From the NCBI GenBank assembly GCA_016840085.1, contig JAEOTA010000036.1, positions 1 to 64,000 of the forward strand: a stretch of DNA of 64,000 nucleotides, given 5' to 3'. Position numbers and translations under genes: made by a program. The notes beneath the pieces are model-generated. The model was not told where the DNA came from, made no database searches, and saw only the letters and a list, made by a program, of their open reading frames with translations. Positions 1 to 64,000 of the stretch are shown here, piece after piece. How positions within the stretch are numbered: position 1 is the first letter of the stretch; each line of letters opens with the position of its first letter. This DNA comes from Promethearchaeota archaeon (GTDB lineage: Archaea; Asgardarchaeota; Lokiarchaeia; Sigyniarchaeales; SOKP01).

Positions 1-88
1 CCGGCTTCGCGTTATCGTACGCATTTCTAACCATTTCAGAGATCGCTTCTACTTTTCTTTTATGTATTGCTAGTTTTTCTTCGCTCAT
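1..88 (-). CDS. 5' end of a CDS running off the window (MSEEKLAIHKRKVEAISEMVRNAYDNAKP...), function unknown
   Basis: ATG at 88-86, open frame to position 1; same strand as and downstream of 205..1272. Confidence 0.6.
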   Translation of the reverse strand, partial: MSEEKLAIHKRKVEAISEMVRNAYDNAKP

Positions 89-204
89 GTCAAACACAGG
101 GTTGGGATTATTGCACGAAACGATTATATTTATTAATAAAATATTATTTATTAATAAAATTATTTAGCTTCAATAATAAATTGCTTCAGACTTTTTTTAA
201 TAGT

Positions 205-1272
205 TTATAAGGATTTAACAGATTTCGCCTTATTAGACTCGAGCATTAATTTCTTCTTTTTACGGCGCACCATCTCAACAAAGCTTTCTACTCTCGTCAG
301 AAGACCTGCCTCTCCCGAATGCTCATCCATTGTAATTTCCAAAAAAGGCAATCCCACAACTTTCATATCTCGCATAATTAATTCCGAGATAAGACTATCA
401 GGACCACACGCAAAGCTGATAAGAAAAATAACTCCATCAATCTCATCTCGTCCTTCCCTCATAAAATAGCGAATGGACTGCATAATTTCTTCTTCGTGCT
501 TCCAGTAATTCCTTAATCCACCCCCTCTAGGATTCACTATTACAGGTTCTTTAAAAATAAATTCTGGCAAGTTTTCGATGGTAATTACATCAACACCCTG
601 ATCTTTCAATTTCTTTTGAAAATCTAAATTGATAAAAGTATCAAAAAGGTTATAGGCATGGCCTAAGAGTAAGAACCTTATATCTCCTTTACTTTTTTTC
701 TTAGGTAATTTAAAAGGGAGGTTTCGTTGAACCAATCTTAATGCATGATTAACTGAAGCACCTTCTCTTAGAAATCTATGATATTCATCAAAATATTTCT
801 GAGCTTCTCTATAGGCATTTAGAGCTTGATTCTGTGTCCTACCTACCTCTTTTCCAAGTTCGATAGCTGAAGTTGCTATGGGAAATTCTTTCACATTCAC
901 TTCAAAATTTAAAATTTTAGGGATTCCAGGTAAGATTTTAATAACATCTGGAAGTGACAAGAATTTTGGACAAAAATAAGCTTCTTTTACTTCTGCTACG
1001 TATCGAGGTACAAAAATATAGTCTAAATCGGGGTTATCTCTTACTAGTTTTAATACGTGTCCGTAATAAATTTTAACAGGAATACAGAGTTCTCCAAATC
1101 CATGAGTCACACCCTCCTCAACTATTTTTTTATTGGTAGGTGGACTTAAAACGATTTCTACATCTAATTCTTCAAGTAGTTTCTTCCAAAAAGGAAAATA
1201 TCTATAATAATGAAGAGCTCGTGGTATTCCTACTTTAATTTTTTGTTTGCTTGTGTGATCACTTGTTTCCAT
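205..1272 (-). CDS. Acyl-CoA dehydratase activase-related protein (DUF2229 / 2-hydroxyacyl-CoA dehydratase-like)
   Basis: KVGIPRALHYY, ELCIPVKIYYGH, FCPKF, FACGPD and DEHSGEAG motifs. Confidence 0.8.
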   Translation of the reverse strand: METSDHTSKQKIKVGIPRALHYYRYFPFWKKLLEELDVEIVLSPPTNKKIVEEGVTHGFGELCIPVKIYYGHVLKLVRDNPDLDYIFVPRYVAEVKEAYFCPKFLSLPDVIKILPGIPKILNFEVNVKEFPIATSAIELGKEVGRTQNQALNAYREAQKYFDEYHRFLREGASVNHALRLVQRNLPFKLPKKKSKGDIRFLLLGHAYNLFDTFINLDFQKKLKDQGVDVITIENLPEFIFKEPVIVNPRGGGLRNYWKHEEEIMQSIRYFMREGRDEIDGVIFLISFACGPDSLISELIMRDMKVVGLPFLEITMDEHSGEAGLLTRVESFVEMVRRKKKKLMLESNKAKSVKSL

Positions 1273-1292
1273 TTGAATAGTTCCTCAACAGC

Positions 1293-2954
1293 TCATACAT
1301 CAGGAGTGTCGTAGAAAAGTAAATCTCTGATTCTATCCATCATATTGGTTGTTAATCTTTTAAGTTCATCATAATCCGGTATTGACTTGCCCCAATATTT
1401 TTGATGTTCCATGAAGGGCGCCCCTGCTTTTATTATTTGACCTTTATAGAAGTTTAGCATTTTTGCATGCTTAGGATATGTAGCCTCTGTCCCTGTTATA
1501 CCAATTGGGATAATAGGTACTTGAGTTTCTATTGCTAACCGTATAGGACCAGTATGACCTTCTAAAAGTTGACCATTTCCAGTATTAGTAGTTCCCTCAG
1601 GGTATGTACAGACAACCTCTCCCTGTTCAAGAAGTTCTTTTGCGTAATTATATGACTCCACATCATGTTCTCCTCGCTTTAAGGGAAATGCATGGTGATT
1701 TCTAACCCAAGCGTTAACAACTGGAATTTTAAACAGTGACTGTTTTGCCATCTGATACATTACACGTCTAGGTGGGTGATGGATCATACTTGCTGCCAGT
1801 ATGAGTACATCCCATTCAGAATTATGACTTGGACATATAAGAGCAGCACCTTCTTTTGGGATGTATTTATCAAAATCTATTACTTTATACGGCATCATAA
1901 GATCAGACCAAGCACAAACTAAATCTCCTGAAAAACACTGCACTGGTTTTTGAAATTGCGTCCGTACTCCAAATTCCTCTAAACTCCTTAAAAGAGCATA
2001 CCACGAATCATCAATAAGCTTAACAATTGCTTTTCCTTGATCTTTAAGATAAGTCATAAAATCAAATTTAGGCTTCCTTTCTATTTCTTCAGGAGATCCT
2101 ATGGATAGTTCCTCCTCTTCCTCTTCTTTTCCATAAATTCCTTCACGTAATTCCCAAACAATTTTTCTTAACTCATCGGTTTGTTTTCTGATCTCGTCAA
2201 AAGAAACCGTATTAATATCGTAATCGTTATAGTAAATCGGATCTCCAACGCGTACAATCACTTGAGTCGGTTTCATAACTAATTTCCCCTTAGGCAAAGC
2301 ATTTTTTGAACCCACAACCGCCATTGGAACAATTGGCACATCCATTTCAATTGCTAGTCGAACAGCTCCAGTTTTAAATTCGCCTAATTCTCCTTCATAA
2401 CTACGAGTCCCTTCAGGAAAAATACCAACCCATTCTCCACCTTGGATGACTTCTTTAGCTTTTTCCCATCCTCTTGCTGGATTTTCTCGATCCAATTTAA
2501 AAGCTCCAAGATTGTTAAATAGAGTTTTGACTATGGGCGTTTTAAAATTATCTAATTTGCTCATATACCGAATTCTTCGATGACAAGCAGCTCCATAAAA
2601 GAAGGGGTCTAAATGTGATTCATGGTTGCCAACTAGAATGCCTGGACCCCATTCTGGAAACATGTTTCCTTTCGGATATTCAGCTTTGAAGTTCCAAAAC
2701 GTTCGAGCAGCCCATTTGATATAAATATAAGCCGCCCACCATTGTAAACGCCCCTCAATTTGCTTTAAGTCTAATCGTTTAATAATATAACGATACAAAT
2801 CATTTAAAGGATCGATAGGATTGAATTTTAGTATTTTATAAGTCCAATCTTGGTGTCGTTTCTCATATTTTAACTCTTCTTGCATTTTTTCTTCTGTATG
2901 TTTCTTAAGATCCAGTTCTTCAGCAAGTTGATAACCCTTTTTTTCTAGTTCCAT
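1293..2954 (-). CDS. plsC: Lysophospholipid acyltransferase with two tandem PlsC domains
   Basis: Two HX4D motifs (NHESHLD, SHNSEWD) and two PEGT motifs (FPEGTRS, YPEGTTN), separated by an acidic linker. Confidence 0.85.
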   Translation of the reverse strand: MELEKKGYQLAEELDLKKHTEEKMQEELKYEKRHQDWTYKILKFNPIDPLNDLYRYIIKRLDLKQIEGRLQWWAAYIYIKWAARTFWNFKAEYPKGNMFPEWGPGILVGNHESHLDPFFYGAACHRRIRYMSKLDNFKTPIVKTLFNNLGAFKLDRENPARGWEKAKEVIQGGEWVGIFPEGTRSYEGELGEFKTGAVRLAIEMDVPIVPMAVVGSKNALPKGKLVMKPTQVIVRVGDPIYYNDYDINTVSFDEIRKQTDELRKIVWELREGIYGKEEEEEELSIGSPEEIERKPKFDFMTYLKDQGKAIVKLIDDSWYALLRSLEEFGVRTQFQKPVQCFSGDLVCAWSDLMMPYKVIDFDKYIPKEGAALICPSHNSEWDVLILAASMIHHPPRRVMYQMAKQSLFKIPVVNAWVRNHHAFPLKRGEHDVESYNYAKELLEQGEVVCTYPEGTTNTGNGQLLEGHTGPIRLAIETQVPIIPIGITGTEATYPKHAKMLNFYKGQIIKAGAPFMEHQKYWGKSIPDYDELKRLTTNMMDRIRDLLFYDTPDV

Positions 2955-3226
2955 TATATTAACCTTTTTTTAGCTAATAATTAAGTATAAATAATAATTC
3001 GAATTATCTACTATTTTTTTTATTAAAAATGGCGTTAATTTTTAATAAAATCCAAATTTTCGGACTGTATTATATCTTTACTTAAAGAGTTGTTTGTATA
3101 AAAAATTATCGATATCGATTCGAGTATGATTTAAAACTATAATTTCACCTTAAAATAAATAAGAATAACACTAAAAAATATAAAATAAAATAAAAAAAAG
3201 AGATTTAGAGATTTTAATAATATTTT

Positions 3227-4336
3227 TTAAAGTCTTAATTTTTTCCGATACTTGTGGATAATGATAGAAATGCTAAAGAGTACAATTATAGAAATTAGTG
3301 CAATTGGATAACTAGGAATAATTCCATCTCCATCTCCAGGTTCTTCTGGAAGAGTAAATTCGATGGTTATCTCTTCTTGAGCAACGCCGTACATGTTTTT
3401 TACTTCTACAGTTATGTCATAACTTCCCTCTTCGACGTCCCCTAAATCCCAATCCAAAAGATCCGGTATAGTCGCCCAATCTGACCATTCGGTGCCATTC
3501 TGGATACGATAAAGGTAGTCAGTGTCAATCTCTCCATCGTTATTATTATCCGCGTCCGTAATTGTAATGTTTAATTTGAAATCTGTTGAGTTTACAGTGA
3601 GAGATTCTGTCTCAGTGGTAAAACTGAAATCCGGAGGCAGTTGTGCTGGTTGTGACATAAGCGTTACATTAGGCATTTGAAGAGTTAATAAAGTATGTTC
3701 GAGTTTCTTAAATATTCCATCATCTGTAAAATTTACCATAAAATAATCAGTAGAATTCCAATACCGTATGGAATATATATTTGGATAAGTAGCATTATTT
3801 TGAAAGGGATAATCCTCAAGATGGACCCCTCCAACCCAATTAGACACATTTTGTAATATTTGTGCTGAAACTTTTCCACTGTCATCTATAGGTATAATTG
3901 ATGTGAAAAAAGATGCATATCCGAAGGATGCATTATACCAACATAGTGGCATTTCTGGAATCACATTTGGACCAAGCTCTTTCTCTCCTGAGGTTGCATT
4001 CACCATCCATATATTTCCATAAACAACAGTGCCATTTGGTAATGGTGGCATACCCAAATATGTATCTGAGATATTACCCTTTACTATTTCAAAGATGGTA
4101 TAGTTTTCATCAGGAAAATATGCTGGATATCCTATATGCGTTATATTCCCAACATACCACTCAGTGGGGTAAACGGAGAAATTAGGAATTCTTTCTGTGT
4201 CTACTCCATCATAGATCCATTCTTGTGCTACAGCTGTTCTTGGTATCAAAAAAAGAGGGAGGATCATCAATGTTAAAATACTAATCAAAATAATTCTCTT
4301 TGAATTTTTCATATTTTTATTCACATTGAATTCCAA
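3227..4336 (-). CDS. Secreted surface glycoprotein with Loki-CTERM-like sorting tail (paralogue 1)
   Basis: Signal peptide ending AVA-QEW, many N-x-S/T sequons, DADNNNDG motif, IPSY-TM-RKKLRL tail; true start may be the ATG of MKNSKR. Confidence 0.8.
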   Translation of the reverse strand: MEFNVNKNMKNSKRIILISILTLMILPLFLIPRTAVAQEWIYDGVDTERIPNFSVYPTEWYVGNITHIGYPAYFPDENYTIFEIVKGNISDTYLGMPPLPNGTVVYGNIWMVNATSGEKELGPNVIPEMPLCWYNASFGYASFFTSIIPIDDSGKVSAQILQNVSNWVGGVHLEDYPFQNNATYPNIYSIRYWNSTDYFMVNFTDDGIFKKLEHTLLTLQMPNVTLMSQPAQLPPDFSFTTETESLTVNSTDFKLNITITDADNNNDGEIDTDYLYRIQNGTEWSDWATIPDLLDWDLGDVEEGSYDITVEVKNMYGVAQEEITIEFTLPEEPGDGDGIIPSYPIALISIIVLFSISIIIHKYRKKLRL

Positions 4337-4567
4337 ATTTTATTTTACATTAATTAATAAAATTGTTGTTTAACATTTAAGTATAAGTTATATTTAAATC
4401 TTTACTTCACAACATAAGAATGTTTTAAATCGTTTTTATCGATATTTATAAAATTATGATTACGAATTGTTTTAATGCTCCTTAAATATAGTTTAATTTA
4501 GTATAATTTCAATCTGAAAAAGAAGTAAATAAAAAAAAGAGATTTAGAGAATTTTAATTACAATTTT

Positions 4568-5647
4568 TTAAAGTCTTAATTTTTTCCGATATCTGTGAAT
4601 GATGATAGAAATGCTAAAAATTACAATTATAGAAATTAGGGCAAATGGATAACTAGGGATAATTTCGCGTTTTTTCTTAGGAGGTTCATATTCGATTGTT
4701 ATTTCCTTTTGGGTGACTCCATACATGTTTTTTACTTCTATAGTTAGGACATAACTTCCCGCTTCGACGTCGCCTAAATCCCAATCTGCCAGATTCGGTA
4801 CATCTGCCCAATCTGACCATTCTGTACCATTCTGGATACGATATAGATAATCAGTATCAATTTCTCCATCGTTGTTATTATCAGCATCAGTAATATTGAT
4901 TTTTAACTTGAATTCAGTTGAATTAACAGTCAAAGTATCATGTTCAGTTGTAAAATCAAAAGCTGGGGCTTTCTGAGCTGGTTGCGACATAAGTGTATAA
5001 TTTTGGTAATCAAAACCCGTCTTATAATGTTCAAATTTTGTAAGTATTCCATCATCAGTAAAATTGGCCCTAAGATAGGCATTATTATAAGAACTATTCC
5101 AATAATGGAAGAAATATTCTTTGTAATAAGTAGCACTATTTTCAAAAGTAATGCCAGCCCACGAACACCATAGATCAATCAAAGAAGTTACATTATTTAA
5201 CATGTCTTCTGAAACTGTTCCATCCTTTTCTATAGGTATAATAAATGGAAACCATGCATGATAACCAAAAGATTGATTCCACCAAAACATTTCAATTTCT
5301 TTTGCTTGAATCCATTTCTCTCCTGAGGTAGCATTTACCATAGTTAATTTTACCCAAATTAGTGTGCCGTTTGCCCATGTTGTAAGCTCCCAATGTAATG
5401 CTGTTATATTAGCTTTTAATATTTCGATTATCGTATAATTTTCAGGGGAAGCATATATTCCTGTTTCATTGTAATTATACATTTCAGAAGGATACACTGA
5501 AAAATCAGGAATTATTTCCGTGTCTGCGCCATCATAGGTCCATTCTTGTGCTACAGCTGTTCTTGGAATCAAAAAAAGAGGGAGCATCATCAAAGTTAAA
5601 ATACTAATTAAAATAATTTTCTTTGAATACTTCATGTTTTTATTCAC
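4568..5647 (-). CDS. Secreted surface glycoprotein with Loki-CTERM-like sorting tail (paralogue 2)
   Basis: Same architecture as 3227..4336; near-identical signal peptide and tail. Confidence 0.8.
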   Translation of the reverse strand: MNKNMKYSKKIILISILTLMMLPLFLIPRTAVAQEWTYDGADTEIIPDFSVYPSEMYNYNETGIYASPENYTIIEILKANITALHWELTTWANGTLIWVKLTMVNATSGEKWIQAKEIEMFWWNQSFGYHAWFPFIIPIEKDGTVSEDMLNNVTSLIDLWCSWAGITFENSATYYKEYFFHYWNSSYNNAYLRANFTDDGILTKFEHYKTGFDYQNYTLMSQPAQKAPAFDFTTEHDTLTVNSTEFKLKINITDADNNNDGEIDTDYLYRIQNGTEWSDWADVPNLADWDLGDVEAGSYVLTIEVKNMYGVTQKEITIEYEPPKKKREIIPSYPFALISIIVIFSISIIIHRYRKKLRL

Positions 5648-5880
5648 ATTGAATTCTAAATTTAATTTAAACTAATTAATAAAATTGTTATTTTACATGT
5701 AAGTATAATCAATATTTAAATATTTACTTCACAGCACTAGAGTGTTTTAAATCCGTTTTATTAATATTTATAAAATTGTGATTACGAGTTTTTTCAATGC
5801 TCCTTAGACACAATTTAGTTTCCCTTAATTTATATCTAAAAAACAAGAAAATAAAAAAAATTTTTAATTTTTAAGATTTA

Positions 5881-7005
5881 TTACTTTTTACGGTGTTTTC
5901 TGATGAGAATTGAGGTAATTACAGTGAATAAAGTTAACACAAAGAAGAGAGGATATCCAGGGATAATTCCATCTCCGTCTCCATCTCCGTCCCCATCTCC
6001 ATCTTCTGGAAGAGTTAATTCGACGGTTATCTCTTCTTGAGTAACACCATACATATTTTTTACTTCTACTGTTATGTCATAACTTCCCTCTTCGACGTCC
6101 CCTAAATCCCAATCTAAAAGATTCGGTAGAGTAGTCCAATCTGACCATTCAGAACCATTCTGGATACGATAGAGATAATCTTTATCAATTTCTTCATCGT
6201 TATTATTATCAGCATCCGTAGCTGTAATGTTTAACTTAAATTCTGTTGAGTTTAGAGTTAGAGATCCAGTATCAGTAGTAAAACTGAATTCTGGAGGATT
6301 CTGTGCTGGTTGTGACATCGCGGTTATATTTGGATATAGAATTAATGGGGAATTAGTATGAGTTTTTATATTTATTCCATCCTGTGTAAAATTTTGATAA
6401 AGGTGAGCACCATTACTACTATTCCAAAACCTAATTGAATATATATTTGGATAAATCTGTTTATGTTCAAAACTGACTGGTTTTGGAAACATTGGAAAGA
6501 AAAAAGTCTCCCAAAATGTAGTTATATTATTTAATATATTTGCTGAGACTTTTCCCGTACTATCAACAGGTATAAATGGCATAAAAGGACTAAAATAACC
6601 AATAGATTCATTCCAAAAAGCTAATAAATAGTTCTCACTAGTTCCTGTGGCAAGAGATTTTTCTCCTGAAGTTGCGTTCACTAACCAAATAGTTCCCCAA
6701 ACAGCTATCCCATAAGCATTTACAGGAGATCCTACATATGAGAAATTACCTTTTATTACTTCTATTATGGTATAATTTTCAGGAGGAAAAACATCGGGGG
6801 CGGATTCAGATGTTAAATTTCCAATATACCACTCAGAGGGATATACAGAAAAATCAGGTATTTTTTCAGTATCAGCACCATCATAGGTCCATTCTTGTGC
6901 AGTTGTTCGTGGAGCGAAGAATGACCAGATTAAGATTATACTGAAACTTAAAATCAGTATTGTTTTGAGTGAATTTTTCATTTTTATTACTCCATTTGAT
7001 TTCAT
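5881..7005 (-). CDS. Secreted surface glycoprotein with Loki-CTERM-like sorting tail (paralogue 3)
   Basis: QEWTYDGADTE N-terminus, DADNNND motif, (GD)n linker, IPGY-TM-RKHRKK tail. Confidence 0.8.
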   Translation of the reverse strand: MKSNGVIKMKNSLKTILILSFSIILIWSFFAPRTTAQEWTYDGADTEKIPDFSVYPSEWYIGNLTSESAPDVFPPENYTIIEVIKGNFSYVGSPVNAYGIAVWGTIWLVNATSGEKSLATGTSENYLLAFWNESIGYFSPFMPFIPVDSTGKVSANILNNITTFWETFFFPMFPKPVSFEHKQIYPNIYSIRFWNSSNGAHLYQNFTQDGINIKTHTNSPLILYPNITAMSQPAQNPPEFSFTTDTGSLTLNSTEFKLNITATDADNNNDEEIDKDYLYRIQNGSEWSDWTTLPNLLDWDLGDVEEGSYDITVEVKNMYGVTQEEITVELTLPEDGDGDGDGDGDGIIPGYPLFFVLTLFTVITSILIRKHRKK

Positions 7006-7132
7006 AAATTCTATTTAGATTTATAGTTGATTAAAAGATCTGACACCCTAATATAAAAAGATTTCTTTTGATTTAGGATATTTACTTAAATGTAACAATA
7101 AATAGGAAAAAAAAGAATTTAATTTTTAAATT

Positions 7133-9238
7133 CTATATTTTTTTACGGTGTTTTCTGATGAGAATCGAGGTAATTGTCGTGAAAAGGATTAACACTAAGA
7201 AGAGAGAGTATCCAGGGATAATTCCATCAGATGGTTCTTCTTCTTCCTCTTCTTCTTCCTCTTCTTCTTCCTCTCCCTCTTCCGGTTCTGGGGAAATTTC
7301 AACTTCAACTTCAACATAATTTGAAAGAATCTGATCTGCCTTATTAATTGCTACAACTACATAGTAATATGTACCATTAGCCGTCTCGGTAATTGGCTCC
7401 TCTAATCCTGTAATACCTGATTTGACTAATGTCTCAGTTCCCGTAAGAGTTGTTATGGGATTACTACTTTTATAGATTGAATAGCTATCTGCATCAGATG
7501 ATGCATCCCACCATAACTTAAATTTGCCATCAGTATCAGGATCAGTGGCATCTTCGTATAGAGTGAAAGTTCCAGGATAAGGAACCGCAGACAATGCAAA
7601 AAATGATAAATTATCTGCCGATATCATTATTTTACCAACATCAACTATAGTAAAAGGAATCTCTTCCCAAGCTCCTTTTCCACCGTCAGCTGACATATTG
7701 AAATGCCAAGTTTTAACATATCCATATTTGCTGGAATCATAGTCAATGGTGATATTAACCAGACCTACTAAATTCTTAGTATCATTAACGAAGAGGTCAA
7801 TGAATAATAACCCATCATCTAAGGTTAAATTCATTGGATTAAGATGCATACCAGCAAATAGTAAGTGTGTATCATCTGAAACTGACATGTTTACATGGAC
7901 ATCGAATTCATCTGTGCTGTAAGGTTCGATTTCAAAGTCATGGTCATCTGAAATAATTGTTGAATTTTTGTAAAAGATGACCATATCTTCGGGGGCCATA
8001 AGACCCCTTGAATAGATGTATTTTATTAATCCATCGGGGAAATATTCTGTAAAAGCATCCTTTCCAGTAGCGGTATCGACCATTTTAGCCCAATAAGCAC
8101 CATATGTAATTTCACCTTCAGGATAAAACATAAACATTGGGGAATACGCTTCAGCAATCTCTTCTCCCGTTGTTCCTTTTGGGACTATAATTGTTGGTCC
8201 TCCTCCTTCAGTCATCATCGCTTCTAATATAATGGGAGACATATCATTTGCTATACCAATTGTAACATTATCATCAAGTATTTCCCATGAATTTATAGTA
8301 TAATTCCATACCGAAATATTAGCTTTTACTTCTTGAAAATAAGTAGGTATTTGAAAAGGATTGGAGCAATATGTACCATTAATAAATCCTGTAATATTGC
8401 ATTTCATCTCATCCCTCATTCCTATATAGAATTCATCACCAATATCTTTGCTCCATTCGACATCATCTAAAGGATTAAAATCGAATATTCTAGTATAGTT
8501 AAAAGTCAAACCCTCCGGAAAGTTAGTTGGATCCCAAATTGCATGAGTAAACATTTCGGCTGATTGTAGAATACCATTTGGATCATATTGCGCCTCTACA
8601 TATTCTCCTTCATTATTTTGAATTATAGTCATGTTATCATACACTAATACTGTTGTTGAGGACGGATCTGATGCCAACCATATGTAATAATCATCAACTA
8701 ATCTATCAGCACACCATTGAACCATCAATTCTGAATTATTCATTGGAATAAAGGGATTAATATATATCCATACAGGGTCAGAAGTCAAAACACCTGGACC
8801 ATGATAAAAATCTCCTAGCCCATAGTAATACGTGAAATTGACCAATGAATGATTACATATTAGGGGATTCCCATCAAAGTCATTTAAAACATCTAATGTA
8901 TTTGTAGTTGTATTAAAGTATAAATAAGTTAGTTCAATCCCATAGTAATCAAGAGAATCATACAAATATTCTGAATAATAATTTTTATAATATTTTGTTG
9001 CTGATATATTTAAATATATATCTGTGTGAATCATTAAAGCAGATCCGTTATACATTTTAAAGCTCCATCCTATAATAGTGCCATTGTCGAAATTCCATTT
9101 GACATTTTCATTTGGAGGTTTTGGTTTTGGATAAAAACCCGATGTAGCAGTTGTATTAATAAGTTTTACTGATACAACCGAGAGAAACGTCGTTGATATC
9201 AGTAATATAATTAAAATTATGTTTTTCTTGTTTTTCAT
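7133..9238 (-). CDS. Large surface glycoprotein with FN3/Ig-like C-terminal domain, poly-Glu linker and Loki-CTERM-like tail
   Basis: Signal peptide, sequons, FKLWWDASSDADSYSIY...YYYVVVA, long Glu run, IPGY-TM-RKHRKKI. Confidence 0.8.
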   Translation of the reverse strand: MKNKKNIILIILLISTTFLSVVSVKLINTTATSGFYPKPKPPNENVKWNFDNGTIIGWSFKMYNGSALMIHTDIYLNISATKYYKNYYSEYLYDSLDYYGIELTYLYFNTTTNTLDVLNDFDGNPLICNHSLVNFTYYYGLGDFYHGPGVLTSDPVWIYINPFIPMNNSELMVQWCADRLVDDYYIWLASDPSSTTVLVYDNMTIIQNNEGEYVEAQYDPNGILQSAEMFTHAIWDPTNFPEGLTFNYTRIFDFNPLDDVEWSKDIGDEFYIGMRDEMKCNITGFINGTYCSNPFQIPTYFQEVKANISVWNYTINSWEILDDNVTIGIANDMSPIILEAMMTEGGGPTIIVPKGTTGEEIAEAYSPMFMFYPEGEITYGAYWAKMVDTATGKDAFTEYFPDGLIKYIYSRGLMAPEDMVIFYKNSTIISDDHDFEIEPYSTDEFDVHVNMSVSDDTHLLFAGMHLNPMNLTLDDGLLFIDLFVNDTKNLVGLVNITIDYDSSKYGYVKTWHFNMSADGGKGAWEEIPFTIVDVGKIMISADNLSFFALSAVPYPGTFTLYEDATDPDTDGKFKLWWDASSDADSYSIYKSSNPITTLTGTETLVKSGITGLEEPITETANGTYYYVVVAINKADQILSNYVEVEVEISPEPEEGEEEEEEEEEEEEEPSDGIIPGYSLFLVLILFTTITSILIRKHRKKI

Positions 9239-9405
9239 TTTAGATAACGCTCTTAGTAAATTTTGAAAAATTGTTATAAAATAATTAAGTTAGTTTCATA
9301 TTTAATATTTACATTATAAATGTCATTTATTTTATACCTCTTGGTACATTATGATCTTTTCTCCTTAAAAACTAAAAATTTTTGAGTATCTTACTCTGAG
9401 AAAAT

Positions 9406-10140
9406 TTATTTCTCAACTAATTTAAATAAATCATCAAGCGACTCAATTAATAAGTCAGGATGTTGTTCTGCGAGTATTTCTTTATGACTAACTCCACTAG
9501 TAACTCCAATAGTCCAAAATCCAGCTTCTCTACCTGCGATAATGTCTGATGGCATATCACCAATCATTACGAATTCATCTCTTTTCCTTTTATCATATGT
9601 TTCTAGAGGTGGTTGAAGTGCCATAGGATCTGGTTTTTGGACAGGTATTTTATCGCTTCCGTAGATACCTTTAAAAAAGTTATTAATGCCTTCATTTTCT
9701 AGATGTTCAATTATAGTCTCAGTTTTATTATGAGACACAATAAAAAGATCGAAAATCTTTTTAAATCTATCCAAGAGAGGTTTCACAGCAGGAAATAAGG
9801 GAGCATCTTTAGAATATTCTAAATATTTAGAAAAAATCTTTATTGCTATGCGTAGTTTTTTAAAATATGATAAATCTTTAAGAACTGTGATATATTTGAA
9901 TATCTCATAAGATTCAAGCAGAACTTTCGGGAGAGGGTATCCTTGAATTGTTTCAAGTAGAGCACCTATCTCTTGAATTGTTGTATCCATATCAGTTGTA
10001 ATCCCTATTTCCTCAAGAACCTCTTTAATAGATCTTTCAAGAGGTTCTCTTACATCCAGTATAGTCCCATCAAAATCAAATATGATTGCTCGAAATGAAC
10101 CATTTTGAAGTCGTTTTATTAATTCTTCCCCATTATTCAT
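9406..10140 (-). CDS. HAD-superfamily phosphatase (phosphoglycolate phosphatase-like)
   Basis: FDFDGT, KPDP and IGDMPSD motifs. Confidence 0.9.
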   Translation of the reverse strand: MNNGEELIKRLQNGSFRAIIFDFDGTILDVREPLERSIKEVLEEIGITTDMDTTIQEIGALLETIQGYPLPKVLLESYEIFKYITVLKDLSYFKKLRIAIKIFSKYLEYSKDAPLFPAVKPLLDRFKKIFDLFIVSHNKTETIIEHLENEGINNFFKGIYGSDKIPVQKPDPMALQPPLETYDKRKRDEFVMIGDMPSDIIAGREAGFWTIGVTSGVSHKEILAEQHPDLLIESLDDLFKLVEK

Positions 10141-10220
10141 GATTTAGTTTCCTAATTTCTAGAATAAGTGTTAATTATTTAAAAAAAGTCAAAGACTTTA
10201 AATTTTATTTTAGAATTAAT

Positions 10221-10907
10221 TCAAGAAAGCTTATGTTTTAAGGAGCCATATCCAAGCAGAATGCCACATATTAGCAGAGTATATATCATTATTTTTTGTC
10301 CTGTTGCTTGGATCAATAACCCTTCTGGAGTGCTAATACTTGGATTCAAATACAATGATATGAAATATATTGCCAAAATAACTGCAGAAATTGTTAATAT
10401 GCTGGCATAGAAATTGGAAAATTCTTTATTTCGAAAGATCGCAATTGAATATAGGATAATGTTGATAAAAATTGAAGAAAATGCAATAAGAACAAAAAAT
10501 TCATGAAGAGGATTTAAGAGATTTGATGGTGTAAAAGCAATCCCTATATAACATATTCCAGCAAGAACTCCCAAGATAGATCCAATATAGGAGAATATTC
10601 TTAAATTTTTAATGTGTGTAAATAAAAAAATAAAAGAAATGAAAAAGGGAATTTGGGATACCCCCCAAATGGAAAAAGTGATTAAAAAAAAAATAAAAGC
10701 TGTCTTATTAGGATTTCCTGAATGGGCAACAGTTCTTCCCAGATCACTAAAAAAATTATACCCGAATTGATAATTTGTTGTAGTAGGGTCCACATAAGTT
10801 CCACCCTTATAAAAGAACATTGCAATGCTAGTTAAAATTATGAATTGAGCGCAACCCAATATATTAAATATAGACGCCCACTTCTTTAGGAAATTCCTTG
10901 AAATCAT
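10221..10907 (-). CDS. Integral membrane protein, DUF998-like
   Basis: NFFSDLG motif and about 5 TM helices; overlaps the upstream MFS gene stop (ATGA). Confidence 0.65.
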   Translation of the reverse strand: MISRNFLKKWASIFNILGCAQFIILTSIAMFFYKGGTYVDPTTTNYQFGYNFFSDLGRTVAHSGNPNKTAFIFFLITFSIWGVSQIPFFISFIFLFTHIKNLRIFSYIGSILGVLAGICYIGIAFTPSNLLNPLHEFFVLIAFSSIFINIILYSIAIFRNKEFSNFYASILTISAVILAIYFISLYLNPSISTPEGLLIQATGQKIMIYTLLICGILLGYGSLKHKLS

Positions 10908-12121
10908 TCTAATATACTTTCAATTTCTTTTAATTTTCTAATAAAAATAAGCACTATAAAGAAGATTACAACTAATGTCAAAGATAATGCAAGATATGCT
11001 AAACCAATATCTATATCTGCTATAAACCCGAGAAAAAGTTGCGATATAAAAAATGTCACTCCAAGAGAACTTTCTGAAATGCTACTATATTTGGATGTTT
11101 TTTTCATTATATTAAGAGTGAGGAATAATTTTGATGCTGCTCCATATAGGAATCCATAGAAAAATCCTGAAAACATAAATAAAATTATGAAAAGAGAATA
11201 AACTTCATTTAAAATGAATAAAATAAACAGAAATGAGTAAATAATCAGTATAAGTGTTGAAGCAACTTTTAGTTTGTTTAAAGCTAAAGAAGTTGCCAAA
11301 TACAACGCTAATGATTGCGTTAGTGTTGCAAACACATTAACAAAATATGTGCTTGAAGGATGAAAACCTAATAATTCAGATCTAATTGGATATAGCAAAG
11401 TACCATTTCCTGAAGCAAAAGAAGTAGCAAATATTAATAGTAAAGGGATGATCACAGGGATATAATAATTGCTTATTGTTATTGATTTTTGCTTGTCTTC
11501 AGAATCATTAGTATTAAAATCAGAAGTACTACTTTGAATTCCTAGATTAGGATTAATTGGCTCTTGGAAGAATAAAATTGCTATAAACGCATTTATTGCT
11601 AGAAAAATTGGATTAATATAAAATAGAAATTTTAAATCATCTATAAATTGTAAAAAAATAGCCCCAAATAATAATCCTAAAACTATTGCGACACTCCATG
11701 AGAGGTTAAATCTTGCCAAATATTTCTGGTGATTGATAGATTGATTATCCGAAATACTTGCTTGTAGATTTGGGAAAAAAAATCCTAAGATGAACCCTTC
11801 AAATAGCCTTTCAATTAAAAAAGCAATAGGATCCAATGTAATGTAATAAGTTAATTGAGCACATGTAGCCCCTATCATCGAAATAATTACACTTTTTCTT
11901 CGTCCTAATTTATCTGAGATTTTATTTAATACAATTGGTGAAATACTATAAGTAATGGTAAGAGCTGTGGATAATAGACTAATAATTTTTATTGGAACTC
12001 CTTGTTGAAAGAAATAAATTGGCGTTGCTAACATTAAAAGGGGATTACTAAAAGCATAAATAAATGCTAAACATAGTACGGGCCAAAACCGCCATTTTTG
12101 ACTAAGTTGCATAGTTTCCAT
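10904..12121 (-). CDS. MFS transporter
   Basis: Motif A (SDKLGRRK), about 12 TM segments. Confidence 0.85.
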   Translation of the reverse strand: METMQLSQKWRFWPVLCLAFIYAFSNPLLMLATPIYFFQQGVPIKIISLLSTALTITYSISPIVLNKISDKLGRRKSVIISMIGATCAQLTYYITLDPIAFLIERLFEGFILGFFFPNLQASISDNQSINHQKYLARFNLSWSVAIVLGLLFGAIFLQFIDDLKFLFYINPIFLAINAFIAILFFQEPINPNLGIQSSTSDFNTNDSEDKQKSITISNYYIPVIIPLLLIFATSFASGNGTLLYPIRSELLGFHPSSTYFVNVFATLTQSLALYLATSLALNKLKVASTLILIIYSFLFILFILNEVYSLFIILFMFSGFFYGFLYGAASKLFLTLNIMKKTSKYSSISESSLGVTFFISQLFLGFIADIDIGLAYLALSLTLVVIFFIVLIFIRKLKEIESILE

Positions 12122-12264
12122 TGCTAATATTTCACTTAATAATAACTCGCTTAATCTAAAGAATAAAAGAAAAAATGATTAGTATTTTTTAAAGTTAAAG
12201 AGATAGAAATCTTTTATTTTCAATATGTATTTTTTTTATTTAATTTGGGGAATATTTTATTACG

Positions 12265-13689
12265 ATGTCAGATTTAGATGAAAATAAGCCCAGTATTCAT
12301 CTCTTTAAATCTTTTTGGGCATTATATTTTTTAACTGGGTGCTTTTCTATTGCCTTTAGCGGGATATATATTTTAATTGTGCCATTATCATCACTTTTTT
12401 GGCCAAATGAGCCTTATCACGCTCTTGAAATGGGCTTTTTGATCAGCTCTATGTTTTGGGCTAATTCTCTAGCAGGTTTAATATTTGGCAGGCTTATCGA
12501 TAAATTTAGTCGGACTAAAATCCTTTTTTTAATCGCAGTCATAAGAGGAATGAGTATGATTATGCTAAGTATAACGGTTATAGGGAAAGGGATAAACTCA
12601 TGGTTATATTTCTATATATTCACTACCATTATAGGTGTGTCTGCGGGAGGAAATTATCCCTCCATAGCTTCACTTTCAAATGATATGGTTCCTTTAGAAT
12701 ATAGATCTCGGTTTTTTGGAATACGCAATATTATAAGATCTGTATTTCAATTATCCGGCTTCTTATTAACAGGATTTTTAGTTCTCTTAGATCTATGGCG
12801 TTTATTTTTTATTAGTTCAGGTGTAGCCATAATAATTACTAGTATATTAATGATTCTGACAATTCATGAACCAAAGAGAGGAATTCAACGTGAAGAACTC
12901 TCTGAAGTTCTCAGAGTAGATAAAATCTCTTATGAATTTCAGTTAGACTTTAAAATGATGCGTAAGACTATATTAAGTAAAACTAATATGGTTGCCTTAA
13001 TAGAAGGTATTTTTACAAGTGTTTTTATGGGGAGTTTAACAATATTATTCCTTCCATATCTTCAAACTAGTCCTCATAATTTTTCTCCACTTGCTACCGG
13101 AGCACTTTTAGCATTGTTTGGATTGACTAGTGGATTATTTATGAAATTATTCCTTACAAAATTATCTGATAGATTTTCTGAGAAAAATGATATTAGAAGA
13201 ATCTATTTTATTATAATGGCATTAGCAGTAGGTGCTGCTTCTTTTGTTCTACTATTTTATCTCCCTTTACCACACTTTACTGTAGAAGAAGGAGAGAATC
13301 TTCTATTATTTTTTTCATTTCCAATGATATGGATTATAGGAATAATTGAATCTTTATCTTCCGCAGTTTCTTCGTTATATGAAATTAATCAGCCTCCAGT
13401 TTTGCAAGAAATAAATCTTCCGGAAGCTCAAGGGCAAGTTGTTTCATTAAACAGATTGTTAGAAGCCATTGGTTGGGGTTCAGGCCCCTTGATTGTTGGA
13501 ATCTTTATTGAGTTATCTGGTGAAAATTACCAATTAGTAGCCTTATTAATAGGGATTTTTGCAATTCCGGGGATTATTCTCTGGATATTGAGCATAAAAT
13601 GGTATCAGAAAGATAAAAAAGCAATTTCTTTAATCTTAGTAAAAAGGGCAGGAATGTTGAAATCAAAAGACAATAAAAAAAGTGAATAA
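12265..13689 (+). CDS. MFS transporter
   Basis: GRLIDKFSR motif A, about 12 TM segments. Confidence 0.85.
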   Translation: MSDLDENKPSIHLFKSFWALYFLTGCFSIAFSGIYILIVPLSSLFWPNEPYHALEMGFLISSMFWANSLAGLIFGRLIDKFSRTKILFLIAVIRGMSMIMLSITVIGKGINSWLYFYIFTTIIGVSAGGNYPSIASLSNDMVPLEYRSRFFGIRNIIRSVFQLSGFLLTGFLVLLDLWRLFFISSGVAIIITSILMILTIHEPKRGIQREELSEVLRVDKISYEFQLDFKMMRKTILSKTNMVALIEGIFTSVFMGSLTILFLPYLQTSPHNFSPLATGALLALFGLTSGLFMKLFLTKLSDRFSEKNDIRRIYFIIMALAVGAASFVLLFYLPLPHFTVEEGENLLLFFSFPMIWIIGIIESLSSAVSSLYEINQPPVLQEINLPEAQGQVVSLNRLLEAIGWGSGPLIVGIFIELSGENYQLVALLIGIFAIPGIILWILSIKWYQKDKKAISLILVKRAGMLKSKDNKKSE

Positions 13690-13858
13690 TTTGAAAGAAT
13701 TCTTTTTTTTTGATCTTTCGGTTTTCCTTTTATTTATTAAAACTTTCTTAATTTATATCTTATCAAATGTAAAAGTTTACATCAAATATCTCGACCTTTT
13801 CATAATAATAGAAGAAATAAATATATTTTACGAAGAAAAGATTAAGTACTTTTTTTAA

Positions 13859-15130
13859 CTATTGTTTTTCTTTCTTTTCTAATCGTTCTAATGCATTTCG
13901 AATCTTTTTTAATTCTTCTAAATTTAACTTGTCTTCTTGTATAATCTTATTCTTCTCTAAACTCTCATTCTTTGATTGGGCTTCTAATAATCTTATTTTA
14001 TCCCTTATCGCAGCACGAATAAATTCAGATTGTGATTGACGCGAAATCTGTGCATAATATTTAATATTATCTAATTCAGTGATACTTGCTAAAAATTTGA
14101 CCTGTTGACTTTTTTTCAATGCTTTTTCTACTTCTTTTAATTCTTCTTTTCTCTTTTTTTTCTCAATTTCTCTTGCTCTTGTTTCTTCTACATCTGGTTT
14201 TTCCAGATAAATTCCATTTCTATGAGCGGGAATAACTTTTTTCTTTAATTCACTCATAATACTAGATCTAAGAGAGATAGGTGTGGGGGGTTCTTCAACT
14301 GAAGCTTTATATGTTATTTGTGCTTCAGGATCGTCCCACCGTAGTGTTTGGAGCGATTCAAGTTGAATTATTGACTTCGGGAGTTCCTTTATTTTGTTTC
14401 GCCACAAAAAGAGAGATTTTAAGGATGTTAAATTTTTGAATGACTCAGGAAGAGTTGTGAGATCATTACCACTTAAATAAAGTACTTTAAGAGACTTTAA
14501 ATTTCCAATCGTATCTGGGAGTACCTCTAATCGATTTTCACCCAACCATAAGGTCCTTAGTGAGGAAAGATTCCCTATTGATTCTGGGAGTGTCGTTAAT
14601 TGATTATTTCCTAAACTTAGATAACTTAATGAGGAAAGGTTTCCAATTGACTCGGGGAGTGTTGTTAGCTTTGTTCCCGTCAAATATAGTTCCTTAAGTG
14701 ATGATAAATTTCCGATTGACTCAGGGATACTCTTTAATGGATTATTTTCTAAAATAAGTATTTTAAGAAATTTTAAATTTCCTATTGATTTTGGAATTGT
14801 CTCTAATTTATTTGACTTAAAACTAAGATATTCAAGCGATGTGAGATTTCCAATCGACTCAGGGATAGTTTTTAGATAATTATAACGTAAATAAAGTAAA
14901 TTAAGTGATCTAAGGTTCCCAATCGACTCTGGAAGTATCCTTAATTTTTTGCCCCGTTCTCGTAATACCCTACCATCCAACATTAGCATAGTTATTTGAT
15001 CGCCATCTATTTTAACCCCTAAGGTTGATTCCTTTATGTTTTCTACTCGAGGAATAGGCTTCCCTATCAATTCTTCTAGTTCTCTTAATGTTTCAGCTTC
15101 TTCTGTTTTTAAATTATGTTTTTCACTCAT
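13859..15130 (-). CDS. Leucine-rich repeat protein with C-terminal ribbon-helix-helix-like domain
   Basis: About 8-9 23-aa repeats LxxLPESIGNLxxLxxLxLxxN; QQVKFLA...SQSEFIRAAIRDKI resembles CopG/RHH; start moved to ATG 15130, preceded by GGGTG. Confidence 0.8.
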   Translation of the reverse strand: MSEKHNLKTEEAETLRELEELIGKPIPRVENIKESTLGVKIDGDQITMLMLDGRVLRERGKKLRILPESIGNLRSLNLLYLRYNYLKTIPESIGNLTSLEYLSFKSNKLETIPKSIGNLKFLKILILENNPLKSIPESIGNLSSLKELYLTGTKLTTLPESIGNLSSLSYLSLGNNQLTTLPESIGNLSSLRTLWLGENRLEVLPDTIGNLKSLKVLYLSGNDLTTLPESFKNLTSLKSLFLWRNKIKELPKSIIQLESLQTLRWDDPEAQITYKASVEEPPTPISLRSSIMSELKKKVIPAHRNGIYLEKPDVEETRAREIEKKKRKEELKEVEKALKKSQQVKFLASITELDNIKYYAQISRQSQSEFIRAAIRDKIRLLEAQSKNESLEKNKIIQEDKLNLEELKKIRNALERLEKKEKQ

Positions 15131-15181
15131 TTGTTTAAATTTCACCCTTTTAATAATTTGATTTAAACCTATTTTAATTTT

Positions 15182-15322
15182 TCATTTTTTTTTTACTTTT
15201 ACTTTTAATTCGTTATTCTCAGCCATTCTAACCAGTTTTAATTCCCTCATTACCCTAGTTCTCATATTTGTGATTCCATTAATTTCTTCTTGTTCTGGCT
15301 TTTTTAATAACATCTGAGTCAT
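15182..15322 (-). CDS. Small 46-aa ORF (MTQMLLKKPEQEEINGITNMRTRVMRELKLVRMAENNELKVKVKKK) upstream of the LRR-RHH gene
   Basis: ATG 15322 to TGA 15182; lies between the predicted promoter and the LRR gene; below the ORF-track cutoff. Confidence 0.5.
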   Translation of the reverse strand: MTQMLLKKPEQEEINGITNMRTRVMRELKLVRMAENNELKVKVKKK

Positions 15323-15344
15323 TTTTTTCAGCCTTAAATTTCTC

Positions 15345-15413
15345 TATGTACTGATTATGTACATGATCATATTATGAATTATCCTATTTAAATCTTATGT
15401 ACCGAATATGTAC
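15345..15413 (-). promoter_or_regulatory. TATA box (TTTAAATA, 15392-15385) flanked by two pairs of TATGTAC direct repeats; putative operator
   Basis: TATGTAC on + strand at 15345, 15356, 15396 and 15407, 11-bp period within each pair. Confidence 0.65.
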
Positions 15414-15501
15414 ACAAAAATAAAATTTGCCCATAAATTCTACTTTTTTGAGTTCTTTTCAGAAAATAAGAGGAATTTAGTTTTAATATTAAAACTCTAG
15501 G

Positions 15502-17862
15502 TTAAATTAAAGCATGTTCCGTTCTTCTTATAATCTCATCTTGCAAATCGGAACCCAAGTTAATGAAGTAATCGCTGTATCCAGCAACTCTGACGATTAA
15601 GTTTCTAAATCTCTCTGGGCTTCTCTGTGCAGCTCGTAGAGTATCTGCTGAGACAACATTAAATTGAATATGATGGCCATCCATTTTAAAATAAGCACGA
15701 ATTAAATGAGTTAGATTATTTATACCTGTATCACTCGAAAAGAACTTAGGCGAGAATTTTTGATTTAATAATGTCCCTCCAGTACGTAGATGATCAATTT
15801 TACCTGCAGAGTTAATCACTGCGGTTGGTCCTTTAAGATCCATTCCCTGAACGGGGGATATACCTTCTGATAATGGTTTAAAGGCTTTTCTACCATCTGG
15901 AGTCGCACCAGTTACTTGACCAAAATAAATATGGACAGTTGTTGGCAAGAGATTAATCCTGTGTGCACCACCTCTCGTATTAGGGCGTCCATTTATTGAA
16001 TCATATACAATTTCAAAGACGTCCTGAGTGATGGAATCCGCATAATCATCATCATTCCCATATTTAGGCGTTTTATTTAGTAATTTTTGTCGCAAATCTT
16101 CAGATCCATTAAAATCATTCTTTAGGGCTTTCAGAAGTTCTTCCATCTTGAAATTATTATTGTCATAAATGTTATACTTTAATGAAGCTAGACAATCTGT
16201 TATGCTCCCCATACCTACGATTTGAATATAGGAAGTATTATATCTTGCACCACCATCGTTATAATCCTTTCCTTTCTTGATGCAATCTTCAATTATTATA
16301 GATAAAAAGGGAGAGGGGTTTTGAGCCCAAATCCGTTCAATAATTTGGTTGCCTTTTATTTTTATATCTACAAAATGACATATTTGTTTAGAATAAGCTT
16401 CCATTAACTCATCAAAATTTTTAAAAACTGTTGGGTTCCCCGTTTTTAATCCAATCTGTTTTTTAGTTAGAGGATCGAAACCATTATTAAGAGTAATTTC
16501 AAGAATTTTCACTAAATTAAAATATCCTGTTAGAATATATGCTTCCTTTCCAAAGGCTCCAGCTTCAACACACCCACTTGCCCCAGCATTTCTTGCATCA
16601 ATCAATGACTTTCCTTGACGTGTAAGTTCTTGAATAATCGCATCAGCATTAAATACTGATGGTTGACCAAATCCAGTTTTTATAATTTTAATAGCTCGTT
16701 TTAAAAAATCATCAGGAGTTTTTTTACTAATTTGGACATTACTACTTGGCTGTAAGATACGCATCTCTTCTATTACATCCAGAAGAATATACGATAATTC
16801 ATTCACACCGTCAGAACCATCTTCTTTTAAACCGCCAATATTAATATTACAAAAATCTGTGTATGTGCTACTTTCCTCTGCTGTAACACCTACTTTGGGC
16901 GGAGCAAGTTGGTTGTTAAATTTAATCCAAAACGCTTGAAGTAATTCTATAGCTTCTTCTTTAGTTAAAGTGCCATTAGAAATATCCTTTTTGAAAAAGG
17001 GATATAAATTTTGATCAAGACGTCCAGGATTGAAAGAATCCCAGGTATTATATTCAGTTATAACACCTAAATGGATAAACCAATAATGTTGTAATGCTTC
17101 CCAAAAATTTCTTGGAGCATTTGCCGGAACATATGAACAAATCTCTATTATTCGCTCTAATTCCCTTTTCCTTATAGGATCAGATTCATTTTCAGCTAAT
17201 ATTCTCGTTTTTTCGGCATATCTATTAGCATAAGCGATGATTGCATCTGCTGCTATACTCATAGCCTTCAATTCTTCTCTTTTGTCAAATGCATCGAGAT
17301 CATTATAAAAATCCAAATCTTCTATAGATTTTTTAATTAATTCTTTAAAGTCTAAAAAACCCATTTTCCAAATATTATCTCCTGCTACAGTATGTCCTGG
17401 AGCTCGTTGTTCCATAAATTCAGTAAAAATACCCGCTTCATAAGCATCAATCCATTCTTGGTCAACGTGAGAAAAAATCTTTTCTCTAATTGTTCTTCCT
17501 TTCCAAAATGGAATAATAATATCTTTCGATTTCTGTTTAGTTTCTTCATCAACTCTGAAAGAAATTTTTTTTCGAGAATTTAAAATTTCTAAGTCTTTCA
17601 AACTATGACAACAGACTTCTGGATAAGAGGGTGTAGCTTTAGGTTCCGGTCCTCTCTCTCCTACAATTAATTCACCATCGTTGATGCAAATTTCTTTATT
17701 TTCTAATATATATTGAAAAGCTTTAGCTCTAGCAACCGGGGGAGAGTGTTTGTGCGCTGCTCCTTTACTATAAAAATCAGTAATTAATAAAGCACGTTCC
17801 AGTGAGAGATATGGAATTGCTTCACGACTTTGTGTTCGTAGGTTTCTTATCCTCTCTCTCAT
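15502..17862 (-). CDS. hypD: Glycyl radical enzyme, trans-4-hydroxy-L-proline dehydratase-like
   Basis: FTEFMEQRAPGHT, ESSTYTDF, SGCVE, EAYILTGY, LPTT and RVAGYS glycyl motif match HypD as recalled. Confidence 0.8.
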   Translation of the reverse strand: MRERIRNLRTQSREAIPYLSLERALLITDFYSKGAAHKHSPPVARAKAFQYILENKEICINDGELIVGERGPEPKATPSYPEVCCHSLKDLEILNSRKKISFRVDEETKQKSKDIIIPFWKGRTIREKIFSHVDQEWIDAYEAGIFTEFMEQRAPGHTVAGDNIWKMGFLDFKELIKKSIEDLDFYNDLDAFDKREELKAMSIAADAIIAYANRYAEKTRILAENESDPIRKRELERIIEICSYVPANAPRNFWEALQHYWFIHLGVITEYNTWDSFNPGRLDQNLYPFFKKDISNGTLTKEEAIELLQAFWIKFNNQLAPPKVGVTAEESSTYTDFCNINIGGLKEDGSDGVNELSYILLDVIEEMRILQPSSNVQISKKTPDDFLKRAIKIIKTGFGQPSVFNADAIIQELTRQGKSLIDARNAGASGCVEAGAFGKEAYILTGYFNLVKILEITLNNGFDPLTKKQIGLKTGNPTVFKNFDELMEAYSKQICHFVDIKIKGNQIIERIWAQNPSPFLSIIIEDCIKKGKDYNDGGARYNTSYIQIVGMGSITDCLASLKYNIYDNNNFKMEELLKALKNDFNGSEDLRQKLLNKTPKYGNDDDYADSITQDVFEIVYDSINGRPNTRGGAHRINLLPTTVHIYFGQVTGATPDGRKAFKPLSEGISPVQGMDLKGPTAVINSAGKIDHLRTGGTLLNQKFSPKFFSSDTGINNLTHLIRAYFKMDGHHIQFNVVSADTLRAAQRSPERFRNLIVRVAGYSDYFINLGSDLQDEIIRRTEHALI

Positions 17863-18077
17863 AATTGCTCTTAATGGTAAAATTAGTATTGTATTCTTTT
17901 TCTGATATAATTCTCTTAATTACTAATATTAATACAATATCTCTAGGTTTAAAAAATATAGTCTTATTAAAAAAAATAAACCAAAACTTGAGAAAGTAGG
18001 AGATTTATTATTTTTTGCGAAATTCTCCTGATCATCATTTCAATTAGGACAAAATAAAAATATTGAGTAGTTTATAA

Positions 18078-19154
18078 ATGATTGTTAATGAAGAACATCG
18101 TCAATTATTAATCAAACTTGCAAAAGAATATAAATTTTCTTCACAATCTTACCCTGCTGACGAAAATGGAGACCCTAAAGAGGCTTATCTTGAATACTTG
18201 AGTTTGATGTATGATCCAGGAATTGTTGAAATTGTTTTGCAACTCCCAATATTCCCAAAAATGAGTTCTGCTACAAAGTTAGCTAAAGAACTGACAATTG
18301 ATAAGGGTGAATTAATAGCGAAATTACAACCTTGTACAAAGAAAGGATTTATATTAAAAATAGGCAAAAGTTATGCGCGTCCCTCACCTTTATTGATATA
18401 CGATGCTCCATTCATAGTGAAGGAAAATTATGAAGGAACGGATAATGTTAAATTTGCTCAATTAAGTAGAAAATTCTTTGAAGACGATTATTATAAAACA
18501 TGGGAAACAAGTCGAAAAGGAATACCAAGAACGAGAGTATTAACAGTGTCAGAAAAGGTAGATCCTAGTCATGAAATCATACCTATCGAAGAAGTTTATA
18601 ATATAATTGATGTGCAAAAAGATTTTGCTTTACTCCCATGTCCATGTCGTAATAGGAAGGAGATTGAGGGAATTCGAGAATGCAAAGGTAAGTATCCGAT
18701 ACATAATTGTATTGTCATAGGGGCGTATGCCCAAGGTTTGTTAGAGATGGGGGACCCTGTTATAAAATCTATTACAAAAGAAGAGGTTAAAAAAATAACA
18801 AAAGAAGCAGCTGAACTTGGGTTAGTACATATGACGGATAATCATGCTGAACATACTAATATAATTTGTGCCTGTTGTGAATGTTGCTGTGGGAATTTGG
18901 CAGGATTAATAAGGTTTCAAGATAACCCAAGAGCAATTGCTAAAGCTAATTTCATATCTATAATTGATGAGGATTTATGTACTGCATGTGAAACGTGTGT
19001 AGATAGATGTAAATTCGACGCAATTACTATTGACGATTTTGCTTATGTTAATCCTGATAAATGTGTAGGGTGTGGTTTATGCGCATTAACATGCCCCAAT
19101 GATGCGATAACAATAAAAAGATATGAAAGAGAACCGATACCCGGATTAGAGTAG
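18078..19154 (+). CDS. 4Fe-4S dicluster-binding protein with CPCR and CxCCxCCC motifs
   Basis: CPCR, CACCECCC and two CxxCxxCxxxC motifs. Confidence 0.85.
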   Translation: MIVNEEHRQLLIKLAKEYKFSSQSYPADENGDPKEAYLEYLSLMYDPGIVEIVLQLPIFPKMSSATKLAKELTIDKGELIAKLQPCTKKGFILKIGKSYARPSPLLIYDAPFIVKENYEGTDNVKFAQLSRKFFEDDYYKTWETSRKGIPRTRVLTVSEKVDPSHEIIPIEEVYNIIDVQKDFALLPCPCRNRKEIEGIRECKGKYPIHNCIVIGAYAQGLLEMGDPVIKSITKEEVKKITKEAAELGLVHMTDNHAEHTNIICACCECCCGNLAGLIRFQDNPRAIAKANFISIIDEDLCTACETCVDRCKFDAITIDDFAYVNPDKCVGCGLCALTCPNDAITIKRYEREPIPGLE

Positions 19155-19237
19155 GATTATTATATACATCATAAAAAATTTAATAAGTAGCAAACATAGT
19201 TAGAAGAAAATTTAACACTTCTAAAGGTGGTTTTATC

Positions 19238-20347
19238 ATAACATTAAATGATGAAATTGAAAAGTTGTTAATAGAACGCGGTGCTCTTAGAGTTGGATTT
19301 GCAACCTTAGAAACCATGGAAGGAGGACCTCCTGGAGCAGATATAACATATCTATTACCAGAAGCACAATCAGCTATAGGATTTGCTATTCCATTGGATA
19401 AAGAGCTGATTAGACCATATCTAAGAAAGGAACTACCCAATGCTCGCGCTGATCATGAAAAGGATAATATTGAGGTTAATATTAGAGCATGGCGTATAGC
19501 TAAAGATGTAAGAGATTTCTTGAGAGCAGAAGGTCATAAGGCAATGTCTGTTATACCAAATAACAAATATAGAGAAGATGTTCCAGGGTGGCAAGCATCC
19601 TTACCTCCTGAAATTTCATTAAGATATCTAGCTGTTCGTTCTGGTGTTGCTTCTTTTGGATGGTCTGGTAATGTTGGAATAAAAGATATTGGTACTCCCA
19701 TTATTTTAGGAGGTATAGTAACATCTGTTAAATTAGAACCAACGGATCCAATCCCTCCAGAAGAATCATTTTGTGTCAAATGTAAACTCTGTACAAGAGT
19801 ATGCGGCTTTCAAATGTTTTCGGATAAAGAAGAAACAGTAGTTATTCTTGGAGGTTATACTTTTACATATGCAAAAAGGATTAATAAATCAAGATGTCTC
19901 CTTGTATGTGGAGGATCTACAGGATTACATAAATCAGGGCAATTTTCAACTTGGTCACCTGGTCGATATGATTATCCTGAAGATGATTATGAAGTAAACC
20001 GTCTTATGACGCTTGCATTAACATCTCAAAAAAAGAGGCCTAAAATTAGGGATCATTCAAAAGGTTATGTTCCTGCTTCATATGGCGGGACAGGAACAGT
20101 ACAGCTCACCTGTGGAAATTGTAATATTATTTGCTGGGGAGATCGTGTAGAGACTGCAAAAAATTATAAACTATTAAAAAATTCTGGATGTGTTATTCAA
20201 AAAGAAAATGGGGAACTTCTAGTTTTTCCTTCTGAGAAAGCTAGGGAAGAATTTGAAAAAATGGATCCCAAACATAAACGACTTTATTACAAAGATTATA
20301 AGAAAAAGATAAGAAAAAGAGCAGAAATTACTCAGCTGATGCCATAA
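19238..20347 (+). CDS. Epoxyqueuosine reductase / reductive dehalogenase-like Fe-S protein
   Basis: LAVRSGVASFGWSG, CVKCKLCTRVC, TCGNCNIIC; start tentatively extended to ATA 19238 after GGTGGT (ORF track starts at TTG 19265). Confidence 0.7.
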   Translation: MTLNDEIEKLLIERGALRVGFATLETMEGGPPGADITYLLPEAQSAIGFAIPLDKELIRPYLRKELPNARADHEKDNIEVNIRAWRIAKDVRDFLRAEGHKAMSVIPNNKYREDVPGWQASLPPEISLRYLAVRSGVASFGWSGNVGIKDIGTPIILGGIVTSVKLEPTDPIPPEESFCVKCKLCTRVCGFQMFSDKEETVVILGGYTFTYAKRINKSRCLLVCGGSTGLHKSGQFSTWSPGRYDYPEDDYEVNRLMTLALTSQKKRPKIRDHSKGYVPASYGGTGTVQLTCGNCNIICWGDRVETAKNYKLLKNSGCVIQKENGELLVFPSEKAREEFEKMDPKHKRLYYKDYKKKIRKRAEITQLMP

Positions 20348-20524
20348 TAGAAATCAGATATTTGTCATATTTGTTATTTCAGATTCAAATTTTAATCTAA
20401 CTTGTTGATTTTTCATGAGTGATCGAATGAATATTTTGTTTTTCATAACAGATCAGCAAAAATTTGACTATATGAGTATATCCGAAAAGACTTTCCATTA
20501 GTTAAATCACAAGGGATAGAAATT

Positions 20525-21247
20525 ATGATAGATGATAAAAAAGTATTCATGGCTGGAAGATTAATGGTAGTCTCAGGAATCATTCATGCTATAGGAAGTA
20601 TATTATCAATTGGTTTTCCAACTATCTTTGTTACTCTCTTGATATTTAGTGTTTTGATTCTACTTTTAGGGTTCCGAATGATTAAAGTATTGAGATATGA
20701 TATGCTGGATAGAACAAAAAGAATTATTATTTTTTGTACAACAATTTCCTTTCTAAATTTTATTACTCTCTTAACACATCTCTTAACAGCTACTCCAGGA
20801 GATCGAGTTTATCTATATGTATTCATGATTATCTTCATAATAATTGATTTAATTAATTTCCCCATTTTCTTTATCAGAAAAATTGAACTTGATCGGATGG
20901 ATTTCGATGATAAACTAAGTTATTTTACCATAGTTATTATAAAAGGATTAGGTCTTGGATTACTTTTTAATGTATTGGCATGGATTGGAATCATATCAGA
21001 TTTAAATCTATATATGATAATTTATATCCTCGTCTTTGGAACGTTAAATATGATTTACGGGGAATTATTGTATACAAAAAAAGAAGAGAAAAAAATTCAG
21101 AATAGAGTAATAATTATTCTGGTCTTTGGATTAATTTTTGAAACCATACTAATTTTCTTCTTTCCAAATGTGAAGTCGTTGGTCGATATAATACTGCTTG
21201 GTGTAATTATACCGATTCGAATCTATTATGTAAAAAAGAAATTTTAA
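20525..21247 (+). CDS. Hypothetical integral membrane protein (about 8 TM)
   Basis: Hydrophobic throughout. Confidence 0.7.
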   Translation: MIDDKKVFMAGRLMVVSGIIHAIGSILSIGFPTIFVTLLIFSVLILLLGFRMIKVLRYDMLDRTKRIIIFCTTISFLNFITLLTHLLTATPGDRVYLYVFMIIFIIIDLINFPIFFIRKIELDRMDFDDKLSYFTIVIIKGLGLGLLFNVLAWIGIISDLNLYMIIYILVFGTLNMIYGELLYTKKEEKKIQNRVIIILVFGLIFETILIFFFPNVKSLVDIILLGVIIPIRIYYVKKKF

Positions 21248-21276
21248 TTTTCATAATTTTTATTTCCTTCCCATTT

Positions 21277-22947
21277 TTACGCTCGTTTTGCTTCTTTTTC
21301 TCTTATAGCTCGTCGTAAAATTTTACCAATGGCACTTTTTGGTAAGGAACGCACAAATTTTATAATTCTTGGATATTTATATGCTGCCATATTTTCTTTT
21401 GACCAATTAATAATATCTTCTTCTAAAATCTTATCTTTAAATTCTGGTTTTAAAATTATATGAGCCATGATCTCTTCTCCTTTTAAAGGATCGCTTACAC
21501 CTATTACAGCACACTCTAAAACCGCGGGATGTTCATATAGAATTTCTTCTATCTCTCTTGGATAGACTGAATGTCCTTTATATTTTATCATATCTTTTAT
21601 TCTATCTAAAAGAAAAACATAGCCCTCTTCATCCATTTTTGCATAATCACCAGTCCTTAACCATTTCATTCCTCCTGCTTCAAAAAATACATTTTCATTT
21701 TCTTCTGATCTATTATGATAACCTAGCATTACTTGGGGTGCTGATACTACTAATTCTCCTGGCTCTCCAAGTGGTTGAAATTCTATATTCTCATTAATAA
21801 TTCCTATATATGTATTCGCAAAAGGAAGACCGCAGCTTCCCAATTTCTTTTTTGACCATGGTGGCATACTGGTGGCTCCTGTACTAGTTTCACTAAGTCC
21901 ATACCCTTCAGCCATTTGGAATCCTGTCCTTTCTTCCCACTCTTTCGCAACTTCTATAGGTAGTGCTCCTGCTCCTACATTAGCATACTTTAAGCAAGAC
22001 ATATCGATATCATTTAGGTGTGGGGAATTTAACATATTAATAAACATAGTAGGAACACCTAAAACTAAATTGGGTCTATAATCCCTTATAATTTGTGCAA
22101 TTCTTTTTAGATCAAAGCTTGGTATTAATATACCTTTCCCTCCTGCGAATTGATTGCTAATTAACTCACAAGCTTGACCGTAAATATGATACCACGGTAA
22201 AATAGATAAAGTTACCAAATCACCTTTAATATATTGTTCCTTCATATAATCAGTAATTTGTTTAATCTCAAGGGTCATAGCTACAATGTTATAGTGAGAC
22301 AGACATGCTCCTTTTGGCAAGCCTGTAGTACCACCTGTATATTGAATTACTGCTACATCTTTTTTAGGATCAATATTTTCTGGAAATTGATTTAAGGGTT
22401 CTTGATTTTTCTCTAAAATGGTATTATAATGAACAATTTGTCCATTTTCTGGGATTTTCGGGATATTACCCTCAATATTGACCAAAATTGCTTTATGCAA
22501 ATCTAAATTTTTACTAGCTCGTTTGAATTGCTTATAAAATCTCTCTAAAAGGATAAGATATTTAGCTCCAGAGTCTTTTATTTGATACTCTAATTCTCTT
22601 GTAACAAAAAGGGGACTTATAGCTGTAACTGTTGCTCCCGTTAATATTATGGCGAAATAACAAACAGCAAATTGTGGGCAGTTAGGGAGCCATAAAGCTA
22701 CAATATCACCTTTTTTTACTCCTAAATCCTTTAAACCTGCTGCAAATCTTCTTGTTAATATTCCCAATTCATTAAAAGTATATTCTCTTCCATAAAAATC
22801 CATCGCTACTTTATCTTTAAATTTTTCCGCTCCATTAAGTGCCACATCGATTAGAGTCATATCATCTGGAACCTCAAGTTTTAATGTCATTCCTTTAGGT
22901 AAATAATCTTTCCAAATTCTATTTTTAATATAATCTGGGAGTTCCAT
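21277..22947 (-). CDS. Long-chain fatty-acid--CoA ligase
   Basis: YTGGTTGLPKG, EGYGLSE, RTGD and PKSAIGKILRR motifs. Confidence 0.92.
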   Translation of the reverse strand: MELPDYIKNRIWKDYLPKGMTLKLEVPDDMTLIDVALNGAEKFKDKVAMDFYGREYTFNELGILTRRFAAGLKDLGVKKGDIVALWLPNCPQFAVCYFAIILTGATVTAISPLFVTRELEYQIKDSGAKYLILLERFYKQFKRASKNLDLHKAILVNIEGNIPKIPENGQIVHYNTILEKNQEPLNQFPENIDPKKDVAVIQYTGGTTGLPKGACLSHYNIVAMTLEIKQITDYMKEQYIKGDLVTLSILPWYHIYGQACELISNQFAGGKGILIPSFDLKRIAQIIRDYRPNLVLGVPTMFINMLNSPHLNDIDMSCLKYANVGAGALPIEVAKEWEERTGFQMAEGYGLSETSTGATSMPPWSKKKLGSCGLPFANTYIGIINENIEFQPLGEPGELVVSAPQVMLGYHNRSEENENVFFEAGGMKWLRTGDYAKMDEEGYVFLLDRIKDMIKYKGHSVYPREIEEILYEHPAVLECAVIGVSDPLKGEEIMAHIILKPEFKDKILEEDIINWSKENMAAYKYPRIIKFVRSLPKSAIGKILRRAIREKEAKRA

Positions 22948-23179
22948 ATTTATCCACTTCTTTATAGAGTTTTAATTAAAGTTTAAAATCTTATAATATT
23001 CTATTTGGAACCAAAATATTTAAATCTTTAATTTTAATAATGTTTACTCTTTATTTGTTAACTTAATTAACAAATATCATATCTCATTAATTCAAATCAT
23101 ATGGAAATAAATTATTAAACATTGTAAAATTTATGATAAACACTAGTAGATATGAAAAACTCATTTTGGTGTATACTTA

Positions 23180-24790
23180 TTGAAATCGCAAAATGAATTA
23201 GGTGTACCAATTCCCGTGAGTAAACCTTTAGTTGTTAGAACAATTAAAGAGGTTACAAAAGCACAGCGTGAATACGCATTGGAAAAAACAGAATATAATA
23301 TGTTTTCATTTCCCGCAGATTTATTATTTCTAGACTTCTTATCTGATTCGGGGGCAGGTACTATGACAGATTTACAATGGGCTACGCTTTTTCATGGAGA
23401 TGAATCCTATGGTCGTAATAAAGGGTATTATGTGCTTTTAGATGCGGTTAGAGACATCTTTGAGAGGGGTGATCATCCTAAGAGAGTTATTAATTTGATT
23501 ATCTCTGGAGAAACAGATACAAAAAAATTAATGGATGAACTTTATTTGACTTCTTATGAAGGAGGGTTCGTAAATGGAGGTGTTCATCAACTTTCTCATC
23601 CTAACACCTTTATTGTTCCTCAAGGACGATGTGCAGAATATTTACTTTTCTCAACTATTGCTCCAATTTTAAGAGAAAAAGATCCAAATAAAAAATACTA
23701 TATTCCAAACAATGGTCACTTCGATACTACTGAAGCAAATATAGCTGCTAATAGTATATACCCTGTGAATTTATTTTCAACAAATCTTATGGATGAATTT
23801 CCTTTTGATCAAATGGATAAAAGAAATCCTTTCAAAGGGAATATGGATTTGAATGAATTAGAAAAACTAATTCAAGAAAAAGGAGCAGACTCTATACCTT
23901 TAATCTATATAACAATCACCAATAATACCGCAGCAGGTCAACCTGTTTCAATGAACAATATCAAAAAAGTACAAAAAATAGCAAAAAAATATGATCTCCC
24001 TTTATTTTTTGATGCTTGCAGATTTGCTGAAAATGCAATTTTTATTAAAGAATTTGAGGAAGGGTACCAAGATCACTCAATACCAAGTATCGTTCAAGAA
24101 ATGTTTTCTTATGTAGATGGATTTACCATTAGTTTTAAAAAAGGTTTGGCAAATATTGGAGGTGGGTTGTTTTTCAAAGATCGAGGGATATTTCATAAGA
24201 AATTTTCAACCAAAGAGGATATAGGTATTTTATTAAAAGAAAAGCAAATCTTAACCTTTGGAAATGATTCCTATGGGGGAATGAGTGGGAGAGATATCAT
24301 AGCATTAGCTTCAAGTATTTATGAAACTGTAGACCTAAACTCTCTTAGAAGAAGAATCTTTCTTGTAAGGGAATTTGCACGAAAGCTAGCTGAGAATGCG
24401 GTTCCTGTTATTCTTCCTGCTGGTGGTCATGCAGTATACCTTAATATGGATAAGTTTTTTGAGGGCATAGATATGAAGATTGATGATTTTGGAGGTATAG
24501 GGTTTACAATAGAACTTCTAAAACATTATGGGATAAGAGCTTGTGAATTAGGACCATTTGCTTTTGAATGGGACAAGAAAACACCAGAGCAAAGGAAGAG
24601 TATATTAAATTTAGTGAGATTTGCAATCCCATGGAATGCTTACAATACTTCTCATATTGACTATGCAGTTGCTGCCATAACAGAATTATATAATAATAGA
24701 AAAAAAATTCCAAAAGTAAAAATTTCTCGAGGAGCGGAATTAAGACTACGACATTTTCAAACAGGACTCCAGCCAGTTTATGGAGATTAA
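23180..24790 (+). CDS. Tryptophanase / tyrosine phenol-lyase family PLP beta-eliminating lyase
   Basis: DFLSDSG, GDESYG, QGRCAE, HFDTT, TNNTAAGQPVS, DACRFAEN, SFKK, GGHAVY, LRHF. Confidence 0.88.
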   Translation: MKSQNELGVPIPVSKPLVVRTIKEVTKAQREYALEKTEYNMFSFPADLLFLDFLSDSGAGTMTDLQWATLFHGDESYGRNKGYYVLLDAVRDIFERGDHPKRVINLIISGETDTKKLMDELYLTSYEGGFVNGGVHQLSHPNTFIVPQGRCAEYLLFSTIAPILREKDPNKKYYIPNNGHFDTTEANIAANSIYPVNLFSTNLMDEFPFDQMDKRNPFKGNMDLNELEKLIQEKGADSIPLIYITITNNTAAGQPVSMNNIKKVQKIAKKYDLPLFFDACRFAENAIFIKEFEEGYQDHSIPSIVQEMFSYVDGFTISFKKGLANIGGGLFFKDRGIFHKKFSTKEDIGILLKEKQILTFGNDSYGGMSGRDIIALASSIYETVDLNSLRRRIFLVREFARKLAENAVPVILPAGGHAVYLNMDKFFEGIDMKIDDFGGIGFTIELLKHYGIRACELGPFAFEWDKKTPEQRKSILNLVRFAIPWNAYNTSHIDYAVAAITELYNNRKKIPKVKISRGAELRLRHFQTGLQPVYGD

Positions 24791-24832
24791 AAAAAAAATT
24801 TTTAAGATTTTAAGCGAAAAACTTCAGATTTT

Positions 24833-25255
24833 TCATTCTGACTTTTTATTAAGTAGATCTGAAAACGGCAACGTAAGTATATCTCCAATAATAAAAGTAG
24901 CAAATATTATAACGTGCAATAATCCATACATCGGAAATTCACCAATTACCAAAAGTGGAATGAAAACACCAATAAACCAGATTACCTTATAAAAAAGTTG
25001 CAGTAACAAAATCGGCATAAATTTGAGAGGATCACGTAAGCCCAATATAGCTAAAAGTGCAAAAGCAACATAAACACTACCCGTAACCCCAAATACGATT
25101 GGATCTTGTTCAGGCCACCCAAAGAGAGATATCATTGCGTCGGGTAGTATAATAATTCCTAATCCAAAAATTATTGGAACTATTATAGTGTAGATATACA
25201 TAATTTTCAATTTTACTTCAAGATCAGTATTATTTAACATGGTTCTATCCTTCAA
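24833..25255 (-). CDS. Small 4-TM membrane protein
   Basis: Hydrophobic; GLRDPLKFMPILLLQLFYKVIW. Confidence 0.7.
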   Translation of the reverse strand: MKDRTMLNNTDLEVKLKIMYIYTIIVPIIFGLGIIILPDAMISLFGWPEQDPIVFGVTGSVYVAFALLAILGLRDPLKFMPILLLQLFYKVIWFIGVFIPLLVIGEFPMYGLLHVIIFATFIIGDILTLPFSDLLNKKSE

Positions 25256-25460
25256 TTTTTAAATATAGTTATCATTTAAATTGGATTTAATAGTATGATT
25301 TTATTTACTTAATGATATTTGGATTTTTAGTATAAATTAAAATATGAGAATTACATGATTAATACAGAATTTAGATTAACAAATAGAATTCTAACTATCT
25401 AAATCCAAATAGAATAAGATTCCTTACGTCAAAACATTATAAAAATAATATGAAAAAAAT

Positions 25461-25760
25461 CTAAATTTCTAGCATTCTTAATTTTTTAGAAATATTTTTC
25501 CTTCTGAGAATTTTCATAAAATCATCTTTCCTTTGTTGAAGACGATTTAGAAAAGAATCCAACTTGTCAAAATTATTGAAAAAATATTCTCTGCCCTCAG
25601 CTATGATTTTTACTCCTTTTTTCTCGTTTTCAATAATGGCATAAATTCCACCAACCTCTAAATCATGTTTGATAAAAACTTTTTCAGCACTTGGACTCTT
25701 TTCATTCCCTTTTTTAGCCCAGAAGTTATTTTTTAGCAAATATGATCGATACATACTCAT
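25461..25760 (-). CDS. Hypothetical protein
   Basis: ORF with GAGGTTG upstream of ATG 25760. Confidence 0.55.
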   Translation of the reverse strand: MSMYRSYLLKNNFWAKKGNEKSPSAEKVFIKHDLEVGGIYAIIENEKKGVKIIAEGREYFFNNFDKLDSFLNRLQQRKDDFMKILRRKNISKKLRMLEI

Positions 25761-26377
25761 TTTCACACACACAACCTCTTTTTTTATTTTAATGATGATA
25801 AGTCATCGAGATATGCGTATTAATATACTCATTATGACCATCAATATATAGTCCCGAATAATATAAAATCGAGTTCTATTATAACATCGTGTAATATGCA
25901 TGGAACACAAATATATCACACAGATATTATAACACTTTGATTCTATATTACACAAGAAACAATATTTCTAAAATCACTTATAAATCACAAAGTAAAAAGC
26001 TCAGAACCATCCACTAAAAAAAATTTACGTGGGGTCGTAAATATTAACTTTCTACTGGAGATTTTTATATATCCAGATAATATGAGCTTTTTTAATTTTT
26101 TCAATAACACATAATTTATATCATTCAGATCAGTGTAAAACAAATAATAAAAAAAATAAACAAGATTGTAGAATAACACTAAAAAAATAAATCATCATTT
26201 TCAATTTCGATATTCTTGCATAAATAAATGTCGTATTTCAAACATTTAGCACTGGATTTTCAGATGTGTGTATTATCATAACGCAATATTTCAGAAATAA
26301 TTGGGATTAAAATATTAGACTATATATATTATCATGTTAACACTTGGGAGAAATTTTATTCTTTTAATAGGAATGGG

Positions 26378-26698
26378 TTGAGGTGGTTTAAGCTAAAATT
26401 GATCTCAGAAACTGAGTTTTTCAATGAAATTTTTGAAGATTTCATTTGTATAGAAAATGAAGTTCATGAAAATGAATTATGGAAATCAAATTCTATAATT
26501 CGATTAATGCAAATCTCATGTGAGATTGAAGATACAAAAATTATTGAAGATGGCTTAAAAATTATACTCGATTTATCAAAATTTCAAGAAGGCGGAAGCT
26601 TAGTTGATTCTTATGAATCTGAAAGTTATTCACTTAATGAATTAATTGAACCTGAAAAAAAAATATTAGAATCAATTTTAAAAACAGAATTTATTTAA
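26378..26698 (+). CDS. Hypothetical acidic protein
   Basis: Open frame; GAGGTGG suggests the real start is TTG 26399. Confidence 0.6.
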   Translation: MRWFKLKLISETEFFNEIFEDFICIENEVHENELWKSNSIIRLMQISCEIEDTKIIEDGLKIILDLSKFQEGGSLVDSYESESYSLNELIEPEKKILESILKTEFI

Positions 26699-27197
26699 AT
26701 TCCTTTTCGAACTCCCAAATCAAATCTTGAATTGTATGAATATTCTTTATTACTTTTCCAGAAGTTTTTAACTCCATTTCTGGAGCATCAAACATGGCTT
26801 TTCCTACAGCTAAAGCTCTGTTTTTTGTTTCTTCTCTAATTTGTACGATATCTCCCTCTTTAATTGATGAATCTATTTGTGTTATTCCAGGACGCATTAC
26901 ATCTGCCCCATTAGCAACATGGCGAACGGCTCCAAAATCTACAATAATAGTTTTCAAGTCTACTCTATTGTTTAAAAGCAAGGTTAATACTGGAATATAC
27001 CCCTCCTTAGATTTCCAGAGTTTTAGTTCATTATTTACCGCATATAAAGTGTCTCCAGATTCAGTTTGAATTAGCTCTACGTTAGATTTTCTTGGAAATA
27101 TTTGATCAATAAACTTTTGATCATATTGCTTTAAAATTTCGGTCTTCAGAGGTTTTAATTCGGATTTCCTAATAAAATGACGATGCTTAATTTTCAT
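26691..27197 (-). CDS. PUA-domain RNA-binding protein (DUF1947 + PUA; MCT-1/Tma20-like)
   Basis: VDFGAVRHVANGADVMRPGI, ALAVGKA, GKVIKNIH. Confidence 0.9.
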   Translation of the reverse strand: MKIKHRHFIRKSELKPLKTEILKQYDQKFIDQIFPRKSNVELIQTESGDTLYAVNNELKLWKSKEGYIPVLTLLLNNRVDLKTIIVDFGAVRHVANGADVMRPGITQIDSSIKEGDIVQIREETKNRALAVGKAMFDAPEMELKTSGKVIKNIHTIQDLIWEFEKEFK

Positions 27198-27373
27198 ATT
27201 TCAAATTGCAATTACTTTTTCTGAAATAAAAATCTTTTAATTATTTTTAATTACTTCAGAAAAAAATAGAAAAAGTTCTGGATTTGTAAATATAATTGAG
27301 AACAGAAAAGAGATAAATTAATAATTTAAATATACTAAGTGATCTTAAATCAGATAATTAAGTAGATAACATA

Positions 27374-27928
27374 GTGAAAGTCTATACCTCTGCTGTGGTA
27401 ATTATACCTCCAGAAGGAAAATGGTCGACTATCCAAGAAATTCGCAAAATATACGACCGTCAAATCAATAAATGGATGCCGCATATAACATTATTATATC
27501 CATTTAGACCTGAAAATGAATATATCAGTCTTGAAAAAGAATTTTCCGAAAAGTGTAGGCAAATAAGACCATTTGAGATTTCTTTAAAAAAATTTAAATA
27601 TTTTCCTCATGGAAAAGGGAGATATACAATTTGGCTTAATCCAGAACCAAATGATTTAATAATTAACCTTCAAGCAGAACTTCTCAAAATTGTACCAGAC
27701 TGTTATGATGTGAATAAATTCAAAAAAGGATTTAAACCTCATTTAAGTGTTGGGCAACTTATAGGGAAAAATAAATTATATGAAGTAATTAACGATTTAC
27801 AGAAAAACTGGAACGATATTGAATTCCTTCTAAACCAGATTTATTTTATTTCACGTATAGATAATAAAACATCAAAATTCGAAATAATAAAACAGATTTC
27901 TTTAACAGGAATAAATATTAATAAATAA
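27374..27928 (+). CDS. 2H phosphoesterase (2'-5' RNA ligase family)
   Basis: Two Hx[T/S] motifs: PHITL and PHLSV. Confidence 0.85.
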   Translation: MKVYTSAVVIIPPEGKWSTIQEIRKIYDRQINKWMPHITLLYPFRPENEYISLEKEFSEKCRQIRPFEISLKKFKYFPHGKGRYTIWLNPEPNDLIINLQAELLKIVPDCYDVNKFKKGFKPHLSVGQLIGKNKLYEVINDLQKNWNDIEFLLNQIYFISRIDNKTSKFEIIKQISLTGININK

Positions 27929-27957
27929 TGATATGATATCCATTTTTGGGTGTCTAA

Positions 27958-28257
27958 ATGAGAATTTCAAAAACTAACCTATTTCGAATAACATTAATTT
28001 GTACAGGGATTTTGTTTCTTATAGTATCATATCTTTGTTTTATATATGTAATTCCTGGATTTAAAATCTGTGGGAGCGGATGTGATTATTGGTGGACTTG
28101 GATCTTTAAATTTCACCAGCGTGAAGTCTGTCTTGCCGTGTGTATCTCACGAAACGAATTATATAAACCATTTATGGCTATAGGGGGTGGTTTGATAATT
28201 TTTGAAATAATATTTGAAATAATAAATGTGTTGAGAAGTTTTTTAAGAAAATCTTAA
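27958..28257 (+). CDS. Small 2-TM protein with Cys-rich loop
   Basis: Two hydrophobic segments flank CGSGCDYWW...VCLAVC. Confidence 0.55.
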   Translation: MRISKTNLFRITLICTGILFLIVSYLCFIYVIPGFKICGSGCDYWWTWIFKFHQREVCLAVCISRNELYKPFMAIGGGLIIFEIIFEIINVLRSFLRKS

Positions 28258-28327
28258 AATATCGGAATCTTAAATTTCCATATTCATTGACTTTAATGTA
28301 TAAAGATGGTTTTTATACACTAATTTA

Positions 28328-28933
28328 TTAGATATTTATATTCAGATTTCGTAATTCTTCACGTAAATCTGTATTAGGAAGGTATTGAATAGTTTTCATC
28401 TTTAACTTTCTTGGTTTAAACAAGAACGTAGCAATATCATCAATAAAAACACATTCTTCAGGATCAAGATTGTATTTCTCTATAAGTTCTTTAAATATTT
28501 CCATCTCAGGTTTAATGATATGAACTCTATATGAAATTATTCCCCCATCAAAAAGAGAAAAAAATTCATATTTTTTACTCACATAACTAAAAGCTTCTTC
28601 AATGAAATTTGATAAAATATAAAGTTGATAGCCATTCTTCTTTAGATCTCTTAAAACTTCAATGTTCTTCTCAATGGGTGTTAACATCTCTATCCAATGC
28701 TCAAAAAATAAATTGATTAAATTACTATTCTCAGGGAATCTTAAAAGAAACTCATCTCGTGCCTTTTGCATAGGAATTATTCCACGGTCTAATTTCAGCC
28801 AAATTCGGCTCCTAATCACGTTCGAAATAAACTTTTTAATAAGTTCGCTATCGTTAGTATATCTTGACAAAAAATTTTCTGGTCTAAAACTTAATAAGAC
28901 GTTTCCTAAATCAAAAATAATGTTTTTAATCAA
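28328..28933 (-). CDS. HAD-family phosphatase (YihX-like)
   Basis: FDLGNVL, LSN, KPE and FIDD motifs. Confidence 0.9.
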   Translation of the reverse strand: MIKNIIFDLGNVLLSFRPENFLSRYTNDSELIKKFISNVIRSRIWLKLDRGIIPMQKARDEFLLRFPENSNLINLFFEHWIEMLTPIEKNIEVLRDLKKNGYQLYILSNFIEEAFSYVSKKYEFFSLFDGGIISYRVHIIKPEMEIFKELIEKYNLDPEECVFIDDIATFLFKPRKLKMKTIQYLPNTDLREELRNLNINI

Positions 28934-29127
28934 TTTGTATCAATAAAAGAGAGCTAAATTCAATTAAATAAAATAAACTAATCAAATTGATAAAGTTTCT
29001 CGTGATTATCGAATTAATCTTCTAGATTTCTTAAAATAATTACTAAGTTAAAATGGACGACTCAGATTAAGTAGATAAAAAGATTAGAAATATCATTTTA
29101 ATATTAATAATCATAGCTATTATATTA

Positions 29128-30285
29128 TTGAGTTTAACTTTTAAATTTAATATAATAAATATTGACTATGGAAGAAAAAATTTAGATGTATATAGAGAAC
29201 TACAAAAACATCTTAATAAAATGCCTATTGGATTCCCTGCTACTGAATCTGGTATAGAACTACGTGTGCTAACACATCTTTTTACTCCAGAACAAGCACA
29301 ACTGGCAATAAAATTAAGTTACAGACCTGAATCATTGAAAAGGATTTATGGGAAAATAAAAAAAAGTGGGATTTCAATAGAATTACTCGAAGAAAAATTA
29401 GACGAGATGTATAAGAAAGGCGTTATTAATTTTGGCATAAATAAAGAAGGAGATAAAGAGGAAAGGTTTTATGCAAATGCTCAATTAGTAATAGGCATGT
29501 TTGAATTTCAATTAAATCATCTTACAAAAGAATTCATTAACGATGTTGAGCAATATTTTGAAGAATCGTTTTGGGAGAATGAATTTAATAAAACCAAAAT
29601 TCCACAATTACGTACAATCCCAATAGAACAAGCTATCGAGCATGAGCAATCTGTTGCTACTTATGATGATTTGAGGTCAATAATTGAGAATGTCGGAGGT
29701 ACAATAGCAGTTCAAGATTGTATATGCAGACAAGCTAAAGATCTACTTGGTGAGCCTTGTAATAAAATAAAACGTAGAGATGTTTGCTTTAGTTTTAGGA
29801 GAGGTGCTGAGGCTTATTTAGATAAAGGCCTAGCGAGAGAAATTAGTAAGGAGGAAGCTCTTGAAATTTTAGAAGAAGTCGAACAAGCGGGTTTAGTGAT
29901 TCAACCTGGAAATTCTCAGCGTCCTATGTGTATTTGTTGCTGCTGTGGATGCTGCTGTGAAGTTCTCACAAATCAGAAAAGATTTGCTGAACCAGCTCAG
30001 TTTTTTGCCACAAATTTCTATGCAGAAGTAGACCCAGATTTATGTGTAGGTTGTGGTACATGTGAAGAACGTTGTAATATGGATGCCATACACGTTGAAG
30101 ATAATATATCTTATGTAGACAAGACAAAATGTATCGGTTGTGGTGTATGTGTACCTACTTGTACAGCAGCAGCAATAAAACTCCATAAAAAAGAGGAAGA
30201 AATTGTGCCACCCAAATATACAGCTGCCACATATATGGCAATTATGGATAAAAAAGCAGAATTAGCTAGAGCAGAAAAACTTTAG
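29128..30285 (+). CDS. 4Fe-4S dicluster-binding protein, paralogue of 18078..19154 (start uncertain)
   Basis: CICRQ, CICCCCGCCC and two CxxCxxCxxxC motifs. Confidence 0.85.
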   Translation: MSLTFKFNIINIDYGRKNLDVYRELQKHLNKMPIGFPATESGIELRVLTHLFTPEQAQLAIKLSYRPESLKRIYGKIKKSGISIELLEEKLDEMYKKGVINFGINKEGDKEERFYANAQLVIGMFEFQLNHLTKEFINDVEQYFEESFWENEFNKTKIPQLRTIPIEQAIEHEQSVATYDDLRSIIENVGGTIAVQDCICRQAKDLLGEPCNKIKRRDVCFSFRRGAEAYLDKGLAREISKEEALEILEEVEQAGLVIQPGNSQRPMCICCCCGCCCEVLTNQKRFAEPAQFFATNFYAEVDPDLCVGCGTCEERCNMDAIHVEDNISYVDKTKCIGCGVCVPTCTAAAIKLHKKEEEIVPPKYTAATYMAIMDKKAELARAEKL

Positions 30286-30303
30286 TGTTTTTAAAAAGGA
30301 ATA

Positions 30304-30330
30304 ATTTTCTTTTTTATTTTATTTTTGTTC
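30304..30330 (+). terminator. Oligo-T archaeal terminator-like tract
   Basis: T-rich run just after the stop of 29128..30285; similar tracts follow 13689, 41619, 61207 and 62225. Confidence 0.45.
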
Positions 30331-30418
30331 TTCTAATCAAAAAACAATTAAAATTTTTATATTGGAACTTCATTAATTAATTAATTAAAAATCGAAAACA
30401 CAAAAATTAGAAAAAAAT

Positions 30419-31030
30419 ATGACAGGAGAAAAACAAGAAGAAGAATTAGTATTTCATAAACCCTCTGAAATGATTTACAAGATTATCGTCATTGGAGACC
30501 CCGCTGTGGGAAAAACCAGTCTTCTGAAGACTTTCTGTGCTGAAAAGTTTGAGTATGAGTATATTCCAACTGTAGGCGTTACAAGTTAGACAATTCGTTT
30601 AATTTGCGTAAATATCACCAAAGAGAAAGTCACAGTAAAGAATGATATGGGAAAAGATACAGATGTGAGTCTGATGATATGGGATATAGCAGGGCAACCA
30701 CAATTTTATATGCTGCATCGTCCATATTTTAATGGCGCAGATGGAATGATGATGGTTTATGATATTACAAGATCTAGTTCCTTTTCAAATGTAAACAATT
30801 GGTGGAATACTTGCATAAAATACGGACTTTCCGCGATTCCCCGTATTCTAATCGGTAATAAAATAGATTTAAAAGATGAAAGAAAAATTATATTGCCTAT
30901 GGCTGAACATCTTAGCCAAAAACTTAACGCAACATTTTTTGAAACATCAGCATTAACAGGAGATAATGTTAGTTCAATCTTTCATAAAATAGGAGAACTT
31001 ACACTACTTTCCAAATTAGAAGAAAGATAA
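30419..31030 (+). CDS. Rab-like small GTPase interrupted by a 30-nt insert; join(30419..30581,30612..31030) gives 193 aa
   Basis: G1 GDPAVGKT and G2 PTVG lie upstream of in-frame TAG 30587-30589; G3 WDIAGQ, G4 NKID and G5 ETSAL lie downstream in the same frame; the ORF track shows only the 3' part. Confidence 0.9.
30582..30611 (+). other. Putative BHB/BHL-type (splicing-endonuclease) mRNA intron, 30 nt
   Basis: GCGU(30576-79)/GCGU(30606-09) 4-bp helix, 3-nt bulges UAC and AAA, 9-bp intron stem 30583-91/30597-605; excision removes the stop and yields GGC GUU AAU AUC. Confidence 0.65.
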
Positions 31031-31054
31031 TTGAAATTTTTTTAAAACCTTATT

Positions 31055-31669
31055 TTATCCTTTTACAGACAGTTTATTAATCCAGAAAGTGATTTTTTCT
31101 TTTAGTTTCCCTTTTATATCATCAGAAAGAGTCTTTAAATCATTTAATTTATTTGAAAATTGTCCAATTTCATAAAGAATTCTGTGACCACCGGTAAAAA
31201 CGAAGATATCTTCTTTAATATTTGCCAAGCTTGTTGTTACATGTTGAGGGTCATCATTTTCTTCGATATACTTTTTTAAGGTGTGAAATTGATCAATAAT
31301 TGCATGTTTTTTATCAGTTGCCGAAGTATCCCTTTCTACTTTTTCACTTTCAACTTCTTTAGGTTGATACGAAATGGTTGATTTTTGAATTAAAGTTCTA
31401 ATTAAATCAAGCTCAGCTTCCAAAATTTTTTGATTTTCAATAACGTTAGTCAATTGAGGCAATAATGCTTTTACATCGAGAGTAGCTTTACTTAATTCAT
31501 TAATTTTATCAGTGAGCATATTTATTTTTAAATTAGTCTGCCCCATTTTAGTTATAAGGTCAAGTCCGAATTTTTCGAGTACTGAGGCAAATTTATCAAG
31601 CTTTTCATCCGCTCCTTTAATATAATTAATGATATCTTCCTTATCCAAATTATTTGAAGGTCCCACCAA
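31055..31669 (-). CDS. Hypothetical coiled-coil protein
   Basis: Heptad-like helical N-terminal half; GAGAGG before TTG start. Confidence 0.7.
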   Translation of the reverse strand: MVGPSNNLDKEDIINYIKGADEKLDKFASVLEKFGLDLITKMGQTNLKINMLTDKINELSKATLDVKALLPQLTNVIENQKILEAELDLIRTLIQKSTISYQPKEVESEKVERDTSATDKKHAIIDQFHTLKKYIEENDDPQHVTTSLANIKEDIFVFTGGHRILYEIGQFSNKLNDLKTLSDDIKGKLKEKITFWINKLSVKG

Positions 31670-31790
31670 TATTCCTCTCTTGCTTCTCTTTTGAGATATC
31701 TGTAGATAAAAAGAAAAACTTTTACAAAATTTTATTTTTATCGAATTTTATTATTTAATAAATATAATTCTATTATAAAAAACTTCTCAA

Positions 31791-32666
31791 GTGTACTACG
31801 TGATACAGTATATTAATATATTAACGAAGGACGGAAAGTCATTGTTATTTAGGAATTATGGGATTTCTGAGGTAGATAGAGATTTATTAGCTGGATTTTT
31901 GAGTGCATTTTCAGGCTTTATGAAGGAAATTAGCCAGAGTGATATTAAGAGTACGCAAACGGAAGATTTTAAATATTTTTATACGATAATAGACACAATC
32001 ATCATTGTCGTGTGTACAGACCTTGAGGACGATGATTCTTCCGTGAACTCGAAGATATTAAGCATAAGAGCCAAATTCATGGAGAAATATGGTAAAATCT
32101 TAGAAGATGGGAGTTGGGCTGGAAATAGGACTTTATTTTATGAATTTGAAAAAGTGTTAGATAATTTTATATTAGGAGCAATAAAAATTTCCATAATAGG
32201 ATTTGGAGGTGTGGGTAAAACTACATTAACGCGTCTTATAGCGGGTAAAAATGTAGATTTAGAATATGTTCCAACAATAACAGCTGATATTGTCTCATAT
32301 GAGGGAGATGAATTCAAAAGAACAATAACCTTATGGGACTTTGCAGGACAGGCTCAATTTAGATCGTTATGGAAAAGCTTATTGACAGGTTCGGATATGG
32401 CTCTACTTGTTACTGATTCTACATTTGAAAATATAAATGGTTCAAAAGAAATTATTCACGAGTTACTTGATAAATTTTTTCAAGATAAAATAGTTATAGG
32501 TATTGCTAATAAACAGGATTTACCAAATAGACTGACTCCTGAATTTTGTGAGAAAATCTTGTCTAGTGAAAAACGTATTATTAAAACTCATGGTATGATT
32601 GCTATTGAACCAATGTATCGTGAGAAAATATTGGCAATATTAAAAGAAGCCATAAAAGAATTATAA
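31791..32666 (+). CDS. Longin-like domain fused to small GTPase
   Basis: N-terminal INILTKDGKSLLFRNY...DLLAGFLSAF longin-like pattern; GFGGVGKT, PTI, WDFAGQ, NKQD. Confidence 0.85.
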   Translation: MYYVIQYINILTKDGKSLLFRNYGISEVDRDLLAGFLSAFSGFMKEISQSDIKSTQTEDFKYFYTIIDTIIIVVCTDLEDDDSSVNSKILSIRAKFMEKYGKILEDGSWAGNRTLFYEFEKVLDNFILGAIKISIIGFGGVGKTTLTRLIAGKNVDLEYVPTITADIVSYEGDEFKRTITLWDFAGQAQFRSLWKSLLTGSDMALLVTDSTFENINGSKEIIHELLDKFFQDKIVIGIANKQDLPNRLTPEFCEKILSSEKRIIKTHGMIAIEPMYREKILAILKEAIKEL

Positions 32667-32753
32667 TATATTATTTGGAATATTATTATTTCATATAGCA
32701 ATACTAATAATTATAAAATGATCAATCCTATTCTCAATTATCTTATTAATTAA

Positions 32754-34517
32754 TTGGTGAGTTTCTTGGTTGATTTCGAGATAGAAGATATAAAATTAGA
32801 AGAATCAGAAGGAGGAATAAAAGTAATAAGATTACCTGAATTAACCGAAGAAGAGGAAAATCTTATTGACCCAATTGTGGCACCTACATCTGGTTTAAGA
32901 ATTCAAATATTTGATATTGAACTCATAGATGAAAAAGAAAGATATTTGCTAACCCGTCGAAAACTCTTTTTATTTTTACGAGTCTTCAAAGCCATTAGTC
33001 AACAATTTAAAGAAATGAAAGATAATCAAAATTTAAAAGTATTAATAGTTACAGATAATAGACCAAGTAAAAAAATTCTTTTAAATTATTGTTCCCAAAT
33101 TTTTTCTTACGACGGTTATGAAATATATTATCAAAAAGACGATCCTGGTGAATCTAAAGTTTCTGCTCCTTATGGTGCGGCTTCGGTTGCGTTATATGAT
33201 GATATAAATTTAATTATTGTGTTAACTGCTAGTCATAATGATCTATCGTGGAATGGAATAAAGTTTTATATAGATTATCCAATACCAATGTCTGGTAATC
33301 ATATTAAGAATATTTCTAAAGTAGCCCTTGAATTGAAAGAGATTCCTTTTAAAACAGAGTATTACCCTATTTTAATTGATGTAGAGAAAAAAAATAATGA
33401 TTATGTTATCGACCTTTTATCAAGAATCCTTGAAATTAAGAGTATCAGGGATAAAAATATAGTAATTTGGCCGTATTTAGGTAAAGCTAGAGGTATAGTT
33501 AATCTATTTAAGCAATATGGAGCAAATATTACTCTCATTGAAGAAGAACTTAACCCTCCTAACCCTCTAAAGAATTTACAAGAAAATAAATTACAGCAAA
33601 TAATGACTCAAGCTAATTCAAATATAGCACTTTTGTTAGATGCTGATAGGGATAGGATTGTATTATATGTGAAACAGAATGGAGAATATTTTACTTATAT
33701 ACCAAATGAAATCTACTCAGGAATGCATAATATCCTAGCTAAGGAATTTAATAAGAAAATTATAAATGTAAGAACTATACCAAGCGATTTACGGGGAGAT
33801 GATACGAGTTTTATAAACATTTTGACAGGAGTAGGGTATAAACATTTAGGAGTAATTATGTACTTCCTTCTCGGAATAGAAGTTGATCAATCAAAAATCG
33901 ATACAGCAATTCTTTATTTTGAAGATGAGAATAAGAATTTAATCAAGATTGATAATCCAACTCCTATTAGACAACAATTAATTAAATTAATGGAAAGTCA
34001 ACACATTGAAAAGGAATCTTTTTTAATGGTGTATTGGGAAGAGAGTGGAGGTCATACACTCAATATTTTGGATGTATCTAAAAATAATACAACACGGGAA
34101 TACAATTTTACAACTGACTTTACAATTATCGCAGATAAATATCCCGTTCCTGCTTTAGTGTTGATAACAGAACTTATATGCAGAGGTTATATCATTTCTG
34201 AAGCAATAGATTGGTCAATAAAAGGAATAAACCGTACAATTCCAGCTGTTGATGAAGAAAAAATCAAAATTATGAAGAACTTTGAAAAAAATGAGGGAAA
34301 ACAGATTAAAATAGGTGAGAAGGATTATAATATCCATGCTTTATCAGATAATAGTAATATGATTGACCTTTATCAATTAAAGAGTACAGATTCAACACTT
34401 TATTTCAGACCAAGTGGAACAGGCCCAGATGTAAGATTCTATATTTTCGGGAAGGTTGATACTCATTTAGAAGAAATACATAAAGTAATGGAATTTATAG
34501 ATAATAATTACAAATAA
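32754..34517 (+). CDS. Phosphohexomutase (PGM/PMM) family protein, divergent
   Basis: TASHN, DADRDR, EESGG and RPSGT motifs. Confidence 0.8.
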   Translation: MVSFLVDFEIEDIKLEESEGGIKVIRLPELTEEEENLIDPIVAPTSGLRIQIFDIELIDEKERYLLTRRKLFLFLRVFKAISQQFKEMKDNQNLKVLIVTDNRPSKKILLNYCSQIFSYDGYEIYYQKDDPGESKVSAPYGAASVALYDDINLIIVLTASHNDLSWNGIKFYIDYPIPMSGNHIKNISKVALELKEIPFKTEYYPILIDVEKKNNDYVIDLLSRILEIKSIRDKNIVIWPYLGKARGIVNLFKQYGANITLIEEELNPPNPLKNLQENKLQQIMTQANSNIALLLDADRDRIVLYVKQNGEYFTYIPNEIYSGMHNILAKEFNKKIINVRTIPSDLRGDDTSFINILTGVGYKHLGVIMYFLLGIEVDQSKIDTAILYFEDENKNLIKIDNPTPIRQQLIKLMESQHIEKESFLMVYWEESGGHTLNILDVSKNNTTREYNFTTDFTIIADKYPVPALVLITELICRGYIISEAIDWSIKGINRTIPAVDEEKIKIMKNFEKNEGKQIKIGEKDYNIHALSDNSNMIDLYQLKSTDSTLYFRPSGTGPDVRFYIFGKVDTHLEEIHKVMEFIDNNYK

Positions 34518-34857
34518 TTATTAATATTCAATAAAGAACTTTGAATATCTTTTTCTTTTTTCCAAACTTTAGCAAGTTGAAATTTCTACATTAAATTGGG
34601 AGATAAAAAGAATTTTGGTTTTTAATAAAATATTTTAGTAATTTTATATTATTCCCCTATATCAAATAATATTTATTTCTTATTTAGATAAAAATCAATT
34701 ATTATTTTCAATACACTTGAATGATATGGATAAGATTAAACATGAAAAAATCAAATAAAACATAAAAAGATGAAAATATCTATGGAAAGAACAATAACAA
34801 CCTTTAAATTGCCAAAAACAGATAATTCAAGTAATTAAAAAAGGAGAGAAGGAAAAA

Positions 34858-37800
34858 ATGGGTGTAATAACTAAAATCGCTTTACGTAATATGAAAAGGC
34901 GTAAGATTCGTTATATTCTTACAACAATTACACTTGTTATTAGTGTAGCATTGTTTGGAGGAGTTATGATTGTCTCTGATTCATTTAATGTAATGATGTT
35001 AGACACTATTGATAAACAATTGGGTACCGCAGATATTTTAATCAGATCTGCTAATAGCACTGATGGATGGTTTAAGCCTAATGAAATTCATGGTGAAATC
35101 GAGGATGTTAAACACGTTGAATCGGTTGCTTACAGGATTTCAGGTTTTAATGTTCATATTAGTGCAACTGATAGCGGGAATCAAGTCGATAATAGTACAA
35201 GGACAGGTATATATGGAATTAATCATCAAGATTTAAATGAAAAAGAATTGGGTGCGGAACCATATATATTGGATTCAGTAAGTGATGGAGATACAATTGA
35301 AAAACTCCTTGATTATATCGACGAGAATACAGGAGATAGAGTATTAGTTATTTCTGAATCGTTAAAAATTCAATTAGGGAAAGATTTTAAAGCGAATGAC
35401 AGTGTTTGGATTTTACCAAAAGAAGGAGAACTACTAGGATATGATCTTCTCAATACAGGGACATGGATTGAATATACTGTTGTCGCTATAATACGGGATA
35501 TTGGTGAAGCACGTGATTTCGATCCAGAAGATCCATCAGAATCTACTATGTTTTCACAAGGACCTGGTATATATACAAATATTAATAATACACATGAACT
35601 TGTAGATGGTACAGAAAATCACACTGGTGAATATAATCTGGGCGTTGTAGGTGTTGATGATATATATAGTGTTTCTTCTGTCGCCAAGAAGATTGAAAGT
35701 AATTTAATTGATCTCAATGATGAAAAAGATTGGAAAGTTAACGACTTAAAATCAGATAGTTTAGAGATGATAGAAACTACAATGAGTACGATGCGAACTA
35801 TGTTTATGATTTTTGGATTAATCGCATTAATCCTTTCAATTATTTTGATGATGAATATTTTTAACATTATCAAAAAAGAACAAGAGTATGAAACAGGTAT
35901 GTTCCAAGCAATAGGTGCATCTAAATCAGAAACTTTTAAGATGTTCTTAACCCAAGGCACAGTAATGGGAATTATCGGAGCGTCAATAGGAACAATTTTT
36001 TCTTACTTTATATCATACGTAATTTTTTCAGTTACTTTGCAAACTATACAAACTATCGCAGCTCAAATGGGAGGATTTTCAATTTCAGAATTTGATATTG
36101 TGTTATATCCAACAACTTTAATAATAACATTTGTAGTAGGATTAGTTTCTTGTGTTGTTGCTTCACTTTACCCCAGTTGGAAAGCTAGTCGTAAACCCAT
36201 TATTGAATGTTTAAATCCAATTGAAGAAAAGTCTAAAAGGGAGAAAAAACACTATTGGCGGAGGTTGATATTCTTTATTTTAGGAGGATTGCTTATTTTC
36301 TATGGTGCATGGCTTATGATTTCTCCTCCTGAAGCTACGACTGAAATACAGACAACTCCAGGACCACCACAAGGAATGGTTCTTTCAATGTTTGCTCCAA
36401 TATTAATCTTATTTGGAATTATTTGGATAATGGCACTTAGTATCAAACCACTTAATAAAGCCTTTGTAGCATTGTTTTCTCCTTATCTACGGAAAACTAG
36501 ATTATTAACTGAAAAAAACATACTACGACATCGAAAGAGGACAACCCTAACTTTCATTATGATCGCTCTAACAACCAGCTTTCTTATTGGGATGAGTGTT
36601 GTGATGGATTCAATGAGAGCAGGAGTCAATACTACTGTTAATGACTTTATGGGAGCGGATATTCGAGTATATACTTTTAATACTCCAAGATCTTTCGAAG
36701 ACGGACTCATCAACCAAACAGGTGTAGATGATGTAATGGGTGTAAGTCATCAAAATGCTCAGATTCGAATAGATAGTGATTGGATTGGACGTAGCTTACT
36801 TGATACTGAATGGAATGATTCAATAATGATAAATGTAATAGATACAGCAAAAATTAAGGAACATATGACGAAAACTATAATAATTTCACCTTCAAAAATG
36901 ACTCTACGTGAAATGATGGATGAAATCGAAATTGGCAACAATATAATAATTGACGAAGAATTTGCTGATGATTATGATGTTAAAGTTGGAGAATATTTAC
37001 TTATTAAATTCTCTCTTGGTACTACTTATGCAAATCTTACTGCAATACTTGATGGAGATATTTATAATGCACATGAAGATACAATTATAGTGAATATGAG
37101 TGTCATCGCAATTGTTAGAACTATTCAAGGATTTTCCACAGTCAATCTTATGGGATTAAGTGAAGGAAAAACCTATAACATGTTTGTCTCGTGGGGAACT
37201 TATGAAGAAATCGCGTCTAAAAATCTGCCTGGTGGAGGAACTGATATGATTTTCAGGCAATTAGCTCAAACTGGAAACGAAACAATCGATAGATTTCTGC
37301 CAAATTGGTTTAACTTTTCTACTGTGGAGACTATATTAAATAGTATTGGTGGAATTGACTATTATACTACAAGGATGGACATTTTTACACCTATTTATAA
37401 TGGTTCAGATATAGACTCTATGGCTTCGGTTGTTGGTATTCATACAAATTCAAATGGAAAATTAAAATCTGATTCGTATTTTGGCAATAATAGTCTCATA
37501 AACCAAACAACTGAATATAGTGGATCTACAATGGAAGAACTCTTGAATACAACGACAGAAAATATATGCGTAGTTGATGAAACATTCATAAAAAATCATC
37601 CTTCAATTAAAATCGGTGATAATATAAGTATACTTCCACAAGATTCATTCCCATTACCCCCAGATGCATGGCCAAAATTTGAAGTTATTGGAATAATAGA
37701 AGCTCCCACATTATATAATACAGAAAGATATAATTGGGTTGCTGGTTTTGAAACTGGTTTTGATGTCGGTGGAAATTCGGTGTATATTAATTATGAAAAA

Positions 37801-38553
37801 GCGAGAAATCTTATATATGCAAATAAAAGGGGAACAAATTATTCTAATGACAAGATAACATCAATTCTAGTTCATTGTGTTGATCCAGTAAATATTACCA
37901 CTAGTAAGAATGTGCTAATGCAAAATCTAGATTTTATGATGGGTGGAAACTGGACAATAGTCGATCTTAAAAGTTTCACACTTCAAATTAGAACTAATGT
38001 ATATGATTGGTTTGCATGGGTGGACAAAGGGGTAAAAGATGAAATTGTCTTAGAAGAATTAATCAACTACATAGAAGATAGAGGGTATCTTATAATATTT
38101 GCTTTTACAAAATCCTTTATGAGTTCCATATTCAGAACTATGCTTAATTTAATTGTCTTCATAACAAATGGCTTACTAATCTTTTCCATAATAATAGCAA
38201 TGATTGGGTTGACACTTCATAGTCTTCTCACAACCATGGCAAGAAGGAGGGAAATAGGAATGCTCAGATCAATAGGATTAAGTAAAAAGGGTGTAATACG
38301 ATCAATTTCAGGAGAAACTTTAATTTTAGCACTTTTAGGTCTATTTACAGGTATTTTTGCAGGTATAATTCAAGGCACATTGATGGTGGATACTATACCC
38401 TCGGGTGGATTCCTTACAGTCACTTGGACAATTCCTTGGTTAACTATTGGCATTTTGGTAGCAACTGTCTTACTTACTGTAATTCTGAGCTCACGATATC
38501 CAGCAAAATGGGCAGCAAATTTAAATATTATAGATGCGGTGAGAACCAGATAA
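34858..38553 (+). CDS. FtsX/MacB-like ABC transporter permease, duplicated architecture
   Basis: ETGMFQAIGAS and RRREIGMLRSIG motifs; large sequon-rich extracellular loops. Confidence 0.88.
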   Translation: MGVITKIALRNMKRRKIRYILTTITLVISVALFGGVMIVSDSFNVMMLDTIDKQLGTADILIRSANSTDGWFKPNEIHGEIEDVKHVESVAYRISGFNVHISATDSGNQVDNSTRTGIYGINHQDLNEKELGAEPYILDSVSDGDTIEKLLDYIDENTGDRVLVISESLKIQLGKDFKANDSVWILPKEGELLGYDLLNTGTWIEYTVVAIIRDIGEARDFDPEDPSESTMFSQGPGIYTNINNTHELVDGTENHTGEYNLGVVGVDDIYSVSSVAKKIESNLIDLNDEKDWKVNDLKSDSLEMIETTMSTMRTMFMIFGLIALILSIILMMNIFNIIKKEQEYETGMFQAIGASKSETFKMFLTQGTVMGIIGASIGTIFSYFISYVIFSVTLQTIQTIAAQMGGFSISEFDIVLYPTTLIITFVVGLVSCVVASLYPSWKASRKPIIECLNPIEEKSKREKKHYWRRLIFFILGGLLIFYGAWLMISPPEATTEIQTTPGPPQGMVLSMFAPILILFGIIWIMALSIKPLNKAFVALFSPYLRKTRLLTEKNILRHRKRTTLTFIMIALTTSFLIGMSVVMDSMRAGVNTTVNDFMGADIRVYTFNTPRSFEDGLINQTGVDDVMGVSHQNAQIRIDSDWIGRSLLDTEWNDSIMINVIDTAKIKEHMTKTIIISPSKMTLREMMDEIEIGNNIIIDEEFADDYDVKVGEYLLIKFSLGTTYANLTAILDGDIYNAHEDTIIVNMSVIAIVRTIQGFSTVNLMGLSEGKTYNMFVSWGTYEEIASKNLPGGGTDMIFRQLAQTGNETIDRFLPNWFNFSTVETILNSIGGIDYYTTRMDIFTPIYNGSDIDSMASVVGIHTNSNGKLKSDSYFGNNSLINQTTEYSGSTMEELLNTTTENICVVDETFIKNHPSIKIGDNISILPQDSFPLPPDAWPKFEVIGIIEAPTLYNTERYNWVAGFETGFDVGGNSVYINYEKARNLIYANKRGTNYSNDKITSILVHCVDPVNITTSKNVLMQNLDFMMGGNWTIVDLKSFTLQIRTNVYDWFAWVDKGVKDEIVLEELINYIEDRGYLIIFAFTKSFMSSIFRTMLNLIVFITNGLLIFSIIIAMIGLTLHSLLTTMARRREIGMLRSIGLSKKGVIRSISGETLILALLGLFTGIFAGIIQGTLMVDTIPSGGFLTVTWTIPWLTIGILVATVLLTVILSSRYPAKWAANLNIIDAVRTR

Positions 38554-38575
38554 TTCTAATAGAAAATAGAAAAAG

Positions 38576-39388
38576 GTGGTAAAAATATCAACTAAAAAGA
38601 AGAAAGTAAGAATGAATAAAGAACAAAGGTCAACAGCAAGAGCAGTTAGGATAGATCCTGATATAGTTCTTGATGTGCATGATCTTATTAAAACTTACAC
38701 AGTAGGCAATTCCACAATTACAGCACTTAATAAAGTTAGCCTAACAGTTAGAAAAGGTGAATTTATCGCAATTCAAGGTCCATCTGGTTCAGGTAAAACA
38801 ACTTTAATAAATTGTCTAGGCGCTCTTGATTTCCCAGATTCAGGCAAGATCATATATAATGTTGACAATAAGGGAATGGGACTTGATGTCACACAAATGA
38901 CAAATAAACAACATAAAAAAATGAGATTGAGAAAAATTGGATTGATTTTTCAATTTTACAATCTTTTTCCAATTCTTACAGCCTACGAGAACGTAGAGCT
39001 TCCAATGGTGTTAGATAAAAAGGATCCTAAAGTAAGAGAAGAAAAAGTTAGAAACCTTTTAAAAAGAATTGGGCTTGATGAACGAATGGAACATCTACCC
39101 ACGCAGATGTCGGGTGGAGAACAACAGAGAGTCACAATAGCAAGAGCTTTAGTTAATGAACCTCTTATTATTCTTGCTGATGAACCTACAGGGGAACTTG
39201 ATACAGAGACTACTACAAATATTATGAAAATTTTCCTTGACTTAAAAAATGCTGGAGAGTCAATTTTAATGGTCACCCATAATAGAAGAATAGCTGAAGT
39301 AGCTGATAGGATTATAACTCTCACTGATGGAGAATTTGTTGGTGAAAAAATTGGTGGAAAACCAATTGAAGAAATCTATAATTTTTAA
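38576..39388 (+). CDS. ABC transporter ATP-binding protein (LolD/MacB type)
   Basis: GPSGSGKT, MSGGEQQRV, ADEPTGELD, VTH. Confidence 0.93.
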   Translation: MVKISTKKKKVRMNKEQRSTARAVRIDPDIVLDVHDLIKTYTVGNSTITALNKVSLTVRKGEFIAIQGPSGSGKTTLINCLGALDFPDSGKIIYNVDNKGMGLDVTQMTNKQHKKMRLRKIGLIFQFYNLFPILTAYENVELPMVLDKKDPKVREEKVRNLLKRIGLDERMEHLPTQMSGGEQQRVTIARALVNEPLIILADEPTGELDTETTTNIMKIFLDLKNAGESILMVTHNRRIAEVADRIITLTDGEFVGEKIGGKPIEEIYNF

Positions 39389-39404
39389 CTTTGAGGTATA
39401 CAAT

Positions 39405-40169
39405 ATGAGAAAAGCTAAAAAGAGTGAAGAGCAAGGGTTAATATCTCAGGAAGTAAAAGACTCTGAATTAGATCCTAATGCTATGATCCAAACATTTGAT
39501 TTAACTAAAATTTACAATATTACTGAAGGGATTGAAATTAGAGCCTTAAATGGAGTTAGCATAGATATTAAGAAGGGGGAATTTGTTTCAGTTATGGGAC
39601 CCTCAGGTTCTGGAAAAACTACACTTTTGAACATGATTGGGGCTCTTGATAATCCTACAAGTGGTGCTGTGTACATAAACAGAACAAATATAGCTCATAT
39701 GGATGATACACAACGTACAAATTTAAGACTTAAACAAATAGGATTTATTTTTCAGTTTTATAATCTAGTGCCAGTGCTATCAGCGTATGAAAATGTGGAG
39801 CTTCCCATGGTTTTTGCCGGTAGACCTAAAGAGGAAATAGAACGAAATGTTACTAAATTTCTTAACCTTGTAGGCATAATAGAGAAGAAGGATCACTTAC
39901 CTTCAGAACTTTCAAGTGGAGAGCAACAAAGAGTTGCTATCGCACGTGCATTATGCAATGAACCCTCTATTTTAATTGCTGATGAGCCAACAGGCGAACT
40001 CGATACAAAGATGGGTATGGAGATAGTTAAACTATTACGAGAACTTAATTTAGAACTTAATCAAACGATTTTAATGGTAACACACGATCCTATGGTGGGT
40101 ACCCTCGCTGAAAGAATACTAAAAATGCGAGATGGTAAAATAATCGCTACTGAAACCACAAAAAATTAA
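39405..40169 (+). CDS. ABC transporter ATP-binding protein (LolD/MacB type)
   Basis: GPSGSGKT, LSSGEQQRV, ADEPTGELD; start moved to ATG 39405 after GAGGT. Confidence 0.92.
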   Translation: MRKAKKSEEQGLISQEVKDSELDPNAMIQTFDLTKIYNITEGIEIRALNGVSIDIKKGEFVSVMGPSGSGKTTLLNMIGALDNPTSGAVYINRTNIAHMDDTQRTNLRLKQIGFIFQFYNLVPVLSAYENVELPMVFAGRPKEEIERNVTKFLNLVGIIEKKDHLPSELSSGEQQRVAIARALCNEPSILIADEPTGELDTKMGMEIVKLLRELNLELNQTILMVTHDPMVGTLAERILKMRDGKIIATETTKN

Positions 40170-40359
40170 CCATATTTTATTGTTTTTTTATTGACTTCTA
40201 ACTTTTAAAATTTGTAAAGAAGAACTATGATTAACTTAAGCATTGAATTCTTTTTTTAGCTTCTTTTTAATCTTAAAAATTTAATTACAATAAAAAATTA
40301 AGATTAATTAATATAAATTCTTTCAAATTATAAAAAATACTTTTAGAATTGACGAAAAA

Positions 40360-41619
40360 ATGTTTCAAGAGAAAATTATTAATGATCAAATCCTTGAAAA
40401 GATGTCATTGGAAAATGTCTTTAAAATCTTCAATGATAACGTTTTTTCAATGCTAAATGAAGAGGAACGAGAATATTGCCATAAGCTTCAAGAGTTTTGC
40501 TTAGATCTTAACCCTAGAATCGATAAATCAAAGGATGTATATGGTTTACTCCCAGAACTTGGAAAGCACGGGTATATTCAACGAATAAATCAATGGAGAG
40601 ATTTCAAACCTGTTGGAATGAAAAAAGAAATCTTATTAGGAGCTCATATTTCTATTCTAGATCCGCAATTAGAATTAGCACGTTTAGCAAGTGGGATATT
40701 ATGTGGTAATCCAACCTTTCATTATTACCAATATGGAGGAGGATATGATACTGCACTCAAGATCCAAGATGAACTATTATCTGGGCAAAAAGTAGGGTGT
40801 ATTGGGATTACTGAACCCGAAAGAGGTTCAGATGCCGTAAATTTAACAACTATATGCACAAAAACAGATGATGGAGCTATTTTTAACGGAGAAAAAGTAT
40901 ATACTACAAACGGACCGAGCGCGGACTACTTTTGTTGTTATGGTGTTTATGATGAAACAAATCCACGAGATACTATGGTACAAGCAATTATTGCCCGAGA
41001 ATTCGGAGTAAAAACTGAACGTCTAAAAATTACTTCTGTACCTCGAGTTCATATTGCGCATACAATATTGGACAATGTTTTTGTCCCTAAAGACTATATA
41101 CTTGCAGATGATGGACTTGGATACAAAAGACTATTTGAAGGTTTAGTTCCTGAGAGACTTTCAATAATGGGTAGCGGTATAGGAATCTGTTGGGCAGGAT
41201 TAATATATGGCATTATCTATACCAATTTGAGAAAACAATTTGGAAAACCTGTTATCAGATATCAAGGGGTTGGTTACGGTTTGGCAGATTTATTAGCAAA
41301 ATCTAACGCTGCAACTGCATTGGCTTTACAAGCGGCAACTGTTTATGATGAAAAAATTCTATTTACGGAAGAACCTTCAAAAGAAGCGGAAAAATGGGTT
41401 GCTGCGATCTCTTCACAAGGTAAGTACTATGTCGCCAGACTTACCCATGATGTTTGTTATGAAGTTCAACAGCATATGGGAGGTATATCGATCACAGATA
41501 ATACTCCTGTTGATGAATTAGTAGATGTAAGTAAAATAGAAGAGGTTATAGGCGGCTCACGTAATATTCAATTACTTTTAATCCAAGGACAAATTCAGAG
41601 ATACGTAAGGTTATTATAA
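40360..41619 (+). CDS. Acyl-CoA dehydrogenase
   Basis: ITEPERGSD, NGEKVYTTNG, RKQFGKP, QHMGG. Confidence 0.9.
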   Translation: MFQEKIINDQILEKMSLENVFKIFNDNVFSMLNEEEREYCHKLQEFCLDLNPRIDKSKDVYGLLPELGKHGYIQRINQWRDFKPVGMKKEILLGAHISILDPQLELARLASGILCGNPTFHYYQYGGGYDTALKIQDELLSGQKVGCIGITEPERGSDAVNLTTICTKTDDGAIFNGEKVYTTNGPSADYFCCYGVYDETNPRDTMVQAIIAREFGVKTERLKITSVPRVHIAHTILDNVFVPKDYILADDGLGYKRLFEGLVPERLSIMGSGIGICWAGLIYGIIYTNLRKQFGKPVIRYQGVGYGLADLLAKSNAATALALQAATVYDEKILFTEEPSKEAEKWVAAISSQGKYYVARLTHDVCYEVQQHMGGISITDNTPVDELVDVSKIEEVIGGSRNIQLLLIQGQIQRYVRLL

Positions 41620-41691
41620 TTTTTTTCTTTTTATTTCTTTTTTTATTATTTTGGTATATTTCTTGATTTTTACTGCATTCTCTGCTTTTTA

Positions 41692-42456
41692 CTATGTGCT
41701 AATCAAGCTAATAATTGATGCAATTATGGATCTTAAGCTAATTCCTAAAAGGAAACAAAATATAATGATCTGGAATTTTTTTACAGGTATTTTTGGAGTA
41801 ATCTGATGACCAAATTTAGTTCCAAGTATTATGATAGGAAATGCCAACAAAAAAACCAAAAGTAATTCATTTGGGAACACATTTTCAATAAAATAGAATG
41901 GAATTCTTGAAATTGATAATATTGTTCCAATTGCTGCAAAATTTTCAATAAAACTTTCTCGATAATGTCCAGTTTTTTCTAATAATGCTACATTAAGGGG
42001 TCCCGCTGCACTAATTAAACCTGTTAACAAACCATAAGAAAAACCACCTAATATAATAAAAGGAGATGATGAATTTATTTCTTTTTGCATTTCAACATCA
42101 GATGGGCTCTTGATGTATTGCATGAGTTTTAAAATAGAATAACAAAAAATAAAAAGACCCAAAATTAATTCAATCCATTCTAAACGAATATTAATCAGAA
42201 GATAAGTCCCAAGAATCGTAGCAGGGATTCCAAATAATAAGAATCGAAAAAAATATCCCTTATCTAAAAAATCTCGATACTTAATGAAATTGGTTAAAGC
42301 AGGTAAGGTTCCCCAAAGATTCACAAGTATAATAGCAGTTTTAACTCCGATTATTGGAGTTATAACAGGAATTAATAATAACGCATCACCAAACCCAATA
42401 ATTCCATAAACCATACTTGAAAAGAAAATTGGAATTAAAATCAGATAGATCATCAT
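41692..42456 (-). CDS. TauE/SafE (TSUP) sulfite exporter family membrane protein
   Basis: GIIGFGDALLLIP, GLISAAGP, about 8 TM. Confidence 0.8.
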   Translation of the reverse strand: MMIYLILIPIFFSSMVYGIIGFGDALLLIPVITPIIGVKTAIILVNLWGTLPALTNFIKYRDFLDKGYFFRFLLFGIPATILGTYLLINIRLEWIELILGLFIFCYSILKLMQYIKSPSDVEMQKEINSSSPFIILGGFSYGLLTGLISAAGPLNVALLEKTGHYRESFIENFAAIGTILSISRIPFYFIENVFPNELLLVFLLAFPIIILGTKFGHQITPKIPVKKFQIIIFCFLLGISLRSIIASIISLIST

Positions 42457-42544
42457 ATTATAAGATTTCTTAATTTAGTCTGTTTAAAAAAATTTGAGGT
42501 TTAAATCTCAATTTTTAAAGAAAAAGTTTAGATAATAGATTGGT

Positions 42545-43939
42545 TTAAGTTTTGCGATAAAGATATCTATCATATGTAGCAAATTTCACTCTTTTTGTTG
42601 TTTGGTCCCTGACAAATCTAATACTTTCCCTCATCATAGGTAAAGTACTACAAACAGTAAATGATAAATCTTTCAGTTGTTTTGGAATCAAAGGAAAACT
42701 CATAAATCCATCATCAACCTCAATATCCGCAAAAAGGACAGTTCCTTTAAGATATATTTTTAATTCGTATAGATCGTGGGACGATTTATAAACTCCGCTG
42801 ATTTCATCTACCACTTGACTTATCTTTAATTCTTCAACATGAATCATGGGATCCAAATCAAGTAACAGAGATAAAGCAGCTCTGCCAATTATGGAAACTA
42901 TACCTGTACAAGAGTTTTGCCCAACCGAAACACCTAGTTTTTTTTCGGGGATTAGACTGAAATTGGCACAACTAGTTCCTAAACCACCTCCATGATGAAC
43001 AAAAGTGTAAGGATAGTAATCCTCTTCGTAAACCCATCCCAAGCAATATTTTGGATCTTTTCCATATCCATAAGGACTTGAAATTCTCGGAGTCCATAAT
43101 TCGTCAAATGAGTGTGAAGAAAGTAATTTTATACCTTTGTAGCTTCCTTTTTGAAGTAAACATTGAGCATAGTGCATCATTTCTTCCATTGAAACATATA
43201 AACCCCCAGGTGCGTTGAGATAGTTATAAAGTGGAACAGGTTTCTTATCGGGTACCATTTTATCACCTTCCTTCTTAGGCATGTACCCCGTTATTTTGTC
43301 ATTCAAGGGATCTTTCTCAAAGTCTTCTTTTGAAAATACTGCGCGCTTCATTTCAAGTGGCTCGAGGATTTCTTTCCGAATAAATTCAGAATAAGAAGTT
43401 TCTGTTAATTTTTCTATAATAAAACCTAAACATGTAAACATATCATTATTATAGTAAAATTTTTCACCTGGTTTAAAAATAATAAAATCTTCAGGTTCAC
43501 CAAGATGGGCAATAAAATCATCTCGACTTGAGGCGGGAAATACTTTTCTATAATCTCCAAATGTATAAAATAATGAAGCTAATCCCCCATCAGCAGCAGG
43601 AACTCCACTTGAATGTGATAAAATATGCATTATCTGGATATCAAGATGACTTGTAAAAGGAGCAAAATTTAGATATTTGGATACAGAATCATCTAGAGAT
43701 AACTTATCCCTCTCTATAAGCTTCATAATTCCGAACGCTGTTAACGATTTGGTTATACTACCAATCCCAATAAGAGTCTGAGGAGTCATTGGAAGAAATG
43801 CTTCAAGATCACGAGCTCCAAATCCTTTTGAATAAATGGTCTGGTCTTCCTGGAAAATACTAATAGCAAGTCCAGGAATTTTATATTTTCGCATATAGTT
43901 GCGAATAATCTTTTCTAATTGTAGGAATTTTTTTTCCAT
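42545..43939 (-). CDS. Serine hydrolase, beta-lactamase/AmpC-like
   Basis: SITK, YNN and HGG motifs; LSHSSG. Confidence 0.9.
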   Translation of the reverse strand: MEKKFLQLEKIIRNYMRKYKIPGLAISIFQEDQTIYSKGFGARDLEAFLPMTPQTLIGIGSITKSLTAFGIMKLIERDKLSLDDSVSKYLNFAPFTSHLDIQIMHILSHSSGVPAADGGLASLFYTFGDYRKVFPASSRDDFIAHLGEPEDFIIFKPGEKFYYNNDMFTCLGFIIEKLTETSYSEFIRKEILEPLEMKRAVFSKEDFEKDPLNDKITGYMPKKEGDKMVPDKKPVPLYNYLNAPGGLYVSMEEMMHYAQCLLQKGSYKGIKLLSSHSFDELWTPRISSPYGYGKDPKYCLGWVYEEDYYPYTFVHHGGGLGTSCANFSLIPEKKLGVSVGQNSCTGIVSIIGRAALSLLLDLDPMIHVEELKISQVVDEISGVYKSSHDLYELKIYLKGTVLFADIEVDDGFMSFPLIPKQLKDLSFTVCSTLPMMRESIRFVRDQTTKRVKFATYDRYLYRKT

Positions 43940-44007
43940 AATTTCTCTCTTTCCTTAATTTTATTGTAAATTTTTTTATGCAAATTAAATTAGCTATTTA
44001 TAAAATC

Positions 44008-44751
44008 TTAATATTTATCATTAATTTTTTTCTGAGGACTTTTTTTCTTTTTCCCAAAAAGGATTTTTTGGTTTTTTTCTACAAACTTCCAACCAAAACC
44101 AGTAAGGTCCTCAAGTGGGCCTTGTATAGATTTCGGATTTCCTGTCCTAGTATATAAAATCTCTGTATGTCTTATTGCTTTAAATACTTGATAAGGTGTT
44201 TTATACTTTTCAATCAATGTTTTCGCCTTTTTTGGGCCTATATCTTCTAAGCCTTCAATAATAAAGGAACGTCTCTCTTTTTTAGACATTTCTTTGGGCG
44301 CTTTCCTTGAAAGTATTGGCATACCATCTTTTCCTCCTTGTTCTCTATTTGCAATTCTTTCTATTACTATCGCAGTATCTTCAATATTCCTAGTAGGGAT
44401 AACAGAAATACCTAATTTGTATGATATAAAGGAAAGGGCACCATAAATTGATGAGATCTTCATGCCGGTATTTTCGAACACCTCATCATTTAGTCCCTCT
44501 AATATCAAGATTGGATAGTCATATGTCTCTTTTAATCGTAATAACTGATCAAATAATCGATTGTCCATGATTGAGGAAACGAAATCAAATCCTTCTTTTC
44601 TTTCAATTGCAACATCATTAGTAATAACAATATCTGCTACATCTAATTGTTTTGATTCGTAAGTTATTGTATCTTTTTTCTTATCTAATATAGTTTTAAG
44701 TTTGTTCTCTCTATGATCAATTATTACATGAAGAATCTTATTTTGGCTCAT
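44008..44751 (-). CDS. ERCC4-domain nuclease (short XPF/Hef-like) with HhH
   Basis: IDHRE, AD...IERKEGFDF, GLEDIGPKKA. Confidence 0.88.
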   Translation of the reverse strand: MSQNKILHVIIDHRENKLKTILDKKKDTITYESKQLDVADIVITNDVAIERKEGFDFVSSIMDNRLFDQLLRLKETYDYPILILEGLNDEVFENTGMKISSIYGALSFISYKLGISVIPTRNIEDTAIVIERIANREQGGKDGMPILSRKAPKEMSKKERRSFIIEGLEDIGPKKAKTLIEKYKTPYQVFKAIRHTEILYTRTGNPKSIQGPLEDLTGFGWKFVEKNQKILFGKKKKSPQKKINDKY

Positions 44752-44859
44752 ATTTCAAAATAAAAATAAATACGTTAGGTATTAAATATTTCACATTAGA
44801 ATTATTAAACTAATAATTTCGAAATTTAAAATAAAAAGAACAATTGCAAATTTTTAGGG

Positions 44860-45405
44860 TCATTCATGATAAAATCCTTCTTTCGATTTAATGTAATCCT
44901 TGTTTTTAATCGGAGTTTGTAAACTCCCTTTTAAATAATTTTTGATATCTTCAGCATGATATAATTTATTATGTATTAATATAAAGATCAAAATAGCAAT
45001 TCCAATAATTTCTGTTGAAAAAACGATAGGATTTGTAAATAGAGCATTGAACCAGTATAATAGTGGTTCCTCAACAATTATATAACGATAGGTAATAAAT
45101 GGATAAAATAATGGAACATAAGGTAGATCTAATATGAGATGAAGTCCCATCCCTGCTAAAAACGGAAGAGAAATCTCAAGATTTCTTTTCGATATTAAAA
45201 ACACAATTAGGAAACTTACAATAATGAAGAGTAAATTATGGGAAAAAAATCTTCCATTTCCTAAACCCAATAAAAATATTGGTTTATCTATTATATCTGG
45301 TAATAAAGAACCAATTATTAAAGCAAATCTATTAATTTTATACTTTTTGATTGTTGGAATTTCGGAAATAAGCAAAGGTACTGCTACATGAAATATCGGA
45401 AAAAT
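44860..45405 (-). CDS. Membrane metal-dependent hydrolase (YdjM-like)
   Basis: LPDIIDKP, SHNLL, LHLILD; frame extends to IFPIFHVAVP with a probable ATT start at 45405. Confidence 0.75.
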   Translation of the reverse strand: MFPIFHVAVPLLISEIPTIKKYKINRFALIIGSLLPDIIDKPIFLLGLGNGRFFSHNLLFIIVSFLIVFLISKRNLEISLPFLAGMGLHLILDLPYVPLFYPFITYRYIIVEEPLLYWFNALFTNPIVFSTEIIGIAILIFILIHNKLYHAEDIKNYLKGSLQTPIKNKDYIKSKEGFYHE

Positions 45406-45434
45406 TAGTATTCCCTCTCTTCATAAAAAAATAA

Positions 45435-46703
45435 TTATATAAACATAATAAAATAAAATAGGTAATAAATTACAATTGCTATTATAGTGAATTCAATAGT
45501 AATCGCTAAAGCTTTTTTAATTAGATAGTTATATGGTAGGATTCTTTCAAGAAAAATATTCAAATTCTTAAAAATATTTACTATATTAGGAATTCCAAAT
45601 CCTTGAGTATTCTCATCATAACCCAAATCTGTGCTAGATTTTAAAAATAATTCTTTTATTTCATTATAAGAAGCATTTGGATTATGTTCCTTAATAAGGG
45701 CAATTATTCCTACACAAATTGCCGCAGCAACGCTTGTACCAGTGGCATTTATTGTTAAATCATTAGAAATAGGAATTTTAATTTCTGCTCCAGGCAAACA
45801 AAAGTCAGGTTTTATTCTTTTATCTAAACTAGGTCCCCTTCCACTAAAATCAGAAATTGTACGCATTTTTGTAATAGATCCTATCGTTAAAACATTCTTA
45901 GCAGCACTAGGACTCCCAATTGTATATGATTCTGGGCCATTATTGCCAGCAGGACATACTACTATTAAACCCTTTTCTACTAATAAATCACAAGCCAATG
46001 ATAAGATATCTCTCCCATCAGAAGGATTTAAAGTCGTAAAAGATATTAAAAGAATTTCAAGCTCAATTTTTTCTTTAGTTATTAAATCAAAAATGTCTAA
46101 AATATTAGAAAAATAATATTCTTGTTTTAAATTTGTAATATTGAAATCAAAAATTTTTGAATTTGGAGCAATTCCAATGAAGTTCCCTTCAGAATCTTTA
46201 AATTGATTGCATATTAAGCTAGCCAATATTGTTCCATGTGATATTTCACTTTTTAGATTGTTTTTATTACTTTTTTTTACACCCTTTTCTAAAATATATG
46301 ATTTTGAAATACTATTATATATTGAAGGGACATCTTCTTCGATGCCGGTGTCAATTATTCCTACCTTGACATTATTTCCTGTATATGAAAATTGGGAAAT
46401 TTTATAATCATTTAAATTTAAAATTTCAAAAAAATCCATAATCGATAAAAAAAGTCTTTGATCCTCTTCGATTTGTTTTATTAATTTGTCTTTTTCATAT
46501 TTTTTAATTTGATCTCTATTTAAATTCACACAAATCGAAGGAATAAAATCATATTTTGATAATATCTTTAGGTTTTTGTTATTCGATAAAAATTTATCTC
46601 GTTGTGAGGTACTTTCAAAAGAGATAATGATTCTCAATTCTAAATCATCCTTTTGATTCTTCACTTGTTTTTGAAACAATGAATAGATTTTACTATTACT
46701 CAT
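45435..46703 (-). CDS. Subtilisin-like S8 serine protease with N-terminal propeptide and C-terminal TM helix
   Basis: IIDTG, HGT, AGNNG, FSGRGP, GTSVA. Confidence 0.88.
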   Translation of the reverse strand: MSNSKIYSLFQKQVKNQKDDLELRIIISFESTSQRDKFLSNNKNLKILSKYDFIPSICVNLNRDQIKKYEKDKLIKQIEEDQRLFLSIMDFFEILNLNDYKISQFSYTGNNVKVGIIDTGIEEDVPSIYNSISKSYILEKGVKKSNKNNLKSEISHGTILASLICNQFKDSEGNFIGIAPNSKIFDFNITNLKQEYYFSNILDIFDLITKEKIELEILLISFTTLNPSDGRDILSLACDLLVEKGLIVVCPAGNNGPESYTIGSPSAAKNVLTIGSITKMRTISDFSGRGPSLDKRIKPDFCLPGAEIKIPISNDLTINATGTSVAAAICVGIIALIKEHNPNASYNEIKELFLKSSTDLGYDENTQGFGIPNIVNIFKNLNIFLERILPYNYLIKKALAITIEFTIIAIVIYYLFYFIMFI

Positions 46704-46726
46704 ATTTGCTTAAGTGAGAACTATTT

Positions 46727-47527
46727 TCAATTTAATTTGTATTCTTTTAACACTTCCTCTACAGTAAAATTGTCATGAACAATTTTCGAGATTGCGCGTA
46801 CCATTTTTGTAGGATCTTGTGATTGAAAAATATTACGACCAAAAGCTACGCCTGCTCCCCCTGCTTGGATTGAATCGTAGACCATATGAATTAAATCTGG
46901 TATAGTATCCATTTTTGGTCCTCCTGCAATTATAATTGGAATGTGAACGCTCTTAACTATATATTTAAAGGAATCTATATCTCCAGTATAATTTGTCTTG
47001 ACAATATCTGCTCCTAATTCCGCTCCTGCTCTAACAGCAATATTTACAACTTCTGGATCGTTTTCATCCTTAATTTTTTTTCCTCTCGGATACATCATAG
47101 CAATTAAGGGTATCCCCCATTCTCTAGCAGACTCAACAACTTTACTTGCATCCTGGAGCATTTCTGGTTCTTCCTCAGCACCAATGTTAATATGGATTGA
47201 AACCCCATCAGCGCCCATCTTTAAAGCTCTTTCTACAGAACACACTAAAATTTTTCTATCTGGATCCGGTGCTAAACTAGTGGCTCCAGATAAATGTATA
47301 ATTAAACCAATATCACTTCCATATCGACGATGTCCCGCACCAACCATACCTGAGTGCATTAGCACAGCACTAGCCCCGCCAAGAGCAACCTTCTCAATCA
47401 TTTTAGCAACATTCTCCAGCCCCTTAATGGTTCCCATAGTTAAGCCATGATCCATAGGAATAATAATCGTTCTCTTACTTTTGCGATTAATTATTCTTTC
47501 TATCCTAATATTTTTGCCAATATTCAA
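46727..47527 (-). CDS. DhnA-type class I aldolase (2-amino-3,7-dideoxy-D-threo-hept-6-ulosonate synthase / FBP aldolase)
   Basis: [31 protein letters not shown]. Confidence 0.9.
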
Positions 47528-47615
47528 TATTGTTCCATAGCTCCTTTAAGATAAAACTTATCAATATAAATGAGAATAAGAATTTAAAATTATAGTTCTT
47601 AAAAGCAAATTGTTC

Positions 47616-49187
47616 TTACCACGGTCTTTTAATGTATGAATTTCTTGCCAATTCCAATTTCTCGGGGTGATTTTCATTAAAATGAGTTCCTCTACTTTCT
47701 TTTCGAGATAATGCACACCTAATTAAAATTTCTGCTACCATTGATAAATTTCTTAATTCTATTAAATTCTTTTCTATCTTATAATTCCAATAATAATAAT
47801 CTATCTCTTCTGAAAAAATATTCATTCTTTTAAGAGCTCTTTTTAATCTCGTGTCTGATCTGACAATCCCTACAAAATTTTGCATTAACATTCTAATTTC
47901 ATCCCAATTCTGGGTGATTACTACGGCCTCAGATGAAGGAACAGCATTACCGTGCTCCCATTCTTTAAATTCTTTAATTTTATAGGAAGAGATATTTTTC
48001 TTTAGATAATTTGCACATTCATAAGCGCAAACTAATCCTTCCAATAGAGAATTGCTTGCTAACCTATTTGCTCCGTGTAATCCTGTACAAGCAGATTCTC
48101 CTATAACATACAAATCTTTCACTTCTGTAGTTCCATTTAAACCTGCCATTACACCTCCACAAAGATAATGAGCTGCAGGAACAACAGGAATAGACTCTTC
48201 TGTGATGTTGATATTAAATTCGAGACATTTTTCATAAATTCCGGGAAAGTGTTCTTTAATAAAATTAGAATCTTTATATGAGGCAATATCTAAAAAAACA
48301 TAATCATCACCAGATTTTTTCAATTCTGAGTCAATGGCTCTAGAAACAATATCTCGAGGAGCTAAATCTTTAAGGGGATGATATTTCTCCATGAAAGGAT
48401 TTCCTTTCTGGTCTTTTAAAATAGCACCTTCACCCCGCATCGCTTCTGTAATTAAGAAATTTTTCGCATAAGGATGATATAAACAAGTAGGGTGAAATTG
48501 ATAGAATTCCAAATTAGATATCATAGTCCCTGCTCTATAAGCCATTGCAATACCATCTCCTGAGGCAATATCCGGATTTGTGGTATAAAGATATATCTTA
48601 CCTGCTCCACCAGTTGCTAAGATTGTTGCTTTCGCTGCAATATTATGAATCTCTTCCGTGTCTTGCTCTAAGACATACGCTCCATTACATTTTAAATTTT
48701 TTACATAGAGATTAACTGCGCACCATCTTTCATTGAATTCAATGTTATTTAACTTTTTTATATTATTAATTAGTATTTGTTCAATACTTTGCCCAGTTTG
48801 ATCATTCACATGAAGAATTCTTCTTTCTGAATGCCCACCTTCTTGTCCAAGATCATACTCCCCCTCATGATTTCTAGTAAATTCTACACCTAAAGTTATC
48901 AAATCATTTATCCTTTCCGGGGCTTGATTAATAATCTTCCGAATAATGTTTTCATCCCCTAACCCATCTCCAGCAATTAAAGTATCTTGAATGTGTTTTT
49001 CAAAATTGTCATTATTATTCCAAACACAAGCAATTCCTCCCTGAGCATGATATGTATTACTCTCGTGAAGCTTTTCTTTGGTGATTATTAAAATTTTTTC
49101 ATCTGGTGCCAGTTTTGAAAGATAATATGCTAAAGATAGCCCTGAAATTCCGCTTCCAATAATTAAGAAATCTGTTTTAAACTTCAA
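47616..49187 (-). CDS. nadB: L-aspartate oxidase
   Basis: GSGISG, AQGGIA, EGGHSERRILH, QFHPT, GLHGANRLASNSLLE. Confidence 0.93.
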   Translation of the reverse strand: MKFKTDFLIIGSGISGLSLAYYLSKLAPDEKILIITKEKLHESNTYHAQGGIACVWNNNDNFEKHIQDTLIAGDGLGDENIIRKIINQAPERINDLITLGVEFTRNHEGEYDLGQEGGHSERRILHVNDQTGQSIEQILINNIKKLNNIEFNERWCAVNLYVKNLKCNGAYVLEQDTEEIHNIAAKATILATGGAGKIYLYTTNPDIASGDGIAMAYRAGTMISNLEFYQFHPTCLYHPYAKNFLITEAMRGEGAILKDQKGNPFMEKYHPLKDLAPRDIVSRAIDSELKKSGDDYVFLDIASYKDSNFIKEHFPGIYEKCLEFNINITEESIPVVPAAHYLCGGVMAGLNGTTEVKDLYVIGESACTGLHGANRLASNSLLEGLVCAYECANYLKKNISSYKIKEFKEWEHGNAVPSSEAVVITQNWDEIRMLMQNFVGIVRSDTRLKRALKRMNIFSEEIDYYYWNYKIEKNLIELRNLSMVAEILIRCALSRKESRGTHFNENHPEKLELARNSYIKRPW

Positions 49188-49298
49188 TGGAACTTTTTAT
49201 ATTTTCTGTAATAAATTAAATGTTATATTAAAATACCAATGATTACATTAAAAATTTATTTCTATTTGAGTTATATGATATGTTTTTAGAAATAGAGA

Positions 49299-49895
49299 TT
49301 AAGGCTGTTTTATTCCAACTATGCTTTTTAAATCCTTGATTTCTTGTTTAATAACATTATCATATTGTTCTTGATTTAATTGAGTAAATATATTTAAACT
49401 TTCTTCTAATGAATATAACGCTTTACGATATTCTCCGGATATTTTAAGTATTCTTCCTAGGTTATATAAATCACTAATTTTGCTCATTGAATCCCCAAGT
49501 TGATCATCAATTTGAATGGCTTCTTCGTAAGCATTAAACGCTTCGTTATAATTTTGAAATCTTTCATAAATCTTACCAACATTGCTTAAACTAGCTGCTT
49601 TGTTCGCTAATTCTCCTTTTTCTCCAAAAATTAATATTGCTTCTTCATATTTTTCAAGAGCTGACTGATATTCTTCTTTAATCATTTTAATCATAGCAAT
49701 TTTCGTTAATAAAAGAGCTTTTTTAGAGAGATCACCTAACTCTTTTGAAATATCTAAAGCTTTAGTATATTGTTCCAATGCTATATTGTATTCTGCTCGA
49801 TTATTATAAATCATACCTATATTGTTAAGATAGATTACCATCATTAAAGGATCTCCTAATCGTTCTTCTATATTCAATGCTTCTTTGTATTTCAT
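49299..49895 (-). CDS. Tetratricopeptide-repeat protein, possibly 5'-truncated
   Basis: About 40-aa repeats LNNIGMIY...AL..Y..AL.I..ELGD; begins mid-repeat. Confidence 0.8.
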   Translation of the reverse strand: MKYKEALNIEERLGDPLMMVIYLNNIGMIYNNRAEYNIALEQYTKALDISKELGDLSKKALLLTKIAMIKMIKEEYQSALEKYEEAILIFGEKGELANKAASLSNVGKIYERFQNYNEAFNAYEEAIQIDDQLGDSMSKISDLYNLGRILKISGEYRKALYSLEESLNIFTQLNQEQYDNVIKQEIKDLKSIVGIKQP

Positions 49896-50031
49896 TAACC
49901 ATATTTAATTCAGTTGACTGCTAAGATCTTATTCTTTGTCTTGTTCATATTTTTATTCCTTTTTGAAGTTAATCTAAAATTTTTTTTGAAAGTATAAATT
50001 CAAGATCTCGTAAGATTGGGAAATGATTTAA

Positions 50032-50526
50032 ATGACAAAGATAGAACATGTCCTCTTTTATTGTGCGGGAAATACTTGTAGAAGTCCATTTGCTGAAGCA
50101 TATGCAAATTGGCTTAAAAGTACGACGTATAAAGAAGAATTAAAAGATGTTGAATTTGATTCTGCAGGGATCTATCATTATTATAAGACTGCTCAACCAA
50201 AAACTGTCAATTATTTAAACTCTAAAGGTATAGATATTGGGGATTTTAAAACAAAAAAAATCGATTCTCAATTATTGGAGAAACATGATCTAGTTTTAGG
50301 ATTTGAACAAAAACATCATATCAACAAATTGAAAAGAAAGTTCAAAAATCTTAAAGGGATTGACGAAAAAGTCTTCTTATTATTAGAATATGCTGGAGAA
50401 AAAGAGAATTTAGAGATAGAAGATCCTTTTTATTTACCTCAAGAAGAATACAATATAGTACTTGAACGAATTGAAAAGGGAGTTATAAAAACACTTAAAA
50501 AAATTATTGAAATTAATAAATCATAG
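50032..50526 (+). CDS. Low-molecular-weight protein phosphatase (LMW-PTP family)
   Basis: CAGNTCRS P-loop, DSAG, EDPFY. Confidence 0.9.
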   Translation: MTKIEHVLFYCAGNTCRSPFAEAYANWLKSTTYKEELKDVEFDSAGIYHYYKTAQPKTVNYLNSKGIDIGDFKTKKIDSQLLEKHDLVLGFEQKHHINKLKRKFKNLKGIDEKVFLLLEYAGEKENLEIEDPFYLPQEEYNIVLERIEKGVIKTLKKIIEINKS

Positions 50527-50542
50527 AAAGCATAATAATCGA

Positions 50543-52183
50543 TCATTTATCAAGTAAGATGTGTTTTTGTGCAAAGTACTTCTTAACTAAATACTTAGCT
50601 GGTTGAAACCGACTAACATTTCCTTGGAAATTTTTAAGATCTTCTATAAATGATTCCTCAAATTCTCCTGAAAATTCATCAAGTTTTTTTAATAACACGG
50701 GTAATTCCAAATTTGATATTAAAGTTGCAATATGATGTTTTCCATATGAAAAATAAAAATAATTGTTTTCTTTAATTATTTTTCTGAGATGTTTTTTGCT
50801 TTTAGTTATTTCTGTTACTATTGTTACAATTCCAGAAAGAGTGCCTGATATAAGATCTTCATCTAAATGATCCTTATCTTTATTCTGGTCTTTTAATTCA
50901 AAATTTTTATAGTAAAGACACACTCCATGATAATTTAATACATAAAGTTGTTTAATTGAAGAAGCCCATTCCCTTTCTTTAGATATTAAGATCTCTTTTC
51001 CTGCCATCATCCATACAAGAACTATAACTAAAACAAATGAGTTTAGAAGATCTGGTAAGTGTGGCGCCCATTCTTGTATTTCGGGAATCACATTAATTAA
51101 TCGATATAACAAATAGCCTAATGCGATGCCAAAGCACATTAAAGCCAAAAAAAGTCCATTAAGAGCACCTCTATATTTCAAGTTACCTCTTTCAGTTGAA
51201 AAATCTCCAGAAATAGTAAATATCGCTAGTATAAGTGGAAGAATAGCGAAAGCATAATGAATAGAAATATGGATGTCCAGTGGTATGCCAAATATACTCG
51301 TTATATCAGCATGATAAAAAGAACCATGCGTTATATAAAAAAAAGATACAATCAAAATCCCGATTACCAATGTAGTCTTTCGACCAACATTATCAAAAAA
51401 CCAACCTGCTGCTAGAATATAAAAAAAAGAAATAGTTGAAAATGCAATAATGTTTATCTCAAATCTATCAAATCTATCTAATGTAGTATACAATAAACCT
51501 CCTAAAAGACCACTTAAAAATGCAAAAGTAACTGAATATCTAGAAAAATGCTTCTCAAAAATTATCTTCAGATATTTCTTATCAGATTTAAGTCTCTCTT
51601 CAGTTTCAGTATATTGATAATTTTTTGAATACAATATTATAATTATCAAAAGAATAGACTCTATAATGATAAGAATTATGAATAAATCCTTGAAAAATAC
51701 ACAGATAAGACCAAACAAACCGAAAAAAAAACAGGATACCAAAAGTATTGCTGTTATTCTTGATCTATTTAGAATATTTGTTTCATGAACTAATGTTGAA
51801 AACCATACTATGATTAATATAGGTATCGTAAATAGGATAATCAATATACTAAAAAGATCTATTATAGGAGATGGATGAAAACTTAAACATAGACCTATTA
51901 AACAAATAAAAAGGGATATGATATATAATCGTGTTTTATTTTTAATGATATCAACGAGAAAACCAGAAGCTAAAAAAATGAGTGAAATTATAAATAATAT
52001 TAAAATCGCTGGAATCTCCCGAGTTAATCCCTTTTGCATATGTACTAAATATTTAAGTATGAAATATTCAACTATAAATACAATTGCAAGAAAAGAAAAA
52101 AACAGATAAAAAAATGTGTTTCTATCTACTTCTACATCTCTAGCAAATGTTTTGACAAACCTATCTTTAACGCTTCTTTTCAT
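50543..52183 (-). CDS. MFS-like multi-TM protein with C-terminal longin-like domain (paralogue A)
   Basis: About 12 TM, DNVGRK motif A; LYVLNYHGVCLY...DEDLISGTLSGI longin-like pattern. Confidence 0.75.
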   Translation of the reverse strand: MKRSVKDRFVKTFARDVEVDRNTFFYLFFSFLAIVFIVEYFILKYLVHMQKGLTREIPAILILFIISLIFLASGFLVDIIKNKTRLYIISLFICLIGLCLSFHPSPIIDLFSILIILFTIPILIIVWFSTLVHETNILNRSRITAILLVSCFFFGLFGLICVFFKDLFIILIIIESILLIIIILYSKNYQYTETEERLKSDKKYLKIIFEKHFSRYSVTFAFLSGLLGGLLYTTLDRFDRFEINIIAFSTISFFYILAAGWFFDNVGRKTTLVIGILIVSFFYITHGSFYHADITSIFGIPLDIHISIHYAFAILPLILAIFTISGDFSTERGNLKYRGALNGLFLALMCFGIALGYLLYRLINVIPEIQEWAPHLPDLLNSFVLVIVLVWMMAGKEILISKEREWASSIKQLYVLNYHGVCLYYKNFELKDQNKDKDHLDEDLISGTLSGIVTIVTEITKSKKHLRKIIKENNYFYFSYGKHHIATLISNLELPVLLKKLDEFSGEFEESFIEDLKNFQGNVSRFQPAKYLVKKYFAQKHILLDK

Positions 52184-52417
52184 TTTTATCTTATTTTAGA
52201 TATATCTGAATTTTGTAGATACTAATTTAGTTGTCCACGTTTAAAAGATTTTGCCTAGATCTTAATTTCATAAAGTTAATATTTGTACTATTTTTTAGGA
52301 TGCTTTTTTATTTAATTTTTTTGCTAAAAAATCGAATAGAAATAGTTTTAATAATTAATTCAGTGTTGATATGTTATTATTATATAGAAAGAAAAGATAG
52401 TAATATATTCTAAAATA

Positions 52418-54064
52418 TCATTCAGCAACTTCACCGTATTTCTGACTGAAATATTTCACTACAAGAAATTTTGTTGGATCAAAACGCTGAACATTTCCTT
52501 TGAACGTTTTAAGGTCTGTACTAAATTTTTGTTCAAACTCTCGCGAAAATTCATCAAGTTTTTTAAGTAGAACTGGTAATTCCATAGATGCGATTAGTGC
52601 AATAATATGATATTTTCCATAAGAAAATAATAGGGTAGCCTCTTCTTTTTGGATTTGTCTTAACTGTTTTTTACTATGGGTTATTTCAGATATTATAGAA
52701 ATGACTCCCGAAAGAACACCTGAAACAAGATCCTCATCTAATTCAGGGTGTTCCTCTTCTTTAAACAGGTCTTTATGTTCAAAACTGTGGTGATATAGAC
52801 AAACACCATGTTTATTGAGAATAAATATGTTTTTCAGTGCATTCGCCCATTTCTTATCCTTAGAGACTAAAAATTCTTTCATTGCCATCATCCAAACTAA
52901 AAGAGAAACTAAAATAAATCCATTTAAAAGATCTGGAATGTTGGGTAAGTATTCGTATAAAACAGGAAATCTCCTATATATATCATTTATCCAATGACTA
53001 AAAACAAATCCAATTATTGCTCCAAAAAATAATAGCGACATAAAAAGACCATTTATACGACCTCTAAATTTTAAATTTCCTCTTTCTGTTGAAAAATCTC
53101 CTGAAATTGTAAAGATTGCAAGTAAGAGGGGTAATATCGAGAACCCGTAGTGAATTGAAAGGAAAGCTTTTCTAGGTAACCCAAAAATATAGTCAGCATC
53201 AATGTATGAGCCATAAGATATAAGAAAAAATGAAAGAACAAAAATACCTAATACAATTGAAGTCTTGCGACCAATATTATCTAAAAAACAACCTGCCGCA
53301 ATAATATATGAAAAAGATGCTATTGCATAAATGAAAAGATCTACTTCAAAAGTATACCTCGCGATTAAATCTCCTAAAATAAAGCTTAATATCGTGAAGC
53401 TTGAAGAATATCTGAAAAAATGCTTTTCAAAAATTATTTTAAAATATTTTTTGTCTGATTTTAATCTTTTTGTAGTTTCTACATATGTATACGAGCGGGA
53501 AGCCCAAAAAATAATTAATAAAAGACCAAATTCTAGAATACCAAAAAAGAAATATAAAAAGTCAGACATAAGAAAAAGGACAGAAATATAACCCAAAGAA
53601 AAACAAGAAATCAACAGATAAGCTGCTATTCTACCCCGATTTAAAATATTAGTCTCATGAACAAATATAGTGAACCATAATATAACTAATTGAGGAACTG
53701 TTAAGAGTACAATCAATAATCCTAAATAATATATAAAAATTTCTTGAAAAGCGCTTAGGAGAAGTCCAATAATACAAAGAAATAGCATTAGATTGAAATA
53801 TTTTGTTCTATTCTTTATTAAATCAACTACTATACCTGATATAACAAAACTAATAGCAAGTACTAACAAAAAAATGTAAATTTCAATCTCTACAAATAAC
53901 ACTCCACCAGTTAGAATAGTGTATCTAAATAGAAAAGATTCAGCAACTAATGTAATAGAAAGTAAAGAGAAAAATAAATAAATCCATGTGCTCCTAGGTA
54001 AATTGATATCTCTTATAAATACTCTAATAAACCACTGTTTAATAGATTCACTTTTCATAATCAA
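52418..54064 (-). CDS. MFS-like multi-TM protein with C-terminal longin-like domain (paralogue B)
   Basis: Shares HETNILNR, LKSDKKY.KIIFEKHF and ISGDFSTERGNLK with A; IFILNKHGVCLY...DEDLVSGVLSG. Confidence 0.75.
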   Translation of the reverse strand: MIMKSESIKQWFIRVFIRDINLPRSTWIYLFFSLLSITLVAESFLFRYTILTGGVLFVEIEIYIFLLVLAISFVISGIVVDLIKNRTKYFNLMLFLCIIGLLLSAFQEIFIYYLGLLIVLLTVPQLVILWFTIFVHETNILNRGRIAAYLLISCFSLGYISVLFLMSDFLYFFFGILEFGLLLIIFWASRSYTYVETTKRLKSDKKYFKIIFEKHFFRYSSSFTILSFILGDLIARYTFEVDLFIYAIASFSYIIAAGCFLDNIGRKTSIVLGIFVLSFFLISYGSYIDADYIFGLPRKAFLSIHYGFSILPLLLAIFTISGDFSTERGNLKFRGRINGLFMSLLFFGAIIGFVFSHWINDIYRRFPVLYEYLPNIPDLLNGFILVSLLVWMMAMKEFLVSKDKKWANALKNIFILNKHGVCLYHHSFEHKDLFKEEEHPELDEDLVSGVLSGVISIISEITHSKKQLRQIQKEEATLLFSYGKYHIIALIASMELPVLLKKLDEFSREFEQKFSTDLKTFKGNVQRFDPTKFLVVKYFSQKYGEVAE

Positions 54065-54180
54065 TCCCTAAAAAATAATTATTATTATTACTTCTTAGCG
54101 GTTATTTTATTTAATACTTTTGTTAGAATTTTAACCATAAATTTTATTTAAATTTCAAGTTTTTTCATATATGAAATATT

Positions 54181-54663
54181 ATGAATAAAGTTAAGCACGT
54201 TCTCTTTGTATGCTTAGGAAATACAGCACGATCTCCGGTAGCTGAATACCTAGCTCGTTATCATGTTGAAAAACTTAATGTAAAGTTGAATTTCGATTCT
54301 TGTGGTTTTTTCAATGCATTTAGTTATATGCAACCAGAATCTCGAATGTATTTGGATTCAAAAGGAATCAAACATTCAGATTTTGTGCCTAAAATAATTA
54401 ATCGAACTCTACTAGAAAAACAAGATTTAATCCTAACAATGGAAAGAACCCATTCGAAAGATATTAAAAGTCAATTTAATAACATTCAAGATATTAATAA
54501 AAAAACTTTTACAATAAGAGAATTTAACGGAGAAACTGATGACATAGATATAATTGATCCATATTATACTTCAGTTAATACTTATAAAAAGATTCTAAAG
54601 AATATTGATGAGAATGTTAAGAAAGCAGTAGAAAAAATTATTTATCTGAACAATTCAACATAA
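54181..54663 (+). CDS. Low-molecular-weight protein phosphatase (LMW-PTP family)
   Basis: CLGNTARS P-loop, IDPYY. Confidence 0.9.
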   Translation: MNKVKHVLFVCLGNTARSPVAEYLARYHVEKLNVKLNFDSCGFFNAFSYMQPESRMYLDSKGIKHSDFVPKIINRTLLEKQDLILTMERTHSKDIKSQFNNIQDINKKTFTIREFNGETDDIDIIDPYYTSVNTYKKILKNIDENVKKAVEKIIYLNNST

Positions 54664-54940
54664 ACTTGTTTCATTGTAATAAATGAAACTTTATTATTGT
54701 CAAATATTCTATTTCTGTTCTGTCAAGCTGATAAAAGTGATCTAAAGTGATATATTTCATCACATTGATTTGCTTCTCGAATGATGTGTTCTCTGAACTC
54801 ACGGCGTTCTCCCCTTGGATGAAATTCTTGTTGTCGATGATATAGAATTACAAATACTAAATTACTCATTATCTGGAGTTCTTGCCCTAATGGAGTATTC
54901 TTTAATTAATGCAGTATTATTTTCATTTCCTAATTAATAA

Positions 54941-55029
54941 TTCCAATTTTATAATATTAAATTTCCAAAAGTAGAAATATTTATATATTAATGTTGGATA
55001 TTATAGTTTGATATATTCCAAAATTGGAA
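54941..55029 (+). promoter_or_regulatory. TATA box (TTTATATA, 54980-54987) flanked by TTCCAA-N2-TTGGAA palindromic sites
   Basis: Perfect site at 55016-55029; degenerate copies at 54941-54954 and 54963-54976. Confidence 0.6.
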
Positions 55030-55099
55030 AAACAAAATTATATAAATAAAGTAATATTCAAAATAGGATCAAACTTTTTAAGAGCTGCAGAAAATTCCT

Positions 55100-56017
55100 A
55101 TGTCAAAAGAAAAAGAAAAATTAGATGATATTTCAATTGAAACTGTTTTAGATTTATCAGTTACACAAATTATAATGCTTCAAATATTAGGACAGAATAT
55201 AAAGGTACCAGTTCGTTTTGCTCTACTTCAGGATTTAAATAGTTTTATATTAGACCCAAAACATGAGATTTCTCCCTCAAGTTTTTATAACAGTCTGAAA
55301 AAACTTGAAGGATTAGGATTACTACAAAGATTAAATGGTAATGATACTGTAGGAAAGAAAATCGGTCTTAAATCGACTTCTAAAGCACAACAAGCTATAA
55401 GGCTAATTAATAAATTAACGCTCCCTTGGGCAGTTTCATTAAACGAGTTATTAAGCAATATGATTCCAGAATTGATACAAAAAGTTGGTCTTCCTACAGA
55501 AGAATCAGAGAAAGCAGATAATTTGTTTATTCTTAGTTTTGATGGGAGAATGGATCCTAATATGTATAGATATTTTCAAGATAATTGGTCCAAAAAAATT
55601 TATTTCTTAGCAGATGATATAACTACCAAAAAGTTAAAAAAAAGAGGTATAACAGGATTTCATCAATCAAGATTTACTAATAAGATCAGAGAAGCTAACG
55701 ATTTTTTTGATGCTTGTGCTATATACCACTATCAGAGAGGAAAGAATATTTATGGGATTGTATATCATAAACTACTTAAAGATGTAAATAGAGTAATGAA
55801 ACCAGGAGGAGCTTTAGTTGCTCAAACATTAGCACCTCTACCAAAAGTAGGTAATATTTATATCGATTCCTTAGCCAAACTTTATAGCAGTCAACCTTTC
55901 TTTTATTCCTGTAAGGAAGAAGACCTTATACAAGATTTAAAAGATGCAGGTTTTAAAGATATCGATTCAATGGAACATGAGGGATTTATTTTTTCATGGG
56001 GATTTATTCCAGAATAG
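55100..56017 (+). CDS. Winged-helix (PadR-like) regulator fused to a degenerate methyltransferase-like domain
   Basis: ISPSSFYNSLKKLEGLGLL; FFDAC...DVNRVMKPGGALV...LKDAGF. Confidence 0.65.
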   Translation: MSKEKEKLDDISIETVLDLSVTQIIMLQILGQNIKVPVRFALLQDLNSFILDPKHEISPSSFYNSLKKLEGLGLLQRLNGNDTVGKKIGLKSTSKAQQAIRLINKLTLPWAVSLNELLSNMIPELIQKVGLPTEESEKADNLFILSFDGRMDPNMYRYFQDNWSKKIYFLADDITTKKLKKRGITGFHQSRFTNKIREANDFFDACAIYHYQRGKNIYGIVYHKLLKDVNRVMKPGGALVAQTLAPLPKVGNIYIDSLAKLYSSQPFFYSCKEEDLIQDLKDAGFKDIDSMEHEGFIFSWGFIPE

Positions 56018-56043
56018 CAAAAATTTCTATATGAATTTAAAAA

Positions 56044-56057
56044 ATCCAAAATTGGAA
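56044..56057. promoter_or_regulatory. Further copy of the palindromic site (ATCCAAAATTGGAA) upstream of the ABC ATPase
   Basis: 13/14 match to 55016-55029. Confidence 0.55.
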
Positions 56058-56110
56058 TATAAAATTTATCAAAAAATAAAAATTCAATAAAAAAAAATTG
56101 GTGTAATTAA

Positions 56111-57049
56111 ATGGAAATAGCAATTGAAACTAACAATTTGAAAAAATATTTTGATGATATTCATGCTGTTGACGGGATAGATTTAAAAATACCAAAAGGC
56201 TCATTATATGGTGTTCTTGGACCGAATGGAGCAGGTAAAACAACCACAATTCGGATGTTGTCAACCATTTTACACCCTACTAGTGGAGATGCTAAAGTAT
56301 TAGGATTCAATATCAGAAAAGAAGCTCGTGAAATTAAAAAACGTATTGGGGTTTGTCCTCAAGAACTTGTACTTTATCCGCGATTAAATGCAAAAGAGAA
56401 TATTCATTTAATTGCGCAAATGCATGGGATGGCAAAAAAAGATTATAAGGAAAGAACGGATGAACTGTTAGGAAAAATGAATTTATTAGATCGTTCAGGT
56501 GATTTAGTAAAAAGTTTTTCTGGTGGAATGAAACGACGGATAAATGTGCTAATGGCAGTAATTCATGAACCAGAGTTATTGTTTTTTGATGAACCTACAG
56601 CAGGTCTTGATCCTCAATCGCGGCGTGTTGTATGGGATTTTATCCGAGATTTTCAAGAAAAAGAATGTACAATTATATTAACATCACATAATATGGAAGA
56701 AGCAGATGATCTGTCAGATGAACTCGTTATAATTGATCATGGAAAAATTATTACCCAAGGTACGCCGGACGAATTAAAAGGAAAATTAGGTGAAGGAGAT
56801 ATATTAGAATTTAAAGTAAAAGAGGCCGACCAGAGAGAAGAAATTATTGGACGAGTAAAAACATTAGATTTTGTCAGATGGGGAAAGCCAGTTGGAAAGC
56901 ATAGAATTGTTCTTAATGCCCTTGATGGATTAAGGAGGGTATCTGAAATTATGGATATGGTTAAAGTAAAAATGGAAGACATTTCTGTTCGTAAAAATAC
57001 TTTAGAAGATGTGTTTATTGATCTAACAGGTAGGAGGTTGAGAGATTAA
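56111..57049 (+). CDS. ABC-2 (DrrA-like) exporter ATP-binding protein
   Basis: GPNGAGKT, FSGGMKRR, DEPTAGLD, TLEDVF. Confidence 0.93.
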   Translation: MEIAIETNNLKKYFDDIHAVDGIDLKIPKGSLYGVLGPNGAGKTTTIRMLSTILHPTSGDAKVLGFNIRKEAREIKKRIGVCPQELVLYPRLNAKENIHLIAQMHGMAKKDYKERTDELLGKMNLLDRSGDLVKSFSGGMKRRINVLMAVIHEPELLFFDEPTAGLDPQSRRVVWDFIRDFQEKECTIILTSHNMEEADDLSDELVIIDHGKIITQGTPDELKGKLGEGDILEFKVKEADQREEIIGRVKTLDFVRWGKPVGKHRIVLNALDGLRRVSEIMDMVKVKMEDISVRKNTLEDVFIDLTGRRLRD

Positions 57050-57795
57050 TGGAACCCAAATTTACTAAACAGGTATGGCATTTAACTATCAAAAATTTTA
57101 AATCTATGGTCCGCGATAAATTTCAGTTAATTTGGATTTTAGGGTACCCACTAGTTTTCATACTTTTATTAAGGTTTGGATATGGAGAAGGTCTTGTTGA
57201 AGGAACACCCTATACGGTATATGAACTATTTGCTCCAGGTATTATAATATTAGCTCCAATTGTATTAATTTCACAACTAGCGAGTCATTTCGCCGAGGAA
57301 AAAGAATCAGGAACATTACAACGCCTAATAACTACACCTATCTCACGTTCAACAGTATTAGCTTCAGGTATGGCGTCACAATTAATAGTAGCAACAATAC
57401 AAATAGTTATTATGCTCATTCTGAGTTTATTATTCGGAGCCCACTTTGATTCAGATGCAAATATATTCTTATTATTCTTAATTCCCTTTTTAGTTGCATT
57501 TGTATCTCTTGGATTTGGTTTATTACTTGCATCATTTGTAAAAACTGGTGGATCAGCTTCGGGTATAGCCTGGTTTATCATTTTACCACTCCAGTTTTTG
57601 GGTGGATTACTTACTGATCCAATTATAGATTTTATACCCACATCTTTAGCAAAAGAAGCAATGGTTGCTGTAATGCTTGATGGTAGTGTTGCATTTGATC
57701 TAGTTGGATTAAATTTAATTTATGTCGCTCTCTGGGGATTAGGATTAATAGTAATTGGTATTCTTTTATTCCAACGAAAAACTGCAATTTTATAA
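57049..57795 (+). CDS. ABC-2 exporter permease
   Basis: EKESGTLQRLITTP, 6 TM; TAATG overlap with the ATPase gene. Confidence 0.9.
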   Translation: MEPKFTKQVWHLTIKNFKSMVRDKFQLIWILGYPLVFILLLRFGYGEGLVEGTPYTVYELFAPGIIILAPIVLISQLASHFAEEKESGTLQRLITTPISRSTVLASGMASQLIVATIQIVIMLILSLLFGAHFDSDANIFLLFLIPFLVAFVSLGFGLLLASFVKTGGSASGIAWFIILPLQFLGGLLTDPIIDFIPTSLAKEAMVAVMLDGSVAFDLVGLNLIYVALWGLGLIVIGILLFQRKTAIL

Positions 57796-57920
57796 TATTT
57801 GTTCTTTAAGAACAAATTTTTTTTTTAGAATTATATTTTTAAATAGATCAAGTGCTATAATTATTAATTAAGAACTTACAAGTTTTCAGACTTTGTCATA
57901 AAAATTAGGGGTACTTAATA

Positions 57921-58448
57921 GTGGATACCTATAAAAAGGAATTAAACGAGCGAATTTTTAATCCTATTGAAAATATTAATTCAGTTAAAGGATTTGAGAT
58001 TATAAGTGAATCCCTAGTCTATAAGGTTTACGATGTGTTCGGTCGTAATAGTTTACTCTCGATTTTATATCAAACAGGAGTTTTTCCAGGGACTACCATT
58101 GCGGAAAGAATAAAAAAGGAATATAATAAAGAAGAATTTGAAATAGTGGAAGCTTTAGTAATTTTGATGGATGAATTAAAAGAATTCTATTCAATCCAAA
58201 TTCGAGATATTGAACAATATAATGATAGATATAGGATAATCATCGAAAATTACTGCTTTTTACGTAAACCAATTAGCCATCGCGAAAAATTAGACTATGG
58301 GAAGGCATTTTGCAGAATAAATAAGGGATACTTTGAAACAGCGTTCAAAAAATTATTAGGGGATAAAATAAAAAAAGTTGAAATAAATTTCCTTAAAAAC
58401 GATGCTGAGAAAGATGTGTGTGTTGAAGAACTTAATTTCTACCTATAA
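57921..58448 (+). CDS. V4R / TRAPP-Bet3-like fold protein
   Basis: LYQTG..PG..IA, YCFLR, FCRINKGYFETAF, terminal CVEELNF. Confidence 0.55.
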   Translation: MDTYKKELNERIFNPIENINSVKGFEIISESLVYKVYDVFGRNSLLSILYQTGVFPGTTIAERIKKEYNKEEFEIVEALVILMDELKEFYSIQIRDIEQYNDRYRIIIENYCFLRKPISHREKLDYGKAFCRINKGYFETAFKKLLGDKIKKVEINFLKNDAEKDVCVEELNFYL

Positions 58449-58479
58449 TTAGAATAATATAGTATTTTAAAAAAAAATT

Positions 58480-59601
58480 TTAAGAATCTTTAATATTTAA
58501 ACTCCAGAATTTTAATGAAGAGATCAATTCGTCTTCTGCTATGAATCCTATTAACTCTTCGTTGCTTTTTTCTCGTACAACACCAATATAAGGTTTTTTA
58601 CCTGATTGACGTAATTTTTTCATCACTTCTTTTCCTGTATCATCGGCGTCAATATTAGGAAAATCAGAGATTTTCCTCATAATATATCCGATGATAATTT
58701 TAGATCTCTGTTGTATAGATATTCTTTTAATGTCTTCTATATGAACTAAACCTACTATCTTTTTGTCTTGAACTACAGGGAGATAAGACTTTCTATATGG
58801 AAAAAAATAATCTCTTAATGCTTCTAATATAGTTATCTCAAATGGAATTTCTAAATTGGGTAAGTTCAGAATTTCCCTTGCGCTTATGTTTGACAGAGCT
58901 ACTTCTTTTATAGTCTGAGTATAAGATTGCTTCGCAGATGAGTTTAAAAATGAACCCATTAAAATTAACCAAAGTCCGTTTATAAATCCAAACGTAAATA
59001 TTTGGAAGAAGCCATAAATTATTAAGCCATAACCAAAAACAACACCAACTCTAGAGGCAGTTCTTGTAGCAGATATCAAATTATCTCGACGTTTCCATAA
59101 GAAAGCACGTAATATTCTTCCACCATCTATAGGAAAAGCAGGAAGTAAATTAAAAAGGCCTAATCCAATATTTGAAATTCCGGAATAAAATAAAGTAAAT
59201 GAAAATAAAGTGGGAATTGATATTGGTAAAATATATATTATTAATAAAGCCATCCCAATTAATAAACTTGATAAAGGACCAACAGCCGTTATTATCATCT
59301 CTGACTTTGGTGTTTTTGGCTCTTCCTCTATCTTCGAAACCCCACCAAATAAATATAATTCAATTTCCTTAACATTAAGACCATATCGCTGAGCCATGAC
59401 AGAATGACTTAGTTCATGAATCAAAATTGAAAGTAAAATAATTAATCCATTTAATAAGCCTACGGTAAAAATCTCAATAATTGGAGCATTAGTGATTATA
59501 GAAACATAGAGATTGGCCGCGTAAAAACCTACTAAACCAATGATTATCAATGTTGATAAATGAATTTTTATTCCAATACCTTTTATTGTAGCTATTTTCA
59601 C
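58480..59601 (-). CDS. Site-2 protease (M50) with CBS domains
   Basis: HELSH, NLLPAFPIDGGR; C-terminal LPVV...VGLVHIEDI. Confidence 0.9.
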   Translation of the reverse strand: MKIATIKGIGIKIHLSTLIIIGLVGFYAANLYVSIITNAPIIEIFTVGLLNGLIILLSILIHELSHSVMAQRYGLNVKEIELYLFGGVSKIEEEPKTPKSEMIITAVGPLSSLLIGMALLIIYILPISIPTLFSFTLFYSGISNIGLGLFNLLPAFPIDGGRILRAFLWKRRDNLISATRTASRVGVVFGYGLIIYGFFQIFTFGFINGLWLILMGSFLNSSAKQSYTQTIKEVALSNISAREILNLPNLEIPFEITILEALRDYFFPYRKSYLPVVQDKKIVGLVHIEDIKRISIQQRSKIIIGYIMRKISDFPNIDADDTGKEVMKKLRQSGKKPYIGVVREKSNEELIGFIAEDELISSLKFWSLNIKDS

Positions 59602-60034
59602 AATTCTTTCCTCTTATCAATTAAATTATCAAAATCGAATTTAATGTTTCATATCTTTTATCGTAAATTTAAATTTACTACAAAGAATTCTCATAGTTCA
59701 ATTTCTAATCTTAAAATAAAAAAACACTAATTAAACTCTTGGTATTATTAATAGAAATTGACTTTTTATTATTAATTATATTTTAAAATACAAATTCATA
59801 TTTCCTTATATTTCAAAATATTCATATTATTAAATTTTAAAGCCTCTGAACTTTATTCTATAAATTTTAGTCATAAAGGATTTAGAAAATGATAAGATAA
59901 TATATTCATTTAGATTACAGATTGTTACTTTTAGTGTATAAAATGTCAAAGATTAAAAAAAAAACAATATTACAACAATTAACTTCATATTACAAAAACT
60001 TAAATTTTAAATTCAAAAAGGTTGGGATATAATA

Positions 60035-61207
60035 ATGGTTGATATTAAAAATGTAGTAGTAATAGGTGCGGGTCAAATGGGTCATGGTATTGGTCAAATG
60101 GCATTACTAGCTGGTTATAATGTAACTATGGTTGATATCAAGGATGAATTTGTTGATAAAGGAGTCGCGAAAATAGATGAAGGAATGAAAAAGCTTGAAG
60201 CTAAGGGAACTCTACCTGAGGGTAAAAGTGCGGCTGATTTGATGGCAAATTGTAAAAAATCAACAGACCTAGCTTCAGCGGTTAAAGATGCTGATATCAT
60301 GATTGAAGCTGTTGTCGAAAGAATGGATGTCAAGAAAGGAGTATTCAAAACTGCTGGAGAAAATGCGCCTCCACATTGTATACTTGCTTCAAATACTTCA
60401 ACTATGAGTATTACAGAGATTGGCAAAGATTCTGGAAGACCAGATAAATGCATAGGAATGCATTTCTTTAATCCTGTTCCTTTAATGAGATTAATTGAAG
60501 TCATTTACAGTGATCATTCTTCAGATGAAAGTGTTGAAAAAGGCATAGAATTTGCAGAATCTATTCCTTGTCTTAGGGGAAAAAGATACGTTCCAAAAGT
60601 TTTAAAAGATAGACCCGGTTTTATTTGTAATCGAGTCACTGCGCCCCCTCAAATATATCAAAACTATTGTTTTGATAAAGCCGCTGAGGAAGGCCTTTCG
60701 TGGGATCAACTTGATAATGATTCTCGAGGAGGCCCTATGTCTATGACAGTTTTAGCTGACTATGTGGGAATTGATGTGCTATACCATGGACAAATGTATT
60801 ACTCTCAAACTCTCTCACCAGATTTTAAACCTGGAAAAGTAATAACTAAATTATTTAATGAAGGAAAGTTGGGTATGAAAACTGGTCAAGGATTTCGAGA
60901 TTGGTCTAAAGGAAGACCACAACCAGATAAAACCGCTGGAAAAGCAAGAATTTACAAGCTAAAATATCCTCTTGCCATTATGATGAATGAGGCATGCAGG
61001 GTCCTCGATGAAGGAATAACTAAAAATTGGAAAATAATTGATGACACATTAATGGCAGGAATGAATATGCCCGGACCAATGGCAGCAAATGTAAATACAT
61101 GGCCAAAACAAGTTGAAGTTTTAAATGAGCTTGTAGAAATGACAGGAGTAGAATATTTTAAGCCTTGTGAGCTCTTAAAGAGTGGTAAATGGGTAGAATA
61201 TAAATAG
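60035..61207 (+). CDS. 3-hydroxyacyl-CoA dehydrogenase
   Basis: GAGQMGHG, EAVVE, SNTS, GMHFFNP, PGFICNR. Confidence 0.93.
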   Translation: MVDIKNVVVIGAGQMGHGIGQMALLAGYNVTMVDIKDEFVDKGVAKIDEGMKKLEAKGTLPEGKSAADLMANCKKSTDLASAVKDADIMIEAVVERMDVKKGVFKTAGENAPPHCILASNTSTMSITEIGKDSGRPDKCIGMHFFNPVPLMRLIEVIYSDHSSDESVEKGIEFAESIPCLRGKRYVPKVLKDRPGFICNRVTAPPQIYQNYCFDKAAEEGLSWDQLDNDSRGGPMSMTVLADYVGIDVLYHGQMYYSQTLSPDFKPGKVITKLFNEGKLGMKTGQGFRDWSKGRPQPDKTAGKARIYKLKYPLAIMMNEACRVLDEGITKNWKIIDDTLMAGMNMPGPMAANVNTWPKQVEVLNELVEMTGVEYFKPCELLKSGKWVEYK

Positions 61208-61394
61208 GCTTTTTTAAAATTACATCTTTTTTTTTCTTATTTCTTTTAGTATTAGTCTAATCAATCTAAAGGTTTCAGAAATTCTATTTGAAAATTTTTA
61301 ATTATAGTAAAAATAATACTAATTATCTTTAAATAACCTAATTAAAGATTGAAAAATACAAAATAAGAAACCAATAAAAAATGAGTTGAAAAAA

Positions 61395-62225
61395 ATGTCA
61401 GAAAAAGAATTTAAAGATGTAATAGTAGAAAAGGATGAAGAAGGAAACTACGCTGTTATCTCTATAAACAGACCAGATAAATTGAATGCCCTAACAACTG
61501 ACACATTGAGGGAAATTTATGAAGCTATGGAACAATTTGAAATCGATAGTAACGTGAGATGTATTGTTCTTAGGGGCACTAAAAATGTTACTAAGAAACC
61601 CGCTTTTTCTGCTGGTGCAGATTTATCTGCGGGTATGGGAAAAGGTCTTAAACCTAATATTCCCGCACATATGGCTTTGTCTATGCAACAAAAACATAGG
61701 TATTACGCCCTAATTGAACAATTTCCAAAGCCTGTAATTGCTGCAGTAGATGGGTTTGCATTTGGAGGGGGTTGTGAATTAACTCTTGTATGTGATATTA
61801 TAATTGCTACTAAAAGGTCAGAATTCGGTTTTCCGGAAATTTTAAGAGGAATATTTCCCGCTAATGGGGGTACTCAAAGAATGGCTCGGCGTATTGGAGT
61901 GAATCGCGTATTGAATATGATTTATTTTGGAGACCGTATACCTGCAGAGAAAATGCTTGAATGGGGTCATGTCAGTTATCTATGTGATAATGGTGAAGAA
62001 TTTGAGAAACTTATTCATGAAAAAGCTTCATGGTTGGGAAATGCAGCTACAACTAGTTTATTTATTATTAAAAAAGCAATCAAGTTTGGAACTCAAGTAC
62101 CATTAAGTATTGGAAATAATTTTGAAATACTAGGCTTTGGAGTAAATGCGGGTTCTAAAGATGTTAATGAGGGTATTATGGCCTTTTTACAAAAACGAGA
62201 ACCAAAATTCACTGGTGGAATGTAA
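61395..62225 (+). CDS. Enoyl-CoA hydratase/isomerase
   Basis: NRPDKLNAL, AFSAGADL, AFGGGCEL, PEILRGIFP; ATG 61395 preferred. Confidence 0.92.
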   Translation: MSEKEFKDVIVEKDEEGNYAVISINRPDKLNALTTDTLREIYEAMEQFEIDSNVRCIVLRGTKNVTKKPAFSAGADLSAGMGKGLKPNIPAHMALSMQQKHRYYALIEQFPKPVIAAVDGFAFGGGCELTLVCDIIIATKRSEFGFPEILRGIFPANGGTQRMARRIGVNRVLNMIYFGDRIPAEKMLEWGHVSYLCDNGEEFEKLIHEKASWLGNAATTSLFIIKKAIKFGTQVPLSIGNNFEILGFGVNAGSKDVNEGIMAFLQKREPKFTGGM

Positions 62226-62334
62226 AATATCATAATTCCTCTTTTTTCATTATTTTTTTTAATCCTTTTTTTTGATATATTTATAAATACAATTTATAAT
62301 TCTAAAGATATATATCCTCAATATTAATACTAGT

Positions 62335-62889
62335 ATGTATAACGCAGAGTTAATCGAAGAAATTAATGATGGCAATCTCTTTCTAAGAAAAATCTCTAAG
62401 CATGATGCTGAGTTTTTTTTCAACAGTTTAAATATCAATGATTTAACAACTTACTTATCATTAGGACCCCTAGCAACATTAGAATATTCAAAAAGACTCA
62501 TTAAGAATTACTTAAAATATTGGGATAATTATGCTCAATTCAATTATATTATTGAAGCAAAAGAAGAGGATAAAGAAAAAATAGGGTCAATAAGTCTATG
62601 GAATGTAAATTGGAGGCATATGAGAGCTGAAATTGGTATTTGGATTGTCCCTACCTTTTGGAATAAAGGATATGGGGAAAAATCTATAAATTTAATCAAA
62701 ATAATAGGATTCAATCACCTTAAATTAAATCGACTTGAGGCTCATATTGCTGTTGAAAATTTAAGGTCAATAACTCTTTTTAAAAAGTGTGATTTTTTAC
62801 AAGAAGGTGCCTTAACACAATATTTAAAATTTCAAGGGAAATATCACGATGCTGTAATCTTAGCTTGTACAAAAAGTAAAAAAGTTTAA
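62335..62889 (+). CDS. GNAT acetyltransferase, RimJ/RimL-like
   Basis: AEIGIW...WNKGYG, ENLRSITLFKKCDF. Confidence 0.88.
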   Translation: MYNAELIEEINDGNLFLRKISKHDAEFFFNSLNINDLTTYLSLGPLATLEYSKRLIKNYLKYWDNYAQFNYIIEAKEEDKEKIGSISLWNVNWRHMRAEIGIWIVPTFWNKGYGEKSINLIKIIGFNHLKLNRLEAHIAVENLRSITLFKKCDFLQEGALTQYLKFQGKYHDAVILACTKSKKV

Positions 62890-62900
62890 AATCATCTGAT

Positions 62901-64000
62901 TTATTTGCTTTCTTTAGATGATTTTTTGATTAAATTATCTAACTCTTCTTTTTTCTCTAATGATTTAGTTATCAATTCGTCAGAACCGATCTTCTTATCT
63001 ACTATTTTTGGAGTAGATTCAAGTGATTTTGTCTCTTTATCTGATAATTCAATTGGTTTGCCTCTACGGAGCATTAAATTTGTAGTTAATAACTGAGAGG
63101 TTTTAAGTATTTCTTTATTATACCTTCCCTTAAATGCGCTCTCATGACTTAAGATAGGAATTTCAGGAGCCTTTTCCTGACGTAATGTTCTTCGATATTT
63201 TCTCACTTTTCGTACAGGTTTAGGATATTTTAATATTCGTTGGTAAAGTATTATGTAGGTTGCTAAAACTCCAGCACCAATACAAGCTAAAATAAATAAT
63301 GCTTGGAATAGAACTGATTCTTTCACAGGAATATAAACATCATAAGAAATCCATAAGTTTACATTGTCAATTGATATTTTGATATTCTCTCTTAACGCAA
63401 ACTCATCTGCAAGATATATTTGGATTGAAAGATTAATTTCTTTGTCATTTGGAATAATTTTACCTACATTAAATCCATTTTCTGTAGCATTCTTAAAGGA
63501 TGTTTCTGCTTCACTTAATCTAACTGTTTCATTATGTTCAACATCATTTATAGAAATTTTAAATCTAGAATTTGGTGATAAATCTGAAGACCAGATTTGA
63601 TCCAATTTATATTCGAAATTGAGTTGGGCATCTATTACTTCCACTCTATACCCATTCGCTTCAATCTTTTTACCAGCGTATTTCCATGTTGCAGTACTAA
63701 ATTGATTAATCTTTTTTTCATAAGATATTGATAAAGAGTAATTTTTAATTATCATCATTTGCCAATCGTCTGAATCTTCTGGATGACCACTATCTTCACA
63801 CCAAAAATACATGCCTAATGTAATCGCAAAATTCTGATGATCATATTGTAAAGCCTGCTCAAGATAAAAAATTAAGGTCTCCTCATTAATAGGAACAATG
63901 AGGGTATCATTTAATTGAGTAATTGCAGGAGGTCCATCTTTACCTAAATCATCAGTTTGATATTGAGCGGCAATAAATTCTCTATTCCGATCAATATCTG
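62901..64000 (-). CDS. Partial membrane-anchored protein; 5' end lies outside the window
   Basis: Frame stays open from 63812 to the window edge; TM helix followed by YPKPVRKVRKYRR. Confidence 0.75.
   Translation of the reverse strand, partial: DIDRNREFIAAQYQTDDLGKDGPPAITQLNDTLIVPINEETLIFYLEQALQYDHQNFAITLGMYFWCEDSGHPEDSDDWQMMIIKNYSLSISYEKKINQFSTATWKYAGKKIEANGYRVEVIDAQLNFEYKLDQIWSSDLSPNSRFKISINDVEHNETVRLSEAETSFKNATENGFNVGKIIPNDKEINLSIQIYLADEFALRENIKISIDNVNLWISYDVYIPVKESVLFQALFILACIGAGVLATYIILYQRILKYPKPVRKVRKYRRTLRQEKAPEIPILSHESAFKGRYNKEILKTSQLLTTNLMLRRGKPIELSDKETKSLESTPKIVDKKIGSDELITKSLEKKEELDNLIKKSSKESK

What the first reader, a model, noticed from the sequence alone, without database searches (positions are those of the whole stretch)
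30571..30617. Candidate bulge-helix-bulge mRNA intron inside a Rab-like GTPase of a probable Asgard archaeon
Seen in sequence: the frame from ATG 30419 reads ...GDPAVGKT...EYIPTVGV-TS*TIRLICV-NITKEKV...WDIAGQ, so a 30-nt in-frame insert with a TAG sits just after switch I, and all five G motifs are otherwise intact. The RNA folds as GCGU(30576-79), bulge UAC(30580-82), stem AAGUUAGAC(30583-91), loop AAUUC, stem GUUUAAUUU(30597-605), GCGU(30606-09), bulge AAA(30610-12). That gives two 3-nt bulges on opposite strands separated by a 4-bp helix (G-U, C-G, G-C, U-G). Established knowledge: this is the geometry cut by the archaeal splicing endonuclease EndA, after the second nucleotide of each bulge, with ligation by RtcB. 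Applying that rule removes exactly 30582-30611 and gives GGC GUU A^AU AUC (G-V-N-I), a stop-free 193-aa protein. Four of the 13 pairs are G-U wobbles, which work only on the sense RNA and argue against a DNA inverted repeat. The best-known archaeal mRNA introns of this type are in crenarchaeal cbf5; I know of none in an Asgard eukaryotic-signature gene. Inference: GTPase expression would depend on splicing, loosely paralleling non-spliceosomal HAC1/XBP1 splicing. Caveats: the outer exon-exon helix is weak (G30575-U30613, or GUA/UAU with one unpaired G), so the motif is relaxed (BHL-like), and C30582-G30606 allows a competing register.
Basis: partly seen in the sequence, partly recalled or inferred. 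Interest (0 to 1): 0.95.

Follow-up and report, generated by a model that had tools for sequence, protein, structure and literature searches.

The report
tRNA-type mini-intron in Asgard Rab gene
A Rab-like GTPase gene of an Asgard (Loki-type) archaeon is broken by a 30-base insert shaped like the introns archaea cut out of tRNAs, and comparison with relatives indicates the messenger RNA must be cut and rejoined, a kind of splicing I found published inside an archaeal coding sequence only for the gene cbf5; no spliced RNA has been seen for this gene.

Summary
Observation confirmed. Bases 30582-30611 are a 30-nt insert with an in-frame TAG in a Rab-like GTPase gene of a Promethearchaeia (Lokiarchaeia) genome. 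It is in the DNA, also in an independent study; a close strain lacks exactly 30 nt. Cutting by the EndA rule gives 193 aa, the commonest length among 120 homologues; none keeps ten extra residues. Relatives carry 30-38-nt inserts at this site and three others. In 16 distinct inserts, 59 of 64 central-helix positions pair at the canonical register (13-34 when slid), including six whose ends homology alone fixes. Related inserts at this very site are often 31 nt (frameshifting), which excludes read-through. In a one-third genome sample, all six stop-containing 30-nt inserts fit the motif, against 0 of 26 and 1 of 24 frame-preserving indels; the single rpoN is split too. Best reading: an EndA/RtcB-spliced mRNA intron with a relaxed motif. 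Caveats: no RNA data; the catalytic EndA subunit is missing from this assembly, with its neighbouring ATP-synthase block. The HAC1/XBP1-like regulatory idea is unsupported: the intron comes and goes between strains. This scan already reported the same phenomenon on other DNA, including Rab-like genes.

The parts
30419..30581 (+). Exon 1 of the Rab-like GTPase (ATG, G1 P-loop, switch I; ends after the first base of the Asn codon)
   Evidence: matches orthologues; low dN at near-saturated dS
30582..30611 (+). 30-nt predicted intron
   Evidence: absent from most orthologues and from a close strain; homologous inserts at the same site in other lineages
30612..31030 (+). Exon 2 (rest of switch I region, G3, G4, G5, TAA stop; no C-terminal Cys)
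   Evidence: the 12 codons between the junction and the internal ATG 30647 are fully conserved at protein level in 6 of 11 orthologues compared, at synonymous divergence 0.57-0.71
30576..30579 (+). Central helix, exon strand (GCGU)
   Evidence: Gly codon is GGC in all 9 distinct carriers of an insert at this site vs 8 of 79 genes without
30580..30582 (+). 5' three-base bulge UA|C, predicted cut after 30581
   Evidence: EndA rule from PMC2738675
30583..30605 (+). Intron stem-loop (9 bp, 5-nt loop); holds the in-frame TAG at 30587-30589
30606..30609 (+). Central helix, intron strand (GCGU)
   Evidence: reads GUGC opposite GCAC in L112 and GCGC in L196
30610..30612 (+). 3' three-base bulge AA|A, predicted cut after 30611
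31055..31669 (-). Convergent neighbour, 204-aa protein without Pfam match (context, not part of the intron)
   Evidence: same neighbour beside orthologues
31791..32666 (+). Neighbouring 291-aa protein with a C-terminal small-GTPase domain and an unassigned N-terminal part (context)

Best explanation
The gene is transcribed with the insert. The pre-mRNA folds a relaxed bulge-helix-bulge motif (4-bp central helix, two 3-nt bulges, strong intron helix, weak exon-exon helix). The two-subunit archaeal splicing endonuclease EndA cuts after the second base of each bulge, releasing 30582-30611, and RtcB joins the exons, giving a 193-aa Rab-like GTPase. Unspliced message stops at codon 57. Shown here: insert, geometry, frame restoration, recurrence in relatives, RtcB and the EndA beta subunit in this assembly, and a catalytic alpha subunit with the broad-specificity loop in most relatives. 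Inferred: transcription, cutting, ligation, and that this strain's alpha gene lies in an unassembled region. The intron is one of a labile class of about 30-nt introns that are gained or lost at a few recurring sites; it is probably tolerated rather than regulatory.
For: Orthologues read PTVG-V-N-I without the insert; 114 of 115 homologues scored have the same spacing from this motif to G3 and none has +10 residues. 16 distinct inserts at 4 sites of this gene: 59/64 central pairs at the canonical register vs 13-34 when slid; with best-of-ties allowed, 128/144 pairs vs shuffle mean 71, maximum 93 in 10,000; six inserts with ends fixed by homology alone have 4,4,4,4,3,3 central pairs. Paired changes between exon and intron strands: GCAC/GUGC (L112) at this site; GGAC/GUCU vs GGUC/GACA in related inserts, and GGGC/GCCU, at the site after WDIAGQ. 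Same-site inserts of 31-32 nt shift the frame. Genome sample: six stop-containing 30-nt inserts on coding strands, all called BHB in at least one of two scans (about 0.4 expected), vs 0/26 and 1/24 frame-preserving indels. The single rpoN found (RNA polymerase subunit) is split by a 31-nt insert of the same shape here and 30-31 nt in 9 relatives. Many tRNA genes of this genome are about 30 nt over-long. RtcB present; alpha EndA of relatives aligns with the Aeropyrum enzyme through the crenarchaeal loop with the K44/R46 equivalents and has the catalytic Y-H-K; that loop confers relaxed-motif cleavage (PMC3241643).
Against: No RNA evidence at this locus. Only the His-less, beta-type EndA is in this assembly; the alpha subunit is not found. 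Its neighbours, including ATP synthase subunit A, are missing too, and so is the second EF-2 paralogue of most relatives, which points to assembly gaps. The competing 3-bp register is predicted slightly more stable and would give a 31-nt, frameshifting cut if used. Several same-site relatives (L186, L209, L355, L361) have an imperfect inner helix, and L357 pairs only 2 of 4 centrally at this register. The inserts are related to one another, so the shuffle statistics overstate independence.
Confidence: 0.88

Rival explanations
1. The insert is a tRNA-intron-like element that landed recently and killed this allele: the gene is a fresh pseudogene, spliced poorly or not at all, and the cell tolerates the loss because it has many small GTPases.
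For: A strain about 97% identical lacks the insert, so it may be recent here and the purifying selection seen may predate it. The competing register is favoured in the fold. Alpha EndA not found in the assembly.
Against: No second lesion in either exon. Homologous inserts sit at the same site in at least six other lineages whose flanking exons read through intact once the insert is removed. The synonymous Gly codon that supplies a central-helix base is GGC in 9/9 carriers vs 8/79 others. The same class splits rpoN in ten genomes.
Confidence: 0.07
2. The insert stays in the mRNA and the ribosome deals with it: stop read-through (pyrrolysine at TAG) or programmed hopping from the Val codon before the hairpin to the Val codon after it.
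For: This insert is in frame with a single TAG, and Val codons (GTT, GTA) flank it, as matched take-off and landing codons would.
Against: No pyrrolysyl-tRNA synthetase over the cut-off in the assembly. Related inserts carry TGA, TAA or several stops, and many are 31-38 nt. No homologue keeps ten extra residues. Take-off and landing codons do not match in L112, L002, L031, L032 or the first EF-2 insert, and hopping would put Asp in place of the conserved Asn in L209 and L112, whereas the BHB cut restores Asn.
Confidence: 0.02
3. The insert is removed at DNA level by slippage or recombination between the two GCGT copies (a reversible switch or small excising element).
For: GCGT occurs on both sides, and seven excisions give the same peptide; a DNA contig without the 30 nt exists in another study.
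Against: That contig has 9 other differences in 268 bases, so it is another strain. Six inserts have no usable repeat and unique ends. The structure relies on G-U pairs and fails on the antisense strand.
Confidence: 0.02
4. The gene is expressed as two separate polypeptides (56 aa, and 127 aa from ATG 30647), as gene callers annotate it.
For: Both ORFs are called in public assemblies.
Against: The 12 codons between the junction and that ATG would be untranslated, yet show no amino-acid change against 6 of 11 orthologues at synonymous divergence 0.57-0.71; the inserts fall at four different positions in relatives.
Confidence: 0.01

Closest known systems
cbf5 pre-mRNA intron of Crenarchaeota (Desulfurococcales, Sulfolobales); Yokobori et al. 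2009, PMC2738675
   Same: Short intron inside a coding sequence, often with a relaxed BHB, cut between the second and third bulge bases by a hetero-oligomeric EndA; lineage-specific presence.
   Different: cbf5 is one gene, one position, inferred ancestral to two orders, with cDNA proof. Here: an Asgard lineage, a eukaryotic-signature GTPase, four positions in one gene, several genes per genome, presence varying between close strains, no cDNA.
BHB intron in the 5' UTR of Haloferax HVO_1309; Schwarz et al. 2020, PMC7714728
   Same: EndA processes an mRNA; 46-nt intron seen as a circle and cut in vitro.
   Different: Untranslated region, so no reading frame depends on it.
Non-canonical tRNA introns of Asgard archaea (Valentin-Alvarado et al. 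2024, PMC11291895; bioRxiv 10.64898/2026.10.13.758758)
   Same: Same lineage group, same motif, repeated gains, two-subunit EndA; tRNA genes of this genome are often about 30 nt over-long.
   Different: Those are in tRNA genes; the preprint's text does not contain the word mRNA and the intron passages of the 2024 paper concern tRNA genes.
Non-spliceosomal HAC1/XBP1 mRNA splicing in eukaryotes (own knowledge)
   Same: Endonuclease cut plus tRNA-ligase joining of an mRNA; RtcB in animals.
   Different: Uses IRE1 on two stem-loops, is stress-regulated and conserved; nothing here suggests regulation or conservation of the intron.

Membership tests
Archaeal BHB/BHL (EndA-spliced) intron | 4-bp central helix with a 3-nt bulge 3' of each strand | tested here: met
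   4/4 pairs (two G-U), bulges UAC and AAA; competing register noted
Archaeal BHB/BHL (EndA-spliced) intron | Intron-side helix h' | tested here: met
   9/9 pairs
Archaeal BHB/BHL (EndA-spliced) intron | Exon-exon helix h (strict hBHBh' only; relaxed motifs lack it) | tested here: not met
   G-U, two mismatches, then two pairs; so relaxed, not strict, as in many cbf5 introns (PMC2738675)
Archaeal BHB/BHL (EndA-spliced) intron | Cut after the second base of each bulge coincides with boundaries set by homology | tested here: met
   One of 7 equivalent excisions here; unique in L209, L112 and L196 at the same site and in three more elsewhere
Archaeal BHB/BHL (EndA-spliced) intron | Broad-specificity (alpha-beta)2 EndA encoded by the organism | tested here: inconclusive
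   Beta-type only in this assembly; alpha with crenarchaeal-type loop in most genus members; the surrounding block is missing here
Archaeal BHB/BHL (EndA-spliced) intron | RtcB ligase encoded | tested here: met
   G000 C83, E 1e-166, no stops
Archaeal BHB/BHL (EndA-spliced) intron | Spliced RNA, circular intron, or in vitro cleavage observed | not testable with these tools
   No RNA run listed as holding this stretch
Rab-like small GTPase (Ras superfamily) | G1-G5 motifs and Ras-family profile match | tested here: met
   Motifs; both halves and the intact orthologue hit PF00071 best; sources name homologues 'Rab family GTPase'
Rab-like small GTPase (Ras superfamily) | C-terminal prenylated cysteines of eukaryotic Rabs | tested here: not met
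   Protein ends without Cys; Rab-like, not a eukaryotic-type Rab
Pyrrolysine read-through | Pyrrolysyl-tRNA synthetase in the genome | tested here: not met
   Best TIGR02367 match 25.5 bits vs cut-off 178; the assembly has gaps
Programmed translational bypass (T4 gene 60, byps) | Matching take-off and landing codons around the hairpin | tested here: not met
   Matches by Val/Val here but not in L112, L002, L031, L032 or the first EF-2 insert

The most novel reading that the evidence does not exclude
Lokiarchaeia routinely splice tens of ordinary mRNAs, including eukaryotic-signature and core genes, with the tRNA endonuclease, and these 30-nt introns spread between lineages into the same hot-spot sites together with a few flanking exon bases (homing-like gene conversion) without encoding any protein of their own.
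Probability: 0.4. Interest if true: 0.92.

Novelty: new variant of a known kind. Interest (0 to 1): 0.8.

Why it matters
In the papers I could search, splicing inside an archaeal coding sequence is documented for one gene (cbf5). If this holds, the closest prokaryotic relatives of eukaryotes already have intron-interrupted protein genes in numbers, including small GTPases, an E1-like enzyme, an EF-2 paralogue and an RNA polymerase subunit. That bears on when mRNA splicing and intron tolerance arose before the spliceosome, gives a system where intron gain and loss can be watched between strains, and means Asgard genomes are mis-annotated: such genes are called as split or pseudogenes. The test is cheap: junction reads or an in vitro EndA assay.

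Tried and rejected
No RNA holder listed for this stretch: no evidence either way. No protein identical to the predicted spliced product was found; best 93% over exon 2, and the two contigs shown that encode the exact exon-2 ORF carry the insert. No second copy or donor of the insert in this genome by short BLAST. Alpha EndA not found by HMM or tblastn. A de novo scan of the window gave two more motif hits (36706, 42773), both inside or opposite long intact ORFs, rejected as chance. The sigma-70 promoter scan is uninformative for an archaeon. My frameshift scan was insensitive (0 of 7 called), so frameshifting introns are undercounted. Pairwise dN/dS cannot show that this allele works today, because the insert may be younger than the divergence measured. 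The tree does not separate repeated gain from repeated precise loss. Marck and Grosjean 2003 was not held. Five keyword searches on Asgard or Lokiarchaeota and two general ones found no paper on mRNA introns in Asgard archaea; subscription journals are mostly not covered.

Full report
Observation. The sequence is as described: a frame from ATG 30419 with the P-loop and switch I, a TAG at 30587-89, then the rest of a small GTPase to TAA 31030. The helix, bulges and inner stem are at the stated coordinates. The sense strand folds at -9.4 kcal/mol and the antisense at -2.2. The folding energy is only mildly unusual, but the full geometry appears in 0.12% of shuffles of the insert. The fold program prefers the alternative C30582-G30606 pair by 0.6 kcal/mol, and the exon-exon helix is poor, so the motif is a relaxed one. 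The insert is in DNA: contigs of two runs of one study (possibly the source) are identical, a contig of an independent study carries it with two differences, and a contig of a third study, about 97% identical, lacks exactly 30 nt.

Organism. Named relatives are Promethearchaeota (Lokiarchaeia), such as Loki_b32 and bin108. Both halves hit Pfam Ras; sources call homologues Rab family GTPases. There is no C-terminal Cys.

Orthologues. Nearly all same-genus orthologues read PTVGVNI with no insert. Of 115 homologous proteins scored, 114 have the same spacing from this motif to G3 and none has ten extra residues; 193 aa is the commonest length. Searching without using the motif, I found further inserts in this gene at four positions: after MIFK, at this site, after WDIAGQ, and in the PYF stretch. 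They are 30-38 nt, all break the frame by a stop or a shift, and removing them restores the conserved peptide. Over 16 distinct inserts, 59 of 64 central-helix positions pair at the register the EndA rule requires, against 13-34 when one strand is slid. Allowing the best of all equivalent excisions for both data and shuffles, 128 of 144 positions pair, against a shuffle mean of 71 and maximum of 93. Six inserts have ends fixed by homology alone and show 4,4,4,4,3,3 central pairs. Exon and intron strands change together: GCAC/GUGC in L112; GGAC/GUCU against GGUC/GACA in related inserts after WDIAGQ. These inserts are partly related, so the numbers overstate independence.

This site in particular. 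Inserts homologous to this one occur at the same position in L186, L209, L354, L355, L357 and L361, mostly 31 nt; two less similar ones are in L112 and L196. All nine carriers use the Gly codon GGC, whose C pairs in the central helix, against 8 of 79 genes without. On the gene tree the five carriers included are scattered (5 changes for 5 rows) and sit beside insert-free sisters. So the intron is repeatedly gained, repeatedly lost, or moved between lineages; the data do not decide. Some relatives have an imperfect inner helix, and L357 pairs only 2 of 4 centrally at this register.

Genome. Against 1.2 Mb of a relative (about 990 orthologous segments), this genome has six stop-containing 30-nt inserts on coding strands: this one, two in an EF-2 paralogue, one in an E1-like gene, one in a gene 4 kb from it, one in an acyl-CoA synthetase. 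Each meets the BHB call in at least one of two scans (about 0.4 expected), while 0 of 26 and 1 of 24 frame-preserving indels do. Scaling suggests roughly 15-20 in-frame cases in conserved genes, frameshifting ones not counted (inference). An RNA polymerase subunit is unlikely to be a pseudogene in ten genomes. Many tRNA genes are about 30 nt over-long.

Machinery. RtcB is intact. Most genus members have two EndA genes. The alpha type has the catalytic Tyr, His and Lys and aligns to the Aeropyrum enzyme through the crenarchaeal loop, with the K44 and R46 equivalents; that loop is what lets EndA cut relaxed motifs (PMC3241643). This assembly holds only the His-less beta type. The 11 kb around alpha in the relative, including ATP synthase subunit A, have no match here, no ATP synthase A/B gene is found, and one of the two usual EF-2 paralogues is missing. 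I read this as assembly gaps, but the cognate enzyme is not shown.

Mechanism. Shown: insert, geometry, frame restoration, recurrence, ligase, beta subunit. Inferred: the pre-mRNA is cut after 30581 and 30611 by alpha-beta EndA and ligated by RtcB (0.88). Rivals: fresh pseudogene (0.07); read-through or ribosome hopping (0.02; no PylRS; frameshifting relatives; unmatched codons); DNA-level repeat deletion (0.02); two separate polypeptides (0.01; the 12 codons that would be untranslated are conserved). A regulatory role like HAC1/XBP1 is not supported, since close relatives do without the intron.

Known systems. The cbf5 intron of Crenarchaeota is the published case inside a coding sequence; introns in other protein genes were only predicted there (PMC2738675). 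A Haloferax 5' UTR intron is the other mRNA case (PMC7714728). Asgard tRNA introns are abundant and repeatedly gained (PMC11291895; bioRxiv 10.64898/2026.10.13.758758), but I found no passage on mRNA introns in either. My searches found no paper on this in Asgard protein genes; coverage of subscription journals is poor. Other agents of this scan reported the same class on other genomes, including Rab-like genes and, in one note, an RNA-derived contig lacking such an insert; those are unchecked notes and I did not test the RNA claim.

Verdict. A real feature, very probably an EndA-spliced mRNA intron with a relaxed motif: a new variant of a known kind, notable for its abundance and lability in Asgard archaea. 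Direct RNA or enzyme evidence is still lacking for this gene.

Noticed in passing
G000 C4:16273-16302 and 16144-16173 (minus strand); L307: The one EF-2-family gene in this assembly has two 30-nt stop-containing BHB inserts in its GTP-binding domain; the same paralogue shows one TAA in about 15 relatives.
   Followed up: partly
L304:1500-1470 (G000 C69, rpoN): 31-nt frameshifting BHB-like insert in rpoN, present in 9 relatives as 30-31 nt with a varying inner stem that keeps pairing.
   Followed up: yes
G000 C78:56825-56854 (-), C78:52861-52890 (+), C6:13999-14028 (-): 30-nt stop-containing BHB inserts in an E1-like gene (GxGxxG loop), a gene 4 kb away that I did not identify, and an acyl-CoA synthetase.
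   Followed up: partly
G000 C49:155065-155095 (+) and C88:61737-61768 (+): Frameshifting 31- and 32-nt hairpin inserts; by eye the first fits a 3-of-4 central helix and restores a CxxC zinc-ribbon start, though my scan did not call it.
   Followed up: partly
L196:1140-1260 and L114:1715-1825: Two orthologues of this GTPase each carry two introns at different sites (32+31 nt; 33+38 nt).
   Followed up: yes
inserts in L002, L150, L189, L198, L203, L196 and the first EF-2 insert: Many inserts at different sites and genes share a short GAG...CUC hairpin tip, hinting at a common origin or binding site; not tested statistically.
   Followed up: no
G000 assembly as a whole: Rated 98.8% complete, yet no ATP synthase A/B, no catalytic EndA and only one of two EF-2 paralogues are found.
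   Followed up: partly
L275 (G012 C1 about 1,821,948-1,821,977, minus strand): The reference genome has its own 30-nt stop-containing BHB insert in a gene that is intact in G000.
   Followed up: no
window 30419-32666: The Rab-like gene converges on a 204-aa protein of no Pfam family, which is divergent from a 291-aa GTPase fusion; the first pair recurs beside orthologues.
   Followed up: no
L087, L091, L157, L160, L165, L166, L175: Some relatives have a tandem second copy of this GTPase gene.
   Followed up: no
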